Part shown: positions 1 to 64,000 of the stretch, piece by piece | How the letters are laid out: each line of letters begins with the position of its first letter | Position numbering within the stretch: position 1 is the stretch's first letter | Sequence record: PZ452610.1 | From: a phage | Direction: 5' to 3' (one strand) | Length of the DNA: 64,000 nt | Program-made: the position numbers and the translations under genes | Notes under the pieces: model-generated | What the model was told of the DNA's origin: nothing | Databases searched by the model: none | What the model saw: the letters and a program-made list of their open reading frames with translations, nothing else

Positions 1-1739
1 TTAACTACGTCGTACACAGGGTTCTGAATCATTTCACGATATTCTGACTTTTCAAGGGAGCCTAATCCCTTGATGTATCGAATACTATGCTTAGGCAGTG
101 TATCTTTAACTTCTTCATACTCAGCTACAGTATAAAACCATTTTTGAGCTTTGCCAATTTGTGCAATAATTACAGGCGTTTTAACAAAGCGAATACGTCC
201 TTGTTCAAACAATTCAGGCCAATTACTAAAGAAAGCAAGCAAAGCCGGATAGATACTTCCAAGACCGTCGTGATCTGCATCAGTCATAATTGCAATATTA
301 CGATAGTTCGTATTCTCTGCCTTTTCACCAAGAATAAGACCTGTGATAGCACAGATATCAAAGAGCTCTTTGTTCTTCATCATATCAGCATATGACATAC
401 CCCAGCTATTCATCACCTTACCACGTAATGGGAATCCGCCGTGTAGTTCACGGTCACGAACATCAATGAGATAACCAATTGCAGAATCACCTTCTGTTAA
501 GAACAATGTCGTATCTGCATCTTTACCACATTGGTTAGCTTTAATATGCTTATGAACCTTAGCTTTAGTTGCCTTTTTAGCTGCTTTAGTTTCTGCAGCC
601 TTTTCTGCTGCCAATTTACGAGCTAATGCTGCTTCAACAATAGGCATAATCAAGGCTTCGTTTTTAAGAAGTGCCTGAGCAATTTTCTTAGCATCTAATT
701 GGATATGATTACGAATATCACCATACGTTGACGTTAAACGTTCTTTAGTCTGAGAATCAAAACGCATGTTGCTCATGTCTCTAATAAACATCAACATTGT
801 GAGGCATTCTTTAACACGAGCTTTAGTGACTTCAATACCCTTATATTTCTTTTTAATACCCGGCAAAAGATGTTCGCAGATATCGTCCATTACACATTCA
901 ACATGATGACCACCATTTTTAGTATGGATGTTATTCACATAAGTTAAATGACGGAAGCCATCTGGTGATGTTGTGAATGCTATAGAGACTTTATCATTTT
1001 CTTGAATGATGTTATCTTCACCAAATTGTTTAGCAAATCGTTTAAAATTACCATCAACCTTTTTACCATTAAATGTGAACTTGATATCAGGATAAACGAC
1101 TGCCAATGTTTGAAGTCGGTCTAAAGTAATATCTAAATAAATTTGAGATAAATTATGCTCTTCAAATGAAGAGAAATCAGGAGTGAAGATTACTTTAGTG
1201 CCTTTACCTTTAGATTTCTTAGAAGACCATGATTTGTTTTCCATTCCGTTTGAACAGTTAACAGTGATTTCATTTTCGCCATCTGACGTGATGCCTGTAA
1301 ACAACGTAGAGAAGATATTAGTTAAACTACTCCCGACGCCGTTCATACCACCAGTCTTGCGTTCAGAATCATCGCCAAAGTTACCACCAGCTTTTGGAAT
1401 AGTCCAGGCTGCTACAGGCCCAGGAATTTGTTCACCTGTTTGGTCGGTAACTAAACCTTGAGGAATACCACGTCCGTTATCTTCCACCGAAACTTGATTA
1501 TTTTTAATTTGCACATCAATTTTATTTGCAAACTTAAATGATGTACGAATAGCTTCATCAACCGAGTTGTCAATAATCTCATCGATTAATTTAACCAGAC
1601 CAGGAACATATTCAACTTGTTGATATTTACCAAACAAAAAACGCTCGTGGGCTTCTTTGGCCGAAGAACCAATATACATGCCACTACGTTTCTTAATATG
1701 TTCTACATCTGACAGTACCTTAATTTCATTTTTAATCAT
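1..1739 (-). CDS. 39: DNA topoisomerase II large (ATPase) subunit gp39, partial; C-terminal part runs off the window
   Basis: ATG at 1739 with SD GAGGAG; translation MIKNEIKVLSDVEHIKKRSGMYIGS... is a GyrB/ParE-type ATPase N-terminus; no in-frame stop to window edge. Confidence 0.85.
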   Translation of the reverse strand, partial: MIKNEIKVLSDVEHIKKRSGMYIGSSAKEAHERFLFGKYQQVEYVPGLVKLIDEIIDNSVDEAIRTSFKFANKIDVQIKNNQVSVEDNGRGIPQGLVTDQTGEQIPGPVAAWTIPKAGGNFGDDSERKTGGMNGVGSSLTNIFSTLFTGITSDGENEITVNCSNGMENKSWSSKKSKGKGTKVIFTPDFSSFEEHNLSQIYLDITLDRLQTLAVVYPDIKFTFNGKKVDGNFKRFAKQFGEDNIIQENDKVSIAFTTSPDGFRHLTYVNNIHTKNGGHHVECVMDDICEHLLPGIKKKYKGIEVTKARVKECLTMLMFIRDMSNMRFDSQTKERLTSTYGDIRNHIQLDAKKIAQALLKNEALIMPIVEAALARKLAAEKAAETKAAKKATKAKVHKHIKANQCGKDADTTLFLTEGDSAIGYLIDVRDRELHGGFPLRGKVMNSWGMSYADMMKNKELFDICAITGLILGEKAENTNYRNIAIMTDADHDGLGSIYPALLAFFSNWPELFEQGRIRFVKTPVIIAQIGKAQKWFYTVAEYEEVKDTLPKHSIRYIKGLGSLEKSEYREMIQNPVYDVV

Positions 1740-1777
1740 GTTGTCTCCTCGTTATGAAGGTATTCTATCATCCGAAA

Positions 1778-1800
1778 TCTAAAGCAAAAAGGGCCGAAGC
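1778..1800 (-). terminator. Hairpin AAGGGC-TTCG-GCCCTT followed by T-rich tract
   Basis: Perfect 6-bp stem with UUCG-type loop, TTTGCTTT tail on minus strand, right after the 1803..2225 gene. Confidence 0.5.
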
Positions 1801-1802
1801 CC

Positions 1803-2225
1803 TTATTTAAATTTAATTTTCTGAAGTGCATCAATTGCAGCCAAACGCCCTTGTTCACTTTTAACTGTAATGACCACATCACCTGATACGATCACCGAAC
1901 CATCAACAAATTCTATAGAGCCTTTTTTGAAATCGACAGCTGTATCTGGTTCCGGAACTTCTTCAAAGAATTTAAATTCTGCACCATAAATCAGAATATC
2001 ACCTTGCATACTAATGATTGTACGTCCAGGTCCATCGGTTTCAGCGGCAATCATTGAAACACCGTAGCCAATCATCTCTTCTACAATAAAATCTCTTGAT
2101 AATAAAACCGTATGCAGAGTAGTGTTAAGACGTTTACCAGTCGTATTAAGAATTCTCAAGAAATTATCTTCCTGTCCTTTGATAATACGATATTTCTTAC
2201 CAACTTCAAAACCTTTAAAAGCCAT
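1803..2225 (-). CDS. Hypothetical protein, 140 aa (39.x/goF region of T4 map)
   Basis: ORF with ATG start, tightly packed after the upstream gene; position only. Confidence 0.55.
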   Translation of the reverse strand: MAFKGFEVGKKYRIIKGQEDNFLRILNTTGKRLNTTLHTVLLSRDFIVEEMIGYGVSMIAAETDGPGRTIISMQGDILIYGAEFKFFEEVPEPDTAVDFKKGSIEFVDGSVIVSGDVVITVKSEQGRLAAIDALQKIKFK

Positions 2226-2227
2226 AA

Positions 2228-2407
2228 TTAACCCTTCTTAAGTAAGTCGTAAAAACCACCGTTCACATGTTTAGGAGCAGAAACCCGACGAGTAGACAGA
2301 CGATGACATTCAGGGCAAACATCGTTTTCTCGTTCAGAAATCCTTTTAATTTTTTCATATTCATGACCACAATCTTCAGATTGACATTTATAATCGTATA
2401 ACGGCAT
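2228..2407 (-). CDS. FmdB-family zinc-ribbon protein, 59 aa (below ORF-track cutoff)
   Basis: Hand translation MPLYDYKCQSEDCGHEYEKIKRISERENDVCPECHRLSTRRVSAPKHVNGGFYDLLKKG; CxxC...CPxC ribbon; SD AAGGAA before ATG 2407. Confidence 0.6.
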   Translation of the reverse strand: MPLYDYKCQSEDCGHEYEKIKRISERENDVCPECHRLSTRRVSAPKHVNGGFYDLLKKG

Positions 2408-2409
2408 TA

Positions 2410-2820
2410 TTATTCCTTAAAATGTGCTTTCAACATTTGATACAAAGACCATGCCTGGTCATTATTTTTGATAGTAATCGTCATCACAGGAAATTCAGAC
2501 AATTCATCAAGTTCACCAGAATCTTGCTCTTCGGACGCTTGATATGGATTTCCAACTTCGTCAAAGAACTCTGCTTCATTAGTGGAGAGCCAAATAAAGT
2601 TTTCATCAAGAATATCACCGCCTGTTGCGTATCCAACTGTGCCAGTAGATGTCACAATTTTAGTAGGACGACCAAGATGGTCAACATCTAATACTTTAAA
2701 TGGTTCCATGCCAAGACGTCGTGCATAAATCCCATTATCAGTGTGGTCTTTAATAAACTCTTCTTGGGCACGTTTATCTTTAAATTGGTACCATGAGTTA
2801 ACGCGGAATTTATTAGCCAT
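2410..2820 (-). CDS. Hypothetical acidic protein, about 136 aa
   Basis: Track ORF starts at TTG 2838; ATG at 2820 (MANKF...) has SD GAAGGAAA, preferred start. Confidence 0.55.
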
Positions 2821-3047
2821 TAGTAAGTTTCCTTCCAATAAGTTGTACCGTTTTCAGTGATTTCACGGAAGATACCATAGATGGGCATTTCATCGCCAAG
2901 TTTTTCGTAAACGTAAACCACTTCGGTGTAGCATAAAAATTCGGTCCAGTTTTTCTGTACAACAACTAAATCAGGATTAAACAGAACATCTTCAAACTCA
3001 TCGATGTTTGAATCGGTAGTTACGTTTTTAATGATTTGACGTTTCAT
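2820..3047 (-). CDS. Hypothetical protein, about 75 aa
   Basis: ATG at 3047 (MKRQIIKN...) preceded by SD AGAGGAGA; stop overlaps next start. Confidence 0.5.
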
Positions 3048-3104
3048 AATATTCTCCTCTTGTTTTGATAGGTCTATAGTATCATAGACCATAGTTGTTG
3101 TACA

Positions 3105-3629
3105 TCATTTTAGCAAAATAAAATCAACTTGTTCTGCCAATGAACGTCTAAACATTAATTGACAACTTCCGAGTATGAAATCAGGTGCTTCATAGACCGC
3201 GATGTAGTATCCTTTAGCTTTCAAGAGTTCAACATCCACTTGGTCATCAAACCATGCATAAACCGCGTCAACACTTTCAAATCCAAAATAGAACCCTTGA
3301 GCCCAATCTTCACTCAATTCAAATGTGTACTCAATTCTATGGTATCTTAAGATATTTTGTTCAAGGAGTTTGTCTTCATTTACTGTAGGACGATTAGGGA
3401 CATTATAGTTGTCGCCGTGATGGTAGAAGTTACCTGAGAGTATTCCATGCTTATCAAGGAATTCCCATGTTTCTTCAGAGTTGTCGGTGCCTGACCAACC
3501 GTACGGCGAGCGAGGTTCTTTATTCCAAGAGGTTTCCCAAATTCTGACGGCTTTACCGTCTTCGATAGCAATTCCTGGTAATGATTCACGTTGAGTACAA
3601 AAACTACGTTCTACGCGGTAAACTAACAT
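3105..3629 (-). CDS. Hypothetical protein, 174 aa
   Basis: ATG 3629 with SD GAGGAG; early promoter immediately upstream. Confidence 0.6.
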   Translation of the reverse strand: MLVYRVERSFCTQRESLPGIAIEDGKAVRIWETSWNKEPRSPYGWSGTDNSEETWEFLDKHGILSGNFYHHGDNYNVPNRPTVNEDKLLEQNILRYHRIEYTFELSEDWAQGFYFGFESVDAVYAWFDDQVDVELLKAKGYYIAVYEAPDFILGSCQLMFRRSLAEQVDFILLK

Positions 3630-3655
3630 ATTATTCTCCTCTGGTTGATATGGTT

Positions 3656-3684
3656 ATAATATCAAATCCAGAGGAGAAGTAAAC
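3656..3684 (-). promoter_or_regulatory. T4-type early promoter (GTTTAC - 17 nt - TATTAT)
   Basis: Minus strand GTTTACTTCTCCTCTGGATTTGATATTAT; spacer TCCTCTGG is complementary to the downstream SD region CCAGAGGAG. Confidence 0.55.
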
Positions 3685-3688
3685 AACT

Positions 3689-4108
3689 TTATGCGAAAGC
3701 AGCTGGGCTATATTTTTTAATTTGGAATTCAGGAACTACCATGAACTGTCCAGCGAAAACAATGTTATAAAGCTTAACACCATCTTCTACCCAACGGTCG
3801 CTAATAAATCCGGCGATTTGCTTAGTTTTCCACGGTGTTCCATCAGTTGCCGCAGCAATAGTGAATTCATGGTCTTTTTCAACAGAAACTGATCTGCATA
3901 ATCCCCATTTGAACGCTTTTTCTTCCGGTTCAATGAATTGGCTTTTAACGTAACCAATGTTACCATCAGCGTCACGAACTTTAACTTCGTTACGTCCAAA
4001 AACAGGATCACTCACAGAAAGAACTTCAACCAACTTCCCGGCAACTTTAGAGCGAGAAGCAACAGATACATATACGTAATCACCTGTAGAGAGATTTACA
4101 ATATTCAT
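3689..4108 (-). CDS. Hypothetical protein, 139 aa; member A of a 3-gene tandem paralog family
   Basis: Shares C-terminal motif GFISDRWVEDGVKLYNIVFAGQF with the next two ORFs; SD AAGGAA. Confidence 0.6.
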   Translation of the reverse strand: MNIVNLSTGDYVYVSVASRSKVAGKLVEVLSVSDPVFGRNEVKVRDADGNIGYVKSQFIEPEEKAFKWGLCRSVSVEKDHEFTIAAATDGTPWKTKQIAGFISDRWVEDGVKLYNIVFAGQFMVVPEFQIKKYSPAAFA

Positions 4109-4117
4109 AATAATTCC

Positions 4118-4573
4118 TTAAGCTTTACGAGGAGACACATAGCGAGTGATTTCAGATTCTTTAACAACTCGGAAGTCACCTAAGAATACGATATTGTATA
4201 ACTTTTCACCATCTTCAACCCATTGGTCACTAATGAAGCCACACATGGTATCAGTTGTGCTTGGATAGCCGTATTCATCGATGAAGTCAAATTCTTTATC
4301 AGTCTGGAATTCAACACCTTTACACAAGGCCCATTTGAACTGTGCATTAGGTTCAGTAGAAGCAAAATGAGCGCTCACATGAGTTTCCAAGAATTTAGGA
4401 CTTACGTAAGCATATTGAGTATCCTGACGTCCAAAACTAGGAATGATTCGAACTTTAACTTCTTTAATACGTCCCATGCCATTTGTGCGAAGTCCGACAA
4501 CTTCAACCAGACGACCTGCGGCTTTAGAACGGGATGCAGTTGATACACGCTTAATTTCACCAATAGTAATCAT
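4118..4573 (-). CDS. Hypothetical protein, 151 aa; paralog B
   Basis: C-terminal motif GFISDQWVEDGEKLYNIVFLGDF; ATG 4573 with SD AAGAGAGA; own promoter. Confidence 0.6.
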   Translation of the reverse strand: MITIGEIKRVSTASRSKAAGRLVEVVGLRTNGMGRIKEVKVRIIPSFGRQDTQYAYVSPKFLETHVSAHFASTEPNAQFKWALCKGVEFQTDKEFDFIDEYGYPSTTDTMCGFISDQWVEDGEKLYNIVFLGDFRVVKESEITRYVSPRKA

Positions 4574-4601
4574 AATTTCTCTCTTTGTTTAAATTGAATT
4601 C

Positions 4602-4630
4602 ACTATACTCCATCCATCCTTGGATGTACA
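4602..4630 (-). promoter_or_regulatory. Early promoter variant (TGTACA - spacer - TATAGT) for paralog B
   Basis: Minus strand GTACATCCAAGGATGGATGGAGTATAGT; same CCAAGGATGG spacer family as the 5159, 47180 and 48200 promoters. Confidence 0.45.
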
Positions 4631-4633
4631 ACA

Positions 4634-5128
4634 TTAATTTAGAATATTAACCACAGCACTACGTGGAACTACACTAAAATCACCTGCATGAACAACGTTC
4701 AGAAGTTCAACACCGTCTTCAATCCACTGGTCAGTTACCCAGCCACTTACCGGTCCAGCGAATGGTCGACGAATTGAAACTGCTTTACACAACAAGTCTG
4801 TAGGCTCGATAGGTTTAACTAAAGTACCGTACATAGAAGCGATGTCCATATCAAAGTGGAGACCATCTTTAACAGGTGCTTCTCCAATCAACAGTTCAAA
4901 GTCGGTGCTTGGAAGGGCGGTAGTAGAAATTGTACCATATGAATTTTTAATTTCTAAGAATAACCAAGGGCCTTCAGCTTGTTTGATGAAGTTAACAATA
5001 GTGAAACTATTACCTTGAGTGGCACCTAAAATTTCACAAAACTTTTCATAAGCTCGCACTGAAGCACCGTACCAGTTGATTTGTTTTTCGTCTTTCAGGA
5101 TGTAAGTGGCCGTAGTATTGATATTCAT
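4634..5128 (-). CDS. Hypothetical protein, about 164 aa; paralog C
   Basis: C-terminal motif GWVTDQWIEDGVELLNVVHAGDF; track start is TTG 5170, ATG 5128 (MNINTT...) preferred. Confidence 0.55.
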   Translation of the reverse strand: MNINTTATYILKDEKQINWYGASVRAYEKFCEILGATQGNSFTIVNFIKQAEGPWLFLEIKNSYGTISTTALPSTDFELLIGEAPVKDGLHFDMDIASMYGTLVKPIEPTDLLCKAVSIRRPFAGPVSGWVTDQWIEDGVELLNVVHAGDFSVVPRSAVVNILN

Positions 5129-5158
5129 AATGGTTTCCAGTTTGGTTAAGATAGAAAG

Positions 5159-5188
5159 ATTATACTCCAACCATCCTTGGTTGTAAAC
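5159..5188 (-). promoter_or_regulatory. T4-type early promoter (GTTTAC - 18 nt - TATAAT)
   Basis: Minus strand GTTTACAACCAAGGATGGTTGGAGTATAAT; near-identical copies at about 47180 and 48200. Confidence 0.55.
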
Positions 5189-5193
5189 TGTTT

Positions 5194-5871
5194 TTATCGC
5201 TGTTTTACACTTAACGGGTCAGGATTCTCAGGGACATCTTCAAGGCCAAGCGCATAACGCTGAGCATATTTTAACATCAAAATATCTTTAGCACAATCAT
5301 GAATACTATCATGGGCAACGAATCCTTTTAGCGTACCCATCGGTAATGGACACATACTTAATCCTCGTGTCAACGAGTAAGCTTCGATTGCTGTACGAAT
5401 ATCACGTTGAGCCCAGAATTTAACCGGTTCTAATTTATCAGTATCAATATCTGGTTCAAGAACACCTTCATCACGATAGAGGTCACGAATCAAATCGACC
5501 AAGATCGGGAAGTCAAAGCTCATACCACGGCACCACATCTGTGATTTCCATTGGTCAACTTTATTAGCTCGACAATAATCTAAAAAGATTTTAATGCCTT
5601 CAAGCGTAGTGACATCGTCTTCAGACGGAGCCAAGTTTTTACGTGCTTCAGCCGATTGTTCTTTCCACCATTTCATAGTGGATTTAGCGAAAACTCGCTT
5701 CCCTTTCTGAGAAGCTAAATTAAATTTAATTCGCTTACCTCGTTGAACAAGTTCTTCAAATGATTCAACAACTTCAGGGTCGGAATTATATGCAATAACC
5801 GCAAGGTCAATAACAGCCGCTTTTGATGTATTGCCGAATGTTTCAAAGTCTATAATAACATCAGTGCTCAT
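5194..5871 (-). CDS. dexA: Exonuclease A (DexA), 3'-5' exonuclease
   Basis: 225 aa, N-terminus MSTDVIIDFETFGN (DEDD exonuclease motif I); immediately downstream of dda as in T4. Confidence 0.85.
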   Translation of the reverse strand: MSTDVIIDFETFGNTSKAAVIDLAVIAYNSDPEVVESFEELVQRGKRIKFNLASQKGKRVFAKSTMKWWKEQSAEARKNLAPSEDDVTTLEGIKIFLDYCRANKVDQWKSQMWCRGMSFDFPILVDLIRDLYRDEGVLEPDIDTDKLEPVKFWAQRDIRTAIEAYSLTRGLSMCPLPMGTLKGFVAHDSIHDCAKDILMLKYAQRYALGLEDVPENPDPLSVKQR

Positions 5872-5880
5872 AATTTTCTC

Positions 5881-7194
5881 TCAAATAAAATGGACGTCAA
5901 AACGACCACGAGTCGTGCCGACATACAATAACTGTTTAGCTAATTCTGAATCGGCATAATGGATACACGGTGTATAAACAAAGGCCGTGTCAACAGACAT
6001 ACCCTGGGCCTTATGGAAGGTTGATACAGGTAGTGCCTTCACCTTAGTGAACATACGTTTAGCATCCCAGAATTCGCTCCATGGAGCTTTACCGCCTTTA
6101 TTCCAGAATTTATATGTTTCTGCGGTCTTAGCCAAAAACAAATTGAATTTATAAAGCTCTTCTTCAGAAGAAATAACCTTTATATCTTCACGGATGTATT
6201 CTTCATCATCACTATATGTTTCTACTGTAAGATTCCAGTATCGTATCATATATTCGCCTGAAACACCGCGTGCTTTAACGAATGTAGACGTTTCTACAGC
6301 ATCTCGAATACGAACGAATTGCCCGTTATTGAAAAGCATTTCGGTCATATTTTTGCCATCTAGCTTATATGTCTTAGTAAATGGCTCTTGTAGAACAATG
6401 ACTTCGTCTTTAATAAATGGCTTTTCTGTTTCGAGAAGTTTTCGGCGAATAATTGAATTTAACTTGTCCACCGACTTATTTGTGAATGCCATCATTCGAT
6501 TTTCGAAAAGGTCTTCAGGAGTTTTAACGACGTTAAAATAGTTCATCATATACGATTTAAGGTCTGTATATCCATGAACACCGTGCCCATCAACTACTTT
6601 ATCGTAAATCCATTTGCCATTACGAATATCAGTCGCAACATCAATAATTGGCGCATTGCTACGTTTAACTTCTGTAAGGTTGCATTGCACGAAGTCTTTG
6701 TGAGTGAAGAAAGGACTTAGATACGCAGTTGATTCGCCTGGGTCTACCGGACGAATCTGGCATCGGTCGCCGATTCCAATTACTGTGCACCATTTAGGGA
6801 TACTAGCTAACATTATTTTAAACAGAGGACGGTCGCACATTGACGCTTCATCAAATAACAGTACACGACACAAGGCTAAGTCGGGAACCTTTTTCTGTTC
6901 AAACAATACGTTTTCTTCGTATGTAGTTGGGTTGATTTTAAGAATGCTATGAATAGTCGATGCTTCTTGACCCGCAAGTTTGCTTAGAACCTTTTTAGCA
7001 GCATGTGTAGGGGCTGCTAAAATAATACCTGATTCTCCGGCAGAAATAAGAGCTTCAACGATGAATCTAGTAAGGGTTGTTTTACCTGTACCAGCAGGCC
7101 CATTAATAGTTACGTGATGTTTCTTTTCTTTAATAGCGTTCATAACAACGTTGAAGGCGTTTTTCTGGCCTTCAGTCAAATCATCAAATGTCAT
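5881..7194 (-). CDS. dda: Dda DNA helicase (SF1B)
   Basis: 437 aa; N-terminus MTFDDLTEGQKNAFNVVMNAIKEKKHHVTINGPAGTGKTT closely matches T4 Dda as I recall it; Walker A present. Confidence 0.95.
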   Translation of the reverse strand: MTFDDLTEGQKNAFNVVMNAIKEKKHHVTINGPAGTGKTTLTRFIVEALISAGESGIILAAPTHAAKKVLSKLAGQEASTIHSILKINPTTYEENVLFEQKKVPDLALCRVLLFDEASMCDRPLFKIMLASIPKWCTVIGIGDRCQIRPVDPGESTAYLSPFFTHKDFVQCNLTEVKRSNAPIIDVATDIRNGKWIYDKVVDGHGVHGYTDLKSYMMNYFNVVKTPEDLFENRMMAFTNKSVDKLNSIIRRKLLETEKPFIKDEVIVLQEPFTKTYKLDGKNMTEMLFNNGQFVRIRDAVETSTFVKARGVSGEYMIRYWNLTVETYSDDEEYIREDIKVISSEEELYKFNLFLAKTAETYKFWNKGGKAPWSEFWDAKRMFTKVKALPVSTFHKAQGMSVDTAFVYTPCIHYADSELAKQLLYVGTTRGRFDVHFI

Positions 7195-7502
7195 CGTAAA
7201 GTCCCTGCAATTGGAATACTAACAATACGGCCTGTGTCCAGGATTCGTTGATACAATCTTTGCGTCTCCGCATCTAGTTTAACGTGTTTCATTTCAAGCT
7301 TATTAAACCAGAACTTACGCGGAGTTTCGACCATTCTTAGAACTCCCATTTTTAAATCTGTTTTATACTGTGTTTTCAAAGTATCGAAAACTTTATCTGC
7401 AATATCCTTTCTAAAAAATACTGCAGGACGATGCTCATCAAGTGGAACCGGGACAGTAAATCCTTCCATATCTCGATAAACTATTGCATATACATAAACC
7501 AT
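7191..7502 (-). CDS. Hypothetical protein, 103 aa (dda.1 position)
   Basis: ORF between dda and the srd-like gene; start overlaps dda... stop. Confidence 0.5.
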   Translation of the reverse strand: MVYVYAIVYRDMEGFTVPVPLDEHRPAVFFRKDIADKVFDTLKTQYKTDLKMGVLRMVETPRKFWFNKLEMKHVKLDAETQRLYQRILDTGRIVSIPIAGTLR

Positions 7503-7504
7503 AA

Positions 7505-8251
7505 TTAACCTTTAATCAGTTGGAATAATGATGCGCTAAGTGGTAAGCCACGTTTCAATTTTAATTTACCAATGAAACCAATCTTTTCAAAACGTTGCAG
7601 ACCTTGGATAACTTTATCATATGTATCGAAAAGCGATTCAGCGTCAGTTAATTTAGTTTTAGTTTTCCAGTCAGAGCCTTTAAGAAGAACGTTGAGTTTA
7701 GTAAGTTCATGGCCTTCTGCTTGATGTGAGCCATTAATGCGTGCTTTCAAAGCAACAATTCTAAGTTTAGATTCGTTAGATAAAGGTTGATTTTTCATCA
7801 TGTTCGCCATATGCTTAACACGATTTTCACGTTTTGCTCGGATTTTTAAAATAGTACCATAAACCTTTTTGATTTGGGCCCATTTCTTCTCGTCGAGATT
7901 AAGTTTCTCTACTTTACGGGCCGAAGGATTGGCGATACGTCTTGCAATGGCATCGCGTTTCCCAATAAGCTCTTCTAATGTTAAATCAGAACGAGCGGTG
8001 TTATATTTTTTCTTAACCGGGATAACATTACCTTTAATGTAGCCTATATCATTATTAAAACGTTCTAAGGATAATTTCTCACCTTCAACAGAGTTATTAA
8101 AAGATTCACCTGAGTAAGCGCAGACCTTTTGATCAAGAATGTTTTTAAGGTAATTAAAGTCTAAGTTAAAATCCTTAGAGCGTCTCTTCGCAGAAGCTCT
8201 GGTGTGGTCAAGACGACGATTGATTTTGTTAATTTTATTATTTGATAACAT
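7505..8251 (-). CDS. Basic 248-aa protein at the T4 srd position; possible Srd-like factor
   Basis: Lys/Arg-rich; size and position match T4 srd (about 250 aa); contains a CxYSG...N..K segment resembling a degenerate HNH motif. Confidence 0.4.
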   Translation of the reverse strand: MLSNNKINKINRRLDHTRASAKRRSKDFNLDFNYLKNILDQKVCAYSGESFNNSVEGEKLSLERFNNDIGYIKGNVIPVKKKYNTARSDLTLEELIGKRDAIARRIANPSARKVEKLNLDEKKWAQIKKVYGTILKIRAKRENRVKHMANMMKNQPLSNESKLRIVALKARINGSHQAEGHELTKLNVLLKGSDWKTKTKLTDAESLFDTYDKVIQGLQRFEKIGFIGKLKLKRGLPLSASLFQLIKG

Positions 8252-8304
8252 AATATTTTCCTCTGTCTTACGGACGTTAAGGTCATTTAGCTGATAAGCT
8301 TATA

Positions 8305-8335
8305 ATATCATGCCCTCAGGTAGTGTACACTCTTT
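8305..8335 (-). promoter_or_regulatory. Early promoter variant (GTGTAC - 17 nt - TATTAT) upstream of the srd-like gene
   Basis: Minus strand GTGTACACTACCTGAGGGCATGATATTATAAG. Confidence 0.4.
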
Positions 8336-8404
8336 TTTCGTAAAATGCTTTAATTTTTTATGTGTTATAATGGTTCTGAGTTCCATCCGGTTATTCCAAT
8401 TCAG

Positions 8405-9013
8405 TCAGTAACTGACAATAGACAGATTCCAGATTGTATAACGTCCATCTTGAATAATAGAATCTACACGCAGTGTAGTCCCTATAGGGAGCATAAATTC
8501 ACATTCGTCAGATATAAGTCTAGCATTAGACCGTCTTGTCGCTTCAGGGAAAGCTCCATTGAACTCACAAGATGGCGCAGCCAGAATCATGTTAAGCATA
8601 TGTTCACGGAAGTTGAAAGCAAATGGTGCATCTTTGATGCAGAACATATTAAATGTTCCGTAAAAATTATACGAAGCAAAGTTACGTGCTACACCGAACA
8701 CTGGACTGAAGCTCATTACTCTGTCAAATTTAATAATACTACCAATGCCTTTATCATCAAGTGTAGCCATAGTTTTCTTAGAGATTCCACGATACATTGT
8801 CTCAGGAACAGAAGACGACCAATTTCTACGAACAATTGCACTTAAATCTTTTTGGATGCTATCAGGCTTGTTTTCCATACACTGCCATAGTACACTTTGT
8901 TCAATGTCACTGAATTGCTCATCGATTTTGTACTGAAGCATATCTTGATAATCCGGGCATTGAGCACGACGAACCATTTCTTCAATTTCACACTCGTTAT
9001 ACGGCATAAACAT
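8405..9013 (-). CDS. modA: ADP-ribosyltransferase ModA-like
   Basis: 202 aa; R (YRGIS) ... S (SFSP) ... E-x-E (DECEF) arrangement of R-S-E ARTs; paralog of next gene; T4 map position. Confidence 0.6.
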   Translation of the reverse strand: MFMPYNECEIEEMVRRAQCPDYQDMLQYKIDEQFSDIEQSVLWQCMENKPDSIQKDLSAIVRRNWSSSVPETMYRGISKKTMATLDDKGIGSIIKFDRVMSFSPVFGVARNFASYNFYGTFNMFCIKDAPFAFNFREHMLNMILAAPSCEFNGAFPEATRRSNARLISDECEFMLPIGTTLRVDSIIQDGRYTIWNLSIVSY

Positions 9014-9070
9014 TTAGGTTTCTCCTGTGGTTGATAAAGGTATAGTATCATCATCGGAAGAGTTTGTACA

Positions 9071-9652
9071 CTAAAAATTCAACATTTTCAAATGAATGAT
9101 TTTGTATAATCGAGATAAAGGGTCATATTCTAAGTCTTCAATTTCCACAATCTCAAATCTAGAGATACCTGAGACCATGTACTCTTGTTCAGATTCAATC
9201 ATATCTAGGACGTCAACACGCGTTTCTTCCATAACATGCTTAGGGTTCTTTCCGGCGAGTACAATGTTAATCATGTTTTGGTAGTAATCAAAAATGAATG
9301 GAGCATTCCTGAGACTAAGAATAGTGTACGTCTGATACTCCCAACTCCCAGAGAATTGACGAGCTGTACTGAAATCAGTTGTGAACGATGTTACTCGTCC
9401 AGGAGACCAATGGCATCCAACAGAAAGAAGGGAAAGACGTTCTACTTCTTCTGGAGTTACACCACGGTAGAGTTCTACTGGTACTGTAGAAGACATATGC
9501 TTACGAACAAGATGGTCTAATTCATAGTGGAAATCCGGGTCTTCCTTAGAATCGGTGCAAGCCCAGAGAATGTTTTGTTCTTGGCGGGTGAATTTGCTAT
9601 CAATCAGATTTGTTAGGTATTCGCGTTCTTGAAGTTCAGATTGACATGTCAT
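9071..9652 (-). CDS. modB: ADP-ribosyltransferase ModB-like
   Basis: 193 aa; YRGV ... SFTTDFS ... SEQEY motifs; paralogous to modA-like ORF. Confidence 0.6.
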   Translation of the reverse strand: MTCQSELQEREYLTNLIDSKFTRQEQNILWACTDSKEDPDFHYELDHLVRKHMSSTVPVELYRGVTPEEVERLSLLSVGCHWSPGRVTSFTTDFSTARQFSGSWEYQTYTILSLRNAPFIFDYYQNMINIVLAGKNPKHVMEETRVDVLDMIESEQEYMVSGISRFEIVEIEDLEYDPLSRLYKIIHLKMLNF

Positions 9653-9679
9653 GATAGACCTCCATTTAAAGATAAGCCT

Positions 9680-9708
9680 ATCATAACACGAGAGGAGGGA
9701 ATGTAAAC
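9680..9708 (-). promoter_or_regulatory. T4-type early promoter (GTTTAC - 17 nt - TATGAT) for modB
   Basis: Minus strand GTTTACATTCCCTCCTCTCGTGTTATGAT. Confidence 0.45.
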
Positions 9709-9872
9709 TACTTTTTAAGCTTTCCTACTAAAGGTCCATCAGGACCAGGTTGTTCTAACATGAATAACGATGCTTTAAAAAGCAATGCCAACCCTTTCAC
9801 CATTCGATACCATGTCTCAAAGTCTTTTTCCTTGATTTCTAGTAAGAATTTCTCTTTCAATTTCTCTTTCAT
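9708..9872 (-). CDS. Possible small ORF, 54 aa (not in ORF track)
   Basis: ATG overlaps stop of upstream ORF (ATGA coupling); translation MKEKLKEKFLLEIKEKDFETWYRM... Confidence 0.3.
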   Translation of the reverse strand: MKEKLKEKFLLEIKEKDFETWYRMVKGLALLFKASLFMLEQPGPDGPLVGKLKK

Positions 9873-10057
9873 TTCCAAGGACTCCATGGCGGAGGGTCGT
9901 CATAATAAGAGGCAAGGTCTTTCAGGGCTTCAACAGGTAAACTAAAGCCGTGTCGTTGTATAATACTATCTAGTTCATCGACAAGTTCACTACGATGAAC
10001 TTTAGGAGCCTCAACTTCAGGCTCATCAAACATACTCATCAAGTCCATATTATTCAC
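9869..10057 (-). CDS. Hypothetical acidic protein, 62 aa
   Basis: ORF in operon context. Confidence 0.45.
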   Translation of the reverse strand: MNNMDLMSMFDEPEVEAPKVHRSELVDELDSIIQRHGFSLPVEALKDLASYYDDPPPWSPWK

Positions 10058-10514
10058 CGAGATAAAAACTAGCCGGTTCAGAAAATGTTTCTAGTGCTAC
10101 ACCTTTTGTCTTAAAAAATTTCCAAATAGCTCGTTGCAAATGGATTAAATCTGCTAATGACGTAATAAAGTATTTTTTGGCAAAATACTTATGGTCTCGC
10201 TTTTCAAACAAGTCTAAACGCTTTTCAGGATTCACATAAACGGCATTTTCCGTAGATTCATAACCTAAGTCCTTTATGCCTTCTTCAAGACTAAACGGAG
10301 AATTTTTAGAATGAGTAATAGCTCCAACTCGCTCTACACGAATTTTGTAACCTTTAGGAATCTGCAATTTGCAGAATTCTTCTACGATATATTGCGGATT
10401 ATTTAGACTTTTGTTAATGAGAATAGCTATTTCTAGTGGAGTCTTATCTTCCACTGGTATATGTTTAAATGACTTGGCTTCAAGCAAATACATTTTAAAT
10501 AGCATAGCATCCAT
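10050..10514 (-). CDS. Hypothetical protein, 154 aa (mrh region of T4 map)
   Basis: ORF in operon context; start overlaps upstream stop. Confidence 0.5.
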   Translation of the reverse strand: MDAMLFKMYLLEAKSFKHIPVEDKTPLEIAILINKSLNNPQYIVEEFCKLQIPKGYKIRVERVGAITHSKNSPFSLEEGIKDLGYESTENAVYVNPEKRLDLFEKRDHKYFAKKYFITSLADLIHLQRAIWKFFKTKGVALETFSEPASFYLGE

Positions 10515-10720
10515 TATAATTTCCTCGATGGTTCACCCATATAAAGTTTTACAATACGTTCGCCTTCATCTTCGACGAGCTTTTCTTCATGTTTCTGGAA
10601 TTCTTTAGCCATATTCTCTTCAAGAACATCCAGCCAATCTTCTGGACCGACACCATCGTCCCAGCTTTTAAACCATTTAACTATCTTGTTCATTCGCAGC
10701 TCCCTGAGCTTGAACCACAA
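10514..10720 (-). CDS. Hypothetical protein, 68 aa
   Basis: ORF in operon context. Confidence 0.45.
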   Translation of the reverse strand: MWFKLRELRMNKIVKWFKSWDDGVGPEDWLDVLEENMAKEFQKHEEKLVEDEGERIVKLYMGEPSRKL

Positions 10721-10938
10721 TCAGAATAACTTGACCCGGAATCACCAGGCCAAGACGATACGTATGAATGATTATAACTTGAAGAGCTTGAAGCATTAAC
10801 CTGTTTTGTTTTTTGACGAACAACTTCTTCCATCATGCCGTCACCGATATATTCCCAACTTTTTTCGTGTGTATCAGGAATAGGCATCATACCTTCGCCT
10901 GGTTTAACAGCAAACAACTTCTTCAGTATCGTAAGCAT
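10690..10938 (-). CDS. Hypothetical protein with Ser-rich C-terminal tail, about 82 aa
   Basis: ATG 10938 after SD GAGGAA; C-terminus SSSSSYNHSYVSSWPGDSGSSYSDCGSSSGSCE; overlaps upstream gene by 35 nt. Confidence 0.4.
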   Translation of the reverse strand: MLTILKKLFAVKPGEGMMPIPDTHEKSWEYIGDGMMEEVVRQKTKQVNASSSSSYNHSYVSSWPGDSGSSYSDCGSSSGSCE

Positions 10939-11131
10939 TAATTGTTCCTCGAACAAAACGAACACCACCGTCATCCCAGCGGATTTCAGCATTAAATTTG
11001 ACGTCTTCACCATCCATCATGAATGAGTGTACGACTACATCATCGTAATATCCAAGACCGTATTTCAACGAAACTTCTTGAGCAATCAAAGCACCTAATG
11101 TGTTATTAGGTTTAATCCAACGATTTAACAT
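10904..11131 (-). CDS. Hypothetical protein, about 75 aa
   Basis: ATG 11131 (MLNRWIKPNN...) with SD AGAGGAG; track ORF extends upstream to a non-ATG start. Confidence 0.5.
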   Translation of the reverse strand: MLNRWIKPNNTLGALIAQEVSLKYGLGYYDDVVVHSFMMDGEDVKFNAEIRWDDGGVRFVRGTINAYDTEEVVCC

Positions 11132-11189
11132 ATTGTTCTCCTCTTGAGTAAGTAAGAATATCTTAACACAGTTTTTAGTGGTTGTAAAC

Positions 11190-11216
11190 TGTAGAAACAA
11201 AAAAAAAGGAATCCCG
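11190..11216 (-). terminator. Rho-independent terminator after soc
   Basis: Minus strand GGAATCC-TTCG-GGATTCC followed by TTTTTTTTT. Confidence 0.7.
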
Positions 11217-11234
11217 AAGGATTCCTTAAATTAT

Positions 11235-11471
11235 TTAACCACTTACTGGTGTAGGGGTAAACATTGCAGCGTTCTTAGTTTTCCAAGTTGCTGCATCAGA
11301 AACGACATCAGAATAAGCTGCCTTTTCTGACGGAAAGATTTGGTAATGAGAATCAGCAATCCGATGTTCGTTTGAATAAATCTCAAACGGAACAGAAACT
11401 TCCATACCTTTAACTTCTTTGCCTTCACCAGCAGGATGCGTAAAGGTTTTTATGTTTACATAACCACCCAT
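11235..11471 (-). CDS. soc: Small outer capsid protein Soc
   Basis: 78 aa; GYVNIKTF...HYQIFPSEKAAYS matches T4 Soc as I recall it; late promoter upstream. Confidence 0.85.
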   Translation of the reverse strand: MGGYVNIKTFTHPAGEGKEVKGMEVSVPFEIYSNEHRIADSHYQIFPSEKAAYSDVVSDAATWKTKNAAMFTPTPVSG

Positions 11472-11473
11472 AA

Positions 11474-11812
11474 TTAACTCCTTTGTTGTTTAATTACAGG
11501 TGTATTTATAATGAATTCCTGTGGAACAGTAAAATATCCGAATTTAGCTAATACAACAACATCACCATTAATGATTACTGGAGAATAATCATCTGAGTTA
11601 TTAAATTTCCAATGAAGCCTGTCATCATATCCATCAGAACCAAATGCTCGAGTAGCCGGTCTCCCGGCTTTTTGCCATGCATAAAAATCAAGTTTCATTT
11701 GCAACCCAATCAACCATATGTAGATGGTCTGATAATTGACTAACATGCTGAAGCTGATTAGACAGGAGCTTACAAATAAGCTCACTGTTATCATTTTTAA
11801 ATAGTTGGTCAA
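11474..11812 (-). CDS. Possible hypothetical ORF (soc.1/soc.2 region); start unclear
   Basis: Open frame only; internal ATGs lack clear SD; overlaps soc late promoter. Confidence 0.3.
   Translation of the reverse strand: MTNYLKMITVSLFVSSCLISFSMLVNYQTIYIWLIGLQMKLDFYAWQKAGRPATRAFGSDGYDDRLHWKFNNSDDYSPVIINGDVVVLAKFGYFTVPQEFIINTPVIKQQRS
11503..11510 (-). promoter_or_regulatory. T4 late promoter TATAAATA for soc
   Basis: Exact TATAAATA on minus strand about 32 nt upstream of soc ATG, followed by SD AAGGAG. Confidence 0.65.
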
Positions 11813-11860
11813 TACGTTTCTTATGAGCTTTCTTAAGCTGACGTTTATTTAAACGAGCCA

Positions 11861-12382
11861 TTAATAACCTCGGTCTTGACGAGCAAAGTTTTCAGCATTC
11901 TTCAGATAATACAGTTTAAAGATTTCTTCAGCAGAAAGACCCAGACCTTGGAACATGTTCAGAACGAAGTGCAGAATATCAATCATTTCGAATTTAATTT
12001 CGAGCTGGTCTTCGGGAGACAGTTCATCAATACGACGATTACGATATTCAGCATGTTGTGCTTTCCATGGCTTCCACACAGAGCTGGCAGCTTTTTCACC
12101 GTTGGACATACCACCAAGTGAAGTCAGCAGTTCACGGAATTCATCATCAATATAATCTTTCTGATTACGCAGCCAATCAACAACATCGCCAGCAGTAGCC
12201 AATTCATCAGGATGTTTGTTATGTTCAGGCTTGTCATTTGCCAGACGAACCTGTAAAGATTTCTGCATATCAAGCATTACCTGCAGTGGGTCTTTATCTT
12301 CGTGAATCAGAGCATTAAAATAAGCTTCTTCTGCTTTATCAACACCAGAAATAAGTTGTGAACATTCGTTAAAGTGTGCCAT
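11861..12382 (-). CDS. 56: dCTP pyrophosphatase gp56 (MazG-like dCTPase/dUTPase)
   Basis: MAHFNECSQL... with C-terminus EIFKLYYLKNAENFARQD matches T4 gp56; ATG 12382 with SD AAAGGAAAAA. Confidence 0.9.
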   Translation of the reverse strand: MAHFNECSQLISGVDKAEEAYFNALIHEDKDPLQVMLDMQKSLQVRLANDKPEHNKHPDELATAGDVVDWLRNQKDYIDDEFRELLTSLGGMSNGEKAASSVWKPWKAQHAEYRNRRIDELSPEDQLEIKFEMIDILHFVLNMFQGLGLSAEEIFKLYYLKNAENFARQDRGY

Positions 12383-12470
12383 TATTTTTCCTTTCAATTC
12401 AGTATAAGAGAATTAATTCTAACATTAATTTTATAAAGCGTAATAAATAATAGGTAACTAAGGAGATATT

Positions 12471-12668
12471 ATGTTTAAACTTCCATCGTTAATCAACGCT
12501 ATTAAAGGCAATAAAAAGAAAACTGCTATCGCTGCAATAGTTGTAGGTGGCATTATTTCATGGAACTTCGGGATTGCACCATTGTTAGTTGCCCATGGTA
12601 TTATAGTTCCTTCTGTTCCATTGGATACTGTAGTTGATTTGGCCTTTGCTATTATAGGGCTTGTTTAA
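12471..12668 (+). CDS. Small hydrophobic protein, 65 aa; only plus-strand gene candidate
   Basis: ATG preceded by strong SD AAGGAG at 5-nt spacing; predicted TM segment; stop overlaps the stop of convergent gene 61. Confidence 0.45.
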   Translation: MFKLPSLINAIKGNKKKTAIAAIVVGGIISWNFGIAPLLVAHGIIVPSVPLDTVVDLAFAIIGLV

Positions 12669-13687
12669 ATCTTCGAATAACGAGATAATCTCATTTTAGC
12701 ATGCAACCCACTTGAAATATTCTGTTTCATATATTCTAAAATTTCTTGTGGTGTTGCATTTTCTTTCATTACCATATCATTCACATCCTTTGATCTCCAT
12801 GGAGCTCGATCCCAGAACATGACACGTTCGCCTGCATCAACTAATCGCTTCATGCGAGCTATAGTATCTGGATGCCTAGGTTCATTATCCATTACCCATA
12901 CCCGACGTTCTTTAAATGGTACCACATCTAAATCTATTGAGCCGCCTGTAATAGCGATTGCATTGGGTATGAATAAACTATCAATAGGGCCTTCCATTAC
13001 CCAGACGTCTCCTTCCTTAACACGTTCAACACCATAAATTTTTGTTGCAGACTCAAACGCTTTAATAGTGATATATTTCTGAGGAGCATCTTTGCGAAGT
13101 GCACGTCCTTGAAATGACTCAGCCTTCCCGTCTTTATTAAAAATAGGAATCACTAAACGTGGTTCGGGAATCTCTTTCTTATACGTACCAGGTTGAATCT
13201 TGTTGACCAATTTAGGCCATTCTAATGTGAACCATAATCTGTTCCACGATTCTTTAGGAATACACCGAGACTTAACATATTTCACAATAGGATGCTCTTC
13301 AGGCAGCTTGTCCAGACGAGAACAAGACGGCAAAGAATTTATAGTCTTTTTCTCCGGTTCTGGTTTATGTTCAGGAACCTTTTCAATCTTTGGTTCCATT
13401 CTAGCTTTTTCTTTACGAACTTCCATTAGATATTCGCGATAAAGCTCTTCATCATACTCTTTTAAGTATCCAGAAATTGTATTGTGGTATTGACAGTTAT
13501 AGCAATGCACATTACCTGGAGTACCACCGTAATACCATCCGCGAGCTTTCATTGCATCTGTCTGGGAGTCGCCACAAACTGGACAACGAAACGTTAATTT
13601 AAATGTGCTTGAATTATTGATTTGTCTAAAACGAGGGAGGTGAGAAAACGCACGATAAGCAAATTCATTATCTATCCATTCAGCCAT
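12665..13687 (-). CDS. 61: DNA primase gp61
   Basis: 340 aa; N-terminal zinc ribbon (CPVCGDS...CYNCQYH), primase core; SD GGAGAAT before ATG 13687. Confidence 0.95.
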   Translation of the reverse strand: MAEWIDNEFAYRAFSHLPRFRQINNSSTFKLTFRCPVCGDSQTDAMKARGWYYGGTPGNVHCYNCQYHNTISGYLKEYDEELYREYLMEVRKEKARMEPKIEKVPEHKPEPEKKTINSLPSCSRLDKLPEEHPIVKYVKSRCIPKESWNRLWFTLEWPKLVNKIQPGTYKKEIPEPRLVIPIFNKDGKAESFQGRALRKDAPQKYITIKAFESATKIYGVERVKEGDVWVMEGPIDSLFIPNAIAITGGSIDLDVVPFKERRVWVMDNEPRHPDTIARMKRLVDAGERVMFWDRAPWRSKDVNDMVMKENATPQEILEYMKQNISSGLHAKMRLSRYSKI

Positions 13688-13726
13688 AGTATTCTCCAGA
13701 GGCCTTAAATTAATAAGGCCATCATA

Positions 13727-14221
13727 TCACAACTTATTAATATTTACTTTAATTCGCTTTCTTTTCTTGGAAGGAATTTGTTCTGGACCTTTATTTACGA
13801 CTGCACCTGTAGTTGTTCCTGATGCAATAGCTTGAGGGCTGCCACCTGAATCACCAGCCACCATATCCTCAAATAAAGGGAGTTCTTTAAATATTTCTTT
13901 CTGTTGTTCTTCTGTAATGTTATAGCGGGATGCTACGGCACTCCAGGCAGACATCATTGAGGCCATTCCATTAAGACCTGGAACAGTGCTCATCATTCGC
14001 TTCATTGAACGAACTGAAGCATGAAAAGGTGTATAAGCCGCTTTCTCTTCAGGAGTGGAAGGACGTTTAAGAACACTTCCACGTTCATCGATGATTTTGG
14101 CTTCGTATGCTTTCCATTCGGTAAAAGGTTTTTGCATTAGTCGAATAAACTTATATGCATAAACAGAATCTATTGCAGTGTTAATAATACCCATAGGTAC
14201 CTCCTGAGTATATTTAATCAA
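13727..14221 (-). CDS. Hypothetical protein, 164 aa (61.1 position)
   Basis: ORF; basic C-terminal tail KKRKRIKVNINKL. Confidence 0.5.
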   Translation of the reverse strand: MIKYTQEVPMGIINTAIDSVYAYKFIRLMQKPFTEWKAYEAKIIDERGSVLKRPSTPEEKAAYTPFHASVRSMKRMMSTVPGLNGMASMMSAWSAVASRYNITEEQQKEIFKELPLFEDMVAGDSGGSPQAIASGTTTGAVVNKGPEQIPSKKRKRIKVNINKL

Positions 14222-14411
14222 TTACAAAGATTGCTTTGTCACCATTTATATCTGTGACTTCATATGTAGTGCCTTCATACTGTGGAATATTCCAAATTAC
14301 ACCGTCATTAGCTTTTACGCTAATATGGCATTGGTGTTTTGAAACAACTTCATAATCTTCAAAACTTGTAAAAACACTAATTTTAGAACCAGTGCAAATT
14401 GCAGTAGTCAT
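14214..14411 (-). CDS. Hypothetical protein, 65 aa
   Basis: ORF in operon context. Confidence 0.4.
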   Translation of the reverse strand: MTTAICTGSKISVFTSFEDYEVVSKHQCHISVKANDGVIWNIPQYEGTTYEVTDINGDKAIFVID

Positions 14412-14412
14412 T

Positions 14413-15072
14413 TTAACCTCGATTCATAAATGCATTAAATATTTGGTCATCAACAGAAATTTCTAATTCGACTTCAATTGCTTCGGCCTTTTCTTCAGGT
14501 GGTAATTCGTATCCACACACTACAATTTTTTCATCGATATCAAAATATACAGAAGCAATACGATTAATGTTATTTTCAGTTAAGTCCAAATCAACATCAA
14601 CATCTTTTTGGCCTACACTTAGAGGATAACTAATACGGGTTATTTTATTATCTTTAACAAAGAGTCCACCAACATACTCTGTACTACGTTTGAAGTTTAC
14701 ACGTTTCCGAATTGAAAGATATGATACATCTTTACCGTGAGCTCGGCTCATAGGACATAATGAATAGCTAGAATAAGAGATGTCAAATCCTACACCTTCA
14801 ATATGAGCCAACGCGTCATGATTAAACCAATTATAATCATATGCCAAATCCATTATATTGTAATATGTGAAAGGCACAGGATTAACATCATATGTTGTAC
14901 CTTTAAAATCTGCCCAGGCAACGATTTCGTTATCTTTAACAATTACAAAAATTACACCAATATGGTATCCTTTATTATTTTCATTCGGCGTTATATTATA
15001 ACATTGTGCATTAGGAAATTTACCATATTTAAATGGTGCGTTTTTGTGCATATAATAAATCATATTATTCAC
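14413..15072 (-). CDS. Hypothetical protein, 219 aa (61.2 position; candidate AdfA-like anti-DarT factor by synteny only)
   Basis: Position between 61 and sp as for T4 61.2; no motif recognised. Confidence 0.5.
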   Translation of the reverse strand: MNNMIYYMHKNAPFKYGKFPNAQCYNITPNENNKGYHIGVIFVIVKDNEIVAWADFKGTTYDVNPVPFTYYNIMDLAYDYNWFNHDALAHIEGVGFDISYSSYSLCPMSRAHGKDVSYLSIRKRVNFKRSTEYVGGLFVKDNKITRISYPLSVGQKDVDVDLDLTENNINRIASVYFDIDEKIVVCGYELPPEEKAEAIEVELEISVDDQIFNAFMNRG

Positions 15073-15358
15073 CTGTGATTTCGGTTACGATATCTTTGTT
15101 ATCGAAATTAGGGTCACAATACAAAACATAGTTGTACTGCATGATACCGCCAGACTTAAGTTGTTCAACAACTTTATTAACCATATTAGGACGGTCTCGT
15201 TTAGTGATGTTCATGATATCAGAGAAGATTTGTTGTTCAACATCTTCTTGATTTGCAGTCATTGACCACTCACAGAGGTCTTTATCATAACCTGCCGTAA
15301 CTGGAGCCGGTGCACATGATACTGCAAGTAAGATTGCTGCCAATGATAACTTTTTCAT
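15065..15358 (-). CDS. sp: Spackle-like periplasmic protein
   Basis: 97 aa with N-terminal signal peptide MKKLSLAAILLAVSCAPAP; length and position match T4 sp (61.3). Confidence 0.55.
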   Translation of the reverse strand: MKKLSLAAILLAVSCAPAPVTAGYDKDLCEWSMTANQEDVEQQIFSDIMNITKRDRPNMVNKVVEQLKSGGIMQYNYVLYCDPNFDNKDIVTEITGE

Positions 15359-15387
15359 TTTAACTCCTTAGTTGATTTGATAGGACT

Positions 15388-15417
15388 ACTATACTATAGT
15401 CCATCTATAATGTAAAC
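15388..15417 (-). promoter_or_regulatory. Early promoter (GTTTAC - 18 nt - TATAGT)
   Basis: Minus strand GTTTACATTATAGATGGACTATAGTATAGT then SD AAGGAG. Confidence 0.45.
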
Positions 15418-15421
15418 AAGT

Positions 15422-15670
15422 TTATTCTTTTTCGCGAATAATAATTACTTGTTGAGGCTGCTGAGCCGATTTCTTTTCGGCAACGATAGACCAAATTAAA
15501 GTTCCAATCCAACCAATCATCGTCCAGTTAAAGAGTAAAGATACAAAGAAGATTGCTGTTGTGCTTTTTGTGCCACGAATAAGTGCGATTACCCAAGGCA
15601 ACATGTAAATGATGATTGAACCAATACCTGCGATTAAAACTGCTACTGAACTAGCTACGAATAATTCCAT
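15422..15670 (-). CDS. Imm_superinfect-family small membrane protein (superinfection immunity-like)
   Basis: 82 aa, two TM segments; motif AIFFVSLLFNWTMIGWIGTLIW resembles the GWxGIGWI signature of the superinfection-immunity family. Confidence 0.55.
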   Translation of the reverse strand: MELFVASSVAVLIAGIGSIIIYMLPWVIALIRGTKSTTAIFFVSLLFNWTMIGWIGTLIWSIVAEKKSAQQPQQVIIIREKE

Positions 15671-15697
15671 GTTAATTTCCTCTTGATTTGTTATGTT

Positions 15698-15727
15698 TAT
15701 AATATCTTGTTTTAACTTTGGCGTAAA
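15698..15727 (-). promoter_or_regulatory. Early promoter (GTTTAC - 18 nt - TATTAT)
   Basis: Minus strand GTTTACGCCAAAGTTAAAACAAGATATTAT. Confidence 0.5.
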
Positions 15728-15731
15728 CCAA

Positions 15732-16100
15732 TTAATTAAATTTGTTTAAACGTTCAATACACTGGACGTAGTTATTCGCGATTTGTTTCTGGGTAGGCTC
15801 TTTACCAGTTGTTTCAACATAACGAATGAATGCGATTTCAGTAGCCTGTAGACAATGTTCTTTAACGCGTTGTTCTTTTGACAATGCTACAGTATCAGAG
15901 TCACGATAACGTTGAGCATGGGCATCAGCTTGAATCATTCGATTACCTACAGTAACCGGGTCTTCCACTTCAACTTTAGGTTGGTCGTACTGTTTAACAT
16001 TCGGATTGTAAATCAATTGGCCAACGTTATTAGGGATAAAGCCATGGGCACCACATCCGGTTAATCCAAATACCATTGCTAAAGCGATTAATTTTTTCAT
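15732..16100 (-). CDS. Putative lipoprotein, 122 aa
   Basis: Signal peptide with lipobox LTGC (MKKLIALAMVFGLTGCGA). Confidence 0.55.
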   Translation of the reverse strand: MKKLIALAMVFGLTGCGAHGFIPNNVGQLIYNPNVKQYDQPKVEVEDPVTVGNRMIQADAHAQRYRDSDTVALSKEQRVKEHCLQATEIAFIRYVETTGKEPTQKQIANNYVQCIERLNKFN

Positions 16101-16128
16101 TTCAATTTCCTCTGTAGTTGATAGAAAG

Positions 16129-16158
16129 ATAGTAACACAGTATGTGGGGCTTGTAAAC
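16129..16158 (-). promoter_or_regulatory. Early promoter (GTTTAC - 18 nt - TACTAT)
   Basis: Minus strand GTTTACAAGCCCCACATACTGTGTTACTAT. Confidence 0.45.
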
Positions 16159-16171
16159 AGTTATTTTAAAA

Positions 16172-16381
16172 TTATCGAAAATCTGCTTCGAAAACTTTCT
16201 CGTCATTAACAAATGCTTTAACTAATGCTTTGTTCACTTCAGCAAGTTGTACCGTAACCCACTCGATTTCTTCGCGATCACCTGATAACATGATATCTTT
16301 AGTGAACATCTCACCGCTTTTAAACCAACCGATAAAAGTAACTTTAGTTAATTTGCTCATATTTCCTCGCAAAATGCCCAT
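16172..16381 (-). CDS. Hypothetical protein, 69 aa
   Basis: ORF; likely true start at internal Met MSKLTKV. Confidence 0.4.
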   Translation of the reverse strand: MGILRGNMSKLTKVTFIGWFKSGEMFTKDIMLSGDREEIEWVTVQLAEVNKALVKAFVNDEKVFEADFR

Positions 16382-16674
16382 TCAGCGTGATAAACTGTAG
16401 CGCCTTTAGTATCATTCATTTGAACTACATCTACCGGAGAAATTACTCGATAGAGACGTGGTTCACCTCCATAAGAGCGTGCTGCTCGTCCTGCATAAAT
16501 CTTTGCTAAACCGATATCTTCAGTAAAGAATACACGATCCAAGTTTTTCTTACGTCCAGTTTCAGACAGAACTCCTGTTTCTTCAGGAGGACAAAGCATG
16601 TTTTCGATGTTAGCTGAACTACTTGAACCGTGATAAAAAATCTTAAATTCTGCTTTACAATCAATGGTTTTCAT
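16357..16674 (-). CDS. Hypothetical protein, 105 aa, with H-G-S ... IYAG motif (possible minimal ART-like fold)
   Basis: ATG 16674 with SD GGAG; FYHGSSS followed about 40 aa later by GLAKIYAGRAA. Confidence 0.5.
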   Translation of the reverse strand: MKTIDCKAEFKIFYHGSSSSANIENMLCPPEETGVLSETGRKKNLDRVFFTEDIGLAKIYAGRAARSYGGEPRLYRVISPVDVVQMNDTKGATVYHAEWAFCEEI

Positions 16675-16700
16675 TTTGTTCTCCGGTAGTTGATAGGTCT

Positions 16701-16729
16701 ATAATAACACAACTACCGGAGAAGTAAAC
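16701..16729 (-). promoter_or_regulatory. Early promoter (GTTTAC - 17 nt - TATTAT) with spacer/SD inverted repeat
   Basis: Spacer CTCCGGTAGTTG is the exact complement of leader CAACTACCGGAG, which contains the SD. Confidence 0.6.
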
Positions 16730-17104
16730 TTAAAAACGTAATTTAGATATATCTGCGTTGATTTCGTTTTGGTTTGCGTCGTATGCAATTAAACGAACCG
16801 CTTTAGATGGGTCATTCAATGCATAGAAATGATGGAACATTGCTCGAACGATATCACCATTTACGAGTTCTACCTGGATAGGAGAACCTTTTTCGAGTTG
16901 GAAATGTTCATAAGCTTTGATGGTTCGCAGATAATCAAGTTTTTGATTTCCAGCTCCAACAATTTGTACGATACGTTTGCCCATGTTTTCCATACGAGAT
17001 ACAATAGTTTTAGGAGCAAGAATAACGTAGGTTGCCAGTGGAGAAACTACTTCAACAGTTGTGTTTTCGGTGATTGCAGTAAAAATTGCTTGAGACATAT
17101 TCAT
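16730..17104 (-). CDS. Hypothetical protein, 124 aa
   Basis: ATG with SD AAGAGGAAAAC; own early promoter. Confidence 0.55.
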   Translation of the reverse strand: MNMSQAIFTAITENTTVEVVSPLATYVILAPKTIVSRMENMGKRIVQIVGAGNQKLDYLRTIKAYEHFQLEKGSPIQVELVNGDIVRAMFHHFYALNDPSKAVRLIAYDANQNEINADISKLRF

Positions 17105-17164
17105 AATGTTTTCCTCTTGGTTGGTGTAAGTACATCATATCATGCCTAGAGGAAGATGTAAACC

Positions 17165-17195
17165 CAGAAAGGAGACCGAAGTCTCCTTTTTATTA
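17165..17195 (-). terminator. Hairpin GGAGAC-TTCG-GTCTCC after gene 41
   Basis: Perfect 6-7 bp stem with UUCG loop; T-rich flank on both strands. Confidence 0.55.
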
Positions 17196-18635
17196 AAATT
17201 TTAACTCATTGGCTAAGCTATCTAGGTCAGCACGTGTTGCTTTGGCTTTACCTACGCGTTCCGTACGATTCACCTCTGCCTGACGCATCTGAGCACCTGC
17301 GTTTTCATTTACTGTGTTAGGTGTGTTCATGCCTTCTTGCTCAATCTCAATCCATTTCTGGTTGCCTTTACGTACACCCATCAGGAATTTATTCCACTTA
17401 TTCTTATCGCCGTATCGTGATTTGATTTGTTTGATAAGTTGTTGTTCAGCTTGTGCAAGTTCTTCGGTTTCAATTACAGCCAACATGAAATCCGCCGTTG
17501 CTGGTAAACCTGCTGATTCTGCAATATCACTCATGTTCATGTCTGAAGCATCCCATGCTGCACGTCCTACTTGAGCTGCAGTCCATAGAACTGTTTCAGA
17601 TTCTACTGCTAATGCACGAAGTTCTTCTGCGATAGCTTTAACTAATGTGTAGCTATTTTCAGTGTAAACTCTGATACGACAAGACCCACAAATACCTAAG
17701 TAATCAACCATGATTACAGATGGTACAAAGTTCTTCTTAAGTTTTAACTCATTAAGCAATGCACGAAATGTATTAGCATTAGCTCCACCAGTAGGATACT
17801 GTTTAACTACTAAACGTCCTAATGTTGTTTTTGAACGCCATTTTTCCATCTTGGCTTTATATTCAGCATAAGATACGTTACCATCATCAATATCATCAAG
17901 TGATACGTCAAGCATGTTTGCATCTATACGCTTAGCACAAACTTCTTCAGCCATTTCCATAGAAATATAAAGAACGTTATGACCTGTTTGAAGATAATCT
18001 GCAGCAAGTGAACAAAGGCCTAAAGATTTACCAACGTTAACACCGGCCATTAAAACGTTCAGTGTACCTGTTTCTGCACCACCTTTGGTGATTTTATTCA
18101 GAATGTTTAATTTGAACGGGACCTTACGTGCTTTATTTAGATAAGAAAGCCAGCGTGCTTCATAATCTTCCATCCAGTCATGGCCAACATAACTATCAAA
18201 CGAAATTGAAAGTGCTTGACGCATAATATCAGGAATAGCTCCTACGTCAGGCATTTTCTTGTTACGTTGTTCTGGAGGTAGTTCAGCATTAGACTGAATC
18301 TCAATGATTTTGGATGTAGCATTATACATCGCTTTTTGCTGGACATATTTCTCAGTTTCTTTAACCAACCATTCATGGTCTTCAGGAGTATCAGCCAATT
18401 TTTCAATTAGGTCTGAAGTTCCTTTATATTCGGCTTCAGTTAAAGAACTGTTATCTAAAGCCACCTTTAACGCATTGATAGATGGCATTGCATTATATTC
18501 GTTAACGTGGCTCTTTATAATTTTAAAGACATTTTTTGCCGGTCCACGCTCAAAATACTCAGAATCCATATAAGGCCAGACCTTAGAAAAATAAGCCTGG
18601 TCATATACGAGATGAGACAAAATAATTTCTACCAC
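17193..18635 (-). CDS. 41: Replicative DNA helicase gp41 (DnaB family)
   Basis: 480 aa; MVEIILSHLVYDQAYFSKVWPYMD... and Walker A GVNVGKS match T4 gp41; start codon appears to be GTG. Confidence 0.95.
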   Translation of the reverse strand: MVEIILSHLVYDQAYFSKVWPYMDSEYFERGPAKNVFKIIKSHVNEYNAMPSINALKVALDNSSLTEAEYKGTSDLIEKLADTPEDHEWLVKETEKYVQQKAMYNATSKIIEIQSNAELPPEQRNKKMPDVGAIPDIMRQALSISFDSYVGHDWMEDYEARWLSYLNKARKVPFKLNILNKITKGGAETGTLNVLMAGVNVGKSLGLCSLAADYLQTGHNVLYISMEMAEEVCAKRIDANMLDVSLDDIDDGNVSYAEYKAKMEKWRSKTTLGRLVVKQYPTGGANANTFRALLNELKLKKNFVPSVIMVDYLGICGSCRIRVYTENSYTLVKAIAEELRALAVESETVLWTAAQVGRAAWDASDMNMSDIAESAGLPATADFMLAVIETEELAQAEQQLIKQIKSRYGDKNKWNKFLMGVRKGNQKWIEIEQEGMNTPNTVNENAGAQMRQAEVNRTERVGKAKATRADLDSLANELKF

Positions 18636-18644
18636 GATAACTCC

Positions 18645-19007
18645 TTAAAAGAATTTAAATTTTTTCTTGGTTCGTTCATTAAAAGCTTGTTGTACTTGCA
18701 TTGTAACACATTTTTCAACATGTGGTGCAAGTTCTGCTTTTCTGTCCTGGTCAAGAACTGCAAAGTCCATTACGATTTTACCATCAACCCAGTCTAGTTT
18801 TGTAATATAGACTATATGATGAGAACCATCTTCAAGTGTAATCAGAATCTCTTGAATGACATTTTCCATTGCTGAACGGATAATTTTAAGAGATTCATTA
18901 AACACTCGTTCTTTGCGAATGTCTTCCCCTTCCGAAGAAGGGGATTCATCAACGATTTCTAGATTTAAATCATCGAGATTATTCATCGAAATCTTCCATT
19001 TCGTCAA
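18645..19007 (-). CDS. 40: gp40-like head vertex assembly protein
   Basis: 120 aa ORF between uvsX and 41 as in T4; start may be internal Met overlapping uvsX stop. Confidence 0.5.
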   Translation of the reverse strand: MTKWKISMNNLDDLNLEIVDESPSSEGEDIRKERVFNESLKIIRSAMENVIQEILITLEDGSHHIVYITKLDWVDGKIVMDFAVLDQDRKAELAPHVEKCVTMQVQQAFNERTKKKFKFF

Positions 19008-20151
19008 GGTCGTTTTCTATATCTGCTGCAGACGGAGCATCAGAAGTTTTAACCGGAACTTTAGTTGTTGCTTTGCAATTAATAAGGTCGTTAACAGCGT
19101 CATCAACTTCTTTAATAGAAGAGATAGCACCTAGTTTATATTTAGTTTCAATTGCATCTCGGAAAGGTTTGTGTTTAAACAAAGGTCCCCAGAATTCTAC
19201 ACAATCGGTAGCTTTAGCACGCCATGATTTCTCTTCACGAATCATTTCGCCTGTTTCTTCGTCAAGGAATTCGCGAGCATACCACCCGGCTTTAGGCTTA
19301 ACAACAAATCCAATTTCAGTTGCCATTTCTAACAAGCCACTGAATGGGTCAATACCGCCATCAAAATTAACCGTGATCGGGAAAGTAGATTTCTCTTTAA
19401 CTGTACGAGATTTTTCCGCTTTCAACGTAAAGTCATAACCGGTCAATTCTGTACCTTCTTTAACCTGACGTTTAGAGATAAAAAATACCGTGTTGGCAGA
19501 ATAAAGAATACCTGTACCACCGCCCATAATCTCTTTAGGATACAATCCGCCGATTTCCATTGCTGTATGGTTGATTGCAACACATGGAATATCTTTAATA
19601 GTCAGATAAGGAGTCACAATGCGGAACAGAGATTTAAGTGCCTTAGCACGAGACATATCACCTACAACTTTCTCGTTCAATGCATCTTCGGTTTCTTTCT
19701 TAGATGCAGTATTACCAATCGAGTCAATAAAGATAATAACTTTATCACCGCGTTCAATAGCGTCAAGCTGATTAGTCATATCAACTTTAAGTTGTTCGAC
19801 AGATTGAATCGGAGTATGAACTACACGGTCTAAATCAACACCCATTGAACGAAAATAAGATTCCGAAGCACCGAATTCTGAGTCATAAAACAAACAGATT
19901 GCATCTTTATATTTCTTCATATACGCTGCAACCATAGTTAGTCCAAACAACGTTTTAAAGTGTTTAGAAGGAGCAGCAAAAATAGTTAAGCCTGATTGCA
20001 ACCCGGCATTCAGTGCACCACCTAATGCAATATTCAACATCGGAATACGAGTAGGGACTTCATCGCGATTATTAAACAGCTTAGACTTAGTCAAGTCTGC
20101 AGTCATTTTAGAAGTAGAAGCTTTAATCAGACGAGATTTTAAATCAGACAT
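18979..20151 (-). CDS. uvsX: UvsX recombinase (RecA-like)
   Basis: 390 aa; RecA-fold ATPase (Walker A in FAAPSKHFKT region); acidic C-terminal tail; T4 position. Confidence 0.95.
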   Translation of the reverse strand: MSDLKSRLIKASTSKMTADLTKSKLFNNRDEVPTRIPMLNIALGGALNAGLQSGLTIFAAPSKHFKTLFGLTMVAAYMKKYKDAICLFYDSEFGASESYFRSMGVDLDRVVHTPIQSVEQLKVDMTNQLDAIERGDKVIIFIDSIGNTASKKETEDALNEKVVGDMSRAKALKSLFRIVTPYLTIKDIPCVAINHTAMEIGGLYPKEIMGGGTGILYSANTVFFISKRQVKEGTELTGYDFTLKAEKSRTVKEKSTFPITVNFDGGIDPFSGLLEMATEIGFVVKPKAGWYAREFLDEETGEMIREEKSWRAKATDCVEFWGPLFKHKPFRDAIETKYKLGAISSIKEVDDAVNDLINCKATTKVPVKTSDAPSAADIENDLDEMEDFDE

Positions 20152-20249
20152 TGTATTTTTCCATAGGCATCATTATATTTTACTCATGTTTAAAAGATAA
20201 GATGATTATATACTAAGGGTTATACAGCATTTAAAACTTTAAATGACTC

Positions 20250-20798
20250 TTAACGAGCCCATTTGATGATTTCTGTAATCAAATCATTACGTTCGCTTGC
20301 ATTAAATCCTATAACTTTGTTAGCACCATCATGATTAAGTAATTGATACGTTTGGATTTTGTTATGAATTGCAAACTCTTCAAAATGTGAAATGACTGTA
20401 TTAAAACCGAATGAAGACAAAGTGATAAGGTCGTCTTCAAAACTTTCAGTCATTTCGTTACGTGTTAAAATAATTGTGAACACATCATGGTTTTGGCAAA
20501 GACGAACATAATCCTGTTCATAAACGTCAAGAACCGAGTCCGCATCTTGTCGAATACGTCCATAAACCCAGTTACTAATATATCCACGGTCTAACAGATA
20601 AATCTTAGTAGGGTCTAAATAATTCAACATCGTTTCGAAACAGCCAACTTCATTTCGAGACTTAACATCGAAACGTCCATCAACTGTTCGTTTAGGGAAA
20701 TCAATCTTTACATATCTTTCACTAATTTCCATTATGTCATTAATGAAAGTTGTTTTACCAGCATTATCCGGGCCATCTACTAAAATAATTTTAGCCAT
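20250..20798 (-). CDS. P-loop nucleotide kinase, thymidylate-kinase-like
   Basis: 182 aa; Walker A GPDNAGKTT and downstream LDRGYISNWVYG resembling the TMK DRY...S motif. Confidence 0.55.
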   Translation of the reverse strand: MAKIILVDGPDNAGKTTFINDIMEISERYVKIDFPKRTVDGRFDVKSRNEVGCFETMLNYLDPTKIYLLDRGYISNWVYGRIRQDADSVLDVYEQDYVRLCQNHDVFTIILTRNEMTESFEDDLITLSSFGFNTVISHFEEFAIHNKIQTYQLLNHDGANKVIGFNASERNDLITEIIKWAR

Positions 20799-20799
20799 T

Positions 20800-21699
20800 T
20801 TATTCCTCGATTACGACATCTTCATATTTAGGTATATTATACGGTGAAGAAATTAAAGCATTAAAGTAGATGAACTCACCAAGACCTGGATGAAATACTT
20901 CTTCAGGATTTTCGAAATATTGAATCTTCGGACGTCCTTTAAGAATTTGATAGTACTCAGTTTTAGTTGGTTTAAAAATTCGAATCAACGCTTCTTCAGG
21001 ATACTTATTTCTGTCGAAGCTATTATTTGGATCGGTTATATAAAGCGGTTGACCTAATTGAATTGCGCATTCAACAACTTGTTCAAAACGATAGCATGGG
21101 TCACTAATTCGAAATGGATGAAAAATACCATCTAGATGAATAGGAGCCAAATCACCTACAAGACGCTGCATGATGGAAGGACGTATAACTTTCTGCGTTA
21201 CGATAATCTTATTACCATCTGCACCTGCGTTAACCAGCACTTCTTTTTGACGTTCATTCAACACAGTAGTTTGAAGTGAACGATTAACCGACAACATATC
21301 AGTTTTTAAGAATTCGTCAATATAAAAACGTGGTTTATTAGGGTCTGCAGTGATATTGAAATTGAATTCCACATCAAAAGCGCCGTCATATCCAGTGATA
21401 TCTGTGATTAAAAAATCACAATCATAATAAGCAATTAATGAATCAACAACAAATTCATTTTCAGACCAGAAATATTTACGAGTGTTATACGCGTTATCTT
21501 TATACCATAATGGAACAAACTTAAATTCTGGAAAAAGACGTTCGCATTCTTTAATATCAGATGCATTACGTGGATATGTAATCACATCACCCGGATTAGC
21601 ACGGTGCAAATGAAGTTGGAAGTTGCCATCCTTAAGGATAGCATACTGTCCAGTTTCATAAGACCGCATACTCAAGATTGGTACGCGGAAAATAGCCAT
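20800..21699 (-). CDS. Hypothetical protein, 299 aa, at the T4 beta-gt position
   Basis: ORF between uvsX and 42 where T4 encodes beta-glucosyltransferase; no similarity to beta-gt recognised. Confidence 0.55.
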   Translation of the reverse strand: MAIFRVPILSMRSYETGQYAILKDGNFQLHLHRANPGDVITYPRNASDIKECERLFPEFKFVPLWYKDNAYNTRKYFWSENEFVVDSLIAYYDCDFLITDITGYDGAFDVEFNFNITADPNKPRFYIDEFLKTDMLSVNRSLQTTVLNERQKEVLVNAGADGNKIIVTQKVIRPSIMQRLVGDLAPIHLDGIFHPFRISDPCYRFEQVVECAIQLGQPLYITDPNNSFDRNKYPEEALIRIFKPTKTEYYQILKGRPKIQYFENPEEVFHPGLGEFIYFNALISSPYNIPKYEDVVIEE

Positions 21700-22415
21700 T
21701 AGTCAAGGAATCCTTTAACATAATCAAAATCACGTTCAAACACATGGGCACTTACCATGGTATGAGTATAATCACCAACTTCTACCCCACATTCGTTAGC
21801 GATATAATGAAGTAATTTTCCTTGGAGATAAAAATCCAACTGCATAACAACAGCACAGTTCTGAGAACGCATATGACAGTGGGTATAAAGCTTACCATCA
21901 CGAATATAATAAGTCACTGAGTCAGTACATGGATATTCAAGCGTTTCGTCCGAATCAAGCAAAGCCTGATCAGAACTTTCTAGAATTTGGAACACAACTC
22001 TTCGAGAGTTAGGCTTCTCTTTAAGTTCTTTTAGAAGAGCTGGTAATTGGGCCGCAATGCGAGGACCATAGAAAGTGTTGAAGTTCGCCGGCAAAACATC
22101 TGATTTTGGTTTAGAAATAAATTTAGCGACATTAGGATATGCCTTAAACGCTTCTTCTGCGTTGGTACCACCAGAAATCATAAACTTCCAGAAGTCTTCG
22201 GCATATTCATAAGAGATGCGGTTAATACGTGGGTCGGTCATTTTGAATGATGATGGAGTGTCAACAACTACTGTCATAGACCCAATTTCATTACAACGTC
22301 CAATACGAGAATCAGTTACGAATTCCGGGTTTTCTAAAATTTCACGATTGACTGCTTTAAATGCGGTTTGAAAATCTGCGGCTTTGATATATTTCATTGT
22401 GTTATGTTTTCCCAT
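21699..22415 (-). CDS. 42: dCMP hydroxymethylase gp42 (thymidylate synthase family)
   Basis: 238 aa; TS-family motifs SRRVVF, active-site PC (EYPCTDS), MRSQN; T4 position. Confidence 0.8.
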   Translation of the reverse strand: MGKHNTMKYIKAADFQTAFKAVNREILENPEFVTDSRIGRCNEIGSMTVVVDTPSSFKMTDPRINRISYEYAEDFWKFMISGGTNAEEAFKAYPNVAKFISKPKSDVLPANFNTFYGPRIAAQLPALLKELKEKPNSRRVVFQILESSDQALLDSDETLEYPCTDSVTYYIRDGKLYTHCHMRSQNCAVVMQLDFYLQGKLLHYIANECGVEVGDYTHTMVSAHVFERDFDYVKGFLD

Positions 22416-22457
22416 GTTTACCTCAATACAATTTATTATATACTCAATTCGTAAAGC

Positions 22458-22697
22458 TTATTTGAATTTCTTGACAATGTTGATATAACGTAAAGCTTCA
22501 GCATCGATACTTCCAAGAACACTATGAAGAAATGCATCAGCGTAGTATTCCAATTGAACAGGTTCTTTAATCACTTTAGCCGCTTTAGTTTCAAACAGGC
22601 CCATCAGGGCCTTTTTAAGAATTTGTTCGTTGCTGTTAATTTTCATAGTCAAAATCTCTTCATTAAGTTGGTGGTTAAAAGTTTTTCTAGAAATCAT
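22458..22697 (-). CDS. Hypothetical protein, 79 aa
   Basis: ORF in operon context. Confidence 0.45.
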   Translation of the reverse strand: MISRKTFNHQLNEEILTMKINSNEQILKKALMGLFETKAAKVIKEPVQLEYYADAFLHSVLGSIDAEALRYINIVKKFK

Positions 22698-23869
22698 TCC
22701 GGGTACCTCAAAGCGTCATCAGAGTTAGTTATATCAATAATAGATATAGAGTTTTCTGCTAACCCGTTTTTAGATAATTGACGTTTATAATATCTTTCAC
22801 AATATGTACACGTCGTCCCGCAGATTTCATTAGCACAATCGAAATCTGGATGTCTGAACCACCTTTTTTCTAAAAAGCCATCTAACAAAGAGGTTTCAAT
22901 ATTTACTGTATGTGAAAACTCAGTTTCGTTTTCAAGAGTGAAAATAGTCTCTAAAGGCTTCCACAGTTCTAACAAATTACCTTCAAACTTTTCAGAAGCG
23001 TATGCTTCAAGAACTTTCAAAATGTAGTCTGTGCTACCTGTACGTCCTGAAACTTTGAATTGAGTGATACCAATATCATTATAAAGTTTCAAATCTTGAG
23101 GACGAACAAAACGAGTTCTCAACCAGTTAAATGGGTCTGTATCACGAGCTTTAATACAGTGCTGCATAGGATATCCGTTTAAGGATTTAGCATCATCAGC
23201 TGTAACATCAGTACTATGGAAAATATAGCAAGAGTCACGATAGCTACAATGTGTTGTATACCCTTTACCAGCATTAGAACAGAACTCATTTACAAGAACT
23301 TCAAATATTATATTGTTCTTATTGCAAAACTCTGCTGCACGCTTCAGGAAAGAAACTGAACGGTTCTTATGAATTCCACAGCAGACCTTTTTGATATTAT
23401 ACTGGTCATGCAAGTATTTGATTTGAGTTACAGCATCGACATGTAGAATTGTTGAAACTTCAATCTCAATGTCTTTATTGACTTCACGAACAATTTCCAT
23501 AACAACAGGGTTAGCGATAGTAATACGCCATACGCCTATTGACCAAAGATACTGAACATAATCCTGAATAGCTTTCTTCTTCCACCCAACTAGTTCTCTT
23601 TTTGAACCAGGATTTATCGTGTTGAGTGTATAGTTAAAGCAAATACCTAATTCGTTACAACGTTTAACGTAATCTTCTAACATCTTTTTGTCAACGTCAG
23701 GAAGCCTAAAATCAGGTCTGGCTGCTACAAAAGCCATTTCTCTTGTAGAGCCGTATACTTCGTTTATCAAGCTATTAGGATAAGTTTTATTGAGCTCTAC
23801 GATTTTATCAAGAAGAGCTAAATCAAAATTCGTTCCAATTTTAAAAGTATTCATTTTTTTGCATCTCAC
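22694..23869 (-). CDS. Hypothetical protein, 391 aa, with C-terminal Cys cluster
   Basis: C-terminal CANEICGTTCTYC (C-x4-C-x3-C-x2-C); family not recognised; sits inside the sugar-nucleotide cassette. Confidence 0.6.
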   Translation of the reverse strand: MRCKKMNTFKIGTNFDLALLDKIVELNKTYPNSLINEVYGSTREMAFVAARPDFRLPDVDKKMLEDYVKRCNELGICFNYTLNTINPGSKRELVGWKKKAIQDYVQYLWSIGVWRITIANPVVMEIVREVNKDIEIEVSTILHVDAVTQIKYLHDQYNIKKVCCGIHKNRSVSFLKRAAEFCNKNNIIFEVLVNEFCSNAGKGYTTHCSYRDSCYIFHSTDVTADDAKSLNGYPMQHCIKARDTDPFNWLRTRFVRPQDLKLYNDIGITQFKVSGRTGSTDYILKVLEAYASEKFEGNLLELWKPLETIFTLENETEFSHTVNIETSLLDGFLEKRWFRHPDFDCANEICGTTCTYCERYYKRQLSKNGLAENSISIIDITNSDDALRYPE

Positions 23870-23910
23870 GTTAATTGATGCGATGGTTTTTGCAGGTCTT
23901 ACTTAAATTA

Positions 23911-24312
23911 TTATAGATTCGGTTTATATGATTTAAATGTTTCGAATTCGCCTTTATTCATAAGAGCTTTGAATTCGTCAGGACGCATAGCTTTGTCGTC
24001 GATAATCCAATCATATACTGGTTTATGTGTTAGCAAATTATGGTACTTCAAACCAATGTTTTCCAAGTTCTGAATCAGACTTGGGAGAATGTCAATTGCT
24101 ATACGACCAGGACCTACTGACTTCATACCGCGAGCAGTGTAAAGCGTTATGGTATGCCCTGCATCATACAGGGCATTAATAGCAGTCACCATTTCGACGT
24201 CTGGTTTGAAGTTCACGTAATCACGATTGTTATTCCACTCTGTTATACAATCATCGACATCAAAACAAAGATTAAGCATGTTTTCTACACGGTGCATTAG
24301 ATTCGTTCCCAT
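23911..24312 (-). CDS. HAD-superfamily phosphatase-like protein, 133 aa
   Basis: N-terminal FDVDDCIT (HAD motif I-like), TLYTARG (motif II), KPVYDWIIDD (motifs III/IV). Confidence 0.6.
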   Translation of the reverse strand: MGTNLMHRVENMLNLCFDVDDCITEWNNNRDYVNFKPDVEMVTAINALYDAGHTITLYTARGMKSVGPGRIAIDILPSLIQNLENIGLKYHNLLTHKPVYDWIIDDKAMRPDEFKALMNKGEFETFKSYKPNL

Positions 24313-25982
24313 TGATGAGTGATATCGCCACCGATTGGACGATAAGAAACACCAGTTTCTTTATCAGTTAGTACCCATTTACCAGGATTTTTTGTAATCA
24401 GAGTAGCCGTTACAGGTTCTGCTACGTCATAACTAATAGAGCCGTCCTGAAGTACACGGCCCATGTTACGTAATTGCTTAGTCAGAAGTTCCATACCTTT
24501 ATAATATGCGGCTACCGCTTTAAGTGGATTATTCTTGAAATAACCACCTAATGCAATCCAGATAATTGCTACAGCCAAATGATGATACTCGTTAAACGAA
24601 CTCATCTTTCCATATTTGTAAACTAATGGATTGATGTTAATAGTCACATTACAAGTTGTTTCGTCAATAGTAAACTGTCCCCAGGTCGGATTAGCGTTGA
24701 ATTCATCATAACCTGAAACAGCATAAAGCACTTTAGCTTCATCATACAATTTTGGCCCGTAAATCTTGGTTTCGCCAAAATATCCACGAGGGTCGATAAA
24801 CTTGACTTCGCCGTTATCAGTAATCATAGTATTACTGAAGTTCGGGTCACCGTGAATAACAGAGTACTGTCCCTGAGAACGGGTATGATAACGAATAAGA
24901 TGTTCTAAAGCTTGCTTCAGCATTGGCTTCAGACGTCCAATCTTAGTGTAGTTCACGTGTGTGATTTTACCAAATGAATCAATCAATGGCTGAATGCTTT
25001 CACAACGATCAATAACTTTCGTATAGAACTCTTTAGTGAAATCACGGCGAACAGTTTCAGGACTTACAAAATAAGTGTCTGTGCTGAATTTCAGTGCATC
25101 TAAAATTGCATCAACAATTTGTGGACGAGCAAGACTTGATTTGGATTTAATATATTCAAATGCTGGCTTACCTTTAATACGTTCCATTTCAAAATTATTT
25201 TCATTTACCGAAACTAACTGAGGAACTGAATCTGATTTCACTTTCAAATACCATGAAATCTCATCTTTTTGAAGAGCTCGACCTTGTTCGGTTAACGCGA
25301 ATTTAGTTACAGTTTCTTCGCCAATTTCAACTGCATTAAAACTACGATTAAGTTCACGAACTTCATGAGCTTTTTCAAGTTTAGGCATATCACCTAAATC
25401 AATTAGATTCATAAGCTCTGATTTATTGAATGCACTGCCGTAAAGGAATTCTACGAAATCACGTCCTTTGCAGTATTCATGAATTTCCTCATCAGTAGAA
25501 CCCATGTAGAATTCCCAGTCTTTGAACTGATAAATTCCTACAACATTACCGCCTGTTGAACCTACGTTAGTGATATTTTCACCATCGAAATTATATCGAC
25601 ATTCATCACCCTTAACATAGATTGCGTTAACATTCCAAGACCATGAACCAAAATCAGGAATAATATCACACCAGTTAACAATTACGTTATGGCCATCTAA
25701 ATCTTTGTATAATTTAGCAAGAGCATAAGCAGAACCATACGCTTCATCAACTGTACGAATAGTCACATTGAACCCTTCTTGCTCGCAATAAGCTCGAACA
25801 GTTTCAGCAAATTTTGAATGAACTACTACAATAATTTCATCTGCGCCAAGGTCAGAATAAATTGTATACAAATTGCTCAGAATAGTGTCTTGTTTATAGT
25901 TAACAAGAACTTTTGGAATATGATGCGTTATTGGATACAAACGAGTTGCCAGTCCAGCACCAAGAATAACAGCTTTTTTCAT
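24297..25982 (-). CDS. Bifunctional sugar-1-phosphate nucleotidyltransferase / APH-type sugar kinase
   Basis: 561 aa; N-terminus KAVILGAGLATRLYPITHHIPKVLV (NTP-transferase G-x-G-x-R-L); C-terminus HGDPNFSNTMITDNGEVKFIDPRGYFG (APH/ChoK catalytic loop). Confidence 0.75.
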   Translation of the reverse strand: MKKAVILGAGLATRLYPITHHIPKVLVNYKQDTILSNLYTIYSDLGADEIIVVVHSKFAETVRAYCEQEGFNVTIRTVDEAYGSAYALAKLYKDLDGHNVIVNWCDIIPDFGSWSWNVNAIYVKGDECRYNFDGENITNVGSTGGNVVGIYQFKDWEFYMGSTDEEIHEYCKGRDFVEFLYGSAFNKSELMNLIDLGDMPKLEKAHEVRELNRSFNAVEIGEETVTKFALTEQGRALQKDEISWYLKVKSDSVPQLVSVNENNFEMERIKGKPAFEYIKSKSSLARPQIVDAILDALKFSTDTYFVSPETVRRDFTKEFYTKVIDRCESIQPLIDSFGKITHVNYTKIGRLKPMLKQALEHLIRYHTRSQGQYSVIHGDPNFSNTMITDNGEVKFIDPRGYFGETKIYGPKLYDEAKVLYAVSGYDEFNANPTWGQFTIDETTCNVTININPLVYKYGKMSSFNEYHHLAVAIIWIALGGYFKNNPLKAVAAYYKGMELLTKQLRNMGRVLQDGSISYDVAEPVTATLITKNPGKWVLTDKETGVSYRPIGGDITHQWERI

Positions 25983-26023
25983 GTTGTGGTCCTCATTGGT
26001 AAGTAGGTGTATTGTACACTATT

Positions 26024-26167
26024 CTAGTTAAAGCATTCATACTTTGCTTGTAGTCCAATCATAATCCATCCAATTACAAGTGTTGGAATCATTACTGGAG
26101 CCGTTAAGCTCCAGTAGATAGTCATGACAAGCATCAATAGTAAAAGTCCTATTGTTATTGCTTTCAT
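26024..26167 (-). CDS. Possible small membrane peptide, 47 aa (not in ORF track)
   Basis: ATG overlaps the TGA of the SIS gene (ATGA coupling); MKAITIGLLLLMLVMTIYW... hydrophobic. Confidence 0.3.
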   Translation of the reverse strand: MKAITIGLLLLMLVMTIYWSLTAPVMIPTLVIGWIMIGLQAKYECFN

Positions 26168-26799
26168 TGTTCGCCTCGTAACATGGCACCTAGTGCACCG
26201 CCTGGATGGAACTTAAGAAAGTCATTAGAGGTAAATCCACGTTCAGACGAAAGGTTGATAGCAAACGTATCGATAAGCGCTAACAACAATGTAGTGGACA
26301 TAGTCGGAGCCAGAGAATTCTCATCAACCTCTACCGCGATGCCTGTACAGAAAGAGTAATCAAAAAGGGCTTCATTTTCTTGCGGAATGTCTGGGTTACA
26401 ATGCAACAGAATCTGTTTGACATTTGGACGAATCATTTTAAGATGCTTAGCCACGCCTATCATTTCTTCAGTCTTACCAGAACGACTAATATGAATCAAC
26501 ACATCATTAGGCGCAATGAATCCTGCATCACCGTGAGAATAATGCCCAGTGTTCAAGTACATACTCGGGATACCGAGTGAAGCAAATGTCTCAGAAGCTT
26601 TAGTTGCAATATTAGCATTCTTACCAACACCTGTAATAATTACTCGGCTTTCATAATTACTAAGTCCAGGGCGTCGAAGAGTTTCTAGAATAGCATTATA
26701 ACGAGCAGGGTTTTGACTAATTACTTTGGCCATAGCGGCCAAAGAAGAAGCTTGTTTTATGATTGCGTCAATAGCGATAGTAATAGGAGTAGTTTTCAT
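26164..26799 (-). CDS. Arabinose-5-phosphate isomerase-like SIS-domain protein (KdsD/GutQ type, no CBS domains)
   Basis: 211 aa; VIITGVGKNANIATKASETFASLGIPS...HGD...HISRSGKT and C-terminal HPGGALG parallel the E. coli KdsD SIS domain. Confidence 0.8.
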   Translation of the reverse strand: MKTTPITIAIDAIIKQASSLAAMAKVISQNPARYNAILETLRRPGLSNYESRVIITGVGKNANIATKASETFASLGIPSMYLNTGHYSHGDAGFIAPNDVLIHISRSGKTEEMIGVAKHLKMIRPNVKQILLHCNPDIPQENEALFDYSFCTGIAVEVDENSLAPTMSTTLLLALIDTFAINLSSERGFTSNDFLKFHPGGALGAMLRGEQ

Positions 26800-26839
26800 A
26801 TTTCTCTCATTTAATTAGTTTACCGTCCATGACATTATA

Positions 26840-29551
26840 TCAAAAATCGAACATATCGAACAGAGATGCTTTCTTCTCGTAATCGAGTTTCGCTGCTGAT
26901 GTGAATCCTTCAAGTGGTTTAATAAATGTCTTCTCAAGGAGAACAGTGTAGTCCATCCAATGAAGTACGTCATCTTTAATTAAATCTGTGATTTCAGTAC
27001 CAGAAGGCCATGCGATACATTTATCACCGAACGGGTTTCCTTCACGTAAAGGCAGAACATATACTTTTTCACCTTCTACAACTTGTGGAGCATCAATATT
27101 ACCTTTGATAGCTCTGTTATATGTCAGAATTCCACGAATATGGAACGGACATTTAGGACCAGGGAATCCACCTACATCATATTTAGCAATGTTATTCGCA
27201 GAAGATACCGACGCGATGCTAATATAATTCAATTGACGGAATTCTTTTTCAAACTCTTTAAAATATTCTTGTAATGATTCTTCACCTTCTTGAAGCATAC
27301 GACGAATACATTCTTTAAGAGCTTTCTGTACTGCTTTAGGGGTCGAAGATTTCTGAGTCTCTAGACCCATGATTTTGAGTTTAGGCTCAGCGTAACGAGT
27401 ACCTTCCATATCCCACACGTTTAATGCGTAACGTTTCTTACCAGTCCAGAATCCACCAATACCTTTAGAACCGAGCGGAGGACCAGCGATAGCTTCTCGG
27501 TCCATGAACATTAAGTGTTGTTTATTGTTCATGTATTCACACATTTCACGGAAACCTCTATCAATAGCAGGTTCCATACGTTCACGAGCGAACTTATCTA
27601 AGAAGTCTACCCAATGGTTGGTATCACGGAATTTAGATTCACCAACCTTATCGATAATTTTATCAGCAGATACGTAAATAGAGTCTGTATCACCATAAAG
27701 AACGAAAGCTTCACCTTCTGTACCACAAACTTCGTTCAGATATTCATTAACTTTACGTTCAATCCACTGTAAAGCCATTTGACCAAATGTTGTGATTGCA
27801 GTAGCATTACGCAAATCGTAATAACGGAACCAAACGTTGCCAAGTGCACCATAAAGTGAGTTGATAAGCAATTTACGGTTAATTTGTGCAGTCATACCTG
27901 CAACTTCAGTACGTTGAGCTCTAAACAACATTTCATTAAGAGATTTAGCAGACAACTTTTTAATCTTTTCTTTAATCTCGTCAGTGAAGTCGAAACGATA
28001 ATCAACATCTAATGGTTCGTCAACAGAAAGATTAGGATTATGCAACGCCTCTTTAATTATTTCACCATTACGTTGAGCCGCAAGCATATAACCTTTATGT
28101 TCTTTACGTTGATTAAAGACCTTAGTGATTTCAGTTGGAACTACACCATCACGGTCTTTATAATACATCATGCCATTAGGAGAACAACTGTACACATCTG
28201 AAGGACGTTCAGCGATTGCGTTAATATAATCATGCAGTGGAGCTACTTTAAACGTTCCTGCTATTGTTTCCGGGCTAATATTCACTTGGCGAATAATACT
28301 TGGATACAGAGATGTAAGGTCGAAACTCATTACATATTTGTATCGATTTGGAATAGGTTCCTTAACAAAAGCGCCAGGATAAGGTTGAACCGGGTGAGAA
28401 CGACCTTGTGGAATCACCTTGTTCTGCTCTTTAAGGCTATTAAAAATAATAGCATCCCATGTTTTAATTGGGCTAAACACAGATTGAATCTGTATCTTAG
28501 CATAATAACCCATGTCCAAACTCAAGTTGATGAACTGACGCTTAGCATCAATTTGCAATACACGATACACGTCGATAATGTTATAAGAAATATATCGTTG
28601 GTGATTGCTTTCACGAAGCTTAGAAATAGGGCCGTCATATTTCAGTTTACCAACGTTCAATTCAAATTCTGAAATGTAATCTAGAGAATACGACGGTTGA
28701 TTGGTAAAAGAGAATTTTTTGTAAAGGTCGATATAATCAAGAACAGAGATACCGAACAATGTAATGATTTCACGAGAACCATACATGTTTTCGATAACTT
28801 TAACACGAGTTTTACGATGCGGTGATAAACGTTTCGCAGTAGATTCGCCAAAAATATTCTTGATTCGGTTATACACATATGGAATATCAAATGACTCAAC
28901 GTTCCATCCAGTCAAAATGACAGGAGTTTTCTGTTGCCAGAAGTTGAGATATTCCATCAACAATTCTTTTTCGTTATCGAACGGCATATAAATGATTTTA
29001 TCGATAATTTCAGATGGAACTTCATCACCGCCTTGTTCTTGAAGCTTAGCAGCGATTTCAATAGACCATTCTTCTACATTACCATATGGAGAATTCAATA
29101 GATCAAATACGTAGAACCTGTCGTCAATTGAGTCATAATGGGTGATAGCATCAATCGGATGTTTTGCTTGTGATGGCTCAGGGAACCCATCCGGAGATGT
29201 TACTTCGATGTCGAAGTTAGCCACACGAATTTTTGTATGGTCGTATTTGATTTCATAGTTATAAGTGTCAGACAAATACGCCAATTTGAAATCGTCCATG
29301 CCAAGTGCTTCAAGTCCGATATCTTCCATGCGTTTAATCCATTGGGAGGCATCACGCATATTAGCGAACAACTTACGAGTACACGGCTTACCGTAGATAT
29401 CGAAATATTTCGTAGCCTGACTTTCCGGACAATGAGCAAACAGTGATGGTTTATATTCTACTTCACGAGTACGTTCACGGCCATTAGAATCGATGTAACG
29501 TTCAAAAATTGAATCACCAATCTGTTCAACCGTTAAGTAAAATTCTTTCAT
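26840..29551 (-). CDS. 43: DNA polymerase gp43 (family B); matches RB69 gp43 from memory
   Basis: 903 aa; N-terminus MKEFYLTVEQIGDSIFERYIDSNGRERTREVEYKPSLFAHCP..., exo motif FDIEV, pol motifs DTDS and KKRY. Confidence 0.98.
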   Translation of the reverse strand: MKEFYLTVEQIGDSIFERYIDSNGRERTREVEYKPSLFAHCPESQATKYFDIYGKPCTRKLFANMRDASQWIKRMEDIGLEALGMDDFKLAYLSDTYNYEIKYDHTKIRVANFDIEVTSPDGFPEPSQAKHPIDAITHYDSIDDRFYVFDLLNSPYGNVEEWSIEIAAKLQEQGGDEVPSEIIDKIIYMPFDNEKELLMEYLNFWQQKTPVILTGWNVESFDIPYVYNRIKNIFGESTAKRLSPHRKTRVKVIENMYGSREIITLFGISVLDYIDLYKKFSFTNQPSYSLDYISEFELNVGKLKYDGPISKLRESNHQRYISYNIIDVYRVLQIDAKRQFINLSLDMGYYAKIQIQSVFSPIKTWDAIIFNSLKEQNKVIPQGRSHPVQPYPGAFVKEPIPNRYKYVMSFDLTSLYPSIIRQVNISPETIAGTFKVAPLHDYINAIAERPSDVYSCSPNGMMYYKDRDGVVPTEITKVFNQRKEHKGYMLAAQRNGEIIKEALHNPNLSVDEPLDVDYRFDFTDEIKEKIKKLSAKSLNEMLFRAQRTEVAGMTAQINRKLLINSLYGALGNVWFRYYDLRNATAITTFGQMALQWIERKVNEYLNEVCGTEGEAFVLYGDTDSIYVSADKIIDKVGESKFRDTNHWVDFLDKFARERMEPAIDRGFREMCEYMNNKQHLMFMDREAIAGPPLGSKGIGGFWTGKKRYALNVWDMEGTRYAEPKLKIMGLETQKSSTPKAVQKALKECIRRMLQEGEESLQEYFKEFEKEFRQLNYISIASVSSANNIAKYDVGGFPGPKCPFHIRGILTYNRAIKGNIDAPQVVEGEKVYVLPLREGNPFGDKCIAWPSGTEITDLIKDDVLHWMDYTVLLEKTFIKPLEGFTSAAKLDYEKKASLFDMFDF

Positions 29552-29562
29552 TTAATTTCCTT

Positions 29563-29578
29563 TAGACGAGTTATTGTC
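29563..29578 (-). promoter_or_regulatory. Candidate gene 43 translational operator hairpin
   Basis: Minus strand AGAC-AATAACTC-GTCT (4-bp stem, 8-nt loop) directly abutting SD AAAGGAAA and the gp43 ATG. Confidence 0.5.
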
Positions 29579-29600
29579 TTTTGTTTGTTGATGAACTTAT

Positions 29601-29626
29601 TATACTCCAAATGGGACCGAAGTCCC
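29601..29626 (-). terminator. Hairpin ATGGGAC-TTCG-GTCCCAT after regA
   Basis: 7-bp stem with UUCG loop; weak T tail. Confidence 0.4.
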
Positions 29627-29632
29627 ATTGCT

Positions 29633-30001
29633 TTAATTACCAATTGTATATTTTGCTTTCAAAGTCCAGTCATCTTTCTGTTTAAAAGAGATAACACGGA
29701 AGTTATTAGTCAGGCCAAACAGATCTTCACGAGCAGAGTCTTCAATAACAATCAATCCCCAGTCTTCAAGCAACTGAGCAATCGAATCACGTCGCTGATA
29801 GTCTTCACCATCAATATCAACCTGACGTCCGTCCATACGCAGCATTTCTTTAAAGTGGACGATGTAATATTTACCTTGCTTTTGGAGGATATGACAAGAC
29901 TGGTAAAGGACTTTATCCTTGTTATTAGCGATGCCCATACGGGTTAGAGTCTCTTTGACTTTCAGAAAATCTTCAGGGTTCTTCAATTTAATTTCAATCA
30001 T
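29633..30001 (-). CDS. regA: Translational repressor RegA
   Basis: MIEIKLKNPEDFLKVKETLTRMGIANNKDKVLYQSCHILQK... closely matches T4 RegA; start at internal Met of track ORF. Confidence 0.9.
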   Translation of the reverse strand: MIEIKLKNPEDFLKVKETLTRMGIANNKDKVLYQSCHILQKQGKYYIVHFKEMLRMDGRQVDIDGEDYQRRDSIAQLLEDWGLIVIEDSAREDLFGLTNNFRVISFKQKDDWTLKAKYTIGN

Positions 30002-30003
30002 TT

Positions 30004-30567
30004 TTACCATTCCAATGCTAATTTTTTAAATTGTTTTTGTTCTTTTACGTTTTTAGTAACTTCTTTGAGAAATTCATCAGTGACCATGGCCTTCAGTTCT
30101 TTAAGGACTATTGGCAGCTTGTTATTTTTTTCAAGGAGCCGCTTATACTCGGTAGCATCATTCATGTTGATTGTGTAATGTTTCATCAACAGTTTGATAA
30201 CTAGTAACTCTGAAGTGTCTTCGACTAGTTTAGCCCATTTAGAGAATCGACGACCACGCGGAATTGCCGCCATCATATAGTTGAAGTGCGCTTCATCACT
30301 TAATTCAGAACCGACTAAGTTCATCATGTAAACGGCTGGCATACATTCTGGAAACTGGGATAACGAGTTCTCAACCATAAATTTTGAGTAGTCGACCTGA
30401 GCAATTGACATAGATTTCTTTTCATTAATAGCATTAATGATTTTAAAGAATTCATTCTCAGGTTTTTCTTTAAACATATCAGCACATTTTTGAATCGCAT
30501 CAGCGTCATTAGACTTCCATGCAATTTGGTGCTCGTTAAGCTGGACGTCATCATCGAATAAGTTCAT
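30004..30567 (-). CDS. 62: Clamp loader small subunit gp62
   Basis: 187 aa, same length and position as T4 gp62, adjacent to gp44. Confidence 0.85.
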
Positions 30568-30568
30568 A

Positions 30569-31531
30569 TTATTTCCAAGTCAGTTCACAGGTCAGTTGAA
30601 GAAGCATATACATAACATGTAATTCAATATTACTTGCTAGTCCATGAAACTTATTATTTTCGCCTGCAATTTCGTAAAGCGAAATAATACTTTTACCAGG
30701 TGCAACTTGGTCATAACATTCTGAAACTAATTTATCTATGAACCATGAATAATCTGCAGCATATTTTGGAGCTAATGCACGAAGTTGTTTGATATCTTTG
30801 TTCTTCATTGCTTCGATAACATCAGAGACTGTGCCACGGTCATTAGTTACGATAGACAGAATACCTGCATCAAGAACACCTTTAGACGAGTACTGGTCTA
30901 ATTGGCCAATTGTACGACGAAAGTCTGGGAAGTTCTTTTTAACCAGAGCTGCAACAACTTTCATATCAGCGATTTCGATATTTTCGTTCTTACAGATTTC
31001 AACCATACGATGAATCATTTTCTTCATCATCGAGATTTTATCTTCTTCAGTCGGACGACCGAATTCTATAACTCGACAACGGCTACGTAATGGTTCAATA
31101 ATTCCATCAATGTTGTTGGCAGTAATAATAATAGAACAGTTACTAGAGAATTCTTCCATAAACGTACGAAGGTGACGTTGTGATTCGGCGAGGCCACTAC
31201 GGTCAAATTCATCAATAACAATAACTTTAGGCTTGCCTTCCATTGAGACTGAACGAGCGAATGCAGTTAACGGACCACGCACAAAATCAATCTTACAATC
31301 AGAACCGTTGACGAACATCATTTCGGCATTGATATCATTACATAATGCTTTTGCTACGGTTGTTTTACCTGTACCAGGAGAAGGAGAGTGCAAAATAATA
31401 TGAGGAAGTTTTCCTTTAGATACTAAAGACTTGAATGTTTCATGGTCATACGCAGGCAGAATACATTCGTCAATGGAAGAAGGACGATATTTCTGTTCTA
31501 GAATGTGTTCTTTGGAATTGATAGTAATCAT
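30569..31531 (-). CDS. 44: Clamp loader large subunit gp44 (AAA+)
   Basis: 320 aa; Walker [11 protein letters not shown], Walker B VIVIDEFD. Confidence 0.95.
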
Positions 31532-31606
31532 GTAATTTTCCTCATTATCATTAAACTGGAGGATTTCTCCTCCATAATCGTATCACATTAAACGTAAATC
31601 TTTGTC

Positions 31607-32293
31607 TTAGAAGTCGTGAGTAGAATCGGCTTCCATTGCAATAACATAACTTACTTGAGAGCTTTCAAACTTGGCTGCAACTTTATCACCAGCTCCCCAC
31701 AACATTACTTTATAGTTACCTGGCTGGATTTTCATATTAGCCATATTGATTACAAAGTTAAAGTTATTAGAACCATCATAATCGGTAAGAGTCAAAGAAT
31801 ACTTAGGACGAGTTAGTCCGGAATCTTCAACTTTATTGTAACCGTTGATAACAATTTTACCATCTTTATTTGTAATAGCAATTGTATCAATCTGGAGACC
31901 ACGTGAAACTCGAAGCAATTGTTGAAGGTCTTCAGCTTTAATTTCAGTAATCACAGAAGCCACCGGGAATTGAATTGGCTTATTAGGAAAAACAATGGTG
32001 CTCTTGTCGGCAGCAGGCCAATAAACTGTGGAACGTGTATCTGCAATTTTAATATTGCCATCGGTGTGCATTGAAATTTCAGCATCATCAGACACTAGAC
32101 TCAAAATGCTTAAGAAGCTATTCAAATCATAAAGTGCTACGTCAAAATCAATTTCATCGGAGATATTTGCTTCTGCATAAGTGGTGCCATTAACTGCACG
32201 GGTCATAATAAATTTACCTTGACTCAGCAGAATGCCGGAGTTAATAGAGGCAAAGTTTTTCAGAATAGCGATAGTATCTTTAGACAGTTTCAT
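31607..32293 (-). CDS. 45: Sliding clamp gp45
   Basis: MKLSKDTIAILKNFASINSGILL matches T4 gp45 N-terminus; ATG 32293 with SD AAAGGAAA. Confidence 0.9.
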   Translation of the reverse strand: MKLSKDTIAILKNFASINSGILLSQGKFIMTRAVNGTTYAEANISDEIDFDVALYDLNSFLSILSLVSDDAEISMHTDGNIKIADTRSTVYWPAADKSTIVFPNKPIQFPVASVITEIKAEDLQQLLRVSRGLQIDTIAITNKDGKIVINGYNKVEDSGLTRPKYSLTLTDYDGSNNFNFVINMANMKIQPGNYKVMLWGAGDKVAAKFESSQVSYVIAMEADSTHDF

Positions 32294-32335
32294 TTTATTT
32301 CCTTTCAAGACAATTCAAAGTTTATAACAAATTTA

Positions 32336-32752
32336 TTATGCAGCAACCATCTGCTTTTTAATAGCTTCAGGCAGTGATTCAATATATTCTGGAATTTTAG
32401 AAGCAACAATTTCGCCAGCTGCAATTAATTGTTCATCGGCATCAACACAGTAGAAATCTTCCAGACGCTCAGAACCATCTTTATCAAGAACGATTTTTCC
32501 ACCTGCTTCAATAGAATCTTTATAGTGCTTACGCATCAGATGAATCCACATATCAGATACATCGTTATCAATAAAACCATAAATCATAAAACGAGTTTCT
32601 TGTGGCAAAGATTGAAGCTTTTTAGCACTTGCGTCATCACAATGCAGGACCCATGCTTTACGAACACGATTATGGTTATGCGGGTTAGCGTCAGTACGGA
32701 TAGAAGTAACTTTCAGATCAGCAGCAGTGAAACCTTTAGCAGTAGTAAACAT
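32336..32752 (-). CDS. rpbA: RpbA-like RNA polymerase-binding protein
   Basis: 138 aa ORF at the T4 rpbA position between 45 and 45.2. Confidence 0.5.
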   Translation of the reverse strand: MFTTAKGFTAADLKVTSIRTDANPHNHNRVRKAWVLHCDDASAKKLQSLPQETRFMIYGFIDNDVSDMWIHLMRKHYKDSIEAGGKIVLDKDGSERLEDFYCVDADEQLIAAGEIVASKIPEYIESLPEAIKKQMVAA

Positions 32753-32764
32753 ATTATTTCTCTC

Positions 32765-32965
32765 TTATTCGTAGAAGTCAGTAACTGTCCATGCGGAATT
32801 GCGATTAGACATTATTTTATTATACTCATCTTTAAAAGCAGATTTGAGCATTTGTTCAGTAACAATATGTTCTTCACCTGAAAACGTATTGGTCAAAACA
32901 TATTTTTTAATTTCAGGGACAACAAGAAGATGTTGTCCGGTTGAATACTCCATGTTGTTCTCCAT
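32765..32965 (-). CDS. Hypothetical protein, 66 aa (45.2 position)
   Basis: ORF in operon context. Confidence 0.5.
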   Translation of the reverse strand: MENNMEYSTGQHLLVVPEIKKYVLTNTFSGEEHIVTEQMLKSAFKDEYNKIMSNRNSAWTVTDFYE

Positions 32966-33007
32966 TTAATTTGATGTGGTCATTATAACCACATCGTGTT
33001 AAAGCGT

Positions 33008-34696
33008 TTATGAAACAGTCATTACAGTAAATCGTCCAACTTTGCTCATTTGAAGATGTTGTCCATAACGTTGAGGGTCATGGTCTCTATGAGAAATAAT
33101 GAACACGTTAGTATTTTGTAAACTTCCAAGAATGGTATCTATAGCCTTAACAGCCTCAGAATCTACAGCGCCGTCAAAAACTTCGTCAAGAATAAGAGTG
33201 TTGATTTTAACACCAGAGACCTTTTCAGCAATATCTCGCCATGTAAACAACAATGCGATATCGATACGTGCCTTTTCACCTTGACTAAATGAAGCATAAC
33301 TAAAATCTTCACGACCACGTGATTTTATAGATTCATTGAATTCTTCATCAATAGAAAACACGTAATCGGCTTCCATGATTTTAAGATAATGGTTAATCTG
33401 CTTGTTGAACAGAGGCACATATTTTTTAATGATAGCACCTTTAATACCAGAATCTTTTAACATATCTGTGATAATACCACGATGGTATTTTTCAAGAACG
33501 ATATCCGATTTTGTTTTAATGATTTTATCAAGTTCTTTTTGAAGCAAAGCTATCTCATCGGCATGGTCGATAAATTCCGCCGAGGCTTGTTCTATTGCAG
33601 CTTTAACTTTCTTAGCTTTATCAATAGTGGCAATCATTGCTTGTTTCTTGGTACGAATATCAGATGCAAGGTCCTGCTTAGTCTTAACATTAGCTCTATA
33701 TTCGTCCACTAGGACACTCAGATTATCTCTGTGGCAGGTAAGTTGCTCGAATGAGTGATTACATTCATGAAGCTTATCGGTAATCTTAGAGACAATAGGG
33801 TCACCCTGGTGCAACTGTGATGCGCAAGTAGGACATGTACCGCCATCATGATACATCTTAATAACTTTGTTATATGAGTCAATTTTAGATTTAATCAAGA
33901 ATGCTTCTTGTCCTATCTTGTTGAATGCCTCAGTAGGGTCTTCGTCAAGAACGATATTAAGTAGACGCTCGTTAGCTTCTTCGATTTCTGCTTTTAATGA
34001 CCGAGCTTCTTTGGCTAGGTCGTCGTACATATTCTGTAGACGCGCTACATTATCACCAGATAATTTCTTTTGACGTTCGATGTTCTCATTATAAATCTTA
34101 ATTTGTTGGATAATACCATCTTTCTTGGCATCGAGAACTTGTCCCTGGGAATTAAGTTCTCGAACTTGAGACTTATTGATTTTATCCATTTCAGCGAGTG
34201 TGCCAACTTCTAATAAGTCTTCAACAAGCTTTCTGCGAGCAGGGGTGCTAAGAGCCATGAAAGGGGTATACCCTGCCGTCCCAAGCACAACGATTTGTTT
34301 AAAAGACGCGTATGACATTCCGATGCTACGTTCAAATTCTTCTTGGAAGTCACGACTGCTGGCAGATTCATCAAGACGAACACCGTCAACGGAGATTTCG
34401 AAAATATTGGGCTTTTGGCCACGTTTAATGAAGTATTTTTTACCATCGAATTCCATCCAAAGCTCAACTAAGAGCTCTTTCTTGTTCGTGCTATTAATGA
34501 TTTGTCCTTTCTTAACATCACGAAATGGTTTACCGAAAAGTCCGAAAGTGATGGCTTCTAACATCGTAGATTTACCACCGCCGTTTTTACCAGTGATTAA
34601 TGTCTTTTGGACTTTATCTAATTGGATATCAATAGGATTCCCACCTACCGACATGATGTTTTGATAACGAACACGATTTAATTTAAATGATTTCAT
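33008..34696 (-). CDS. 46: Recombination endonuclease subunit gp46 (Rad50/SbcC-like ATPase)
   Basis: 562 aa; Walker A GKNGGGKST, central coiled-coil with CPTC zinc hook, Walker B LILDEV. Confidence 0.95.
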   Translation of the reverse strand: MKSFKLNRVRYQNIMSVGGNPIDIQLDKVQKTLITGKNGGGKSTMLEAITFGLFGKPFRDVKKGQIINSTNKKELLVELWMEFDGKKYFIKRGQKPNIFEISVDGVRLDESASSRDFQEEFERSIGMSYASFKQIVVLGTAGYTPFMALSTPARRKLVEDLLEVGTLAEMDKINKSQVRELNSQGQVLDAKKDGIIQQIKIYNENIERQKKLSGDNVARLQNMYDDLAKEARSLKAEIEEANERLLNIVLDEDPTEAFNKIGQEAFLIKSKIDSYNKVIKMYHDGGTCPTCASQLHQGDPIVSKITDKLHECNHSFEQLTCHRDNLSVLVDEYRANVKTKQDLASDIRTKKQAMIATIDKAKKVKAAIEQASAEFIDHADEIALLQKELDKIIKTKSDIVLEKYHRGIITDMLKDSGIKGAIIKKYVPLFNKQINHYLKIMEADYVFSIDEEFNESIKSRGREDFSYASFSQGEKARIDIALLFTWRDIAEKVSGVKINTLILDEVFDGAVDSEAVKAIDTILGSLQNTNVFIISHRDHDPQRYGQHLQMSKVGRFTVMTVS

Positions 34697-34941
34697 ATGT
34701 ATTCTCTTCGAATGAAGTCCTCTACATATTTTAACATGTCATCTCTATCAGCAAAATACTCATCTAGTTCTGCATACATAACAACACCCGGTGCGTACTC
34801 ACAGGTAACATACATTGTTCCAAAGAAACGAGGAGTTGTCTCCTCATAATTCTCAGTCCATTCAACGATACCAATATAACCGTCACCAATACTAAATTCG
34901 TGACGATGGATTTCATAGTCAGTCTTCGTCATTATACGCAT
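34693..34941 (-). CDS. Hypothetical protein, 82 aa
   Basis: ORF between 46 and 47. Confidence 0.5.
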   Translation of the reverse strand: MRIMTKTDYEIHRHEFSIGDGYIGIVEWTENYEETTPRFFGTMYVTCEYAPGVVMYAELDEYFADRDDMLKYVEDFIRREYI

Positions 34942-35176
34942 CCTCGATACATGCTTCAGCCATTTTAAGAATAGAGCCAGGAGTATCGTTGTCCATTATA
35001 TTAAAGCTAAATTCAATAGCCCAGTCGGTACAGACATGAACGGCTTTAACTTCATTGCCTTCAACGCGTAATGGCTCAATCCAATACTTGATAGTGTTCT
35101 CGAATCCATCATCATCTTTAACGTCTATTTCAACTTCAAGCCCAAGCCCGGCATTGTTAAATTCATCTAAAGTCAT
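34919..35176 (-). CDS. Hypothetical acidic protein, 85 aa
   Basis: ORF between 46 and 47. Confidence 0.5.
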   Translation of the reverse strand: MTLDEFNNAGLGLEVEIDVKDDDGFENTIKYWIEPLRVEGNEVKAVHVCTDWAIEFSFNIMDNDTPGSILKMAEACIEDAYNDED

Positions 35177-36192
35177 TGTGTTGCCTCAATATAAAGTTCG
35201 TTAGAATATTTGACCAGCGCTTCTCTGTCTTCGTCTGAGATATCTGGAATCGCGTCAATATATTCTTTAATGATATCTTGAAGTGATTTAATCTCGATTT
35301 CCTGGTCGTCATCAGATTCAACACTGTTATCAACTTTAGAAACCATACGAAGAGAGTGAACTACTTTTTCAAGTTCAGATTCAAACTTAGTCAACTCTGA
35401 ATCAATTTCTGATACTATAACACGTACGGCTAGATTAGTATAATCAGAATAATTGATTTTGCCTTTAAACGGATAAGTGATTCTTCGATGCCATGTTGTT
35501 TCATTAGGAATAAATTCCATACGTTCAACATCAGTGTCAAATACCCAGAATCCACGCGGGTCGTTCTCATCACCTGCAGTAAGGGTCCACGGTGTTCCAA
35601 TATATTTGACGTTAGCAGCTTCAGAGATTGTGTGGAAGTGGCCTGACCAGACTTGTTTATAAGTCTTTAAGAAATCAGGTTCAAGCCCATGAGACTTCAT
35701 CCCTTTATAGAAATAAAAGCCGTTCAGTTCCCAGTGCCCAACACAATACGCAGCAGAAGAAGTCTTGATGTGCTCTAAGATTTCACCTGTATTTTCTTCA
35801 CACATCCATGGAACGATATCAATCAGACATCCGTCAAAATCTACAGTAGTCGGATGCTCATAAATAGTAAAGTTTTCAAATTGAGTTAACAATTCAGAAA
35901 CAGTGTTAGGTGTTATTGTATTCTTAAACGCCATGTCATGGTTTCCTATCGTGACATGAACGTGAATGCCTGCTTTAGAAATCATATCAACGATTTCACG
36001 ATTGAATTCCATTGTACGATGTGTTATTGCTTTACGGACGTCAAACCAATCACCGTACTGAATCCAAGTTTTAATCCCGTGTTTCTTAGAGTATTCAATT
36101 GCTTGTCGAATACCATCACGTTGAATATCTTGAACCCATGGGTCGTCTTGTTTGACTCCGATATGGAAGTCGCCTAAGTGCAAAATTTTCAT
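35173..36192 (-). CDS. 47: Recombination nuclease subunit gp47 (Mre11/SbcD-like)
   Basis: 339 aa; phosphoesterase motifs LHLGDFH, GNHD, GHWE. Confidence 0.95.
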   Translation of the reverse strand: MKILHLGDFHIGVKQDDPWVQDIQRDGIRQAIEYSKKHGIKTWIQYGDWFDVRKAITHRTMEFNREIVDMISKAGIHVHVTIGNHDMAFKNTITPNTVSELLTQFENFTIYEHPTTVDFDGCLIDIVPWMCEENTGEILEHIKTSSAAYCVGHWELNGFYFYKGMKSHGLEPDFLKTYKQVWSGHFHTISEAANVKYIGTPWTLTAGDENDPRGFWVFDTDVERMEFIPNETTWHRRITYPFKGKINYSDYTNLAVRVIVSEIDSELTKFESELEKVVHSLRMVSKVDNSVESDDDQEIEIKSLQDIIKEYIDAIPDISDEDREALVKYSNELYIEATQ

Positions 36193-36230
36193 ATTATTTC
36201 CTCATTAGTTAATTCATTTTATCATCCGTT

Positions 36231-36262
36231 TATAAAGCAAAAAAGGAACTCCGAAGAGTTCC
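36231..36262 (-). terminator. Rho-independent terminator
   Basis: Minus strand GGAACTC-TTCG-GAGTTCC followed by TTTTTTGCTTTAT. Confidence 0.65.
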
Positions 36263-36435
36263 TATCCACATAGTACACCGTACAGAGGCTCATTTGAACT
36301 TTTAAATCGAATTGGCTTGTACGTAATAGTTCCTTCGGCTTTAGCTTTATCATAAGACTCTTTAAAACGTCTCATTCTTTCTGCTTTGCCTTTACGGATT
36401 TTATCGAAATTTTCAGAAGTCGGGATGTTCGTCAT
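36262..36435 (-). CDS. Small basic protein, 57 aa (below ORF-track cutoff)
   Basis: Hand translation MTNIPTSENFDKIRKGKAERMRRFKESYDKAKAEG...; SD GAGAGG; stop abuts terminator. Confidence 0.45.
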   Translation of the reverse strand: MTNIPTSENFDKIRKGKAERMRRFKESYDKAKAEGTITYKPIRFKSSNEPLYGVLCG

Positions 36436-36474
36436 GCATAAGCACCTCTCAGAAAATGCCTAAATCAATTTCTC

Positions 36475-36696
36475 TCATCGTTTCCACCATTTCTTAACTT
36501 GAAATGAATCGGCCCACACGAGTTGTTTTGGGTCTGCCTTTACAATAGGCGGACAAATTTCTGTAATAGAACCGTCGTGATATTCCTTTTCAGAAATTTT
36601 AACACAAAGAGGACCTCCCAATTTAAGGGTGAACCCTGCGTTCAGCTTCAGACGTTTAAACTTTGTTTGAACTAGCGCCATTAATGATGTCCTCAA
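36475..36696 (-). CDS. Hypothetical protein, 73 aa
   Basis: ORF in the 47-55 interval where T4 carries alpha-gt. Confidence 0.45.
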   Translation of the reverse strand: MRTSLMALVQTKFKRLKLNAGFTLKLGGPLCVKISEKEYHDGSITEICPPIVKADPKQLVWADSFQVKKWWKR

Positions 36697-36979
36697 TAGC
36701 CTGACGAGTAGTAACCCACTGGATTTTAATTAACTTGTCATTGTATGGTTGTCGTAGAATATCCCGAGATTTCTTAATAGCATATTCGTAAGCTTCGAAG
36801 TTGTTTTGAATTGCTGCTTCTTGAGCATGAGCATAAAGACGGTTTAGTTCAAAACGATTCTTTTTAAGAATCTTTTCGGATTTTTTACGTGCTTCAGCTT
36901 CATTTTTCTTTTGGATTTCTTGTAGCATTTTAGCTACTGCATCTTCTGCTTCTTTATTTTCAATAATCTCGGTAGTCAT
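36656..36979 (-). CDS. Hypothetical protein, 107 aa
   Basis: ORF; charged, helical composition. Confidence 0.5.
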   Translation of the reverse strand: MTTEIIENKEAEDAVAKMLQEIQKKNEAEARKKSEKILKKNRFELNRLYAHAQEAAIQNNFEAYEYAIKKSRDILRQPYNDKLIKIQWVTTRQAIEDIINGASSNKV

Positions 36980-36980
36980 A

Positions 36981-37196
36981 TTATCTCATTAAATTAAAAT
37001 AAAAACGTCCATCCTCTTCAATACAGAACTCATACTCAACTGGAGTCCCATTTATCGAAAATGACACGTCATGTGGGTTCAAAGGGTCGATGTCAAAATT
37101 AATTTTAAATTCACGACCCAACAGTTTTACCAAATAAGGGATTGCTTCGTCAAAAGGTTCTTCTAAGTAGTTAGAGATGTCAATTGTCATCCTCAT
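36981..37196 (-). CDS. Hypothetical protein, about 71 aa
   Basis: Track ORF overlaps the gp55 C-terminus; internal Met start about 37196 minimises the overlap. Confidence 0.45.
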
Positions 37197-37755
37197 ATAA
37201 AAAATCCAAACTAGGCGAATCGCTAACAACTTCCTTCTTTTCAGCCCCAGGAGCTTTATAAGCGGATTCTTCATAATGCGTCATTTTATCGTAGATGTCT
37301 TGAATAAACGTTTCATCTACTAACGCTACCATATCATCGTCATGACTGTCGTAGACATTATGAACGAAGTAACTATATTTCTTTGCAACTTCCTTACGTT
37401 CTTTTTTGATACGTTGGACAAAAGCATTAAAACAAGCTCGAGTTATGTATGCATGTGGGTTATTGTACTTAGTTTCGTCGAAATTATGAAGTCCCTTAAT
37501 AGAGGCTTCAATCCCATCTGCAATCATCTCCTGCTTCCAAGACTGGGTATATCCTGAAAAGTTGAAACGTTTGGACAGGCCTTCGGCGATAAGCATAATT
37601 GCTAAACCGATGGTATCATTCTGACGAATAATTTTGTTTGGGTCTTTATTATTTAAGAGCTCCTTTTTCCACTCGATTATAGCGGCGAGAAGCTCTTTAT
37701 TATTCACATAGTTATTTTTAGGTTTTTGTTCAGTCATAAGTACCTCTTGGCTCAA
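37180..37755 (-). CDS. 55: Late-transcription sigma factor gp55
   Basis: 191 aa; [69 protein letters not shown] matches T4 gp55. Confidence 0.95.
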
Positions 37756-37809
37756 TTCATAGGTCTATTATATCATAATATTTAGAGACCTATCTTAAAG
37801 CACGAGATA

Positions 37810-38079
37810 CTATCGGAGCAAACAATAAGCCTGAAACACTTTTTCCATTAAACGTTTGAACTCATGGATATCGATATAAAGCTCAGTAAGACCTGCATTA
37901 TAAAGAAAATCTAAAAAGTTCTCATGTGTTTCGTTATAGTCGCCTTCGTTTAATTGAGATACATGAGTTTCCCAAAAACCAACACCTTTAACGAATGGAA
38001 AATACGTGACTTTCATGTATTCGTCAACATAAAATTCGCCCAGCTTTTCTTCAGTTATACTGATTCGAGTTAATTTCAT
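37810..38079 (-). CDS. Hypothetical protein, 89 aa
   Basis: ORF in 55-nrdH small-gene array. Confidence 0.45.
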   Translation of the reverse strand: MKLTRISITEEKLGEFYVDEYMKVTYFPFVKGVGFWETHVSQLNEGDYNETHENFLDFLYNAGLTELYIDIHEFKRLMEKVFQAYCLLR

Positions 38080-38303
38080 TCTAGTTCCTTTGCTGCTTCA
38101 AGAGCAGCATCCAGCGAATCAAATTGGTCAACGAAATCAATATTCAACGCATCGTCAACCGTAGCATATAACCACCATTGTTTGAATTCGTATTCAAGAA
38201 TAAATCCAGGACCTTCAATCTGAGGAAGACCTAGGCTATTTGTACCAACTTCGTAACCAGCTAGACGCAGGTCATTAATCAAAGTTTCTGTTAATACGCT
38301 CAT
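38076..38303 (-). CDS. Hypothetical acidic protein, 75 aa
   Basis: ORF, start overlaps upstream stop. Confidence 0.45.
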   Translation of the reverse strand: MSVLTETLINDLRLAGYEVGTNSLGLPQIEGPGFILEYEFKQWWLYATVDDALNIDFVDQFDSLDAALEAAKELE

Positions 38304-38671
38304 TTTGCCGCCTTAACAATTTTCAGGTCAACGAATTTTTTCTTACGTTGATTTTTCATACGACGGATAGTCTTTTCAGAGATTTCATGTTTCTGATAAG
38401 CTTTAGATTCAACACCAAATGCAGCAACGTCAAATTCAGAAAGAATATATTGTACTAGAATTTCACGAATAGAATTACGTCCAATTTTCTGGTCGTGTTT
38501 TTGCATGATTTCATAAAGACGGAATTCCCACGCATCAAGAACTTGAGGAGTAACAATATTGCCAGATTCCAGAAGAGCAACAACTTTATCGAAAGCGAAA
38601 GAATTAACTACGTTTTTGATTTTAGTAGACATATTATTTTCCTCGGTTATTTTATTATCCAACGAGGGCAT
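38300..38671 (-). CDS. Hypothetical protein, 123 aa
   Basis: ORF; likely start at internal Met MSTKIKNV. Confidence 0.45.
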   Translation of the reverse strand: MPSLDNKITEENNMSTKIKNVVNSFAFDKVVALLESGNIVTPQVLDAWEFRLYEIMQKHDQKIGRNSIREILVQYILSEFDVAAFGVESKAYQKHEISEKTIRRMKNQRKKKFVDLKIVKAAK

Positions 38672-38698
38672 TATACTCTGCTCTCAAGAGTCTGTACA

Positions 38699-38938
38699 CT
38701 ATTTTTTAAGCATGAAAAGCAAGTAATTTGTATCGCGTGGGCTGATATCGACACCCATATCAAAGATACCTTTATATATTGGGTATTTGTTTTCGGTTGT
38801 ATCGAAGCTGAAACTATTTCCATCACAACTAACAGTAATAGCATCTGTTAAAATGTCATACTCAATCCTAACAATTGAATCCCCAATTTTAACGTCGAGG
38901 TGTTTTTTGAATTTGATAAAATCTAATTCTTGGGCCAT
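38699..38938 (-). CDS. Hypothetical protein, 79 aa
   Basis: ORF. Confidence 0.45.
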   Translation of the reverse strand: MAQELDFIKFKKHLDVKIGDSIVRIEYDILTDAITVSCDGNSFSFDTTENKYPIYKGIFDMGVDISPRDTNYLLFMLKK

Positions 38939-39001
38939 GATATTTTCCTCATTTTAAGACGATAGGAAGTCATGTTATTATCTTCCTATCGTTGTATATT
39001 A

Positions 39002-39202
39002 TTAACCGAACTTTTTAGCGCCTTTCCAGCCTTCGTACATAACTGCGCAAGTCAATAGCACGGCATGTTGGCATTCTTTGTATTTGTAAATCCAGAACCA
39101 GCGTAAAAAGTCTTCATCCTCAACACCGTTGAGTTTCATATTGGCAAAGAATTCGGCACGTTCTTCACGAAGTTGCCATGACACAATATTTTCAGGATTC
39201 AT
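39002..39202 (-). CDS. Hypothetical protein, about 66 aa
   Basis: ATG 39202 overlaps upstream TGA (ATGA coupling). Confidence 0.45.
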   Translation of the reverse strand: MNPENIVSWQLREERAEFFANMKLNGVEDEDFLRWFWIYKYKECQHAVLLTCAVMYEGWKGAKKFG

Positions 39203-39333
39203 TTTGTGTTCCACGCCCCATTTTCATCGATGAACTTAATCCAGTCATTTACAGACCATTTAGTTGTATCACCCTTTGGATTAACATTTAAAGTATATAA
39301 TCCCTGCTTAAAAAGCATTCGTTTGATATTCAT
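39199..39333 (-). CDS. Hypothetical protein, about 44 aa
   Basis: ATG 39333 with SD GAGGAA; track ORF extends upstream in overlap with neighbour. Confidence 0.4.
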   Translation of the reverse strand: MNIKRMLFKQGLYTLNVNPKGDTTKWSVNDWIKFIDENGAWNTK

Positions 39334-39340
39334 AATTTCC

Positions 39341-39661
39341 TCAACTGTAACGATAACATTCGTTAGCTTTACGTTTGGCTTCAGTATGAGAAGTATTATA
39401 ATCATACTCTTCTTTACTGTAAACATCTTTTTTCAACTTACGAACTTCTTTGCGGAGTTGTCGATTCATTTCGTTCTTGACTTCAGAATCAACGCCTTTC
39501 ATACGCTTCCATTTATCAGAGCGGAATATGTTTTCAACCATGTCTTTGTGGCTAACACCGTCAGGAGCTTTACGTTTACCAAAATAGTCATAATCGCGAA
39601 CTTTCAAATCTTTACGACGATACGTTTTACCCATAAGTACCTCAGAGGTTGATTGATACAA
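39341..39661 (-). CDS. Hypothetical basic protein, 106 aa
   Basis: ORF; Lys/Arg-rich. Confidence 0.5.
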   Translation of the reverse strand: MYQSTSEVLMGKTYRRKDLKVRDYDYFGKRKAPDGVSHKDMVENIFRSDKWKRMKGVDSEVKNEMNRQLRKEVRKLKKDVYSKEEYDYNTSHTEAKRKANECYRYS

Positions 39662-39890
39662 CGCGTTTGATAAAATTCACTTCACTTACTGAAAGGTCTT
39701 TAAGACCGATTGATTCTAAACGCTGAGTAAGCGTCAACATCGGGATATAATCCCAATGAGTTTTATTTGCTTGATAAGTACGAACGCCATTAGCAATTTC
39801 AACATGCAAATCGGAAATGGTAACGAATACCGGACGTTCGTCATTAACTTTAAGGGTTAGAACAACTTTCTTTGAATCTAAACTAATCAT
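39642..39890 (-). CDS. Hypothetical protein, 82 aa
   Basis: ORF. Confidence 0.45.
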   Translation of the reverse strand: MISLDSKKVVLTLKVNDERPVFVTISDLHVEIANGVRTYQANKTHWDYIPMLTLTQRLESIGLKDLSVSEVNFIKRVVSINL

Positions 39891-40108
39891 GACTTAATTT
39901 CCTTCGCAATTGAACAGAAGATACCACGGTCACAAAGCATTTCACCAATTTCTGGATATTTGATTGAACGGTACCAAACATCCAGGCTTGAAACTCTGGT
40001 TATCTGTACTGCATTACCGTTGACAGAATAGTACTGGTCAACCTTAATTTCTTTATCTTCAATTGTCATTTTATTTTCCTCTGTGGTAGATGGTGTTAAT
40101 CTTAACAT
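39887..40108 (-). CDS. Hypothetical protein, 73 aa
   Basis: ORF. Confidence 0.45.
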   Translation of the reverse strand: MLRLTPSTTEENKMTIEDKEIKVDQYYSVNGNAVQITRVSSLDVWYRSIKYPEIGEMLCDRGIFCSIAKEIKS

Positions 40109-40236
40109 ATCTATCGAGGATGTAAACTGGTTTTATGAAAATATTTTTGATTTGAGAGGGGCACAAGGAGATAGTGAAGTGAAGATTCCAATGGATTATA
40201 TTAGAAATGAGATAAAGAAGACCAGGCGGCACCTGG

Positions 40237-40560
40237 TCAATCTTCTATGATATCAGAGTCGTATCCTAATGAAATCAAGGACTTTTTAAACTCTGCAATA
40301 TTCTTTTGTTTCTTATCATTTAAAAATATGACAGGATAACGAATATTAAGTGAAGTGAATCCTGCACGTTTAGCAAGAGATACGATTAAAGGTCGGTCAT
40401 ATTCAATCTTACCATTATTAGTGAGGACTTTATAAAATGTATAAGGAGCATTGAGCTCCTTTAAAAGTTTTGTAACAGTATAACATCCTGGACAACGTCC
40501 TACTTCTTCAGGGATGCCATAAATTTCAATCTTGTTCTTTAAGTTCGAGTTTTGTTCCAC
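40237..40560 (-). CDS. Glutaredoxin/NrdH-like redoxin; start uncertain
   Basis: Thioredoxin-fold segment KIEIYGIPEEVGRCPGCYTV (CPGC active site); likely GTG start near 40560 after AAGGA; track ORF extends to 40689. Confidence 0.55.
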   Translation of the reverse strand: MEQNSNLKNKIEIYGIPEEVGRCPGCYTVTKLLKELNAPYTFYKVLTNNGKIEYDRPLIVSLAKRAGFTSLNIRYPVIFLNDKKQKNIAEFKKSLISLGYDSDIIED

Positions 40561-40843
40561 GAGAAATAATTCCTTGGTAAGCCCAATAAGGAGGATTAAC
40601 AGAATCCTCGCCAGAGTTTTCTTCAGGAAAATAAACCTGGATAACAAATCCAGATGCATCAAAGGTAAAATAAACCGTAGGCAGTTCACCTAACAATTCG
40701 GCACGAGCATTAATTTCTTCGAGATCTCGTTCACGTCCAGCCCAAAAACTAGGATTTAGATTACATTCGTAAAAATAATAGTCATTACCGAACATATCAA
40801 ACCCCTTCCAACTCTCTACCACATACCGCTCAAAACTAATCAT
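40526..40843 (-). CDS. Hypothetical protein, 105 aa
   Basis: ORF. Confidence 0.5.
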   Translation of the reverse strand: MISFERYVVESWKGFDMFGNDYYFYECNLNPSFWAGRERDLEEINARAELLGELPTVYFTFDASGFVIQVYFPEENSGEDSVNPPYWAYQGIISRGTKLELKEQD

Positions 40844-40845
40844 AA

Positions 40846-41061
40846 TTAAGCCTTTTTATCAAGAACAGAATTCAGTTTATTAGTAATTTTGTCCAAACGT
40901 TCATTGAATTCGCTGGAGGATAAACCCTTTTCCGGAGAAATTAAACTAATCACGAAAAATACACCAGTAAAAGGAATAAGAAAAATAGCTCCAACTGCCA
41001 TAAACAAAAAGAACGTTACAGTTGTAAGAAAATCAGCTAAACCTTTACGAAATTTATACAT
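40846..41061 (-). CDS. Small membrane protein, 71 aa
   Basis: Hydrophobic TM segments FLFMAVGAIFLIPFTGVFFVISLI. Confidence 0.45.
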   Translation of the reverse strand: MYKFRKGLADFLTTVTFFLFMAVGAIFLIPFTGVFFVISLISPEKGLSSSEFNERLDKITNKLNSVLDKKA

Positions 41062-41172
41062 ATTTACCCTTAATTAATTAACCAAGCATTGATAAGCAAA
41101 CCATATTGCGAATAAAATTCTGGACCAAAATGAAAAATCATATCATTTATAGTATCCATAATGTAGTTCAAT

Positions 41173-41643
41173 TTAATCATGTTTCCACACCCCATTGGTA
41201 TTCGACCAAAGTCGCTGATTATCTGATCCTCGCCACAGTTTTTTGGTCGGAAGATTTTTCTCATACTTCCCATCAATAATAACATCAACATATTTAAGCA
41301 TTTCTAGTTGTTTAATATCTTCAAACTTATATCCTGTCCACAACCAAATGCTTTTATTGGGATAAATATTTTTTACTGTTTGAACAATGCAATGAACAAC
41401 ATCTCTATTATCAGGATAGAGAGGGTCGCCTCCGGTTATAGTCAATCCTTCTATATAATCATTATTCAAACATTCAATTAATTGTTCTAGTGTCTCTCCA
41501 GTGAATGGAGCACCATTTCTAGCGTTCCATGTTGATTTATTATAACACCCTTCACATTTATGCAAACAACCTGTAACGAAAAGAACGACCCTGCAACCAG
41601 GGCCATTCACAAAATCGCAAGGATAAAATCTATCATAATTCAT
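41173..41643 (-). CDS. nrdG: Anaerobic ribonucleotide reductase activating protein NrdG (radical SAM)
   Basis: 156 aa; Cys cluster CLHKCEGCYN; immediately downstream of nrdD. Confidence 0.9.
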   Translation of the reverse strand: MNYDRFYPCDFVNGPGCRVVLFVTGCLHKCEGCYNKSTWNARNGAPFTGETLEQLIECLNNDYIEGLTITGGDPLYPDNRDVVHCIVQTVKNIYPNKSIWLWTGYKFEDIKQLEMLKYVDVIIDGKYEKNLPTKKLWRGSDNQRLWSNTNGVWKHD

Positions 41644-43457
41644 TGGTGTTTAACCCTATGCATGATTTCTTTATTTTTACCGAGATTAAATCCGCGTTCG
41701 TTCGGATTTCCCAAATAACCGCATGTTCTTCTTATGGTGTTCATCTTTTTAGGATCAGTTTCTCCGCAAACTGAACAAACAAATCCGTTTTCAGTAGGAG
41801 TCATTTCATGGGTACTTCCACATGTAAAACATTTATCTACTGGCATATTAACACCAAAATAATCTAAATGTTGTGCAGCATAATCCCAGACAGCCTCAAG
41901 TCCCTTTAAATTGTTTTTCATATCTGGAAGTTCAACATAAGAAATGTGACCACCTGTCGCAATGAAATGATATGGCGCTTCACGAGAAATCTTTTCAAAC
42001 GGAGTAATATTTTCTTCTACTGAAACATGGAAACTATTAGTGTACCAGCCTTTATCTGTAACATCTTTTACACTTCCATATTTTTCTGTGTCTAGTTTAC
42101 AGAAACGATAACAAAGGTTTTCAGCAGGTGTAGAATACAAGCTAAAAGCAAACCCAGTTCTTTCAGTCCATTGTTTAAGAAGAGCATTCATTTTAGTTAA
42201 AATTTCTTGTCCAATATCACGTCCGACAAGAATATTCAATTCGTGGATACCAATGTATCCTAAAGACACTGAACTTCTACCGTTTTTAAATAACTCAATT
42301 ATGTCGTCATCAGGTTTAAGACGAACCCCGAATGCACCTTCTTGGTAAAGAATAGGAGCAACAGTCGCTTTAACTCCTTTTAAGGAACTAATTCTACACA
42401 TCAAGGCTTCAAAACACAGATCCATACGTTCATTGAATAATTCAACAAATTTCTGTTCATTGAACTGTGTTCCAATATAAGAATCTAATGCGATACGAGG
42501 AAGATTCAGTGTTACAACACCGAGATTATTACGTCCATCAAGAATTTCATTACCAGTCGAATCTTTCCATACGCTCAAGAAACTACGGCAACCCATTGGA
42601 GAAACTGGAACTGAAGAACCAGTAATAGCTTTATTATTCTTAGCTGAAATAATATCAGGATACATTCTTTTGCTTGCGCACTCTAGAGCAAGCTGCTTAA
42701 TATCATAGTTCGGATCGTCTTTATAAAGATTAACACCTTCTTCAACGAACATAACAAGCTTAGGGAAAATAGGAGTTATTCCATCACGACCAAGACCTTT
42801 AATGCGGTTTTTAAGAATTGCCTTCTGAATCATTCGTTCAGTCCAATCGGCCCCCGTACCAAATGTAATTGTTACAAAAGGTGTTTGTCCGTTTGAACTA
42901 AAGAGAGTATTTACTTCATATTCATAAGCTTGGAACGCGTCATAGACATCTTTTTCTGTTTTGGATTGAGCATAATTCAACGCATCAGCGATTTGCCATT
43001 TTTCCGCATCTTCAACATGTTTAGCGTATGTGCGTTTAACATAAGGAGAAAGAACTTTATCGACATTTGCAAATGTAGTTCCGCCATACTGATGTGAAGC
43101 AACTTGTGCAGTAATTTGTGCCATAATTGCAGTAGCAACACCAATCGATTTAGGCGTTTCAATTTGAGCATTGCCTAATTTAAATCCGTTCTCAAGCATC
43201 CCCTTTAAATCGACTAAACAACAATTAGTAAACGGAAGAGCAGGAGAATAATCAATATCATGCATGTGGATAATTCCACTTTCATGCGCATTCATAATAA
43301 AAGACGGGACCATATTTTTGGCAATGTGCTTAGACACAATACCAGCCATAAGGTCCCGTTGAGTTGGAAAAACACGAGAATCTTTATTAGCATTCTCGTT
43401 TAAAAGGTCTTTATTAGTTTTATGAATTAATCCTTCAATTTCTTTTTCAATTTTCAT
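41640..43457 (-). CDS. nrdD: Anaerobic ribonucleoside-triphosphate reductase NrdD (glycyl radical enzyme), uninterrupted
   Basis: 605 aa; C-terminal zinc ribbon CFTCGS...CSVCG and glycyl radical motif RRTCGYLGNP; no intron-like interruption. Confidence 0.95.
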   Translation of the reverse strand: MKIEKEIEGLIHKTNKDLLNENANKDSRVFPTQRDLMAGIVSKHIAKNMVPSFIMNAHESGIIHMHDIDYSPALPFTNCCLVDLKGMLENGFKLGNAQIETPKSIGVATAIMAQITAQVASHQYGGTTFANVDKVLSPYVKRTYAKHVEDAEKWQIADALNYAQSKTEKDVYDAFQAYEYEVNTLFSSNGQTPFVTITFGTGADWTERMIQKAILKNRIKGLGRDGITPIFPKLVMFVEEGVNLYKDDPNYDIKQLALECASKRMYPDIISAKNNKAITGSSVPVSPMGCRSFLSVWKDSTGNEILDGRNNLGVVTLNLPRIALDSYIGTQFNEQKFVELFNERMDLCFEALMCRISSLKGVKATVAPILYQEGAFGVRLKPDDDIIELFKNGRSSVSLGYIGIHELNILVGRDIGQEILTKMNALLKQWTERTGFAFSLYSTPAENLCYRFCKLDTEKYGSVKDVTDKGWYTNSFHVSVEENITPFEKISREAPYHFIATGGHISYVELPDMKNNLKGLEAVWDYAAQHLDYFGVNMPVDKCFTCGSTHEMTPTENGFVCSVCGETDPKKMNTIRRTCGYLGNPNERGFNLGKNKEIMHRVKHQ

Positions 43458-43927
43458 TTTAAACTCTTTCTAAGCTGCTTTTTGAATGAAGCTATTAATT
43501 GTGTTTTAGTATCAGATTCATTATATTCAAATCCTCTTTGAAGCATCTCAGTCATCATTTCCTCTTTACCTAGTCTTGAGAACTCTTTAGTTTTGTCTGG
43601 AACAAAATTAGGATGGATATTATTATCAGAATAATCTTGTTTCAAATAAGCAAGAAGAGCTTCAAGCCATTCGAGGTAATCAACGTTTTGACCTTTAAGA
43701 CCAGAACGGTTGAACTTATGCTTCATTTGACCTTCTGCTGCATTGCACAGGTTACATAGTAAACCACGAACCTTACCAGCTTTTGGCCCGTTTAATTCAT
43801 GGTCGTGGTCAAGATGGTTACCTTGAACATCAGGGTCTAATTCACGGTGGCAAATAGGACACTTACCATTCTGTGCATCATAAAATTTTTGTTTTTCTTC
43901 TTTATATTTTGCGCCTGATAATAACAT
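43454..43927 (-). CDS. 49: Endonuclease VII gp49 (Holliday junction resolvase)
   Basis: 157 aa; Cys/His cluster CPICHRELD...HLDHDH...CNLCN. Confidence 0.9.
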   Translation of the reverse strand: MLLSGAKYKEEKQKFYDAQNGKCPICHRELDPDVQGNHLDHDHELNGPKAGKVRGLLCNLCNAAEGQMKHKFNRSGLKGQNVDYLEWLEALLAYLKQDYSDNNIHPNFVPDKTKEFSRLGKEEMMTEMLQRGFEYNESDTKTQLIASFKKQLRKSLK

Positions 43928-43964
43928 GATAAACCCTTACCTTAAATAGATAAGGGTATTTATA
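43928..43964 (-). promoter_or_regulatory. Late promoter TATAAATA plus hairpin upstream of gene 49
   Basis: Exact TATAAATA (minus) 30 nt upstream of ATG; inverted repeat CCCTTA/TAAGGG spans the leader. Confidence 0.6.
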
Positions 43965-44154
43965 ATTTAGTAAACGTTATAAAAGTCTCGATGGAAACGC
44001 TTATACTGACGAATCATTCTTTTAGTAGGACGAGTTTCTGAAATAATTGAAGTCCTCATATTTGGATTGTTTGGGGCCCAATCATAATAAATTTCCAGGA
44101 TTTTTGCCCATTTTTTCTTTCGCCATAAAATAGTTCAGTTTTCATAATAAGCCC

Positions 44155-44568
44155 TTAACTTAAACGTCTTTCTAAATATTCAATGTATTCCGCGGCGGCT
44201 TGCATCAGATTACCTTCATAACCGTCATTATTTTCTTGACCGGCTAATTTAGCTAAAGCATAAGAAATACGTTCACCTTCGAATTCGCCAAGACCACCAT
44301 CACAAACTACTTGGTCAATTTCTTCGAGTTCATCTATTGAATGGGATTCCCAGAAGCACCAAAGAGAAGTATCACGGTCATAGATGCAAAGTTTCTCACC
44401 TGTGTTCAACATCACTTCGATAATGCCATGGTCGCCATAACCATCTTCGGTAGTAGTACCAATTACCTTGATGATTGTTCCTTTCTTTAATTCAGGAAAC
44501 TTGACTTGTAGTTCTTCATCTTCTTTAACAATCTTGAACCATTTACCGCGAGTTTCAGAAATATTCAT
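44155..44568 (-). CDS. Hypothetical acidic protein, about 137 aa
   Basis: ATG 44568 (MNISETRGKWF...) one nt after upstream stop; track ORF extends upstream in overlap. Confidence 0.5.
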   Translation of the reverse strand: MNISETRGKWFKIVKEDEELQVKFPELKKGTIIKVIGTTTEDGYGDHGIIEVMLNTGEKLCIYDRDTSLWCFWESHSIDELEEIDQVVCDGGLGEFEGERISYALAKLAGQENNDGYEGNLMQAAAEYIEYLERRLS

Positions 44569-44569
44569 A

Positions 44570-44740
44570 TCAATATTCTCTATAAAAGTTACGATGAGAA
44601 CGTTTAGCTTTGCGAAGCTGACGTTTAGTAGGACGAACTGTAAATGGTTGTCCAGAGAAAAAATTCGGATCGGTTTTAATAAGCAAATACCAATCATGTT
44701 TGCCATTTTTTAATAAACGGTACAATAATTTAACTTGCAT
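44570..44740 (-). CDS. Small basic protein, about 56 aa
   Basis: Track start is TTG 44767; ATG 44740 with GGGAAGAG upstream; basic tail RQLRKAKRSHRNFYREY. Confidence 0.4.
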   Translation of the reverse strand: MQVKLLYRLLKNGKHDWYLLIKTDPNFFSGQPFTVRPTKRQLRKAKRSHRNFYREY

Positions 44741-44868
44741 AATAATCTCTTCCCATTTCCATATCAATTAATTCATTTATTGAAGGTTCATCATAACACG
44801 TTTCTTCGTCGTTGTAAACTGTTTCGACGTCTGGCTCGACCGTCTCCCATCGAGCCGAATACCACGGT

Positions 44869-45225
44869 TTAACCGCGGAGTTTATTGATCTCTTCATAAT
44901 CAACCCAGGATTCTAGCCCAGATGGCAAATCAGATTCAATTTCCCAAAGAAGCTCTTCAATGGCTTGCAGGCGATTATATTCTTCAACGGTAATGGTAAC
45001 CATTGGTGCAACCGGTTCTGCCTTTTTAACAATCATATCGTTCATCAGGATGTAAAGGTCATCACGAACGACAGTGTCGTTCCAACCCCATGATTTGGCT
45101 TCATAAGCTAATGATGAAGGGAGCACATTTAAAACTTCAATAATAGTTGGAGCATCAGGACCAAGTTCATTGGCACAAACTTCGTATACATCTTGGAAAT
45201 CTTTAAGATTTAATGAATATGTCAT
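44869..45225 (-). CDS. Hypothetical acidic protein, 118 aa
   Basis: ORF. Confidence 0.5.
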   Translation of the reverse strand: MTYSLNLKDFQDVYEVCANELGPDAPTIIEVLNVLPSSLAYEAKSWGWNDTVVRDDLYILMNDMIVKKAEPVAPMVTITVEEYNRLQAIEELLWEIESDLPSGLESWVDYEEINKLRG

Positions 45226-45485
45226 TTAAAATATTCTCGTAGTTGGTCAAAGCCACCGATCGAAGTTCCATCAGGAGCAAACACTTGAGGCATAGTCAAT
45301 CCAACTTGTGATTCACGTCCAAGCTTAACCAGAAGCTCAGCAATTTTCTCATCATCAAAAACACCTTTTTCTGGCATAACGTTAATGAATTCGAATGGTT
45401 GTTTCTTAACAGTCAGCAATCGTTTCGCATTATCACAATAAATGCATTTATGAATAGTAGAGTCATACCCGTACACTTTAAACAT
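45222..45485 (-). CDS. nrdC: Glutaredoxin/thioredoxin NrdC
   Basis: MFKVYGYDSTIHKCIYCDNAKRLLTVKKQPFEFINVMPEKG... closely matches T4 NrdC; CIYC active site. Confidence 0.9.
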   Translation of the reverse strand: MFKVYGYDSTIHKCIYCDNAKRLLTVKKQPFEFINVMPEKGVFDDEKIAELLVKLGRESQVGLTMPQVFAPDGTSIGGFDQLREYFK

Positions 45486-45891
45486 TATTTTTCCTTTCAT
45501 CGATTAAATATGCAACGCCAAATACAATACATGTAATAAAACCTGTGATACAGATAGAAACCAACAACACTGTACCAAAGAACCAAATCAGGTTATCTTT
45601 AGTAGTTTGTTTTATATCCATCTCACGAATTTCTATAGCTATAGTATCACCTTTATTCAGAAGCGTATAAAACGACGGTGATACATGCCTGTCAAAAACT
45701 CGTCCTTGCTCATCTTTATAGACTGCAATAAATTCTAATTTAGAATATTTTCCTGTAGATTGACCTGAGATTAATTCCACTACCTCCACAGGAATTACTT
45801 TAGTTTCCATGTAAGTATTCTGACTGTTCCAAATGAATGGAATAATAGCAAAAACTAAAGCTGCGATAAAACAACGAAGGCTATATCTCAT
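45478..45891 (-). CDS. Membrane protein, 137 aa
   Basis: N- and C-terminal TM segments. Confidence 0.5.
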   Translation of the reverse strand: MRYSLRCFIAALVFAIIPFIWNSQNTYMETKVIPVEVVELISGQSTGKYSKLEFIAVYKDEQGRVFDRHVSPSFYTLLNKGDTIAIEIREMDIKQTTKDNLIWFFGTVLLVSICITGFITCIVFGVAYLIDERKNNV

Positions 45892-46196
45892 TATAATGTT
45901 CTCTCAAATTTGTGGAAGCATTTACGGCATTTCAATTTCAAGTTATCACTGGTCCAGTTAACCAGTTGGACTTGGATAGTTCCACATTCCGGACATGGAT
46001 GTTTTGCTGCCGATTTGGCAGCATTTTCACGTCGTTCAACCATTTTCATGATTTCGTTCCATGCTGGAGGAACGAACTCTTCTTCACCGTGGATTTTATC
46101 TCGCTGAACAAATTCAATCTTTGAACTATCGTCAATAAACTTAACCAAGCGGTGATTAGTGTTCATATCAATATCCTCTAAAAGACGTAGTTTCAT
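45891..46196 (-). CDS. Zinc-ribbon protein, 101 aa
   Basis: C-terminal CPECG...CRKC. Confidence 0.5.
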   Translation of the reverse strand: MKLRLLEDIDMNTNHRLVKFIDDSSKIEFVQRDKIHGEEEFVPPAWNEIMKMVERRENAAKSAAKHPCPECGTIQVQLVNWTSDNLKLKCRKCFHKFERTL

Positions 46197-47140
46197 TATA
46201 ACACCTCAATGGCATTTCGTAAACCATCCGCTTTCGCATTCAGAGCTTTTAACGATTTAGTCTGTTCTTTAATCTGGGCTTCGACTTCTTTCAGACGAGA
46301 TTTGAGATATTCGCGTTCTTCGGCCATGATATCGACCTTTTCTGCTTTAGGTTCTTTAATAGGCTTAAACACATTAGGGTTCTTCAGTTTAATTTTAATT
46401 CGAGAACTGAATAACATTGAACCGTTATCTTCGGTTTCGTCGAACATTTCAACAACATCCATAGTCTGTAACATCATGCGAAGTTTATAAGACAGAGAAC
46501 GAATGGTTTTGTTGCGCTTATTAATTTCTTCGGCTTTCATGGTACCGAGATTACGTGAGTAATAATAAGGAACCTGGATATCAATTGATAACGATGCGTT
46601 ACCATTACCAGTTGGTTTGAATACTGCAGTAACCCAATCTTTAACATGAACTTTATTTGTACGACCATCGCCGCCTGTGAATAATTTACGTGAATGTTTA
46701 AAAAGCATATTCACTTGGTTATTGAATTCACAAGCAAATTTATCAGCAAATTTAGTTTCAGGAATGGTGGAGAACCAATCAGCTAAATGAGTCTTTTTAA
46801 CATCATTAACAATAGTGAATTCAACCAAATCGGTTTTAGATGTCACAGATTTAATAAAGCTCGGTTTCATAAAGTTTTTAATGTTATCACGAGCCACAGT
46901 AGAAGATAATAAACGAGAACGTTTGAACCATTGAAGCAACGTCCCTAATGAATGAGAATATGCATTTTGAGTATCTTTACAGATATGATTTTCTTGGCCT
47001 GTGTATGTACCAAAATCGCGAAGAATACCACTTACTACATCTCGGTGTGGAACATCAAATCCTAATGAACCAGAAGCACGTTGGGCATGAACGTTAGCGA
47101 TAAGACCTGCAAAGTATTCAATGTAATGTGAACGTGTCAT
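46196..47140 (-). CDS. Hypothetical protein, 314 aa, C-terminal coiled coil
   Basis: First of three consecutive 314-331 aa ORFs, each behind a near-identical early promoter. Confidence 0.6.
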   Translation of the reverse strand: MTRSHYIEYFAGLIANVHAQRASGSLGFDVPHRDVVSGILRDFGTYTGQENHICKDTQNAYSHSLGTLLQWFKRSRLLSSTVARDNIKNFMKPSFIKSVTSKTDLVEFTIVNDVKKTHLADWFSTIPETKFADKFACEFNNQVNMLFKHSRKLFTGGDGRTNKVHVKDWVTAVFKPTGNGNASLSIDIQVPYYYSRNLGTMKAEEINKRNKTIRSLSYKLRMMLQTMDVVEMFDETEDNGSMLFSSRIKIKLKNPNVFKPIKEPKAEKVDIMAEEREYLKSRLKEVEAQIKEQTKSLKALNAKADGLRNAIEVL

Positions 47141-47179
47141 AATATTTTCCTCTCGTTAAGATAGATTCATTATACTCCA

Positions 47180-47210
47180 ACCATCCTTGGTTGTAAACTA
47201 TTTTATGATT
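47180..47210 (-). promoter_or_regulatory. Early promoter (GTTTAC - CCAAGGATGG spacer - TATAAT)
   Basis: Plus strand attatactccaaccatccttggttgtaaac; same as the 5159 promoter. Confidence 0.55.
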
Positions 47211-48162
47211 TTAACGCATTCATTGCGTTAAAAAGTTTAGAATACTGCAACTGGAGATTCGTTACAACACTTTGAGCATCACGAAGCTTAGCTTGTGCTT
47301 TGTCAAGTTCAACAGACAGTTGGTCCATAGTGGCCTTGATTTGATTGTAATGGTAATCTTCGGCCGGAAGAAGGTCATTAGAAACATTTAGTTTTACTGC
47401 AGACAGTTTGCACACATTTGGCAAACCTTTAAACATTGATTTACCCGAAGTAGAATAAGCACTTAGGACTTCGGCCTGTTCAATTGGGGTCCCAGTAAGC
47501 GATGCTTCAAACAATGCATTTTCCTTTTTAAGATTTTGATAATATTCGGAGTCTTTGTGCCACCATGGCGCAGGAACCTTTTTACCAATAGATACACGAG
47601 CCTGGATAGCGATATGGCCCTTATTCTTGATAAGGTCGATAATATTAAGCTCACGAGAATAAATCGCTTTAATCTGGTGGATATTATCACCTAAAACTTC
47701 CAACGCTTGGTGGAATACACGAGCGACATTATCATTCTTAGGTTTATACGTAAGAGTGAACTCATTCTCACTGATAACCATGATTTCCAACTTATCGTAA
47801 GTATATTTCAAATGTTTCATGTTAATTGCTTGAGGACGAATACGAGAAGCAATGGCCATCAGATTGTTAAGGTTATTCCGGAACTGCTTAGCGAAATATT
47901 GTCCTTCACCGCCAATACAAAAATTACGAAGTTTCTGTTTGGCCAATAAACGGCTGAACTCACCATTTTTAATGAACTCTTTAACGGGTGTGTTAGTAAC
48001 GCATTCAAATTGAGTAAACTTACGAGAAGTAATCCCATAATATGAACAGATTTCCTCAATCTCTTCAGGAGTCTTTACAGGCATACGGATAGGATTAGGT
48101 CCTGGAGTATATGCGTTCGAGGTAAATTCTTTGATAAGTTCTCTACGTGTAATAAAAGCCAT
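47203..48162 (-). CDS. Hypothetical protein, 319 aa, C-terminal coiled coil
   Basis: ORF with own promoter. Confidence 0.6.
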   Translation of the reverse strand: MAFITRRELIKEFTSNAYTPGPNPIRMPVKTPEEIEEICSYYGITSRKFTQFECVTNTPVKEFIKNGEFSRLLAKQKLRNFCIGGEGQYFAKQFRNNLNNLMAIASRIRPQAINMKHLKYTYDKLEIMVISENEFTLTYKPKNDNVARVFHQALEVLGDNIHQIKAIYSRELNIIDLIKNKGHIAIQARVSIGKKVPAPWWHKDSEYYQNLKKENALFEASLTGTPIEQAEVLSAYSTSGKSMFKGLPNVCKLSAVKLNVSNDLLPAEDYHYNQIKATMDQLSVELDKAQAKLRDAQSVVTNLQLQYSKLFNAMNALKS

Positions 48163-48199
48163 TTTATATTCCTCATGTTGAAAAATTTATTATACTCCA

Positions 48200-48230
48200 A
48201 CCATCCTTGGTTGTACATCATTCCTTAAGA
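48200..48230 (-). promoter_or_regulatory. Early promoter of the same family (TGTACA variant)
   Basis: Plus strand ttatactccaaccatccttggttgtacat. Confidence 0.5.
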
Positions 48231-49213
48231 AGTTTTACTACCTGAATAAGATTAGCTCGTTCTGTTTTATTTTTACCGTTTAAGCCTGCTAATCGTGAGA
48301 TTTCATCGTCAGTCTGTTGAATAGTTACATTAAGTTCGTTAATCAAAGCTTCAAAGTATTTGATTTGCTCAGCATGTTTTGATTCAAATTTCTGAACCGG
48401 AATAACGTCTTGGTTCAGTTCATCAATAAGGTCTTTAAGAGCATCTTCTTGGTTGATATCATATTCAACTTCTTTTATTTCTTCAACGAGCTCGTCTTTA
48501 TATCTAACGTCTTTTAGTCCTGGAGCTGGTCCTGAAATCTCTTCTTTAAGAGTACAAACATACCCAATACGGTATCCAACGCCGTCTCGCTTGATATCAA
48601 CTTCGTCGATAAATCCACAATGTTTAAGTCCAGAGCCGATTATGTCAAAATATCCTTGACGTCGTCCTTCAAACGTTACACGAACTACTAAGACGGTTTT
48701 GCCACCGACCTTTTGAAGCTCACATTTATAAAAGTTTGTTGAACCTGAATAACATGGATGAGTTTTAAAGTTCATCTGACGATCTAGGCCCATTTGTAAA
48801 CGTGCTGTTACGGCCATAAAACGTGTTTGGTTCTCGTTAAGATGAGCAACAATCCATTTCAAAGGCATTTTACCCTGTTCACGGCCGAACAAATCAGTAC
48901 GTCCTAGATTACGCAGGATGTTGTTAGAGTTAATCATCGACAGAACGTTAAGTTTATTCAGCGCGCTGAAGATTCCATCAGCCATTGATTTTCCATAACC
49001 TTTACACGCTTTAATAAGTGCTCGCGGCAGATTAGTATAGATTTCAGACGGCATATGAAAATCAAATTTACTAGTCAGTAATTGATGAACTTGGATAGCA
49101 ATTTGCTCATAATTAAGTGCTCTGCGATCGTTATGGTCTTTAAACCATACTTTAATCTGTGAAGCACATAAACCGTTAATTTCATGTTTTACCGCATCAG
49201 ATGTAATGCTCAT
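48218..49213 (-). CDS. Hypothetical protein, 331 aa, C-terminal coiled coil
   Basis: ORF with own promoter. Confidence 0.6.
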   Translation of the reverse strand: MSITSDAVKHEINGLCASQIKVWFKDHNDRRALNYEQIAIQVHQLLTSKFDFHMPSEIYTNLPRALIKACKGYGKSMADGIFSALNKLNVLSMINSNNILRNLGRTDLFGREQGKMPLKWIVAHLNENQTRFMAVTARLQMGLDRQMNFKTHPCYSGSTNFYKCELQKVGGKTVLVVRVTFEGRRQGYFDIIGSGLKHCGFIDEVDIKRDGVGYRIGYVCTLKEEISGPAPGLKDVRYKDELVEEIKEVEYDINQEDALKDLIDELNQDVIPVQKFESKHAEQIKYFEALINELNVTIQQTDDEISRLAGLNGKNKTERANLIQVVKLLKE

Positions 49214-49275
49214 AACTATTTCCTCGGATTGAATTGGAACTCAAAACCATTATAACCCGTCCTTGGGTAAAGCGT

Positions 49276-49803
49276 TTATGCGTGAACCGACTTTAAACGT
49301 TCTTCAAATTTCCGAAGAGTACTAATACGTTCTGCTTTCTGTTTTGTATAGTTTGCAATACGTTCTGAAGTGAGAGCGTATCGTTCGTTTACTGTTTCTT
49401 TCATGAAGTCAGGGATTTCACGAGAAGCTTTAATTTCATCAAACTTATCGAGTACTGCCTGGTCTTCAGCAATTAAATTTTCGTACATCTCGATATCTTT
49501 CTTGATGAAGTCGATATCTTCCTGGGTTACTTTGGATAAACGAGATGCTTTATCCTTTTTGTACTGCTCGTTAGTTTCACGAGACCAGAATAATGTACGT
49601 TTTTTGTTAGTGTTTTTGTAGACTTCCACAATTCCAACTGAATCGATGATAACAATCCAATTCCAGCGAGATTTGAAAATCTGACCTCCGTCCACGGTAA
49701 TCTCGTTACCATAAGCAATGTCATTAAAGAACTTACTTTGTGCTTCGGATTTAAATTTACCGTCGTTATAATTTACCAGGTTGAAAATATCTTTAGCGTT
49801 CAT
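49276..49803 (-). CDS. Hypothetical protein, 175 aa
   Basis: ORF; promoter GTTTAC - 17 nt - TATTAT at 49824-49858 upstream. Confidence 0.55.
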   Translation of the reverse strand: MNAKDIFNLVNYNDGKFKSEAQSKFFNDIAYGNEITVDGGQIFKSRWNWIVIIDSVGIVEVYKNTNKKRTLFWSRETNEQYKKDKASRLSKVTQEDIDFIKKDIEMYENLIAEDQAVLDKFDEIKASREIPDFMKETVNERYALTSERIANYTKQKAERISTLRKFEERLKSVHA

Positions 49804-49823
49804 GTTTTACCTCCAGTAGTTGA

Positions 49824-49858
49824 TAGGTCTATAATAACATAACCATAGACCTTGTAAA
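49824..49858 (-). promoter_or_regulatory. Early promoter (GTTTAC - 17 nt - TATTAT) with inverted repeat AGGTCTAT/ATAGACCT
   Basis: Minus strand GTTTACAAGGTCTATGGTTATGTTATTATAGACCTATC. Confidence 0.55.
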
Positions 49859-49861
49859 CAA

Positions 49862-50149
49862 CTAAAAGAAACTTTTTTCGGTATTTTTTCCACTGAACCA
49901 AACAGACTTCGGGATTTTTTGTAATTTTTCAGATTTAAGTTTCTCTTCCTGTTCTTTCTTATATACACCCTTGTCGTACTGGAGCATCTCTATGACATTC
50001 TTTTGCAAACGATCTAAGGTAATTAAGGCTTTAGTTTTTCCTTTCAAGGAAGAGTCCTGGCGAACCTCCTCGCTATATTGCATTGTAGAACTAACCATAC
50101 GATGAGCATAGAGTTCGACTGCGGCTTTAATTTTTTGCATAAAATCCAT
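49862..50149 (-). CDS. Hypothetical protein, 95 aa
   Basis: ATG 50149 with SD AGAGGA. Confidence 0.5.
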   Translation of the reverse strand: MDFMQKIKAAVELYAHRMVSSTMQYSEEVRQDSSLKGKTKALITLDRLQKNVIEMLQYDKGVYKKEQEEKLKSEKLQKIPKSVWFSGKNTEKSFF

Positions 50150-50287
50150 AACATATCCTCTTTGATTTGTACATCATTATTTTTAAATATTTCTATGCCC
50201 TCAGTAGGTTCCTGGTGTCCTTCTTTGAGGTAAGCCATATGATTATTCATCTTTATGGCTTTTGTTACCTCAGAACTTCCTATAAGC

Positions 50288-51289
50288 TTATTTCAGTAAA
50301 GTAACTTCCGAGATTTCTTCCCAACCATCTTTATCAGTTGAAATAAAATCTGCTACATAAAGAGCCGTACGTAATGATACATTGCGAAGACGAGATACGT
50401 TAGCCTTCATCCAGGACAATGCTTTATACGTTTCTGCATCCGTCAGACCACGTTTCTGCATCATGTCAGTAGATAATATTACATCTTCAACTCGAACCAT
50501 AATCTCTTCATTAGAGTGTACTCCAAGGTCGAGATACACTGAACGAGATACTAAAGCTTGAAGGTGTGGAGCAAGTTTCGAACCCCGTTCTAACTCTTTA
50601 TCGATATCAACGTTTGTAATGAAAACGATAGTACCTTCAAACTCAAATTCTTTATCAATACCCTTATCCTCGAGATAAGATGACGCAGTGCTCCAACAAA
50701 CTTTGCGTTTATCTCCGGTATCTAATGCTGCTTTAAGAAGGTTCAGGATGTCCATATCTGAGAATACGTCAACGTCATCGATTAAGAGAACGCTGTCTTC
50801 ATCACGGTTGAGCCAAAGTTGTTCGTAAAGGCCAATACCAGAGATTTTACCATTAATGCTTTTGTATTTGATGAAACCATTATCATTAGCATTATTAAGT
50901 GCTTTATCCAGAGAATACGTCTTACCAATACCAGCTGCACCTGAAATAATGAGTGAACGAATTTTGCCATCGATAATGCCATTCGTCATCATGTTCATTA
51001 CTTTAAAGCGTTTGTTGATACGGGTTTTCATATCTTCAGTGCTTTCAACAACTGCAACTGGTGATGTCTCAACTCCTTCCATTACGATGTCTGATTTGAA
51101 GACCCATACTCCACGTTCAGAACCATCAATCATAACGAAAATTTTACCATCACCTAAGTGGGAACATTCAGGATTAAGCTTTGCCGGGAACCAGGTCTTT
51201 GTGGCAACATAAGAACCAGAGATTTCGTTATTACGATAGATACCTTTTTTGATTTGAACGTTGAACATTTTATTCTCCAATTTACTCAT
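50288..51289 (-). CDS. P-loop ATPase, 333 aa
   Basis: Walker A GAAGIGKT, Walker B VLLIDDVD. Confidence 0.65.
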   Translation of the reverse strand: MSKLENKMFNVQIKKGIYRNNEISGSYVATKTWFPAKLNPECSHLGDGKIFVMIDGSERGVWVFKSDIVMEGVETSPVAVVESTEDMKTRINKRFKVMNMMTNGIIDGKIRSLIISGAAGIGKTYSLDKALNNANDNGFIKYKSINGKISGIGLYEQLWLNRDEDSVLLIDDVDVFSDMDILNLLKAALDTGDKRKVCWSTASSYLEDKGIDKEFEFEGTIVFITNVDIDKELERGSKLAPHLQALVSRSVYLDLGVHSNEEIMVRVEDVILSTDMMQKRGLTDAETYKALSWMKANVSRLRNVSLRTALYVADFISTDKDGWEEISEVTLLK

Positions 51290-51357
51290 TTCGTTTCGAT
51301 AGGTCTATAGTATCATATCCTAAAAGCATGTACACTACTTTTTAAAAATATTTTAAC

Positions 51358-51385
51358 CCCCTAAAGGGACCCGAAGGTCCCCACA
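51358..51385 (-). terminator. Hairpin GGGACC-TTCG-GGTCCC
   Basis: Perfect 6-bp GC stem with UUCG loop after the 51387..51653 gene. Confidence 0.55.
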
Positions 51386-51386
51386 T

Positions 51387-51653
51387 TTACTTATCACACT
51401 TAGCAACATAATTAGGCATATCACAGAATACAGAGCGAGTAACTACTCGACCCTTTGACCATGCTTCAGTTGCTTGTCCGGCCGTGCTATTAATATAGCT
51501 TGATTTAATGTTCTCAATACCCTGAGAATGTGATGCATTTACCGAACCGTTAGAAGGCCCAGAAGACTGGTTACCACCAGCTCCTGCGCCCGTGGTAGCA
51601 CCAACAGAGAATGCCATCATTACTGCGAATAAACCAATTACTAATTTTTTCAT
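51387..51653 (-). CDS. Secreted small protein, 88 aa
   Basis: Signal peptide MKKLVIGLFAVMMAFSVGA; Gly/Ser/Asn-rich mature region. Confidence 0.5.
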   Translation of the reverse strand: MKKLVIGLFAVMMAFSVGATTGAGAGGNQSSGPSNGSVNASHSQGIENIKSSYINSTAGQATEAWSKGRVVTRSVFCDMPNYVAKCDK

Positions 51654-51684
51654 ATTTACCTCAAGTTAATGGTTATTTATCTAT

Positions 51685-52674
51685 TTATTTATAGTAAGAA
51701 TTATGATTTTCGAGATAGACTTGCTCAAGGAAGTCATCCCAGAAACTCATATCTACTTTTTGTTGCATACCGTTCTTAGCGGCTTGTTCTGACGCATGTT
51801 CAACTTGGTCAACGATATCTTCTAGGAATTCTTGCACAGTTTTAAACGTATGTTTACCAAGCTTAACATCGAGAATAAATGGAGCATCCTGAAGTGGGTA
51901 AACCAGGTCGCCGGTTTTGTAAATTTCCAATAATTGAAGTCCACCACGACATGCATGACTCAATGCTTTCCAGTCAATACCTTCGTTAGCTTCTGCCTTA
52001 CGAGCACGTTCGCCATAGTTCTCTTCCAGTTTAACCAGGATGGCATTGAACTCTTTATTGGTTAACGTATCTTGGAATTTACGGTCTAACAGATTATAGA
52101 ATGTTTGCTTACCTGTTTTCTCGTTTTCGGTTTCAACCCATGAAGCAAATTCACCTACAGGCAGAACATTCTTCATATGTGATAAACGAATTACTGCACC
52201 ATTATCAAAGTATTGTCCCCATTCATTAGAACGTTTAAGGGCTTGACGAAGAACAGCCAGTCGAGAACCCTTGACACCGTATTTAGAAGCTTGCTTACGG
52301 ACATACCCTAAATAAGATTTCATGTTAGTGGTATAGAAACGAGACCTGTTATCTTGAATATACTTCCATACATCAGGCAAATCAGATTTAACTACTAGAC
52401 TTTGTGGAGTGTGAAGCATATCTAATGCGACGGTTTCACCATCTGCAGCTAGTTTAAAGAAATATTTGAGACTATATAACTCATGGTCCACGTCGTCTTT
52501 TGTGTTCTTAGAAGATGTGTTATTCGTGTTCTTGCTCATGTGTTCTTTAACGTTACCGGTCAAGATATCACGAGCATGAGGGACATAAATTTCTTTAAAA
52601 TCGACGTCAGATTCAGGAGTAGACGTTCCATAAAGGTGGCTACCAAAGTAGCCTTTCATAATTGTTTTCATCAT
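51685..52674 (-). CDS. Pol-beta-superfamily nucleotidyltransferase-like protein, 329 aa
   Basis: N-terminal GSHLYGTSTPESDVDF fits the G-S-x9-13-D-x-D nucleotidyltransferase signature. Confidence 0.6.
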   Translation of the reverse strand: MMKTIMKGYFGSHLYGTSTPESDVDFKEIYVPHARDILTGNVKEHMSKNTNNTSSKNTKDDVDHELYSLKYFFKLAADGETVALDMLHTPQSLVVKSDLPDVWKYIQDNRSRFYTTNMKSYLGYVRKQASKYGVKGSRLAVLRQALKRSNEWGQYFDNGAVIRLSHMKNVLPVGEFASWVETENEKTGKQTFYNLLDRKFQDTLTNKEFNAILVKLEENYGERARKAEANEGIDWKALSHACRGGLQLLEIYKTGDLVYPLQDAPFILDVKLGKHTFKTVQEFLEDIVDQVEHASEQAAKNGMQQKVDMSFWDDFLEQVYLENHNSYYK

Positions 52675-53144
52675 TTAGCCTTATATTCAAGAGTAGGACA
52701 GACTTTTTCTTTACGAGCTTTAAGGTATTCGCCTATTAATGATTTCTTACGTTCAATAGGCTCAAGTCCATTTTTAATTCGTTCTTGGTTTTGCGCAATG
52801 AGCTCAATTTCTTTATAATATTTTCTGTCGTTATATTTGTCTAACAACCAAGACGGACCAATTACCAACCCGGTAGCAATAAAAGCCATGACTGCTACAA
52901 TTAAAATGCCTACACCAATTGAGGCTGGAACTAATGTCCATAGACTGCTAAAAACAAAGAATTTAGTTAAAATTTCCTGGCCAATGATTGTGACTGCTGC
53001 TAAAATCGCAAATCCAATAATTGAAACAGCCAATACCGGGATTAACGTTTTCCAAAAATAAGCACACAACGTTTTCGGACGATTCCATGTACTATTGAAC
53101 GCGGCATAAATTTTAAAGTGCCAAGAGTTTTCATTGATAATCAT
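52671..53144 (-). CDS. Membrane protein, 157 aa
   Basis: Two or more TM segments. Confidence 0.5.
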   Translation of the reverse strand: MIINENSWHFKIYAAFNSTWNRPKTLCAYFWKTLIPVLAVSIIGFAILAAVTIIGQEILTKFFVFSSLWTLVPASIGVGILIVAVMAFIATGLVIGPSWLLDKYNDRKYYKEIELIAQNQERIKNGLEPIERKKSLIGEYLKARKEKVCPTLEYKAK

Positions 53145-53153
53145 AATAATTCC

Positions 53154-53696
53154 TTATTTCAAAGTTGGGATAATAGAATCGAGATAAGCTTTAAGAGCAA
53201 CTGCTTCATCTTTGTCTAATGTAACGATATGTTGACGAAGGTCATCAATTTGACGAATAACTACAACATCGCCATCTTCATAAGAAGGATTAACGCCTAG
53301 GACCGTTGTATAGTCAGGGCGGTCCTGATTTGTAATAAAAGCATTACGGCATTTAGCCCATTGAAGTTTGGCCTTTTTGGCTATTTCAGATTCCATTAAT
53401 TCTTTCACCTTAGTGACGAATGTTTTCCAATTATTGATAGAAAGGCATTCATCTTCTGTTTCGATATTAACCCCACTATAAAGACCGTGATAAAAACGAA
53501 CTTGAAGGTCTTCATCGATGTTAATTACAGATGCATGGCCTGGCGGATTGAGTTTCAAAATCTTGTCCAGTTCCATAGGAAGAATAGTAACAGAATCATC
53601 TTCTTGTGTCAGAACGTAAGCATAACCACGTTTTTCGATACATAAATCACCAAACAACTCGGTTGTTTCAATTACAATTTTCATATTATTCACCAA
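53154..53696 (-). CDS. Hypothetical protein, 180 aa
   Basis: ORF. Confidence 0.5.
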   Translation of the reverse strand: MVNNMKIVIETTELFGDLCIEKRGYAYVLTQEDDSVTILPMELDKILKLNPPGHASVINIDEDLQVRFYHGLYSGVNIETEDECLSINNWKTFVTKVKELMESEIAKKAKLQWAKCRNAFITNQDRPDYTTVLGVNPSYEDGDVVVIRQIDDLRQHIVTLDKDEAVALKAYLDSIIPTLK

Positions 53697-53869
53697 TTAA
53701 AGTTTCAACAAAATTCACCAAAGCATTCTGGCACGCATCAACCTGATTTTCATAAAAGTCTCCGTTATCATTTACCGCGTGATAAGCTACATCATTCAAA
53801 TCTGAATCGGCTTCACGTAGGTCACGGATAAGGTCCATCAATTTATTAGCTTGTTCACGGGTCATTTTA
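53690..53869 (-). CDS. Small acidic protein, 59 aa (below ORF-track cutoff)
   Basis: Hand translation MTREQANKLMDLIRDLREADSDL...; ATG overlaps stop of an upstream 36-aa ORF. Confidence 0.35.
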
Positions 53870-53980
53870 CCATACTCGTTTCAATAAGATTCACTATGCC
53901 GTTTACCATGTTATAAGTAAACATCGGATAATTGTATTGTACTACAACATAAGCGATAAGCAAAAGTTTCATTTTGTTCT
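53870..53980 (-). CDS. Possible 36-aa hydrophobic peptide with own early promoter
   Basis: Promoter GTTTAC - 18 nt - TATAGT at about 53985-54015, SD ACGGAGAA, MKLLLIAYVVVQYNYPMF... Confidence 0.3.
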
Positions 53981-54029
53981 CCGTTTGTTTTGGTAGGACT
54001 ACTATAACATAGTCCTACCAAGATGTAAA

Positions 54030-54236
54030 CTACCGATTGTGTTTTAAATGTTGATAAAGTTCTTCAACTTGTTTTGGGTCTAAAACAATTAGGTCATTTT
54101 CTTGGCGAAGATAAATCCATCCCTTATCCCCAGGACCATTTTTACAAAACATTGCCACCATATCATCATCTTCAGCGCTTTCAGGTAAAAGTTCAAGCAC
54201 ACCGTCTTCAGATTTTCTAGTATAATCGTAAAGCAT
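54030..54236 (-). CDS. Hypothetical acidic protein, about 68 aa
   Basis: ATG 54236 (MLYDYTRK...); track ORF starts at non-ATG upstream. Confidence 0.45.
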   Translation of the reverse strand: MLYDYTRKSEDGVLELLPESAEDDDMVAMFCKNGPGDKGWIYLRQENDLIVLDPKQVEELYQHLKHNR

Positions 54237-54246
54237 AATATCCTCA

Positions 54247-54423
54247 CATAATCTCGTTAACATACATTTGCAATTCAGTGTGGGCGTCGGCCATCTTTTT
54301 CATAGCTCTGTTAATGTCGATGTCTCCATCTTCGCACCCATGAGCATTTTCCCAATCAGATACCGCATTAGCATACTCTTCAATCAAAAACATCAACTTA
54401 GAAATCTTTTCTTTACGTGTCAT
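54247..54423 (-). CDS. Small protein, 58 aa (below ORF-track cutoff)
   Basis: SD AGGAGA before ATG 54423; MTRKEKISKLMFLIEEYANAVSDWENAHG...; own promoter and upstream terminator. Confidence 0.45.
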
Positions 54424-54489
54424 AGCGTTCTCCTATAGTAAGTAAGGACTACTATAACACAACCTGAGGAGAAGTAAACTGATAGATGC

Positions 54490-54520
54490 CAAAAAGCCCC
54501 AACCATAAGGAAGGGGCTAG
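54490..54520 (-). terminator. Terminator after rI
   Basis: Minus strand AGCCCC-loop-GGGGCT followed by TTTTTGG; early promoter GTTTAC - TATAGT just downstream. Confidence 0.55.
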
Positions 54521-54524
54521 TAAA

Positions 54525-54827
54525 TTAGATAGATGTAGGCTCTAATTTTATTTTCATGAACTCGGCAAATTGTCTGGCAGTTTTTATGCCTTGTTCATGA
54601 CATTCAAATGCATCATCACAGGGACTATTTTTGTAATGCTTTGCCATATACTTATAGAATTTTTCAGAATTCTCGACATTTTGAATTTCAAACAAAGTAT
54701 ATACGTTTTTAATCCCTGATTCCATAAAGTTATCAAAATATGGGTCGATATATGCAGTACCAACGATAGGAGTTGTTGCTGCAAAAAACCCCAGCATCGC
54801 CATGACAGCTATCGCTCTTAAGGCCAT
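54525..54827 (-). CDS. rI: Antiholin RI (lysis inhibition)
   Basis: 100 aa; MALRAIAVMAMLGFF... signal-anchor and DPYFDNFMESGI closely match T4 RI. Confidence 0.85.
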   Translation of the reverse strand: MALRAIAVMAMLGFFAATTPIVGTAYIDPYFDNFMESGIKNVYTLFEIQNVENSEKFYKYMAKHYKNSPCDDAFECHEQGIKTARQFAEFMKIKLEPTSI

Positions 54828-54839
54828 ATAGGCCTCCTG

Positions 54840-55052
54840 TTAATTTTGGCCAGTATTTATTTTTCGCCTTTGGACGGCCTTAACATCTGTGAGGTATTTT
54901 TCCAGCTTGCGCTTGCGTGTATAATCAGCTTTAGAACCAGTTTGACGGATATCCTCGTTTAAATGAGAAATAGAATGTCCTAATTCTCTTCGGATTTCAT
55001 CCAATTGGGTTACAGTAAGATTACGAAGTTGTCTTTCGTTTAATTGCTGCAT
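54840..55052 (-). CDS. Hypothetical protein, 70 aa
   Basis: ORF between rI and tk. Confidence 0.45.
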
Positions 55053-55079
55053 ATATACCTCTTGGTTAGATATTAGTAT

Positions 55080-55661
55080 TTATAACAACCCTGTCAAATC
55101 ATTCCAATGCTTCCGGCATAATGACACGTATCTATCGGTATCACCAATTTCAATTTGACTGCCATCTGTAATTGGAAGTCCGTCTTCCGTGACTCTAGCT
55201 ACCATTGTGGCCTTTTTACCGCAATGACAGACACCTTTAAGTTCAACAAGCTTATCGGCAATAGCCATTAATGCTTGAGAACCTTCAAATAGATTACCTT
55301 TAAAATCTGTTCGTAGTCCATATGCCATTACTGGCACATTGTATACGTCAACAATACGACTAAGTTGATACACCTTTTCAGTAGTTAAGAACTGAGCTTC
55401 GTCAACAAATACACAGTGAATATCCTTTTGTGCTGCAGCCCATTTATAGAATTCAAAGATATCCATGTCTTTTGTAATTATATTGGCATCCTGACGAATA
55501 CCAATACGAGAGACTATTTCACCTTTTGAATCACGAGTATCAATAGCCGGTTTAAGAACTAATACACCCATGCCACGTTCTTTATAGTTATGTGCGGCAG
55601 TAAGTAATGAAGAAGACTTACCAGCGTTCATAGCGGCATATGTAAAAATTAAACTAGCCAT
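55080..55661 (-). CDS. tk: Thymidine kinase
   Basis: 193 aa; Walker A AAMNAGKSS, zinc ribbon CHCGKK...CRKHW. Confidence 0.95.
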   Translation of the reverse strand: MASLIFTYAAMNAGKSSSLLTAAHNYKERGMGVLVLKPAIDTRDSKGEIVSRIGIRQDANIITKDMDIFEFYKWAAAQKDIHCVFVDEAQFLTTEKVYQLSRIVDVYNVPVMAYGLRTDFKGNLFEGSQALMAIADKLVELKGVCHCGKKATMVARVTEDGLPITDGSQIEIGDTDRYVSLCRKHWNDLTGLL

Positions 55662-55670
55662 AAGAGTCCC

Positions 55671-55853
55671 TTATAGTGAATTCACGTAGTCAATGAGTTC
55701 TTGTTCTTTCCTGTCAAATGATTCCAACAATGCTTGATATTCTTCATCTGTTAAAGGAGCATATTCATCGTACGCATTGGTGGCTGCTTGCTCATCCAAT
55801 AGGTCATGGATAAGTTCGAATAGTTTAGCTTTCTCTTCTTTAGTTAATTTCAT
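55671..55853 (-). CDS. Hypothetical acidic protein, 60 aa (tk.1 position)
   Basis: ORF. Confidence 0.45.
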   Translation of the reverse strand: MKLTKEEKAKLFELIHDLLDEQAATNAYDEYAPLTDEEYQALLESFDRKEQELIDYVNSL

Positions 55854-56056
55854 TTAGGTTCACCTTCTTTAACGAAATCTGGGTAAGGGTAAAATCCTGA
55901 GTAAAACCCTTCACCTTTATGATTGCTACAACCTTTGTTCGAACAGTAACACCAATAATCAAAATCACAAGCCATTTCGTCATTGCATAAAGCAAAAACT
56001 ACAGGCCATTCGCATTTTTCGCATTTAGCACCTGTAAGAATTTTTGTTTGACTCAT
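55850..56056 (-). CDS. Cys-rich small protein, about 68 aa (tk.2 position)
   Basis: CEKCEWP...CNDEMACDFDYWCYCSNKGCSNH; ATG 56056 overlaps upstream stop. Confidence 0.45.
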   Translation of the reverse strand: MSQTKILTGAKCEKCEWPVVFALCNDEMACDFDYWCYCSNKGCSNHKGEGFYSGFYPYPDFVKEGEPK

Positions 56057-56265
56057 AACCATGTCACCTTTAAGCAATATTCTTCTACATGTTGTTTACG
56101 GCCTTTCTTATCAATAAAGGTATATTCAACGAATGTTCCGATGTAGTCTTTATCTACATCATGTGGACTATTAATTGGACATTTGGTACGACAAATGCGT
56201 TCCCATTGACGAATAATTACTGCCTTATTCTTTGGGTCATATGGATGTGGATAATGTATATTCAT
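56053..56265 (-). CDS. Hypothetical protein, about 70 aa (tk.3 position)
   Basis: ATG 56265 overlaps stop of the macro-domain gene. Confidence 0.45.
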   Translation of the reverse strand: MNIHYPHPYDPKNKAVIIRQWERICRTKCPINSPHDVDKDYIGTFVEYTFIDKKGRKQHVEEYCLKVTWL

Positions 56266-56759
56266 AATAACGGTTCCCAATCAACAATCACAATTTCTAG
56301 TTTAGTGGAATACGTATCTAAAATCTCTTCGATGACATCCCAGTTTCCGCCACCGATACCTGCACCAATTCTTGGCATATAAATTACAGGCTTTGTTATC
56401 TTATTCTTTCCGAATTCATTTAATTCTATTATACAATTCATTAAAGCAGAGTACTCAAAATTAGGTCCCGGCTCAAACTGCGTATAAAGATTAAAGCAAT
56501 AAGCTTTATGGGTCTTAAAATATTTTTCATAAACCGAATAAGTCCCGAGTTTAGACTCGTCTCCGAATTCGGTTTGAAGTTTATCGGCTTCCAGAATTTT
56601 TGGATAAGCCTTTGCTAATTGTCCTGCCACACCGGCGCCCATTGTATGAAAACAATTACACCCATGAGCAATATTATTACCTTTAGAAAACAGGGCGACA
56701 ATATCGCCCTTGATATAGTTTTTAATCACTTGCTGCAAGTCCTCTAGTATAAGAGTCAA
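56262..56759 (-). CDS. Macro-domain protein, putative ADP-ribose binding/hydrolase (tk.4 position); non-ATG start
   Basis: 165 aa; Gly-rich motifs NIAHGCNCFHTMGAGVAGQL and PRIGAGIGGGNW typical of macro domains. Confidence 0.65.
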   Translation of the reverse strand: MTLILEDLQQVIKNYIKGDIVALFSKGNNIAHGCNCFHTMGAGVAGQLAKAYPKILEADKLQTEFGDESKLGTYSVYEKYFKTHKAYCFNLYTQFEPGPNFEYSALMNCIIELNEFGKNKITKPVIYMPRIGAGIGGGNWDVIEEILDTYSTKLEIVIVDWEPLL

Positions 56760-57069
56760 CTAGACGGTCCACCATAGAATTGCATGCTGCCTTATCTTTA
56801 GGTTCCGCCACCGAGCATTCTAATATTTGCCATTTTTTATAGTATCTTTTAATTAAGGTAGACGCCTTGAACCTACTAGACGCCCCATCTTTTTCTCCGT
56901 CTTTATACGCGTATAACAATTTTTGTGAAAAATCTACTTTACACTCTTGACTTTTACCACAATAATCAGACGCCGTTCTGTTTGTATACTCCGTTACATC
57001 AGTATATGTAGTATTAGCAAGAGCGTTAAATGAAACCAAGCTAACTATTAAAGCCAACATTTTGGTCAT
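56722..57069 (-). CDS. vs: Secreted protein, 115 aa, at the T4 vs position
   Basis: Same length as T4 Vs; N-terminal signal peptide MTKMLALIVSLVSFNALA. Confidence 0.45.
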   Translation of the reverse strand: MTKMLALIVSLVSFNALANTTYTDVTEYTNRTASDYCGKSQECKVDFSQKLLYAYKDGEKDGASSRFKASTLIKRYYKKWQILECSVAEPKDKAACNSMVDRLVDSYTRGLAASD

Positions 57070-57608
57070 TCTTTTATTTCCAGTAGTTTATTTGATTTAA
57101 GGTAATTAGCCTTTTCTAGGACTTCAGAAGCATATTTACTTCCAGCACTTGTCTTCCATCCCGCATTATATGAGGATATGGCTTTTCTTATATCCCCGTT
57201 ATGTATATTTAACCAATAAGAAAATTCGATATAAGCCCATCTGGCTGAATTAGACCGCTTAGATAGCATTTTCTTAATTTGGGCATCAGTCATATTATAA
57301 CCAAGCTGGTTAATTCTTGCCCTCATTGTTGGTAGATAGTTTTGGAACATTCCATACGCATGGTGACCTTTCTTATCTTTAAGATTAATACCGGCAGATG
57401 ATTCTTGCCATAGTATTGCGGCCATTATGTATCCAAGTCCTTTCTTATGCATATTTTCATGCGTTTTAAATTTTCCATCCTTAGAAAACTGTTCCCCAAA
57501 CTGATAAGCATAATTCAAGTTATCGAGTTGGACATTACTAAAAGTATGCTCGGAGCTATGTGCTGATAACGAAAGAGCAAATAGACCAGCGAGTAGTGCT
57601 TTTCTCAT
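57066..57608 (-). CDS. vs.1: Secreted lytic-transglycosylase-like protein (vs.1 position)
   Basis: Signal peptide MRKALLAGLFALSLSA; SLT-like catalytic segment AAILWQESSAG. Confidence 0.6.
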   Translation of the reverse strand: MRKALLAGLFALSLSAHSSEHTFSNVQLDNLNYAYQFGEQFSKDGKFKTHENMHKKGLGYIMAAILWQESSAGINLKDKKGHHAYGMFQNYLPTMRARINQLGYNMTDAQIKKMLSKRSNSARWAYIEFSYWLNIHNGDIRKAISSYNAGWKTSAGSKYASEVLEKANYLKSNKLLEIKE

Positions 57609-57616
57609 GTTTACCT

Positions 57617-58075
57617 CTAGATTTTAATCACTGCTTTAGAAGCTTTTCCTGGTAGTCGTTTACTGTTAATAATAGCCATTCTGCATTGAAGAGTCTTCAT
57701 TTTGAATGCTGGATTTTCGCGACAAACTGTAAGTCCTAACCAAAGATTTCCATCAGTTATTTCTAAACGGCCTGGGCGATATTCGACACCTTCGACAAAA
57801 TCTTCATCAACATCTGGACGGGCTGGCATTGATAAAAATTCTGCAACTTCTTTAACATGATTTTTTACTTTATGAAATAATTCAAAAACGTAATTCTCAT
57901 CTATTTCTCTCTGGATGGCACGATCTAAGAGATGTTGAGAATACTTGATATGAAAGCCTGGTAGTCCAAGAGACTTTGCAGCATCTTTTATACTGGCATT
58001 TATTTTGCGGAACTCCGTTTCAAAGATTCGACGGAGTTTATTGCGGCGGATAAAAACGTCTGAATTGATAGTCAT
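57617..58075 (-). CDS. regB: RegB site-specific endoribonuclease
   Basis: 152 aa; MTINSDVFIRRNKLRRIFETEFRKIN... and C-terminal RLPGKASKAVIKI match T4 RegB. Confidence 0.9.
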   Translation of the reverse strand: MTINSDVFIRRNKLRRIFETEFRKINASIKDAAKSLGLPGFHIKYSQHLLDRAIQREIDENYVFELFHKVKNHVKEVAEFLSMPARPDVDEDFVEGVEYRPGRLEITDGNLWLGLTVCRENPAFKMKTLQCRMAIINSKRLPGKASKAVIKI

Positions 58076-58103
58076 TTTGATTTCTCCTCTAGTTGACAGG
58101 TCT

Positions 58104-58132
58104 ATAGTAACACAACTAGAGGAGAAGTAAAC
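58104..58132 (-). promoter_or_regulatory. Early promoter (GTTTAC - 17 nt - TACTAT) for regB with spacer/SD inverted repeat
   Basis: Spacer TCTCCTCTAGTTG is the exact complement of leader CAACTAGAGGAGA; covaries with the 16701-16729 promoter. Confidence 0.6.
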
Positions 58133-58431
58133 TACTCTTTGAAAGGAATTAACTTTTTAACTGCTTTAGATACTTCGTCACGAACCTGGTGGAAGTTCTT
58201 GAGCTGTTCAAGGCGTTGTTCGTAATACGCAATCTCATCTTCTTCAAGACAATCGTCAGCGTCTTCTTTCAGATATGCCTTGTACTCATTAAAGAGGGCC
58301 CATAGGCGGTTCTCAAAGTCATCAAGGCTTTGAATTTTCTTGTGCTTCGGAACAAGGCCAAAAGGATTGCTTTCAGTTATGCGTCGAGATGCTTCATAAT
58401 GAGTTCCAAAGCCTGATAGGATTTGAGCCAT
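58132..58431 (-). CDS. Hypothetical protein, about 99 aa
   Basis: ATG (MAQILSGF...) overlapping upstream stop; track ORF begins further upstream. Confidence 0.45.
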
Positions 58432-58676
58432 TAGTATTTTTCCTCTGGTTGAAATACCGCACGACAAGCCCACATACTAGCTTCCTTTAGGCGTTCTTTA
58501 GCACAGTTCAATTGGGACAAAGCTGTCAAAGCTTCAGGAGTATTCGCAGACGACGCTTCTTCCGCCAAGGCATCGAAAATAAGCCCTAATCGAACTTCTG
58601 CATCTTTAATAGCGTTCACTTTACCGATTTTATCATCGGTATGCGGCTTGTAGCCTTTGATGTCTTCAATCGACAT
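58431..58676 (-). CDS. Hypothetical protein, about 81 aa
   Basis: ATG 58676 with SD GAGGAA; track ORF extends upstream in overlap. Confidence 0.45.
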
Positions 58677-58890
58677 AAGGAATTTCCTCATCGGTGGCAA
58701 GGTCATATTCGACCAATTGGATAGGCTCATTAATACCATATCCACGTACAGTGATATCGGTTGTCGGATATTTTCCAGTAATATCACCCATTCTAAATGC
58801 TTCAGTGAATGATTGCTCGCCTGAGCAACTAAACCAGGCGGCAAAACATTTTAAAACATCTTCAGACCCTTCTATAATCAATTTAGCCAT
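58666..58890 (-). CDS. Hypothetical protein, 74 aa
   Basis: ORF immediately after the GrcA-like gene. Confidence 0.45.
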   Translation of the reverse strand: MAKLIIEGSEDVLKCFAAWFSCSGEQSFTEAFRMGDITGKYPTTDITVRGYGINEPIQLVEYDLATDEEIPYVD

Positions 58891-59252
58891 TATAGACTCT
58901 CAGTAAAGGTACGAGCGATAACGTCGCGCTGCTGTTCCGGGGTCAGAGAGTTAAAGCGAACTGCATAACCGGATACACGGATGGTCAGCTGTGGATATTT
59001 TTCCGGATGCTTAACTGCATCTTCCAGAGTTTCGCGACGCAGAACGTTAACGTTCAGATGTTGACCACCTTCAATTTTAACTTTAGGTTGATGTTCAATT
59101 TCAATTTCACGGGCATTCAAACCGTAGAAAATTTCCGGGTCTACAATAGCGTCTTCTTTAAAAGTCTTAGAGACGATAATCCGGGCTTGAGTACCGTCTT
59201 CAAAATAAATAGTGCCTTTATGTGCACCTTCAAGAATTTGATATGCTTTCAT
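58890..59252 (-). CDS. GrcA/YfiD-like autonomous glycyl radical cofactor
   Basis: 120 aa; C-terminal [25 protein letters not shown] is the glycyl-radical signature; SD GAGGT. Confidence 0.75.
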
Positions 59253-59258
59253 ATAACC

Positions 59259-59567
59259 TCAATTAGAAAATAAATTTATCCAAGTTTTTTCTTTAATCAA
59301 AAATGGGTCAGAACTAAACGCCATTAAACTTTGAGTGATTAATCCCTTAAATGGCCCATCAATAAATTCCATTTTGAAATGCGGAATACTAGTCATCAAC
59401 CGTGCGTTAGGAGCAGTACAAAGAACCTGCTGCCCTGCGAACGGACCTTTAGTCAAACGGTATCGTTTAGGTTTAAAATGGTAAATCTCGTAATTTTCTA
59501 CAAGAGCCCTTTTATTGCATACTGGGCTGTTATAACAATATTCAAAAACTTCAATAGTGGTCATCAT
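59259..59567 (-). CDS. Hypothetical protein, 102 aa
   Basis: ORF. Confidence 0.45.
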   Translation of the reverse strand: MMTTIEVFEYCYNSPVCNKRALVENYEIYHFKPKRYRLTKGPFAGQQVLCTAPNARLMTSIPHFKMEFIDGPFKGLITQSLMAFSSDPFLIKEKTWINLFSN

Positions 59568-60103
59568 TGCATTCCAATCACAAAAAATTGAGGACGAGCA
59601 TTACCGCCGATGCAATATTTGCTTTTGCAGCAGTACTGTACTGTTTTAATATGGACATTGTAAATCTTATCCATATCAGGAGCTTTAATAGGCTCGTCAA
59701 TTATATACAGAATACGAGAAAGCGTTAATCCACGGAATTTAGAACCTTCATTGCCAATAAAACTACGAACAGAATCAGTAAATAAACGGAATCGAATATC
59801 ATCGCTAGAATAACGAGAAAATTCTTTTTCAATGTTACCAGCAGAAATTTTAGCATAAGCTGAAGTATTAGAAAGAACAATAACTGTTCCGCCATCATAC
59901 AGCCAATTAGCAGCAAAGTTAGTCACAGCAATTGATTTACCGGATTGTCTGCCACCGTCTAAACGAAGTGTACAGTACTGCTTGAGTACGTCTTCAAACG
60001 GTGGGATATAACCGTTCTTACAAATTTCTTCTACTCTAGCATCAGAATGGTGTGTAAAAGCATTCATCAGGGATAGATAAGGTCCAGTTAAAAATGTTCT
60101 CAT
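59564..60103 (-). CDS. Hypothetical protein, 179 aa, possible P-loop
   Basis: GGRQSGKS Walker-A-like and ILYIIDEP Walker-B-like segments. Confidence 0.5.
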   Translation of the reverse strand: MRTFLTGPYLSLMNAFTHHSDARVEEICKNGYIPPFEDVLKQYCTLRLDGGRQSGKSIAVTNFAANWLYDGGTVIVLSNTSAYAKISAGNIEKEFSRYSSDDIRFRLFTDSVRSFIGNEGSKFRGLTLSRILYIIDEPIKAPDMDKIYNVHIKTVQYCCKSKYCIGGNARPQFFVIGMQ

Positions 60104-60276
60104 TTAGTTTCTCTTTTATGTTGGGCCATTCCGTGGCACATGTTAGGTCCTTCGACTCGCTATGTAAACCCATTACCGCACTTGGGCTCGACATTATTAC
60201 AGGTTGGAAAAGGTACATCACTCAGAGGACTCGACGTTCATGAGGAGAGGTTGCGTTTCCCTTTATTAGGCAAGAA

Positions 60277-60606
60277 TTATACTCTAGGCTTTTGAGCTTG
60301 TTTGGTATTGGATTCCCATGCGGCTTTGGTAATTTTGTTAGTGGCATAACCAAAGGCATTAGATAGAACACCTTTAGAGTTGAATACATCCAATCCAATA
60401 AGTACACCGGCTGTGTTAAATTTAGGAGCAAAGTACGCATTAGTTTTAGAAAGAGCTTTTTTCAATTCAGGGTCTTGAACCAAACCATCAAAAACGCCTT
60501 TACTATTTACTTTATATGTTACTTTGGGATTTTTACCTTCTTCGATAGCAGCTTTCTGTTCCGCAGATAATGTAACTTCAGTGATAAACTCCTGATATGT
60601 TTTCAT
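60277..60606 (-). CDS. Internal-protein-like head protein with capsid targeting sequence
   Basis: 109 aa; N-terminus MKTYQEFITE matches the T4 IPII/IPIII capsid-targeting leader; adjacent to denV. Confidence 0.65.
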   Translation of the reverse strand: MKTYQEFITEVTLSAEQKAAIEEGKNPKVTYKVNSKGVFDGLVQDPELKKALSKTNAYFAPKFNTAGVLIGLDVFNSKGVLSNAFGYATNKITKAAWESNTKQAQKPRV

Positions 60607-60614
60607 TTTGTTCC

Positions 60615-61028
60615 TTAGTAAATTGATTTACCATAGTATTTGTACCAAGTCGGACGTTGAGCAATTTTTTCATCTAAGCGTGCTTGACTTATCGCAATGG
60701 ACGCTTCGGACGGGACGTAATTATTACGAAATTCTACAGGAATGTCGGAAATATCCTGGACTGTCGTGTCCTTGATTTTGAAACCACGTTTCAAGCATTC
60801 GGCGATTAGCTCGATTTGACGTAAACGTAAAAATTCGAGTTTGTCGTAAAAGAATGTTACGTGACCTGTGCCTAAGATAAATGTTGGAGAGATTTTAAAA
60901 TCCTTTACACGTTTACCGTTTTGAACATGTTTACGGACTGCACCAAATACGCGTGGTAATTCACGATACTCAGCCATAAGATGTTGGTCGGACAGTTCAG
61001 AAACAAGTGTTAAATTGATACGAGTCAT
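60615..61028 (-). CDS. denV: Endonuclease V (DenV), pyrimidine-dimer DNA glycosylase
   Basis: [35 protein letters not shown]... matches T4 DenV; ATG 61028 with SD GGAGGAAA. Confidence 0.95.
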
Positions 61029-61086
61029 AATTTCCTCCAAGTAGTTGATGAATGTATAGTATCAAAACTCTTGGAGGAAGTAAACA

Positions 61087-61368
61087 CTATTTTTCTGAAG
61101 CGCCTGAAATATATTTTTCAAGACGTTGTTTCATCAGCGAGCCGTTCTTAGCGATTTCTTCCGGTTTATCGCACATACGCAACAAGGCTTCAAGCTTAAC
61201 GATATCACTGGTGCGCTCAAATTTGCGAGTATCTATCTTACTGGCAAGTTCAGAAATACGTGCTAATAGACTTTCAGCTTCAACCAAAGCTGCACCTAGC
61301 TTAGTTGCAAATGTGTCAGTAGCTTCGTTAAGAATAGATTCTGATAAAAATTCACTATATGTTTTCAT
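61087..61368 (-). CDS. Internal-protein-like protein, about 93 aa, with capsid targeting sequence
   Basis: ATG 61368 gives [10 protein letters not shown]...; overlaps lysozyme stop (ATGA). Confidence 0.55.
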
Positions 61369-61853
61369 ATATACGCTTTCCAAGTTCCTGTTTTAAATGT
61401 TGAGATTACGCGTTTCGCTCGATTAGGTGTCTGACGGTACCATTTAGATTGGGCTAGATTTACTGCCGCTTCATCCCAACGTTTCTGTTGAAGCATACGA
61501 AGAGAATTAGTAAAACCAGCGACGCCTGCTACACCCATTTGGAAGACCATATTGACCAATGCACATCGACGAACCGCATCTAAAGAATCATATACCGGTT
61601 TAAGTTTAGCATTACCCAAGATTCCGCGAACGGCTTTATCAACGTCTTCATTAAATAGCTTTTCAGCCTCATCAAGGGTAATTGTACCGTTGCATTTACG
61701 TCCGATCATTCTGTCAAGTTCAGCTTTAGCTACGGCTAAAGACGGGTTCTTTGTTACTAAATGGCCTATGCCAATCGTCCAAAAGCCTTCAGTGTCTTTG
61801 TATAAAGTCAGTCTAAGACCTTCGTCATTACGAAGCATTTCAAATATATTCAT
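61365..61853 (-). CDS. e: Lysozyme e (endolysin)
   Basis: [32 protein letters not shown]... matches T4 lysozyme; catalytic E11/D20/T26 context present. Confidence 0.97.
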
Positions 61854-61882
61854 AATACCTCCCACGTTTATAGGAGGTATTT
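61854..61882 (-). promoter_or_regulatory. SD-sequestering hairpin upstream of gene e
   Basis: Minus strand ACCTCC-TATAAACGTG-GGAGGT places SD GGGAGGT in a stem; same arrangement described for T4 gene e. Confidence 0.5.
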
Positions 61883-61887
61883 ATTAC

Positions 61888-62346
61888 TTATAGGATGGTA
61901 GTGAGCACCTTATATAATGATTTACCCATTACATATTCCCATTGAGAAGGTTTAATTAAAGCGAATGCATCAAATTCAGGAATCTGTCGTCCGTCTGGGA
62001 ATGTATGATAGGAATTACAAACACTGTTTCTGAATTGCTCGTGCTCTACAGGGATGGTATATAGGAACAGATGAATATTCTTATTGTCTGAGTAATGATG
62101 TTCACCTAGGTCTTTCAGGAAGGCAGGGTCATATTGTGTAAACCCAGTTTCTTCTTCGCATTCACGAATAGCGGCTTCAATAGGAGATTCGCCAGGTTCG
62201 ACACGGCCTTTAGGAATATCCCACCGATGAGTTAATGCACCTTTAGGACGAGAACCAGTTACACGCCCCATGAATAACTCTTTATCTTCGGTAAGGAAAA
62301 TAATACCGGCTGATAGCTCTTTCACTTTATTTTTCTTACTCATCAT
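61888..62346 (-). CDS. nudE: Nudix hydrolase NudE (e.1)
   Basis: 152 aa; Nudix box GRVEPGESPIEAAIRECEEETG. Confidence 0.9.
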   Translation of the reverse strand: MMSKKNKVKELSAGIIFLTEDKELFMGRVTGSRPKGALTHRWDIPKGRVEPGESPIEAAIRECEEETGFTQYDPAFLKDLGEHHYSDNKNIHLFLYTIPVEHEQFRNSVCNSYHTFPDGRQIPEFDAFALIKPSQWEYVMGKSLYKVLTTIL

Positions 62347-62587
62347 CTCGGTCCCATGATTTGGCCATTAATTCGGACATAAATTCTTCAATGCGCGTTT
62401 CTTTAGATGGACTTTCACTATTAGAGACCGCAAGTTTGTAATCTGCAATAGGACAGAACATATCAAGGTCCGTATTAAGGTCGTCTTTGATTTTTTCTTC
62501 TGACACATCTTTATCGTATGTGTACAGATAACTATCACATGATTCTGATTTAATGTAAATTGCTATACTCATCTCAAATTCCTGCAT
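62336..62587 (-). CDS. Hypothetical acidic protein, 83 aa
   Basis: ORF. Confidence 0.45.
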   Translation of the reverse strand: MQEFEMSIAIYIKSESCDSYLYTYDKDVSEEKIKDDLNTDLDMFCPIADYKLAVSNSESPSKETRIEEFMSELMAKSWDRDDE

Positions 62588-63060
62588 TCGGTAATAAAAC
62601 GTTCAACTTCATTATTCTTGGCCTTTATCTTGTCTTTATGTTCTTGTAAACTACTTTTAATAAGATTAATAATGATGGCGGCGGTACCGCCGCCAATGAT
62701 GCCACCAACAACACTTATGATACTAGATGCTAATAAGATAGCAATAATATCAACAAAACTGAAAGAACTCACCTTAGTACTAAAAAACCATACCGACGGT
62801 GCAAATATAATCCATCCTGTTATCCATTGGCACTTATTGAAAAACTTTTCAAGATCAGCTTGAGTTGTTCGTATTACTTCATCGATAGGTTGATATCCAT
62901 TAATGTATCTGTTCACAATAATACCTGCTGGCTGGTCGATTTTAAATTCTTGGCAAATACGTTTCACTAAGTAGGATGGACATCCTGTCCAATCTACTGA
63001 ATAGTATGAAATACCTTCATTGCCATCGTCTATATTAGACCAATATGTTTTGTTAATCAT
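62569..63060 (-). CDS. Membrane protein, 163 aa
   Basis: Central TM segments IIFAPSVWFF and IIAILLASSIISVVGGIIGGG. Confidence 0.5.
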   Translation of the reverse strand: MINKTYWSNIDDGNEGISYYSVDWTGCPSYLVKRICQEFKIDQPAGIIVNRYINGYQPIDEVIRTTQADLEKFFNKCQWITGWIIFAPSVWFFSTKVSSFSFVDIIAILLASSIISVVGGIIGGGTAAIIINLIKSSLQEHKDKIKAKNNEVERFITECRNLR

Positions 63061-63746
63061 TACCAGCCTTCCATAGGGAATTCCAGATAAACTTGGGTAT
63101 TGACACGAATTTCATTGGTAATCTTTTTAACTCGGTCTGTATTACGAGATACACGTCCGAACCAACGCCATCCATTACTAATTGCACGAGAACCAGTGTG
63201 CCATGTTTGCCAATCAAACTGAAGAAGAGTACGATCTGGAGCTTCCCATTTCTCTAGTTCGCCTTTTTCGATTTTTTCGAGGACTTCTTTGTGCCACTGG
63301 CGATAGATAAGTTCGCCATCAGGAATCTGACTGAACTCTGCAGTTCCTGTTGCAAAATGAGTAGGACACACATCAGCGTTAACAAGACCAAGAATATGTT
63401 CAGACAAATAGCGAGGATTGTCATAGTCAGGTTGTCCTGCAGTAATAAAATGTTGACCAACCGGAATATCCGGGCGTGGTACGTCATCATGGTGATAACC
63501 AGGAATAGCAGGATACCAACCAGGCATCAGCATATGGACTCGTGAATCAAATACTACATCCGAGTCTTTCCAATCGTCAGGGAGATTTTGGATAAAGCTA
63601 CGAGTAATTGGACCGCCGTTATCAAAAGCAAAATTCAAATCGCAATTAAAGAACATAGGCTCGTTTTTAATCTGGTCATTTTTAATCGCATGAGCAAAAC
63701 CACCTACTGCACGAGCTTGACTATTAAACACTTTAGAACTATTCAT
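63060..63746 (-). CDS. Hypothetical protein, 228 aa
   Basis: ORF; Trp/His-rich, no family recognised. Confidence 0.55.
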   Translation of the reverse strand: MNSSKVFNSQARAVGGFAHAIKNDQIKNEPMFFNCDLNFAFDNGGPITRSFIQNLPDDWKDSDVVFDSRVHMLMPGWYPAIPGYHHDDVPRPDIPVGQHFITAGQPDYDNPRYLSEHILGLVNADVCPTHFATGTAEFSQIPDGELIYRQWHKEVLEKIEKGELEKWEAPDRTLLQFDWQTWHTGSRAISNGWRWFGRVSRNTDRVKKITNEIRVNTQVYLEFPMEGW

Positions 63747-63747
63747 A

Positions 63748-63954
63748 TTATTTTCCTCGACATTCTTTAATGAAATTTTCTAGATTGGTAGATTCAATAG
63801 CTTTTTTACGAGCTTCTGCGTGTTCTTCTTCAGACAATTTACATTTATAATTGACCCAGACGTTATGGTCGAAACTAGTCGTGGCATATAATAACAATGC
63901 TCCAACGAATAGCAAAAACGGCGATAAGAATACAAAACCAGGAACACCATCCAT
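63748..63954 (-). CDS. Small membrane protein, 68 aa
   Basis: ATG 63954; N-terminal TM FVFLSPFLLFVGALLLYA. Confidence 0.45.
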   Translation of the reverse strand: MDGVPGFVFLSPFLLFVGALLLYATTSFDHNVWVNYKCKLSEEEHAEARKKAIESTNLENFIKECRGK

Positions 63955-64000
63955 ACTGTAAGCCTTTTGTAATACTGCAACAGAAAGAGCTGCGTAAAAA

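Follow-up and report, generated by a model that had tools for sequence, protein, structure and literature searches.

Does a frame of fewer than 60 codons in a densely coded phage genome stand for a gene, and if so, for which one? This question is raised by the stretch of phage DNA analysed here (64,000 nucleotides of record PZ452610.1, referred to as the window), for which an earlier note had proposed a set of plausible small genes with Shine-Dalgarno (SD) sites and/or ATGA-type coupling, among them an FmdB-type zinc ribbon at 2228-2407. Translation retrieved all seven proposed frames, every one of them on the minus strand, and an SD site and/or an ATGA overlap is present for all seven. Judged from sequence comparison, we consider it very probable that the seven frames are real and translated early genes of small size, catalogued before, in a T-even phage of the RB69 type, and that the frame at 2228-2407 is gene 39.2, the product of which would act on GroEL by orthology.

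The stretch derives from a Mosigvirus of the RB69 group of T-even phages. In megablast, its first 8 kb are 100% identical to two E. coli O157 typing phages, 3 and 6, and the entire window corresponds to positions 20994-84993 of NC_041864.1 (typing phage 6) save for three mismatches (4344, 42882 and 58552), none of which falls within the seven small ORFs. Of the 126 CDS annotated in the window, 125 lie on the minus strand, with a coding density of about 95%. The description of the small genes as missed is true of the 60-aa ORF list on which the earlier note was based, but not of the public annotation, as each frame equals an annotated CDS in RefSeq NC_041864.1 (gp030, gp043, gp074, gp087, gp125, gp126 and gp128). 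Six of the seven were even included in the RB69 record of 2003 (RB69p006, ORF020c, ORF054c, a-gt.2, tk.1 and mobD.2a), where RB69p006 is labelled 'similar to T4' 39.2 and ORF054c 'similar to T4 42-imm intercistronic region'. Four of the seven match Pfam families (PF09723, DUF5486 and twice DUF7438) and all seven match PHROG families. Since 14 annotated CDS in the window are shorter than 60 aa, seven more are absent from the list of the earlier note. Conversely, in the 14 intergenic gaps that measure 75 nt or more, no SD site was found in front of any minus-strand ORF reaching 18 aa, and neither a tRNA nor an Rfam family at gathering score was found in the window.

Short ORFs are frequent by chance in this DNA, the first 6 kb alone containing 55 with 30 aa or more, so that the case for coding rests on conservation, and support beyond chance comes from conservation together with the in-frame substitution pattern. 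Conservation of the frames in related phages had been set beforehand as the test; the frames proved to be conserved, and the opposite outcome, frames with neither conservation nor a translation signal, was not obtained. Using tblastn against 50,697 phage records, we found homologues in 956 records for 39.2, 154 for the ORF at 9708-9872, 576 for 42.1, 816 for a-gt.2, 155 for the ORF at 53686-53865, 838 for MobD.2 and 640 for MobD.2a. These homologues are mostly full length and, for five of the seven ORFs, reach other genera at 45-80% amino-acid identity. Codon alignments were built from the loci of RB69, T4, phiE142, LF82-8, SH7, RB14, QL01, EcS1, P479, Kc304 and PS49, one Klebsiella phage and IMG/VR contigs, and pairwise dN/dS values were calculated according to Nei-Gojobori with the window copy as reference. 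The values range from 0 to 0.49 over the seven ORFs and thus stay below one. In every comparison, the annotated frame is free of stop codons and has the highest or tied amino-acid identity, whereas the other five frames carry stops. The sole consistent exception is one antisense frame of 9708-9872; occasional stop-free antisense frames appear in single comparisons (mobD.2 against SH7, mobD.2a against RB69). With relatives in 154 to 956 phage records, the reading of these frames as real genes is well borne out.

Expression data from T4 point in the same direction. A multi-omics study of T4 lists early transcripts for all T4 counterparts (PMC9697503, supplementary files 4 and 6), and its proteome table assigns a protein temporal class to a-gt.2, ModA.4 and Tk.1 and no such class to 39.2, MobD.2 and MobD.2a (PMC9697503). 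We read a temporal class as detection of the protein in T4. Among these mass-spectrometry data, a-gt.2 is the orthologue of a window protein, and ModA.4 and Tk.1 are related to two window ORFs at the level of families only. The small genes are probably transcribed within polycistronic early units, and translation probably starts either from their own SD sites or by ATGA-type reinitiation. On the basis of sequence, the six genes other than 39.2 correspond, as orthologues or paralogues, to T4 42.1, a-gt.2, tk.1/mobD.4, mobD.2 and mobD.2a and putatively to T4 modA.4. With regard to their products, 42.1 and MobD.2 are likely small hydrophobic or membrane peptides, the two DUF7438 proteins are likely acidic and helical, and a-gt.2 is likely a basic protein.

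The gene at 2228-2407 (FDG80_gp030) encodes a 59-aa protein (MPLYDYKCQSEDCGHEYEKIKRISERENDVCPECHRLSTRRVSAPKHVNGGFYDLLKKG) which was correctly recognised as an FmdB-type zinc ribbon: the score is 49.3 bits for PF09723 (curated cut-off 34.4; E 5e-13) and 48.0 bits for TIGR02605 (curated cut-off 31.3; E 9e-13). Gene 39.2 is said to have been isolated for the first time from an RB69 library. Its SD sequence AAGGA (2414-2418, minus strand), read directly from the sequence and conserved in the T-even relatives listed, is located 7 nt ahead of the ATG and inside the 3' end of goF, the stop codon of which occupies 2410-2412; the spacers to both adjoining genes measure 2 nt each. The gene sits between goF and the gene at the 39.1 position, which adjoins topoisomerase gene 39, and the annotation tables of T4 and RB69 give the same order (goF-39.2-39.1-39) together with a shared length class of 57-59 aa. 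Four cysteines form the two knuckles C8-x4-C13 and C31-x2-C34 (Cys8, Cys13, Cys31 and Cys34) and are kept in each full-length T-even copy listed, a motif that suggests binding of zinc. All full-length T-even copies that we retrieved share the C-terminal tail SAPKHVNGGFYDLLK without any change. The gene shows dN/dS values of 0-0.13 and approximately 7, 5 and 29 differences at codon positions 1, 2 and 3 in comparison to Dhakavirus/Tequatrovirus-type relatives. Structural comparison contributed little: a single-sequence AlphaFold2 model reached a mean pLDDT of 49, the homologue search gave only eight close relatives, and a PDB sequence search returned ribosomal bL31 as the sole match at an E value of about 0.3, which is not meaningful.

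The window protein is 100% identical to RB69 Gp39.2 over 59 aa. In comparison to T4 Gp39.2 (NwgI), it is 73% identical in residues 1-44 and 85% identical in the tail, the two pieces being separated by a frameshift. The 39.2 entry in the T4 RefSeq record comprises 45 aa and reads PKHGNNGFYDLLK at the position of the tail; the next frame contains the absent tail PKHGNNGFYDLLKG, which indicates that, in comparison to its relatives, the T4 reference has a frameshift of one base. The published T4 Gp39.2 has 58 aa (PMC5153855). We see no difference of substance between the T4 or RB69 proteins and the window protein.

Folding of the major capsid protein of T-even phages needs GroEL and the phage co-chaperonin Gp31, and an early-expressed protein that tunes GroEL fits this need. 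According to two secondary descriptions of T4 Gp39.2 (PMC5153855, PMC4396842; citing Ang & Georgopoulos 2012), this protein tilts GroEL to an open state that is able to bind GroES or the phage co-chaperonin, so that the phage can grow on groEL hosts which would otherwise not support it. Growth of a T4 mutant deleted for 39.2 is reported to be prevented by specific groEL mutations of the host (PMC5153855, PMC4396842; citing Ang & Georgopoulos 2012, Genetics 190:989). From this literature on the T4 orthologue we infer that the window protein would also act on the GroEL of its host.

Within the FmdB family (PF09723, Zn_ribbon_8; TIGR02605, CxxC_CxxC_SSSS), 39.2 has the M-P-x-Y-x-Y-x-C N-terminus and the two cysteine knuckles in common with the other members, and it shares the SAP...GGFY motif behind the ribbon with distant phage members. 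In the T-even clade, the first knuckle has the spacing C-x4-C, and in these distant phage members it has C-x2-C, so that the T-even clade carries an insertion of two residues. Besides, 39.2 is without a Ser-rich C-terminus. The FmdB/Zn_ribbon_8 family as such is very widespread and usually labelled 'regulatory protein'.

The gene at 36262-36435 (gp087) is a-gt.2, the product of which matches DUF5486 over the full length of the profile (PF17588, 97.3 bits against a cut-off of 27, E 4.5e-28). The proposal of a basic 57-aa protein that ends at a terminator was accurate: the protein has a pI of 9.8 and a net charge of +6, and the terminator scan detected a hairpin resembling an intrinsic terminator, with UUCG as its loop and a run of T, that overlaps the stop codon (36244-36263, minus strand; read from 36263 to 36244, AGGAACTC-TTCG-GAGTTCCT followed by TTTTTT). 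The gene shows dN/dS values of 0-0.36, and the protein is 76% identical to T4 a-gt.2. The block from a-gt.2 to a-gt.5 between genes 55 and 47 is common to the window, RB69 and T4; in the window and in RB69, gene 47 follows a-gt.2 directly, whereas in T4 47.1, a-gt and mobB are found in between. The length is 57 aa in the window in contrast to 63 aa annotated in T4, with a variable N-terminus. As phrog_17354 bears the label 'head maturation protease', a role of a-gt.2 as prohead protease was considered and rejected, because Pfam shows DUF5486 alone in the Klebsiella-type homologue.

The 47-aa peptide gp42.1 (26024-26167; gp074, phrog_3610 at E 7e-27) was described as a membrane peptide coupled to an SIS gene, which agrees with a GRAVY of 1.36 and an ATGA overlap at 26164-26167 with the kpsF-like sugar isomerase gene. 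Its dN/dS is 0.17-0.26. The window peptide is 59% identical to gp42.1 of RB14, and an intact ORF is also present in the 42-imm region of T4. Taking RB14 gp42.1 and RB69ORF054c together, identity amounts to 53-60% across five genera, in which the motif MIPT..W..Q..C.N is invariant; the invariant residues are I17, Y18, P24, M26-I27-P28-T29, W34, Q40, C45 and N47. The partner of 42.1 is the kpsF-like isomerase gene in the window and in Kagamiyamavirus EcS1, and imm, likewise coupled, in Tequatrovirus. In Dhakavirus 42.1 follows imm, and in Gaprivervirus it follows a small unnamed CDS which is probably imm.

For the pair proposed at 53690-53980, the 59-aa acidic protein and the 36-aa peptide both exist, but the coordinates were approximate, the actual ones being 53686-53865 and 53862-53972. 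The 36-aa peptide is MobD.2 (gp126), preceded by GGAG before 53972 and by a TG-extended promoter-like site (TTTACA-17-TATAGT, 54001-54029, minus strand), which is a consensus match from a promoter scan only. Both the window peptide (E 1e-20) and T4 MobD.2 (E 4e-21) match phrog_3515; the T4 peptide has 34 aa, is 65% identical and is found in the same cluster below rI. MobD.2 also lies downstream of the rI cluster throughout Tequatrovirus, Mosigvirus, Winklervirus, Karamvirus and Klebsiella phages; it shows an invariant core QY(N/H)xP(M/L)FTYN and dN/dS values of 0.08-0.29, and its records cover at least five genera. As a side observation, MobD.2 and gp42.1 are both conserved across at least five T4-like genera, the former beside the lysis-inhibition gene rI and the latter beside the superinfection-immunity gene imm.

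The ATG of the 59-aa acidic protein at 53686-53865 (gp125; 'tk.1' in RB69, Tk.1/MobD.4-like) overlaps the TGA of mobD.2 (ATGA, 53862-53865). The protein has a pI of 4.1, shows dN/dS values of 0.08-0.26 and matches DUF7438 over its full length (PF24219, 57.2 bits, E 2e-15). The second DUF7438 protein, MobD.2a (gp128), corresponds to the frame given as 54247-54423 in the earlier note. The ORF and an upstream promoter-like site are indeed there (TTTACT-16-TATAGT, TG-extended, 54451-54478, minus strand, again a consensus match only from the promoter scan), but the protein has 59 residues instead of 58 and the noted coordinates omit the stop codon, the gene extending over 54244-54423. It is preceded by AGGAG before 54423, its DUF7438 match is likewise full length (61.0 bits, E 1.4e-16; the cut-off is 25 bits for both), and its dN/dS is 0-0.07 within Mosigvirus. 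In the T4 reference, mobD.2a is truncated by a frameshift. BLASTP between the two acidic proteins found no significant similarity, and their probable paralogy is visible solely in the common Pfam profile DUF7438, of which the window holds a third copy at 55671-55853. T4 gp59, the helicase loader, has about 217 residues. We rejected this identity for the protein at 53686-53865, because Pfam at E<=1 gives DUF7438 alone and the name stems from the label of phrog_4859.

The remaining frame at 9708-9872 (gp043, RB69ORF020c) encodes 54 aa, as described in the earlier note, and is ATGA-coupled to modA.2 (9869-10033; overlap 9869-9872). It matches phrog_5790 at E 1e-22. T4 ModA.4 has the same length, the same modB-mrh neighbourhood and the C-terminal PDGPLVGK.K in common with the window protein; the tblastn match between the two has an E value of 0.005 over 49 aa with 37% identity. 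T4 ModA.4 matches phrog_5790 at E 2.5e-8, but its best PHROG is 2681 instead of 5790. We regard the window protein as a distant, putative relative of ModA.4, a link that holds at the level of profiles only.

This frame is the least secure of the seven, since one antisense frame is equally stop-free and its dN/dS (0.05-0.49) is the highest in the set, which leads to the alternative that some frames, 9708-9872 in the first place, are either open by chance or spacers that the adjoining genes hold open, and yield no functional protein. The antisense frame in question is a shadow ORF of 61 aa on the plus strand (9760-9945), and the dN/dS values of 0.43-0.49 come from the two most diverged copies. 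Besides, no Pfam family is matched, the 154 records with relatives are restricted to Mosigvirus and Carettavirus and are all at least 90% identical over the part scored by tblastn, and in the copy of phage ATK48, which is unannotated, the stop codon has moved by four codons. However, start, ATGA coupling and length are unchanged in the other four of the five diverged copies, the C-terminal half is conserved including the stretch shared with ModA.4 and is backed by the PHROG match of the latter, and T4 ModA.4 itself has a protein temporal class (PMC9697503). For the other six frames, 45-80% amino-acid identity together with saturated synonymous sites excludes this alternative, and overall we regard this alternative as quite unlikely. 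Even less probable, and in our view extremely so, is that a reason at the RNA or DNA level, such as coupling spacers or promoter and terminator context, and not the encoded peptides, accounts for the conservation of the hydrophobic micro-ORFs at 26024-26167 and 53862-53972. Such an explanation would suit their very short length (47 and 36 aa), their lack of annotation in about 40% of the sampled matches and the promoter-like site just upstream of 53972. Yet nucleotide identity drops to 60-74% while the annotated frame is still stop-free with the highest amino-acid identity, the other frames bear stops in nearly every comparison, dN/dS is as low as 0.08-0.29 for the two, and the peptide motifs are invariant across genera. 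Moreover, 42.1 retains its peptide although its upstream partner varies between imm and kpsF.

A further alternative concerns the product of 2228-2407, which RefSeq names 'FmdB-like transcriptional regulator' and which could accordingly bind nucleic acid instead of GroEL. The matches to PF09723 and TIGR02605 and the classification of phrog_1076 under 'transcription regulation' agree with this name, as does the position of 39.2 among early genes that remodel host transcription (goF, motB, srd, modA/B). However, the name is a family label which is not derived from an experiment on any member examined, nothing that we found speaks for a regulatory function, and the protein consists of a four-cysteine ribbon with a short tail, in which the Pfam scan recognised no DNA-binding domain. 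Genetics and biochemistry of the T4 orthologue, as described in PMC5153855 and PMC4396842, indicate GroEL as the target. Whereas the role of regulator is unproven for the FmdB family, a chaperonin phenotype is documented for the T-even 39.2 clade. A regulator is therefore very unlikely in our opinion, and we prefer gene 39.2 as a GroEL-acting orthologue of NwgI.

For 39.2, our comparisons demonstrate that the frame is a gene and establish its family and orthology, and the set as a whole turns out to be ordinary: all seven genes have entries in RefSeq and PHROGs and four of them in Pfam, a function has been published for the principal one, and there is nothing new among them. While the discovery value is small, the results are of practical use for curation. 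The documented role of Gp39.2 as a GroEL modulator is hidden by its RefSeq name, and 'helicase loader' is unsupported as a name for the 59-aa DUF7438 protein at 53686-53865. The T4 reference record has no annotation for one counterpart, 42.1, and contains two others, 39.2 and mobD.2a, in truncated form owing to frameshifts. Furthermore, many annotations of T4-like phages omit the 36-aa MobD.2 and the 47-aa gp42.1 despite clear purifying selection.

Beyond annotation, the sole FmdB/Zn_ribbon_8 member that has been studied genetically and biochemically acts on GroEL, which opens up the speculative and rather unlikely idea that the FmdB family, or at least its many phage members with MPxYxYxC...SAP...GGFY, might be chaperonin modulators instead of transcription factors. 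With the same reservation, and separately from this, MobD.2 and gp42.1 could be functional membrane micropeptides linked to rI and imm.

Some of the small genes appear shortened in the T4 reference record. In the T4 RefSeq entry, 39.2 is 45 aa long vs. 58 aa in relatives (3596-3840 of T4 locus L003), and mobD.2a is 38 aa vs. 57 aa (41996-42165 of T4 locus L084). The C-termini absent from both proteins are encoded in another frame, which indicates one-base frameshifts, either in the reference sequence or in the strain. A break of this kind also lies in the window itself, where the counterpart of the 59-aa gene RB69ORF087c (43967-44145) is interrupted by a one-base deletion (GGCGC to GG-GC). The two minus-strand CDS annotated there, with 30 aa (43967-44059) and 29 aa (44056-44145), each correspond to one half of this gene; rather than two separate genes, they represent a single pseudogene with a frameshift or the result of a sequencing error. 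Other small genes are left out of the records altogether: MobD.2 is unannotated in RB69, where the 36-aa homologue is present at 57511-57674 of NC_004928 (2512-2675 of locus L101), and likewise in ~40% of the sampled T4-like records (scored as "none" under a tblastn match).

The RefSeq name "helicase loader" for the 59-aa protein encoded at 53686-53865 could be traced to the label of phrog_4859; Pfam returns DUF7438 alone, and the name looks wrong. The window holds three DUF7438 paralogues (53686-53865, 54244-54423 and 55671-55853), among which BLASTP found no mutual similarity. For a-gt.2, T4-like phages of the Klebsiella/Enterobacter type carry positional homologues upstream of gene 47 (loci L094-L099, ~1417-1605) that differ at the N-terminus (…SRNGTVYSAEALEKAIDY…) and lack the final 15 residues, because these proteins stop after …TITYKKI. 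The name "head maturation protease" (label of phrog_17354) was rejected for these homologues, as Pfam shows DUF5486 only.

The earlier note had listed small genes below a 60-aa ORF cutoff; further annotated CDS of this size, absent from that list, are found at 9869-10033, 10514-10693, 11688-11861, 39199-39333 and 44570-44740, and such genes include modA.2 (phrog_1647), DUF5484 (gp55.4-like) and DUF7279. The 54-aa ORF at 9708-9872 has a second in-frame ATG upstream at 9887 (9873-9887, minus strand) without a Shine-Dalgarno site, and a low-complexity antisense shadow ORF of 61 aa (9760-9945, plus strand) overlaps both this ORF and modA.2. According to the annotation, the sole plus-strand CDS of the 64-kb window is RB69ORF029w (12471-12668), which is flanked by gene 56 and gene 61 and is convergent with the primase gene. 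In the longest intergenic gap (173 nt, 60104-60276), no ORF on the minus strand is preceded by a Shine-Dalgarno site and there is no match to Rfam or a tRNA, and its predicted RNA fold is weaker than that of shuffled controls (z +1.9). By eye, the G+C content of this gap is above that of its surroundings.

The hydrophobic peptide gp42.1 (26024-26167) is kept while its neighbouring partner gene varies, as seen by comparing window 22458-26799 with loci L108-L111. T4 carries an intact homologous 49-aa ORF on the minus strand at 26227-26376 of NC_000866.4 (10227-10376 of L084), for which this RefSeq record holds no CDS annotation, and many other Tequatrovirus records leave the gene unannotated as well. 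In Tequatrovirus (T4, RB14), gp42.1 is coupled to imm by an ATGA overlap. In Dhakavirus QL01 it is also unannotated and comes after imm, and in Gaprivervirus P479 it is preceded by a small unnamed CDS that is probably imm. In Mosigvirus and Kagamiyamavirus, the preceding gene encodes a kpsF-like arabinose-5-phosphate isomerase, with ATGA coupling in Mosigvirus. Beside kpsF, gp42.1 lies within a sugar-nucleotide block (kpsF, glmU-like, phosphoheptose isomerase, peptidase) flanked by genes 43 and 42, which is probably the arabinosyl-hydroxymethylcytosine cluster of RB69.

What the first reader, a model, noticed from the sequence alone, without database searches (positions are those of the whole stretch)
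3689..5190. Tandem triplet of small paralogs with a conserved C-terminal motif
Three adjacent genes (139, 151, about 164 aa) share the C-terminal block G[FW][IV][ST]D[RQ]W[VI]EDG[VE][KE]L[YL]N[IV]VF.G[QD]F but diverge at the N-terminus. Two carry the CCAAGGATGG-spacer early promoter. This pattern suggests duplication followed by diversification.
Basis: seen in the sequence. Interest (0 to 1): 0.5.

Follow-up and report, generated by a model that had tools for sequence, protein, structure and literature searches.

The report
MotB-family early gene cluster, T4-like phage
The three adjacent small genes are the already-described motB.1, motB and second motB copy of an RB69-like T-even phage; they share a conserved C-terminal domain, so the finding is real but ordinary.

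Summary
Three minus-strand genes (4634-5128, 164 aa; 4118-4573, 151 aa; 3689-4108, 139 aa) share a significant C-terminal block, and two have near-identical sigma-70 early-type promoters with a CCAAGGATGG spacer.

It is known biology. This stretch of the window (2400-7200) is 100% identical to E. coli O157 typing phages 3, 6 and 13 (typing phage 3 is filed under Mosigvirus, RB69-like). All three proteins pass the Pfam PF17613 (motB) threshold. They correspond to RB69 motB.1, motB and ORF010c. Nolan 2006 already called ORF010c a duplication of motB. Patterson-West 2021 already described the C-terminal domain (CTD) shared by MotB and MotB.1, with different N-terminal domains, and RB69's two motB copies.

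"Duplication then N-terminal divergence" fits only the 139/151 pair (43% identity, full length). The 164-aa protein shares only about 37-60 C-terminal residues; its N-terminal domain is unrelated to MotB's (hhalign probability 0).

All three genes are under purifying selection (dN/dS 0.07-0.29).

Most likely function, by homology to T4 MotB: abundant early proteins that coat and compact DNA and counteract H-NS silencing. The roles of the two paralogs are uncharacterised.

Side finding: the T4 and RB69 reference records carry 1-nt insertions that truncate or split motB.1. The gene is intact here.

The parts
5159..5187 (-). Early-type sigma-70 promoter of the motB.1 ortholog: TTTACA, 17-nt spacer containing CCAAGGATGG, TATAAT
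   Evidence: Scores 11/12 in the consensus scan. Nearly identical to three other promoters in the window. GTTTAC at -35 matches the T4/RB69 early consensus described in PMC1524935.
4634..5128 (-). motB.1 ortholog, 164 aa: N-terminal MotB.1-type domain (published as LSm-like), disordered linker, MotB-type C-terminal domain
   Evidence: phrog_2333 E 3.7e-80 and Pfam PF17613 35.3 bits against a cut-off of 25. 37% identity to T4 MotB.1, E 1e-21. AF2 model has mean pLDDT 79.8, with residues 90-101 disordered. Corresponds to RB69 motB.1 plus the 29-aa ORF012.
4646..4756 (-). Conserved C-terminal core of w164 (residues 125-161), the part homologous to MotB
   Evidence: hhalign aligned columns 21-57 of the 60-residue CTD profile. 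Motif GWVTDQWIEDGVELLNVVHAGDF at residues 129-151.
4602..4630 (-). Early-type promoter of motB: TGTACA, 17-nt spacer with CCAAGGATGG, TATAGT
4118..4573 (-). motB ortholog, 151 aa: basic KOW-like N-terminal domain, disordered linker, C-terminal 5-strand beta domain
   Evidence: Pfam PF17613 126.5 bits, E 1.2e-36, covering profile positions 2-157 of 162. phrog_1671 E 4e-64. 47% identity to T4 MotB, E 3.5e-37, and 93% to RB69 MotB (P0131). AF2 mean pLDDT 84.2.
4142..4252 (-). Conserved C-terminal core of w151 (residues 108-144)
3689..4108 (-). Second motB paralog, 139 aa (ortholog of RB69 ORF010c / RB69p010). Same two-domain layout as MotB, but with a shortened, non-basic N-terminal domain and a short linker. 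Probably co-transcribed and translationally coupled with motB: 9-nt gap, AAGGA overlapping the motB stop codon.
   Evidence: Pfam PF17613 77.2 bits. 43% identity to w151 over the full length. RB69 annotation. 208 phage records carry a copy at >=80% identity.
3713..3823 (-). Conserved C-terminal core of w139 (residues 96-132)

Best explanation
This is the motB.1 - motB - motB-paralog cluster of an RB69-like T-even phage. It sits in the dispensable early region between dexA and cef.

Expression. Host RNA polymerase would transcribe the cluster soon after infection from two strong early-type promoters. One transcript would carry motB.1; the other would carry motB together with the 139-aa paralog.

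Function, by homology to T4 MotB. The 151-aa protein is most likely an abundant, sequence-nonspecific DNA-binding, nucleoid-associated-like protein. It would coat and compact host and phage DNA and alter H-NS binding, relieving H-NS silencing and modestly raising burst size.

Architecture. Each of the three proteins is two small beta-rich domains joined by a flexible linker. They share the C-terminal domain, a 5-strand SH3/Tudor-like barrel with the core G(F/W)(I/V)(S/T)D(Q/R)W(V/I)EDG..L.N.V(F/H).G.F.VVP. The N-terminal domains differ:
- a strongly basic KOW-like domain in MotB;
- a neutral, shortened KOW-like domain in the 139-aa paralog;
- an unrelated acidic MotB.1-type (LSm-like) domain in the 164-aa protein.

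My inference is that the basic KOW-like domain supplies most of the DNA affinity. The shared, acidic C-terminal domain would then be a common interaction or self-association module that different N-terminal effector domains have been attached to.

Shown here: homology, family membership, synteny, promoters, purifying selection, predicted folds and charge distribution. Taken from the literature: DNA binding and the H-NS effects of T4 MotB. Inferred: the division of labour between domains, and any function of the two paralogs.
For: Identity of the locus. Window 2400-7200 is 100% identical to E. coli O157 typing phages 3, 6 and 13. Gene order matches RB69: dda, dexA, motB.1 (+ORF012), motB, ORF010c, motB.2, cef, goF.

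Family. All three proteins exceed the Pfam PF17613 gathering score. PHROG assignments are, and BLASTP to T4 MotB and MotB.1.

Shared module. hhalign CTD vs CTD gives 98.7%, E 4e-16, while N-terminal domain vs N-terminal domain gives probability 0. The same CTD is found fused to KOW-like, MotB.1-type, 'MKFNYNP...' and double-middle-domain N-termini in relatives.

Charge. The w151 N-terminal domain has pI 11.0 (net +8) and its CTD pI 4.5 (net -5). w164 has overall pI 4.7. The w139 N-terminal domain has net charge 0.

Selection. dN/dS is 0.07-0.29 for each gene across five phages.

Promoters.

Literature. MotB binds DNA nonspecifically, copurifies with H-NS and StpA, is toxic to E. coli and doubles burst size (abstract of PMC6070864, as listed). 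MotB changes the H-NS footprint and up-regulates H-NS-repressed genes; the paper also describes the MotB/MotB.1 shared CTD and RB69's 2 motB + 1 motB.1 (PMC7827196). MotB compaction of DNA is summarised in PMC12449154 and PMC13096335. RB69ORF010c was called a duplication of motB in PMC1524935.
Against: No experiment exists for this phage, for the 139-aa paralog, or for a full-length MotB.1.

T4 delta-motB.1 has no burst-size or latent-period phenotype, and MotB.1 had little effect in an RNA reporter assay (PMC12152347). MotB.1 function is therefore open.

w151 is only 47% identical to T4 MotB and much less basic overall (pI 7.7 against 9.2), so its DNA-binding strength may differ.
Confidence: 0.85

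Rival explanations
1. Whole-gene triplication followed by divergence concentrated at the N-terminus. All three genes would descend from one ancestral two-domain gene, and the w164 N-terminus would simply have diverged beyond recognition.
For: The genes are adjacent, on the same strand and of similar size. w139 and w151 clearly are whole-gene duplicates. All N-terminal domains are small beta-rich, SH3-like domains, so very ancient common ancestry cannot be excluded.
Against: Profile-profile comparison finds nothing between the N-terminal domains (probability 0.0), while the CTDs score 98.7%. The w164 N-terminal domain is published as part of a separate family that includes GoF and Frd.2, which lack the MotB CTD. 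Relatives combine the MotB.1-type CTD with a KOW-like N-terminal domain (P0059, P0070) and with other N-termini (P0030, P0033, P0228). A recombinant with a T4-type N-terminal domain and a w139-type CTD also exists (P0221). Modules are therefore being exchanged.
Confidence: 0.1
2. The shared C-terminal domain is the DNA-binding OB-fold (Patterson-West 2021). All three proteins would then be DNA binders that compete or cooperate on DNA.
For: HHpred assigned the MotB CTD to the cold-shock/OB family with eIF5A hits (PMC7827196). The domain is the most conserved part of the family. The T4 MotB CTD is slightly basic (pI 7.95).
Confidence: 0.25
3. The shared motif is a chance or low-complexity resemblance and the genes are unrelated.
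For: The similarity of w164 to the other two covers only 38-89 residues.
Against: Smith-Waterman scores are about 16 to 45 SD above shuffles (15.8, 16.5, 45.1), BLASTP E-values are 1e-4 to 1e-26 at a database size of 1e8, all three pass the Pfam GA threshold, and hhalign gives E 4e-16.
Confidence: 0.01

Closest known systems
Bacteriophage T4 MotB (Pfam PF17613; phrog_1671)
   Same: w151 is its ortholog. It is 47% identical over the full length, has the same KOW-like N-terminal domain plus conserved CTD, lies in the same early region between cef and dexA, and has an early promoter. w139 is a full-length paralog with the same architecture.
   Different: w151 is shorter in the linker and less basic (pI 7.7 against 9.2). 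w139 has lost the basic character of the N-terminal domain and most of the linker. T4 itself has only one motB.
T4 MotB.1 (phrog_2333; LSm-like-fold family with GoF and Frd.2, Kim et al. 2025)
   Same: w164 is its ortholog (37% identity, E 1e-21). The N-terminal domain type and the CTD core (DPTDLLCKAV..RRPF...GWVTDQWIEDGVELLNVVHAG) are the same, and it sits next to motB.
   Different: w164 has a 21-residue insertion in the linker (HFDMDIASMYGTLVKP...) that is absent from the 143-145-aa Tequatrovirus forms. The T4 reference annotation (119 aa) is truncated by a 1-nt insertion, whereas the gene is intact here.
RB69 ORF010c, motB, ORF012 + motB.1 (NC_004928)
   Same: Identical gene order and sizes for ORF010c (139 aa) and motB (151 aa). 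The window's motB.1 aligns to RB69 motB.1 plus ORF012 along its whole length, with 95% mean column identity.
   Different: In the RB69 record two single-T insertions split motB.1 into a 132-aa ORF and a 29-aa ORF. The window has one intact 164-aa ORF.
SH3-like-barrel chromatin and nucleic-acid binders (Tudor/chromo/PWWP 'Royal' domains, KOW of NusG/Spt5)
   Different: Sequence identity to the listed hits is low (5-21%) and none is known to be related. An aromatic cage or methyl-lysine reading was not examined. It cannot be told which domain of the models the hits align to. This is a resemblance only, not membership.

Membership tests
MotB family (Pfam PF17613) | Whole-protein score above Pfam's gathering threshold (25 bits) | tested here: met
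   w139 77.2 bits, w151 126.5 bits, w164 35.3 bits. For w164 only the C-terminal 72 residues match.
MotB family (Pfam PF17613) | Conserved C-terminal core G-x-[IV]-[ST]-D-[QR]-W-[VI]-E-x-G-x-x-L-x-N-x-V | tested here: met
   Present in all three. Invariant D, W, E, G, L, N, V across 34 MotB-type and 30 MotB.1-type sequences.
MotB proper (T4 MotB orthogroup, phrog_1671) | N-terminal KOW-like domain with the VS..SRSK.AG.LVEV ... EVKVR motif | tested here: met
   Met for w151 and w139. Not met for w164, whose N-terminal profile shows no similarity (hhalign probability 0).
MotB proper (T4 MotB orthogroup, phrog_1671) | Position in the early, dispensable region between cef/goF and dexA/dda, transcribed in the same direction as its neighbours | tested here: met
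MotB proper (T4 MotB orthogroup, phrog_1671) | Tight sequence-nonspecific DNA binding, copurification with H-NS/StpA, toxicity in E. coli, DNA compaction | not testable with these tools
   Known only for T4 MotB (PMC6070864, PMC7827196). Charge analysis shows a basic N-terminal domain in w151 but not in w139.
MotB.1 subfamily (phrog_2333; LSm-like-fold N-terminal domain) | Full-length sequence match to MotB.1 orthologs | tested here: met
   w164: phrog_2333 E 3.7e-80 over residues 1-164. T4 MotB.1 37% identity over 134 aa, E 1e-21. Homologs at 46-93% identity with 98-100% coverage.
MotB.1 subfamily (phrog_2333; LSm-like-fold N-terminal domain) | N-terminal bent five-stranded antiparallel beta-sheet (LSm-like fold) | tested here: inconclusive
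T4-type early promoter | GTTTAC-like -35, ~17-nt spacer, TATAAT-like -10, placed just upstream of an early gene | tested here: met
   Consensus level only: 5187-5159 and 4630-4602. Transcription itself was not tested.

The most novel reading that the evidence does not exclude
The conserved C-terminal domain may not be the DNA-binding part. It could be an acidic SH3/Tudor-like docking or self-association module shared by three early proteins that carry different effector domains: a basic KOW-like DNA binder, a neutral KOW-like variant, and an LSm-like domain that may bind RNA. The three would then co-assemble, or converge on the same host partner, forming a mixed phage 'chromatin' complex. If so, the published negative results for T4 MotB.1 could be artefacts of a reference-sequence frameshift that removes the last 29 residues of this module.
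Probability: 0.2. Interest if true: 0.5.

Novelty: already known. Interest (0 to 1): 0.15.

Why it matters
As a discovery it matters little. The family has a Pfam entry, the paralogy was noted for RB69 in 2006, and the shared CTD was analysed in 2021.

Its practical value lies in three refinements.

1. Only two of the three genes are whole-gene duplicates. The third shares a mobile C-terminal module that T-even phages recombine with several N-terminal domains.

2. The shared module is acidic and SH3/Tudor-like in AF2 models. This argues that MotB's DNA affinity lies in the basic KOW-like domain and that the conserved module does something else. That question bears on how a phage nucleoid-associated protein displaces H-NS.

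3. The T4 and RB69 reference sequences misrepresent motB.1. The published work on 'MotB.1' reports a 13.8-kDa monomer, which matches the 119-aa truncated product. Intact alleles such as this window's 164-aa gene are the right material for functional tests.

Tried and rejected
- PDB sequence search with w151 found no hit at E <= 1.
- A tblastn search of the whole 64-kb window for further copies of the module found none beyond the three genes.
- A profile search of the C-terminal module against 1.84 billion representative proteins gave only 38 hits at E <= 1e-3. Most are small proteins (about 40-250 aa); all thirteen distant small ones I inspected have MotB-like architectures. The rest are long (361-1393 aa) multi-stretch hits. 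The one long hit I inspected (P0244) carries 'SGYATEQWV' repeats and I judged it spurious; I assume the same for the others. I found no evidence that the module exists outside T4-like phages.
- The first hhalign of the full alignments A3 and A4 was contaminated by two hybrid sequences present in both alignments. I discarded it and repeated it per domain without them.
- I considered whether w174 (3105-3629), labelled 'transcriptional regulator' in some records, is a fourth paralog. It is the MotB.2 homolog (33% identity to T4 MotB.2, phrog_1106) and shows no similarity to the MotB module.
- Son et al. 2021 (NAR) on MotB compaction is not in the held library. I relied on its summaries in later papers.

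Full report
**What is in the sequence.** Window 3689-5190 holds three minus-strand ORFs:
- 4634-5128, 164 aa from the ATG, called w164 here;
- 4118-4573, 151 aa, called w151;
- 3689-4108, 139 aa, called w139.

A multiple alignment shows a shared C-terminal block and, for w139 and w151, similarity along the whole length. BLASTP with the database size set to 1e8 gives 43% identity over 145 aa (E 1e-26) for w139/w151, 30% over 89 aa (E 1e-5) for w139/w164, and 42% over 38 aa (E 1e-4) for w151/w164. Smith-Waterman scores are 45, 16.5 and 15.8 SD above 1000 shuffles.

It matches w164 only if H is allowed where the regex has F.

CCAAGGATGG occurs four times exactly in the window, always on the minus strand inside a nearly identical ~30-nt promoter, GTTTACAACCAAGGATGG(T/A)TGGAGTATAAT. 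Two of these lie directly upstream of w164 (5187-5159, TTTACA-17-TATAAT, 11/12 consensus matches) and w151 (4630-4602). w139 starts 9 nt after the w151 stop and has no promoter of its own.

**What it is.** Window 2400-7200 is 100% identical to E. coli O157 typing phages 3, 6 and 13; typing phage 3 is filed under Mosigvirus, the RB69 genus. All three proteins exceed the gathering threshold of Pfam PF17613 'motB' (77, 126 and 35 bits against 25). PHROGs places w139 and w151 in phrog_1671 (MotB-like) and w164 in phrog_2333, with weaker hits to phrog_1671.

Against T4, w151 is the MotB ortholog (47% identity, E 3.5e-37) and w164 is the MotB.1 ortholog (37%, E 1e-21). The neighbouring 174-aa gene (3105-3629) is the MotB.2 homolog and is unrelated to the module.

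RB69 has the same order: dexA, motB.1 (+ORF012), motB, ORF010c, motB.2, cef.

**What is already published.**
- Nolan et al. 2006 (PMC1524935) named 'RB69ORF010c with motB' as an example of paralogous duplication of an adjacent gene, and predicted 57 early promoters in RB69.
- Patterson-West et al. 2021 (PMC7827196) aligned 102 homologs. They reported that MotB and MotB.1 share a CTD but have different N-terminal domains, proposed duplication, and noted that RB69 has two motB copies, one motB.1 and a 29-aa peptide.
- Kim et al. 2025 (PMC12152347) assigned the MotB.1 N-terminal domain to an LSm-like-fold family with GoF and Frd.2.

The finding is therefore already known.

**Refining the interpretation.** I compared per-domain profiles with hhalign, after removing two hybrid sequences that had contaminated a first attempt. 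The CTDs of the MotB and MotB.1 groups are homologous (probability 98.7%, E 4e-16, 37 columns). The N-terminal domains are not detectably related (probability 0.0, E 0.85).

Relatives carry the same MotB.1-type CTD behind other N-termini:
- a KOW-like domain (P0059, P0070, P0232-P0241);
- an 'MKFNYNP...' leader plus a middle domain (the ~180-aa proteins);
- a MotB.1-like domain plus a middle domain (~248 aa);
- two middle domains (P0228).

P0221 joins a T4-type MotB N-terminal domain to a w139-type CTD. So w139 and w151 are whole-gene duplicates, whereas w164 shares a shuffled module.

**Selection and mosaicism.** I compared the window with mobillu, ZQ3, Sf24 and GiZh. Pairwise Nei-Gojobori dN/dS is 0.07-0.29 for the motB.1 ortholog, 0.12-0.25 for the motB ortholog (one pair with only 3 substitutions gave 0.60) and 0.07-0.18 for w139. 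All three genes are maintained by purifying selection.

The cluster is mosaic relative to its flanks. The Tequatroviruses Sf24 and GiZh carry the w139-type paralog and a Mosigvirus-like motB (dS 0.49-0.59 to the window), and Sf24 also carries a Mosigvirus-like 164-aa motB.1 (dS 0.34). Their dexA is saturated against the window (dS > 2). Within Mosigvirus, dexA has dS of about 0.03, but w139 reaches 0.385.

A w139-type gene at >=80% identity is present in 208 of the 778 phage records that have any MotB match. No record falls between 60% and 80%.

**Structure and charge.**
- AF2 with family alignments gave pLDDT 84.2 for w151 and 79.8 for w164. Each model is two small beta domains separated by a disordered linker.
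- The CTD has five strands with a 3-residue helix between strands 4 and 5 and no helix between strands 3 and 4. This is the SH3-like pattern rather than the OB pattern.
- Foldseek against viral models finds only T4-like phage MotB-type proteins at significant E-values.
- The w151 N-terminal domain is very basic (pI 11.0, net +8) and its CTD acidic (pI 4.5, net -5).
- w164 and T4 MotB.1 are acidic throughout (pI ~4.7).
- The w139 N-terminal domain has net charge 0.

**Mechanism.**
- From the literature: T4 MotB is an abundant early protein that binds modified and unmodified DNA without sequence specificity. [quoted passage not shown] It is described as compacting or wrapping host and phage DNA.
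- By orthology: I assign this role to w151.
- Inference from charge and fold: the basic KOW-like domain is the main DNA-binding surface, and the conserved acidic CTD is a shared interaction or self-association module.
- Open: w139 (neutral N-terminal domain) and w164 (acidic, LSm-like N-terminal domain) probably do something different from bulk DNA coating. Their functions are unknown, and T4 delta-motB.1 has no laboratory phenotype.

**Side finding.**
- T4 reference error: the T4 reference (NC_000866.4 / AF158101.6) annotates MotB.1 as 119 aa ending '...GWVTDQWIGRWR*'. Its DNA reads tggattGgaagatggc.
- Other T4 records: thirteen other T4-type genome records align 185 nt to this 186-nt stretch, so they lack one base. 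In MT984581 the gene encodes 143 aa ending '...GWVTDQWIEDGVELLNVVHAGEYSVVPRSAVVAILN'. This is the same as P0011, which is seen on 256 contigs.
- RB69: the reference has two single-T insertions relative to the window. They split motB.1 into a 132-aa ORF and the 29-aa ORF012. This explains the 'Category 3' 29-aa peptide of Patterson-West 2021.
- Consequence for published work: the 119-aa product weighs 13.8 kDa and the 143-aa product 16.2 kDa. Kim et al. report a 13.8-kDa MotB.1 monomer, and their methods say constructs were made by gene synthesis unless otherwise indicated. They therefore probably studied the truncated form.

**Verdict.** The finding is real and statistically solid, but it is a known gene family in a known arrangement. 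Interest is low. The only parts that go beyond the literature are the module-shuffling refinement, the charge and fold argument about which domain binds DNA, and the errors in the reference sequences.

Noticed in passing
L003 2292-2651 (T4 NC_000866.4 7291-7650); compare L007 150-581 (MT984581): The T4 reference motB.1 (119 aa) carries one extra G that truncates the conserved C-terminal core. Thirteen other T4-type genome records lack it, and in MT984581 (the one translated) the gene encodes a 143-aa protein with the full MotB-type CTD. The 13.8-kDa MotB.1 studied in Kim et al. 2025 matches the truncated form.
   Followed up: yes
L008 3377-3873 (RB69 NC_004928 8376-8872) against window 4634-5128: RB69's motB.1 (132 aa) and the 29-aa ORF012 are one gene split by two single-T insertions relative to the intact 164-aa window gene. 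This explains the 29-aa 'Category 3' peptide of Patterson-West 2021.
   Followed up: yes
window 3637-3675 (- strand), upstream of the motB.2 homolog at 3105-3629: A stable hairpin (UCCUCUGG...CCAGAGGA, -17.7 kcal/mol, z -4.2) pairs the Shine-Dalgarno GAGGAG of the 174-aa gene. A promoter-like TTTACT-16-TATTAT site (3683-3656) has its -10 hexamer in the loop. Read-through transcripts would therefore have a sequestered ribosome-binding site, while transcripts starting inside the hairpin would not, an arrangement reminiscent of some T4 genes.
   Followed up: partly
window 47137-47217 and 48157-48237 (- strand): Two more nearly identical copies of the GT(T/G)TACAACCAAGGATGGTTGGAGTATAAT promoter, each followed by a ribosome-binding site and an ATG. 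The whole spacer is conserved, not only the hexamers, which suggests recent spread of the promoter or selection on the spacer.
   Followed up: partly
L004 (Shigella phage Sf24) 1448-2920; L005 (phage GiZh) 1508-2920: These Tequatroviruses carry the w139-type paralog and a Mosigvirus-like motB (dS 0.49-0.59 to the window), and Sf24 also a Mosigvirus-like 164-aa motB.1 (dS 0.34), while the adjacent dexA is saturated (dS > 2). GiZh combines the same motB and paralog with a T4-type 145-aa motB.1. The cluster is exchanged between genera by recombination. motB.2 also sits on the other side of the cluster than in the window.
   Followed up: partly
proteins P0059, P0070, P0221, P0228, P0030: Hybrid architectures exist: a KOW-like N-terminal domain with a MotB.1-type CTD; a T4-type MotB N-terminal domain with a w139-type CTD; and proteins with one or two extra middle domains before the CTD. 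The linker motif DMDIASMYGTL(V/I)KP appears either in the linker (w164) or at the very N-terminus (the 180-aa proteins).
   Followed up: partly

Follow-up and report, generated by a model that had tools for sequence, protein, structure and literature searches.

Two adjacent open reading frames (ORFs) of a T-even-type phage genome segment (sequence record PZ452610.1; the window, i.e. the whole analysed stretch of 64,000 nucleotides) are modA and modB of an RB69-like T-even phage. Public records already contain both genes, the family they belong to and this annotation. It is very probable that the two ORFs are the modA/modB ADP-ribosyltransferases (ARTs) of an RB69-like Mosigvirus and that the distant macro-domain gene of the same window is an ortholog of T4 tk.4 (adfM), not their eraser. 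Homology, fold, conservation of the catalytic residues, synteny and paralogy are directly supported here.

Locus and expression signals

The window has a G+C content of ~37% and its minus strand carries nearly all genes. Across positions 7000-10500 the DNA matches that of three E. coli O157 typing phages of the genus Mosigvirus (phages 3, 6 and 13) with 100% identity and that of RB69 with ~98%. Both ART proteins are therefore the same, or almost the same, as proteins with an existing annotation. RB69 has the two ORFs as modA and modB (NP_861708, NP_861709), and the RefSeq entry for typing phage 3 names each of them 'RNA polymerase ADP-ribosylase', with coordinates matching those of the ORFs in the window (Table 1). 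The arrangement of dda, dda.1, srd, modA and modB is that of T4. In T4, RB69 and the window, the mod genes lie on the early-gene strand and are placed, within the early region, between srd and modA.2; Bp7 and VR7 have this order as well. While T4 modA and modB overlap by 4 nt, the pair in the window is separated by 57 nt that hold a promoter-like site of their own.

Table 1. Features of the window and single-copy mod genes of two other phages
Feature	Coordinates	Strand	Details
modB-position gene	9652-9071	minus	ORF, 193 aa
modB-position ART catalytic residues	9071..9652	minus	R63-G64, S89-F-T91, E155-Q-E157
modA-position gene	9013-8405	minus	ORF, 202 aa
modA-position ART catalytic residues	8405..9013	minus	R75-G76, S101-F-S103, E170-C-E172
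srd	8251-7505	minus	
dda.1	7502-7191	minus	
dda	7194-5881	minus	
Promoter-like site upstream of modB-position gene	9680..9707	minus	TTTACA, 16 nt, TATGAT with TG extension; 10/12 consensus matches
Weaker promoter-like site in the 57-nt inter-ART gap	9042..9070	minus	TGTACA, 17 nt, TACTAT; 8/12, under scan threshold
Macro-domain gene, T4 tk.4 (adfM) ortholog	56262..56729	minus	155 aa from GTG at 56729; maximal ORF to 56759
Single Mod gene, Salmonella phage STP4-a	2501-3133 (L007)		
Single Mod gene, Enterobacter phage CC31	2396-3004 (L008)		

There are two in-frame ATG codons in the modA-position ORF, at 9013 and at 9007 (200 aa). The second is the start in the RB69 annotation and the first in typing phage 3. 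We favour the first ATG because AGGAGA is located 8 nt upstream of it. The modB-position gene has GGAGG 6 nt before its ATG; both ART genes have good Shine-Dalgarno sequences, and a promoter-like site is found upstream of each. The first hexamer of the weaker site, TGTACA, recurs as the first hexamer at 8329-8302, before srd. It is important to note that promoter-like sites were no more common in the consensus scan than in shuffled sequence (15 found, 13.5 expected), so that the consensus match alone is weak support for the site upstream of the modB-position gene. Both sites are putative promoters. Since the scan is not enriched over shuffles, early expression of the ART genes, which is probable, rests on the analogy with T4.

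The two ADP-ribosyltransferases

The initial annotation had described two adjacent paralogs with the R-S-E arrangement of ModA/ModB-type ARTs, and this description holds. Both ORFs are present on the minus strand, and BLASTP aligns their products with 32% identity over 147 aa (E 2e-26). The motifs that it quoted are found in the translations, namely TMYRGISKK, VMSFSPV and SDECEFM in the modA-position protein and ELYRGVTPE, VTSFTTDFSTARQ and ESEQEYM in the modB-position protein. The family assignment agrees with the public annotation, with PHROG 832 and with homology to the T4 proteins. Specifically, PHROG 832 ('RNA polymerase ADP-ribosylase') is matched by the modA-position protein with an E-value of 4e-38 and by the modB-position protein with 6e-38; the latter also matches PHROG 26695 (E 4e-41). 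Both ARTs are homologous to T4 ModA and ModB (BLASTP, E 1e-20 to 3e-35). The modB-position protein is 38% identical to T4 ModB (E 1e-27) and 28% identical to T4 ModA (E 2e-10). With T4 ModA (P39421), T4 ModB (P39423) and the RB69 proteins they share PHROG 832, size and the R-S-ExE residues.

The homology evidence is far stronger than the motif pattern for both ARTs. A loose R..S..ExE pattern occurs in 10 of the 67 window ORFs of at least 120 aa and in 14-31% of the shuffled versions of the two ARTs; being that common, it is weak evidence by itself. A strict pattern with the family spacing, [YFW]RG..S-x-[ST]..E-x-E, is restricted in the window to these two ORFs and turns up in 0.1-0.2% of shuffles. 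When 1.84 billion representative proteins were searched with a profile, 124 relatives were obtained. In ~60 small relatives, little or no variation is seen at R-G, at the first Ser of S-x-[ST] or at E-x-E; only a truncated sequence lacking E-x-E and a sequence with Ala at the [ST] position depart from this. No model of the Pfam and NCBIfam libraries was matched by either ART; in precomputed tables, PF26816.1 is given for all homologs. A PDB sequence search with either ART gave chance matches only (ArdA, nucleophosmin and Cas9; E 0.02-0.5), and no structure of a close relative was found there.

Both proteins have the R-S-E clade ADP-ribosyltransferase fold. They are single-domain proteins of ~200 aa with an N-terminal four-helix region at residues 7-63. 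Their R, S-x-S/T and E-x-E residues align with R72 and E163/E165 of T4 ModA and with R73/G74 of T4 ModB, the latter two corresponding to R63/G64 of the modB-position protein. The table of a published review gives R72, S109, F127, F129 and E165 for T4 ModA (PMC8120803), and in our alignment all five are identical in the modA-position protein. The Ser of that table is S109; alignment and predicted strand instead put the canonical S-x-S at T4 S96/S98, which are S101/S103 of the modA-position protein. T4 ModB and the modB-position protein both have Tyr at the position of F129 and share S-F-T-T. The middle residue of E-x-E is Gln in T4 and Cys in the modA-position protein. In T4, ModA E165A has no activity in vivo (PMC11404850), and ModB R73A/G74A reduces burst size and the double mutant serves as an inactive control (PMC10468400).

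By analogy with T4, it is likely that both window proteins are catalytically active. The ModA and ModB proteins of the window would be arginine-specific mono-ADP-ribosyltransferases of the R-S-E (cholera-toxin-like) clade. Their substrate would be NAD+, held by the Arg and the Ser-x-Ser/Thr, and the E-x-E glutamates would catalyse the transfer of ADP-ribose to arginines of host transcription and translation proteins. Arginine-specific ARTs are marked by E-x-E (PMC8120803), and the presence of this motif in both paralogs suggests the same specificity here. In T4 the target of ModA is Arg265 of the RNA polymerase alpha subunit; ModB modifies S1, EF-Tu and trigger factor and, with NAD-capped RNA, causes 'RNAylation' of S1 and L2 (PMC8120803, PMC10468400). 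Which paralog of the window modifies which target may follow the T4 scheme.

The R-S-E (ARTC) toxins Vis, Tre1, C3, VIP2/iota, Certhrax, HopU1, SpvB and ExoS are 11-19% identical to the phage ARTs. Unlike these toxins, the phage ARTs have the N-terminal four-helix region and no secretion or translocation domains, and neither an immunity nor a hydrolase gene adjoins them. A toxin-antitoxin arrangement of a Mod-like ART with Dmd has been described for some Klebsiella phages (PMC9503650). We rejected it for the window, where dmd is located ~6.5 kb from the ART pair.

Divergence of the Mod pair from T4

The window ARTs differ from the biochemically studied T4 proteins in that they are only 35-38% identical to them. 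For dda, dda.1, srd, tk, tk.4 and vs (positions 5881-8251 and 55080-57069) identity to T4 is 66-84%, and the ART genes thus stand out as sharp local hot spots of divergence, in keeping with Iyer et al., who regard the ARTs of phages as fast-evolving conflict genes (PMC9503650).

Paired mod genes occupy the one locus in Tequatrovirus (T4), Mosigvirus (RB69 and the window), Dhakavirus (Bp7) and Gaprivervirus (VR7), and a single mod gene is present there in Gelderlandvirus (STP4-a) and Karamvirus (CC31). In a neighbour-joining (NJ) tree of ten proteins with known genomic positions the single-copy genes cluster with the B type, which suggests that the ModB-like form is ancestral and ModA a derived duplicate. 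In the same tree T4 ModA joins the position-A clade, i.e. the topology of positional orthology, with a bootstrap of just 53%. We set aside the topology of a 65-sequence NJ tree built from family representatives, in which T4 ModA and ModB fall outside a clade with both window paralogs, as long-branch-prone and unreliable. By the quartet of BLAST scores, one-to-one orthology (163) comes out marginally ahead of the two alternatives (154 and 147). One-to-one orthology, in which the modA-position protein corresponds to ModA and the modB-position protein to ModB, is weakly supported. As the divergence is strong as well, the T4 targets are putative for the window ARTs.

The main alternative is that the labels do not transfer, i.e. 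that one or both diverged RB69-type paralogs have a target spectrum unlike that of T4 ModA and ModB, for example mainly in counter-defence. We consider this possible but rather unlikely. The gap in identity between the ARTs and their neighbours speaks for it, as do the low bootstrap of the orthology and the modA-position protein being nearer T4 ModB by score (110 bits, compared with 72 bits for T4 ModA; BLASTP). The conflict-gene character of phage ARTs points in the same direction, and so do two findings of the HIDEN-SEQ preprint: its volcano plot for the Mokosh type I screen carries a label for bas37_0131 of phage Bas37, a 'ModA ortholog', and Mokosh is countered by T4 Alt. Against it, T4 ModA and the modA-position protein have in common the S109-equivalent Ser, S-x-S and F-N-F, whereas T4 ModB and the modB-position protein share S-F-T-T and F-[DN]-Y. 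Moreover, the BLAST quartet is slightly in favour of one-to-one orthology and both genes keep their place in the gene order. A related proposal is a little more doubtful: the RB69-type pair, diverging several times faster than its neighbours and weakly linked to the T4 proteins of the same names, might have targets that differ from those of T4 and work chiefly against host defences, Mokosh being an example, instead of on RNA polymerase alpha and S1. Less likely still within that proposal, Tk.4 with Gln in place of Lys might act on protein-linked or RNA-linked ADP-ribose. There is also a minor lead: given the strong Mod divergence between the T4 and RB69 lineages, target lists from T4 should not be copied untested to RB69-like phages.

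The macro-domain gene and its relation to the ART pair

The macro domain reported at 56262-56759 is real, encoded by a minus-strand ORF that matches Pfam Macro with 28.1 bits (cut-off 22). The GTG at 56729 is probably the true start, as it overlaps the stop codon of the upstream vs gene and close homologs are mostly ~150-157 aa long, several of them exactly 155. The protein shares 84% identity with T4 Tk.4, and the gene order tk...tk.4-vs is common to both phages. The ART genes were described as lying ahead of the macro-domain gene, which does not imply adjacency, 46.6 kb and dozens of genes being located between them (50 features are annotated in 30 kb of the window).

Like the DarG macrodomain and T4 Tk.4/AdfM, the window protein has a macro fold of the TARG1/DarG/Poa1p class. 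In contrast to DarG, the 155-aa protein has no C-terminal DarT-binding domain, and it does not reach the NCBIfam equivalog of the DarG antitoxin (NF048014; 31.6 bits, cut-off 250), covering only profile positions 4-146 of 338. In a profile alignment to OARD1/TARG1, Lys84 of TARG1 is replaced in the Tk.4/AdfM family by an invariant Gln (motif N-x-Y-T-Q) and Asp125 by Gly, and the catalytic lysine of the T-K motif is absent from the window protein. Lys80 of DarG has been described as the equivalent of TARG1 Lys84 (PMC8120803); our comparison with DarG at this lysine follows the motif definition of that review. If AdfM hydrolyses thymidine-ADPr, its catalytic arrangement probably differs from that of DarG.

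Transposon sequencing and a clean deletion have shown that T4 tk.4 is required on hosts expressing DarTG2, which ADP-ribosylates thymidine in DNA; the gene was renamed adfM and its product proposed to strip ADP-ribose from DNA (preprint 10.1101/2025.11.20.689424). The Tk.4 ortholog of the window would thus most likely shield phage DNA from thymidine ADP-ribosylation by DarT2.

The initial annotation had raised the possibility of a writer/eraser relationship, in which the macro protein would reverse the ADP-ribosylation by ModA and ModB and so time or limit the modification. The three genes are indeed present in a single phage genome and all work on ADP-ribose chemistry. Nevertheless, this relationship is very unlikely, and a functional tie between the macro gene and the ART pair is not supported, considering the orthology to Tk.4 with its anti-DarTG2 role, the chemistry of Arg N-glycosides, the distance and the unequal distribution of the families. 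Transferase and hydrolase genes are adjacent in the DraT/DraG, DarT/DarG and Tre1/Tri1 pairs; for the ART pair and the macro gene of the window neither adjacency nor co-transcription was found, and 46.6 kb is far from such an arrangement. The chemistry points the same way. The products of T4 ModB are Arg N-glycosides, and the modification resists NH2OH and ARH3 and is removed by ARH1 (PMC10468400). Arg-ADPr is removed by DraG/ARH enzymes, while ADPr linked by O-esters or to thymidine in DNA is removed by macrodomains (PMC8120803). Of the latter, the TARG1/MacroD class cleaves O-esters and DarG cleaves thymidine-ADPr, and the same review gives no macrodomain with activity on arginine-ADPr. A TARG1/DarG-class macrodomain, which does not have the DraG/ARH fold, is therefore mismatched to the linkage, a mismatch that is based on the literature. 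In addition, the phenotype of T4 Tk.4 against DarTG2 has already been demonstrated and accounts for the presence of the gene.

The distribution of the two families argues against the link as well. Members of the macro family occur in 2845 phage records from many unrelated groups, compared with 1081 records for the Mod family, so that the former is present in at least 1760 more records than the latter. Many macro-bearing phage groups have no Mod match; macro carriers include Felixounavirus-, V5- and Pseudomonas-type phages. Consistent co-occurrence of the Mod and macro families was not found across phage genomes. Our results indicate that finding an ART and a macrodomain together in a T-even genome is no ground for reading them as a writer/eraser pair, and that the macrodomain is to be regarded as a part of the phage anti-DarTG toolkit.

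It is even less credible that one of the paralogs is a pseudo-enzyme without catalysis or is decaying after duplication: a duplicated copy is often freed from constraint and sequence change is much more rapid in the ARTs than in neighbouring genes, but R-G, S-x-S/T and E-x-E are all kept in both copies, both ORFs are intact with good Shine-Dalgarno sites, and many Mosigvirus genomes retain the two copies with 93-100% identity.

Two further observations concern counter-defence genes. The window contains at least two genes related to DarTG. A homolog of T4 61.2 (adfA, the anti-DarTG1 factor) is located at 14413-15063 on the minus strand and is 66% identical to the T4 protein. It has Arg where T4 has His, a site that is R164 of RB69 AdfA when counted from the second Met. 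Arg at that site is the RB69-like allele, which does not neutralise DarT1 (PMC11257639). As for the macro-domain gene, the E. coli phages ime09, GiZh, Kha5h and LYE-01, which have the tk.4-vs locus, encode a Tk.4 that is ~58% identical to the window protein, compared with 84% for T4. Accordingly divergent sequences at one locus may represent two allelic types of the Tk.4 macrodomain among T4-like coliphages.

Follow-up and report, generated by a model that had tools for sequence, protein, structure and literature searches.

A small plus-strand gene for a predicted membrane protein, with a putative late promoter, between genes 56 and 61 of an RB69-like phage

How does a single short open reading frame come to lie opposite to all the genes that surround it, and is it a gene at all? 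This question is raised by a stretch of phage DNA of 64,000 nucleotides (sequence record PZ452610.1; hereafter, the window), in which a plus-strand ORF is found between gene 56 and gene 61, both of them encoded on the minus strand. An earlier reading of the letters alone (the original prediction) had described there a lone ORF for 65 hydrophobic amino acids, preceded by a near-ideal Shine-Dalgarno sequence and ending in a stop codon shared in part with gene 61. The description is borne out in its details. The ORF starts with ATG and runs over 65 codons, giving the product MFKLPSLINAIKGNKKKTAIAAIVVGGIISWNFGIAPLLVAHGIIVPSVPLDTVVDLAFAIIGLV; the hexamer AAGGAG is followed by 5 nt (ATATT) and then by the ATG; and the two TAA stops interlock within TTTAAA. 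To call it a lone gene is also fair: when the plus-strand ORFs of at least 50 amino acids lying outside minus-strand ORFs of at least 70 amino acids were surveyed over the whole 64 kb, it was the sole one with both an ATG and a Shine-Dalgarno sequence. Minus-strand ORFs of that size constitute 87% of the window, and the ORF is the only credible plus-strand gene in it. The features of the locus are collected in Table 1, where the ATG of gene 56 was placed at 12382 by homology with the RB69 annotation.

Table 1. Features at and around the plus-strand ORF, and comparable late-type sites elsewhere in the window
Feature	Position	Strand	Basis
CDS of predicted small membrane protein, RB69ORF029w orthologue, PHROG 2024	12471..12668 (including stop)	+	ORF listing, phrog_2024 match
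Shine-Dalgarno AAGGAG	12460..12465	+	Read directly from sequence
Putative late promoter element AATAAATA	12442..12449	+	7/8 of TATAAATA, A(-13) variant, 21 nt 5′ of ATG
Predicted TM helix, codons 19-41	12525..12593	+	AF2, Kyte-Doolittle, TMHMM
Predicted periplasmic tail, codons 42-65	12594..12665	+	AF2, charge distribution
TTTAAA with interlocked convergent TAA stops	12664..12669	.	4-nt CDS overlap with gene 61
MotA-type middle promoter of gene 56, GCTTTA-N12-TAGAAT	12416..12439	-	Homologous position annotated in phage SA79RD
Gene 61, DNA primase, 340 aa, convergent neighbour	12665..13687	-	phrog_47 E=1e-101; RB69 annotation
Gene 56, dCTPase, divergent neighbour	11861..12382	-	phrog_173 E=1.4e-45; RB69 annotation
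Six loci before soc, endonuclease VII (gene 49), an 88-aa secreted protein, rI, a 70-aa protein next to rI, and lysozyme e	11503-11510, 43957-43964, 51686-51693, 54854-54861, 55077-55084, 61878-61885	-	ATAAATA

By its sequence, the window is that of an RB69-like Mosigvirus; the 1.95 kb surrounding the ORF match the corresponding DNA of E. coli O157 typing phages 3, 6 and 13 at 100% identity and that of RB69 at 96.6%. In the latter, the counterpart is RB69ORF029w (NP_861719.1), a “hypothetical protein” whose product is 98% identical and whose gene, too, stands between genes 56 and 61 in the same orientation. The gene is therefore known already: its annotation dates back to the RB69 genome, and RB69ORF029w has been listed as a predicted transmembrane (TM) protein with a TMHMM segment at 21-41 (Nolan et al., 2006, Additional file 2; PMC1524935). 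Hundreds of genome annotations include it as a hypothetical protein, and the identical protein (100%) occurs on 217 contigs in public databases, its name being always “hypothetical” or “uncharacterized”. The profile phrog_2024 (“unknown function”) is matched with E=1.9e-27, residues 1-65 against positions 1-65 of 65, and it is also matched by 20 of 20 diverse relatives. As a sequence feature, a hypothetical-protein gene already present in public records is ordinary. What is added here is the reading of a late promoter, the extent of the family, with two paralogous subfamilies and members outside the T4-like phages, and its omission from the T4 reference. A literature search returned no paper on RB69ORF029w or phrog_2024, nor on ribosome profiling or re-annotation of T4, and it turned up neither transcript nor ribosome-occupancy nor peptide data for the ORF from any phage. 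The “Emp” peptide of Mosigvirus AV110 is another gene (Gp94, 109 aa, adjoining motA).

The original prediction had proposed its own test, the conservation of the reading frame in relatives, and the outcome is strongly favourable, with homologues, dN/dS and frame all in agreement. Homologues were detected by tblastn in 693 phage records, in 686 of them at a coverage of at least 80%. In the Tequatroviruses the amino-acid identity is about 54% (54% for T4 itself) and the tblastn match always adjoins the primase gene. Furthermore, the gene is flanked by 56 and 61, and oriented against both, in all the Tevenvirinae genera that were compared (Mosigvirus, Tequatrovirus, Gaprivervirus, Dhakavirus, Marfavirus, Jiaodavirus, Kanagawavirus, Gelderlandvirus and Moonvirus), as well as in metagenomic T4-like contigs, and GGAG or GGAGG is found at the same distance from the ATG in every lineage examined. 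Nei-Gojobori dN/dS amounts to 0.11 against T4, 0.15 against Gaprivervirus (synonymous sites being saturated in both of these comparisons) and 0.05 against RB69, with values of 0.05-0.12 within genera. In the comparison with T4, the differences at codon positions 1, 2 and 3 number 31, 12 and 41, respectively (chi-square p=4e-4). Moreover, the frame of the ORF is the sole one free of stops in all 9 lineages compared. Judged by these comparisons, the ORF is a genuine protein-coding gene, not a chance ORF, and its protein is under purifying selection. The core of the original prediction is thus supported: a genuine gene, isolated on the plus strand, that converges on gene 61, overlaps it and encodes a small hydrophobic membrane protein.

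On the other strand, antisense frame -2 is likewise open across 12471-12665 here and in T4, with a start codon available only to its last 31 codons. In other lineages, 1-4 stops interrupt it, so that the frame is not conserved.

The family is larger than its RB69-like branch. A second subfamily, here called B type (MGTIFYQIWKL...WNLLVVPIAATQGV.LPQVT.EH), is found in the same place in 257 further records, in Dhakavirus, Marfavirus and other Klebsiella and Enterobacter phages. In the Gapriverviruses TH41 and VR26, the A and B types stand in tandem, the second copy beginning 8 nt after the stop of the first and having its own Shine-Dalgarno sequence (extract positions 2501-2698 and 2707-2907 in TH41, and likewise in VR26). 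Most other genera examined have only one of the two types at the locus. In CJ20 and VR20, the B copy (downstream of 2698 and 3198 in the respective extracts) has a stop at codon 2 (ATG TGA), and that of CJ20 also an internal deletion; from its sequence, this copy looks like a decaying pseudogene. In addition, frameshifted copies of the ORF occur in T4_ev240 (about 1410-1466 in the extract, within the A-run GGTAATAAAAACG) and in ERS-1 (about 2492-2662 in the extract). Given these frameshifts and the decay of the second paralogue, the gene, or at least one copy of it, may be dispensable in the laboratory, or else the frameshifts may be homopolymer sequencing errors.

Particular attention must be given to T4. 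The original prediction had put the ORF at the place of dam and the 61.x genes in T4; this is correct for dam, placed between the T4 orthologue and gene 56, and incorrect for the 61.x genes, which are on the other side, upstream of gene 61. The T4 orthologue itself abuts gene 61 at the same position as in the window. It is intact and encodes 66 aa (MVQKLMALVNAIKGNKKRIAF...VGLI; NC_000866.4, approximately 17738-17938 on the plus strand, 3239-3439 in the extract), with AAAGGAGG, GATAAATA and the interlocked stop with gene 61. Nevertheless, the interval of 309 bp between dam and gene 61 has been left empty in NC_000866.4 and in AF158101.6, whereas newer automatic annotations do call the gene. Intact orthologues are likewise unannotated in the RefSeq records of JS98 (extract 2001-2201) and PEi20 (extract, about 1786-1970), where the interval from gene 56 to gene 61 has been left empty.

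Such an omission has consequences. [quoted passage not shown] T4, the most thoroughly studied of these phages, has an intact and selected orthologue that is invisible to counts of annotated features. Furthermore, the gene is one of very few on the late strand inside the early region, conserved across most of the subfamily and with a membrane product. The practical value is modest, namely that of a cheap and well-defined target for a knockout and for the re-analysis of existing data.

If the gene is expressed, from which promoter could this occur? In this respect, the original prediction, which saw no convincing promoter on the plus strand, has to be revised: the element AATAAATA upstream of the ORF is of the T4 late type and not of the sigma-70 type, and the plus strand around the ORF yielded no sigma-70-like promoter. 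Among 50 T4 late sites listed, 32 have the perfect TATAAATA and 9 carry A at -13 (Geiduschek and Kassavetis, 2010; PMC2988020); no other natural variant of this T4 late promoter is as common as AATAAATA. Conservation of the T at -13 is poor in RB69 and other relatives, where A and T are both common (PMC1524935). Transcription would start at about 12455-12457, leaving a leader of about 15 nt.

The heptamer ATAAATA is rare in the window, with 12 occurrences on both strands where 28.8 +/- 4.9 are expected, i.e., a depletion of about 2.4-fold; 4 of the 12 are on the plus strand. On the minus strand it occurs at six loci (Table 1), in each case 24-32 nt 5′ of a gene start, and the promoters of rI and e in the window are of the same AATAAATA variant. 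Four of the genes concerned, soc, 49, rI and e, are late or late-boosted in T4. Like the ORF, they have [T/A]ATAAATA 21-32 nt 5′ of the start codon, and in both cases the Shine-Dalgarno sequence is carried on a short leader. In orientation they differ: these four share the strand of the early genes, while the ORF faces the other way, towards gene 61, and is only probably transcribed late, as judged by its motif. The remaining plus-strand occurrences (35860-35866, 41362-41368 and 59205-59211) have no credible plus-strand ORF downstream; the sole ORF after them, at 41380/41392, has 29-33 codons and lacks a Shine-Dalgarno sequence. These three look like chance occurrences inside minus-strand genes.

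Comparison among relatives adds weight to the late reading. In 11 of 13 lineages, NATAAATA is found 16-41 nt 5′ of the ATG, while the rest of the upstream sequence cannot be aligned. The form of the motif varies: AATAAATA in the Tequatroviruses without dam and in JS98 (Dhakavirus), GATAAATA in T4, CATAAATA in Gaprivervirus and in PEi20 (Kanagawavirus), both CATAAATA and GATAAATA in Jiaodavirus, the perfect TATAAATA in Marfavirus pzk-kv8 and in Kanagawavirus Entb_45, and GATAAATA and CATAAATA, respectively, in two metagenomic T4-like phages; Gelderlandvirus and Moonvirus deviate, with ATTAAATA. Because NATAAATA recurs in relatives whose upstream sequence is otherwise unalignable, the gene is probably switched on late in infection. 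The location of family members outside the T4-like phages, within late tail-gene modules, also counts in favour of this reading. The site of RB69ORF029w is absent from the 31 sites of a late-promoter prediction published for RB69 in 2006.

The late element and the MotA-type middle promoter of gene 56 stand back to back, on opposite strands and 2 nt apart, at 12416-12449, in a 73-bp spacer. The sequence TATAAAGC is read on the plus strand because the minus-strand promoter of gene 56 is located there.

As regards the product, a 65-residue inner-membrane protein with a single TM helix is predicted. AlphaFold2, run on a 16-sequence alignment, gives a model with a pLDDT of 82.9, in which residues 3-11 form a short helix, 15-41 a long one, 42-50 a loop and 51-61 another short helix, and the Kyte-Doolittle maximum of 1.93 is reached at residues 22-41. 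Residues 1-18 have a net charge of +5 and residues 42-65, which contain no basic residue, of -2; under the positive-inside rule, these charges suggest that the N-terminus is inside and the C-terminus outside (N-in/C-out). Across 20 diverse members, P37 never varies, W31, N32, G43 and P47 hardly vary, and an acidic residue is usual at position 52. The presence of a polar Asn in the middle of the helix suggests helix-helix association or oligomerisation. Since the C-terminal stretch (...DLAFAIIGLV) is as hydrophobic as the TM helix, a two-span hairpin is a possible alternative topology.

Taken as a whole, we consider it likely that the ORF is a real gene of the T-even phages, orthologous to RB69ORF029w, driven by a late promoter and encoding a bitopic inner-membrane protein of 65 residues. 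Its conservation, the selection on it, the conserved promoter motif and the membrane-protein character of its product are observed; the rest of the picture would be as follows. The gene would be transcribed from the strand opposite to all the surrounding early and middle genes, most likely from the gp55-dependent late promoter, on a short leader that carries AAGGAG. No terminator-like site was found in 11800-13800, and the interlocked stops leave no space for one; as the stops overlap, the late transcript would necessarily continue antisense into the 3′ end of the primase gene, and the early/middle message running from gene 61 towards gene 56 would cross the ORF in antisense. With this overlap shared in both directions, the ORF and gene 61 would be separated in time, not in space. 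The protein would expose a lysine-rich and amphipathic N-terminus to the cytoplasm, cross the membrane by a helix with a conserved W-N...P, possibly engaged in helix-helix association, and end in a periplasmic tail of 24 residues with a conserved G, P and acidic residue.

What such a protein would do is a more difficult matter. No match was found in Pfam or NCBIfam for the protein of the window or for its T4, Gaprivervirus or B-type relatives, and distant relatives give only sub-threshold Pfam matches. A HMMER profile search against 1.84 billion representatives retrieved only 16 clusters, all of short proteins of the same kind; none of the proteins matched in a word-indexed search (E up to 10) has a Pfam domain, and a structure search in BFVD found only members of the same family. 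Among the members outside the T4-like phages, two (on siphovirus-like contigs) are located in a set of tail genes, directly behind the gpJ-like tail-tip gene, one closes a prophage-like region and one adjoins a RelA/SpoT-domain gene. No lysis cassette directly adjoins these non-T4-like members, their neighbours being tail proteins or unknowns, and tblastn with them matches only family members of T4-like phages. The member beside the RelA/SpoT-domain gene (P0118, 59 aa, 129-308) is in a context unlike the others, immediately upstream of that gene (352 aa, 325-1383) on a metagenomic contig of 2.2 kb. A lead from the holin family PF11351 to TeaA of ICP1, an experimentally tested holin assigned to that family by remote homology in the literature, was followed and rejected as evidence: TeaA falls below the Pfam model in hmmscan, and hhalign against the family profile gives a probability of 0.4%. 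Only tentatively, and with some doubt, can a late-acting function in the envelope be proposed as the most plausible class, either a modulation of lysis timing or a block of entry or exit at the inner membrane through contacts of the TM helix.

The first of these options would make the product a holin-like or antiholin-like regulator of lysis timing whose TM helix associates with the holin T or with itself. It is a small phage protein with at least one transmembrane domain (predicted helix 15-41; TMHMM 21-41), as holins are, it is probably late, and its gene shares the AATAAATA variant with rI and e. Moreover, the holin T of T4 is bitopic and N-in/C-out, the topology suggested here. Three divergent members of the family match the same C-terminal region of PF11351 (GTA_holin_3TM) with E=0.03-0.1, a weak similarity to the last TM region of 3-TM holins; one member matches the PHROG holin 3427 with E=5e-4, two match the holin 11161 with E=0.012, and one has been labelled “Holin” in UniProt. 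However, the matches are all sub-threshold (13.6-15.3 bits against a cut-off of 24.8), no model is matched above threshold, and the protein of the window itself gives none. Such weak matches are biased as well, since the small phage membrane proteins that have been annotated are mostly called holins. The product, with one TM helix, also lacks the hydrophilic and charged C-terminal tail of holins and antiholins, ending in ...AIIGLV; it shows no similarity to the RI of the window, and the comparison with TeaA speaks against this option too. Finally, t, e, rI, rIII and the spanins already explain lysis in T4. We therefore regard a role as holin or antiholin as unlikely.

The second option, superinfection exclusion or envelope protection, would consist of a block of DNA entry or a late stabilisation of the inner membrane, in the manner of Imm or of morons of the HK97 gp15 type. 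With these the product has in common that it is a small hydrophobic phage protein of inner-membrane character. The siphovirus-like members stand just after the gpJ-like tail-tip gene among tail-fibre genes, a position that often holds exclusion morons, and the T4-like locus is within a few kb of sp and imm. Yet hhalign against the Imm homologue of the window gives a probability of 0.1%, in line with the lack of sequence similarity, and the timing differs: exclusion genes of T4, such as imm with its early promoter, are early, whereas the ORF has only a late-type promoter and no sigma-70-like site on the plus strand. Furthermore, a single short TM protein has no obvious means to block an outer-membrane receptor. 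This option appears to us quite unlikely. It would also be a rather improbable outcome that the T-even phages, T4 included, possess in this overlooked late gene a missing component of late envelope control, be it a modulator of holin T timing and lysis inhibition or a late block of DNA entry; if true, such a component would have escaped decades of genetics and of annotation-based omics through its absence from the T4 reference annotation.

The function could also reside in the RNA instead of the protein. A late antisense RNA covering the 3′ end of gene 61 would help to shut off the primase mRNA late in infection, the ORF being incidental. The convergent overlap of 4 nt, with no terminator, forces an antisense overlap of the two messages, and at a number of sites in T4 the two strands are known to be transcribed at different times (PMC2988020). 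An overlap with gene 61, or with whichever gene stands there, is widely conserved: it is the same 4 nt in T4, Marfavirus, Kanagawavirus, Moonvirus and the metagenomic relatives. Nevertheless, it is absent in Gaprivervirus, Gelderlandvirus and Jiaodavirus, where the ORF is kept; being widespread but not universal, the overlap is therefore not the reason for which the ORF has been retained. The strong purifying selection on the amino acids, with synonymous sites saturated, and the conserved strong Shine-Dalgarno sequence also stand against an RNA function. A search of the locus in Rfam gave no match, and the minus strand folds no better than shuffled sequence (z=+0.9). In our judgement, it is very improbable that the RNA is what matters; an antisense effect could be at most an added role of a gene that makes a protein.

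The arrangement recalls type I toxin-antitoxin systems, in which, as here, the mRNA of a short hydrophobic ORF is necessarily overlapped by an antisense transcript. The differences are several: the antisense RNA would here be the ordinary polycistronic mRNA running from gene 61 to gene 56 and not a dedicated sRNA; neither promoter nor terminator of such an sRNA was found in 11800-13800, nor any Rfam match; and the ORF is conserved and syntenic in a lineage of lytic phages. In that same interval, the promoter-like sites on the minus strand are only weak ones (9 of 12 positions), within coding genes or directed towards them.

That the ORF is a chance frame in a spacer made of the middle promoter of gene 56 and the 3′ UTR of gene 61, or is expressed early from an unrecognised promoter, is hardly tenable, for although the spacer does hold a MotA-type promoter, the T4, JS98 and PEi20 reference annotations leave the interval empty and antisense frame -2 is open here and in T4, the homologues, the dN/dS and the conservation of the frame speak against chance, as do the stops of the antisense frame elsewhere and the lack of a conserved RNA structure or Rfam family, and the lack of a plus-strand sigma-70-like site against early expression.

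Several members of the family have received product names for which no basis is visible. These include “dCTP pyrophosphatase” in Salmonella phage CGG4-1 (extract 2001-2225), “DNA packaging ATPase” in the Klebsiella phages SAKp28 and VAC36 and in Yersinia phage P8, and the UniProt name “Holin” for the member in Escherichia phage OE5505.
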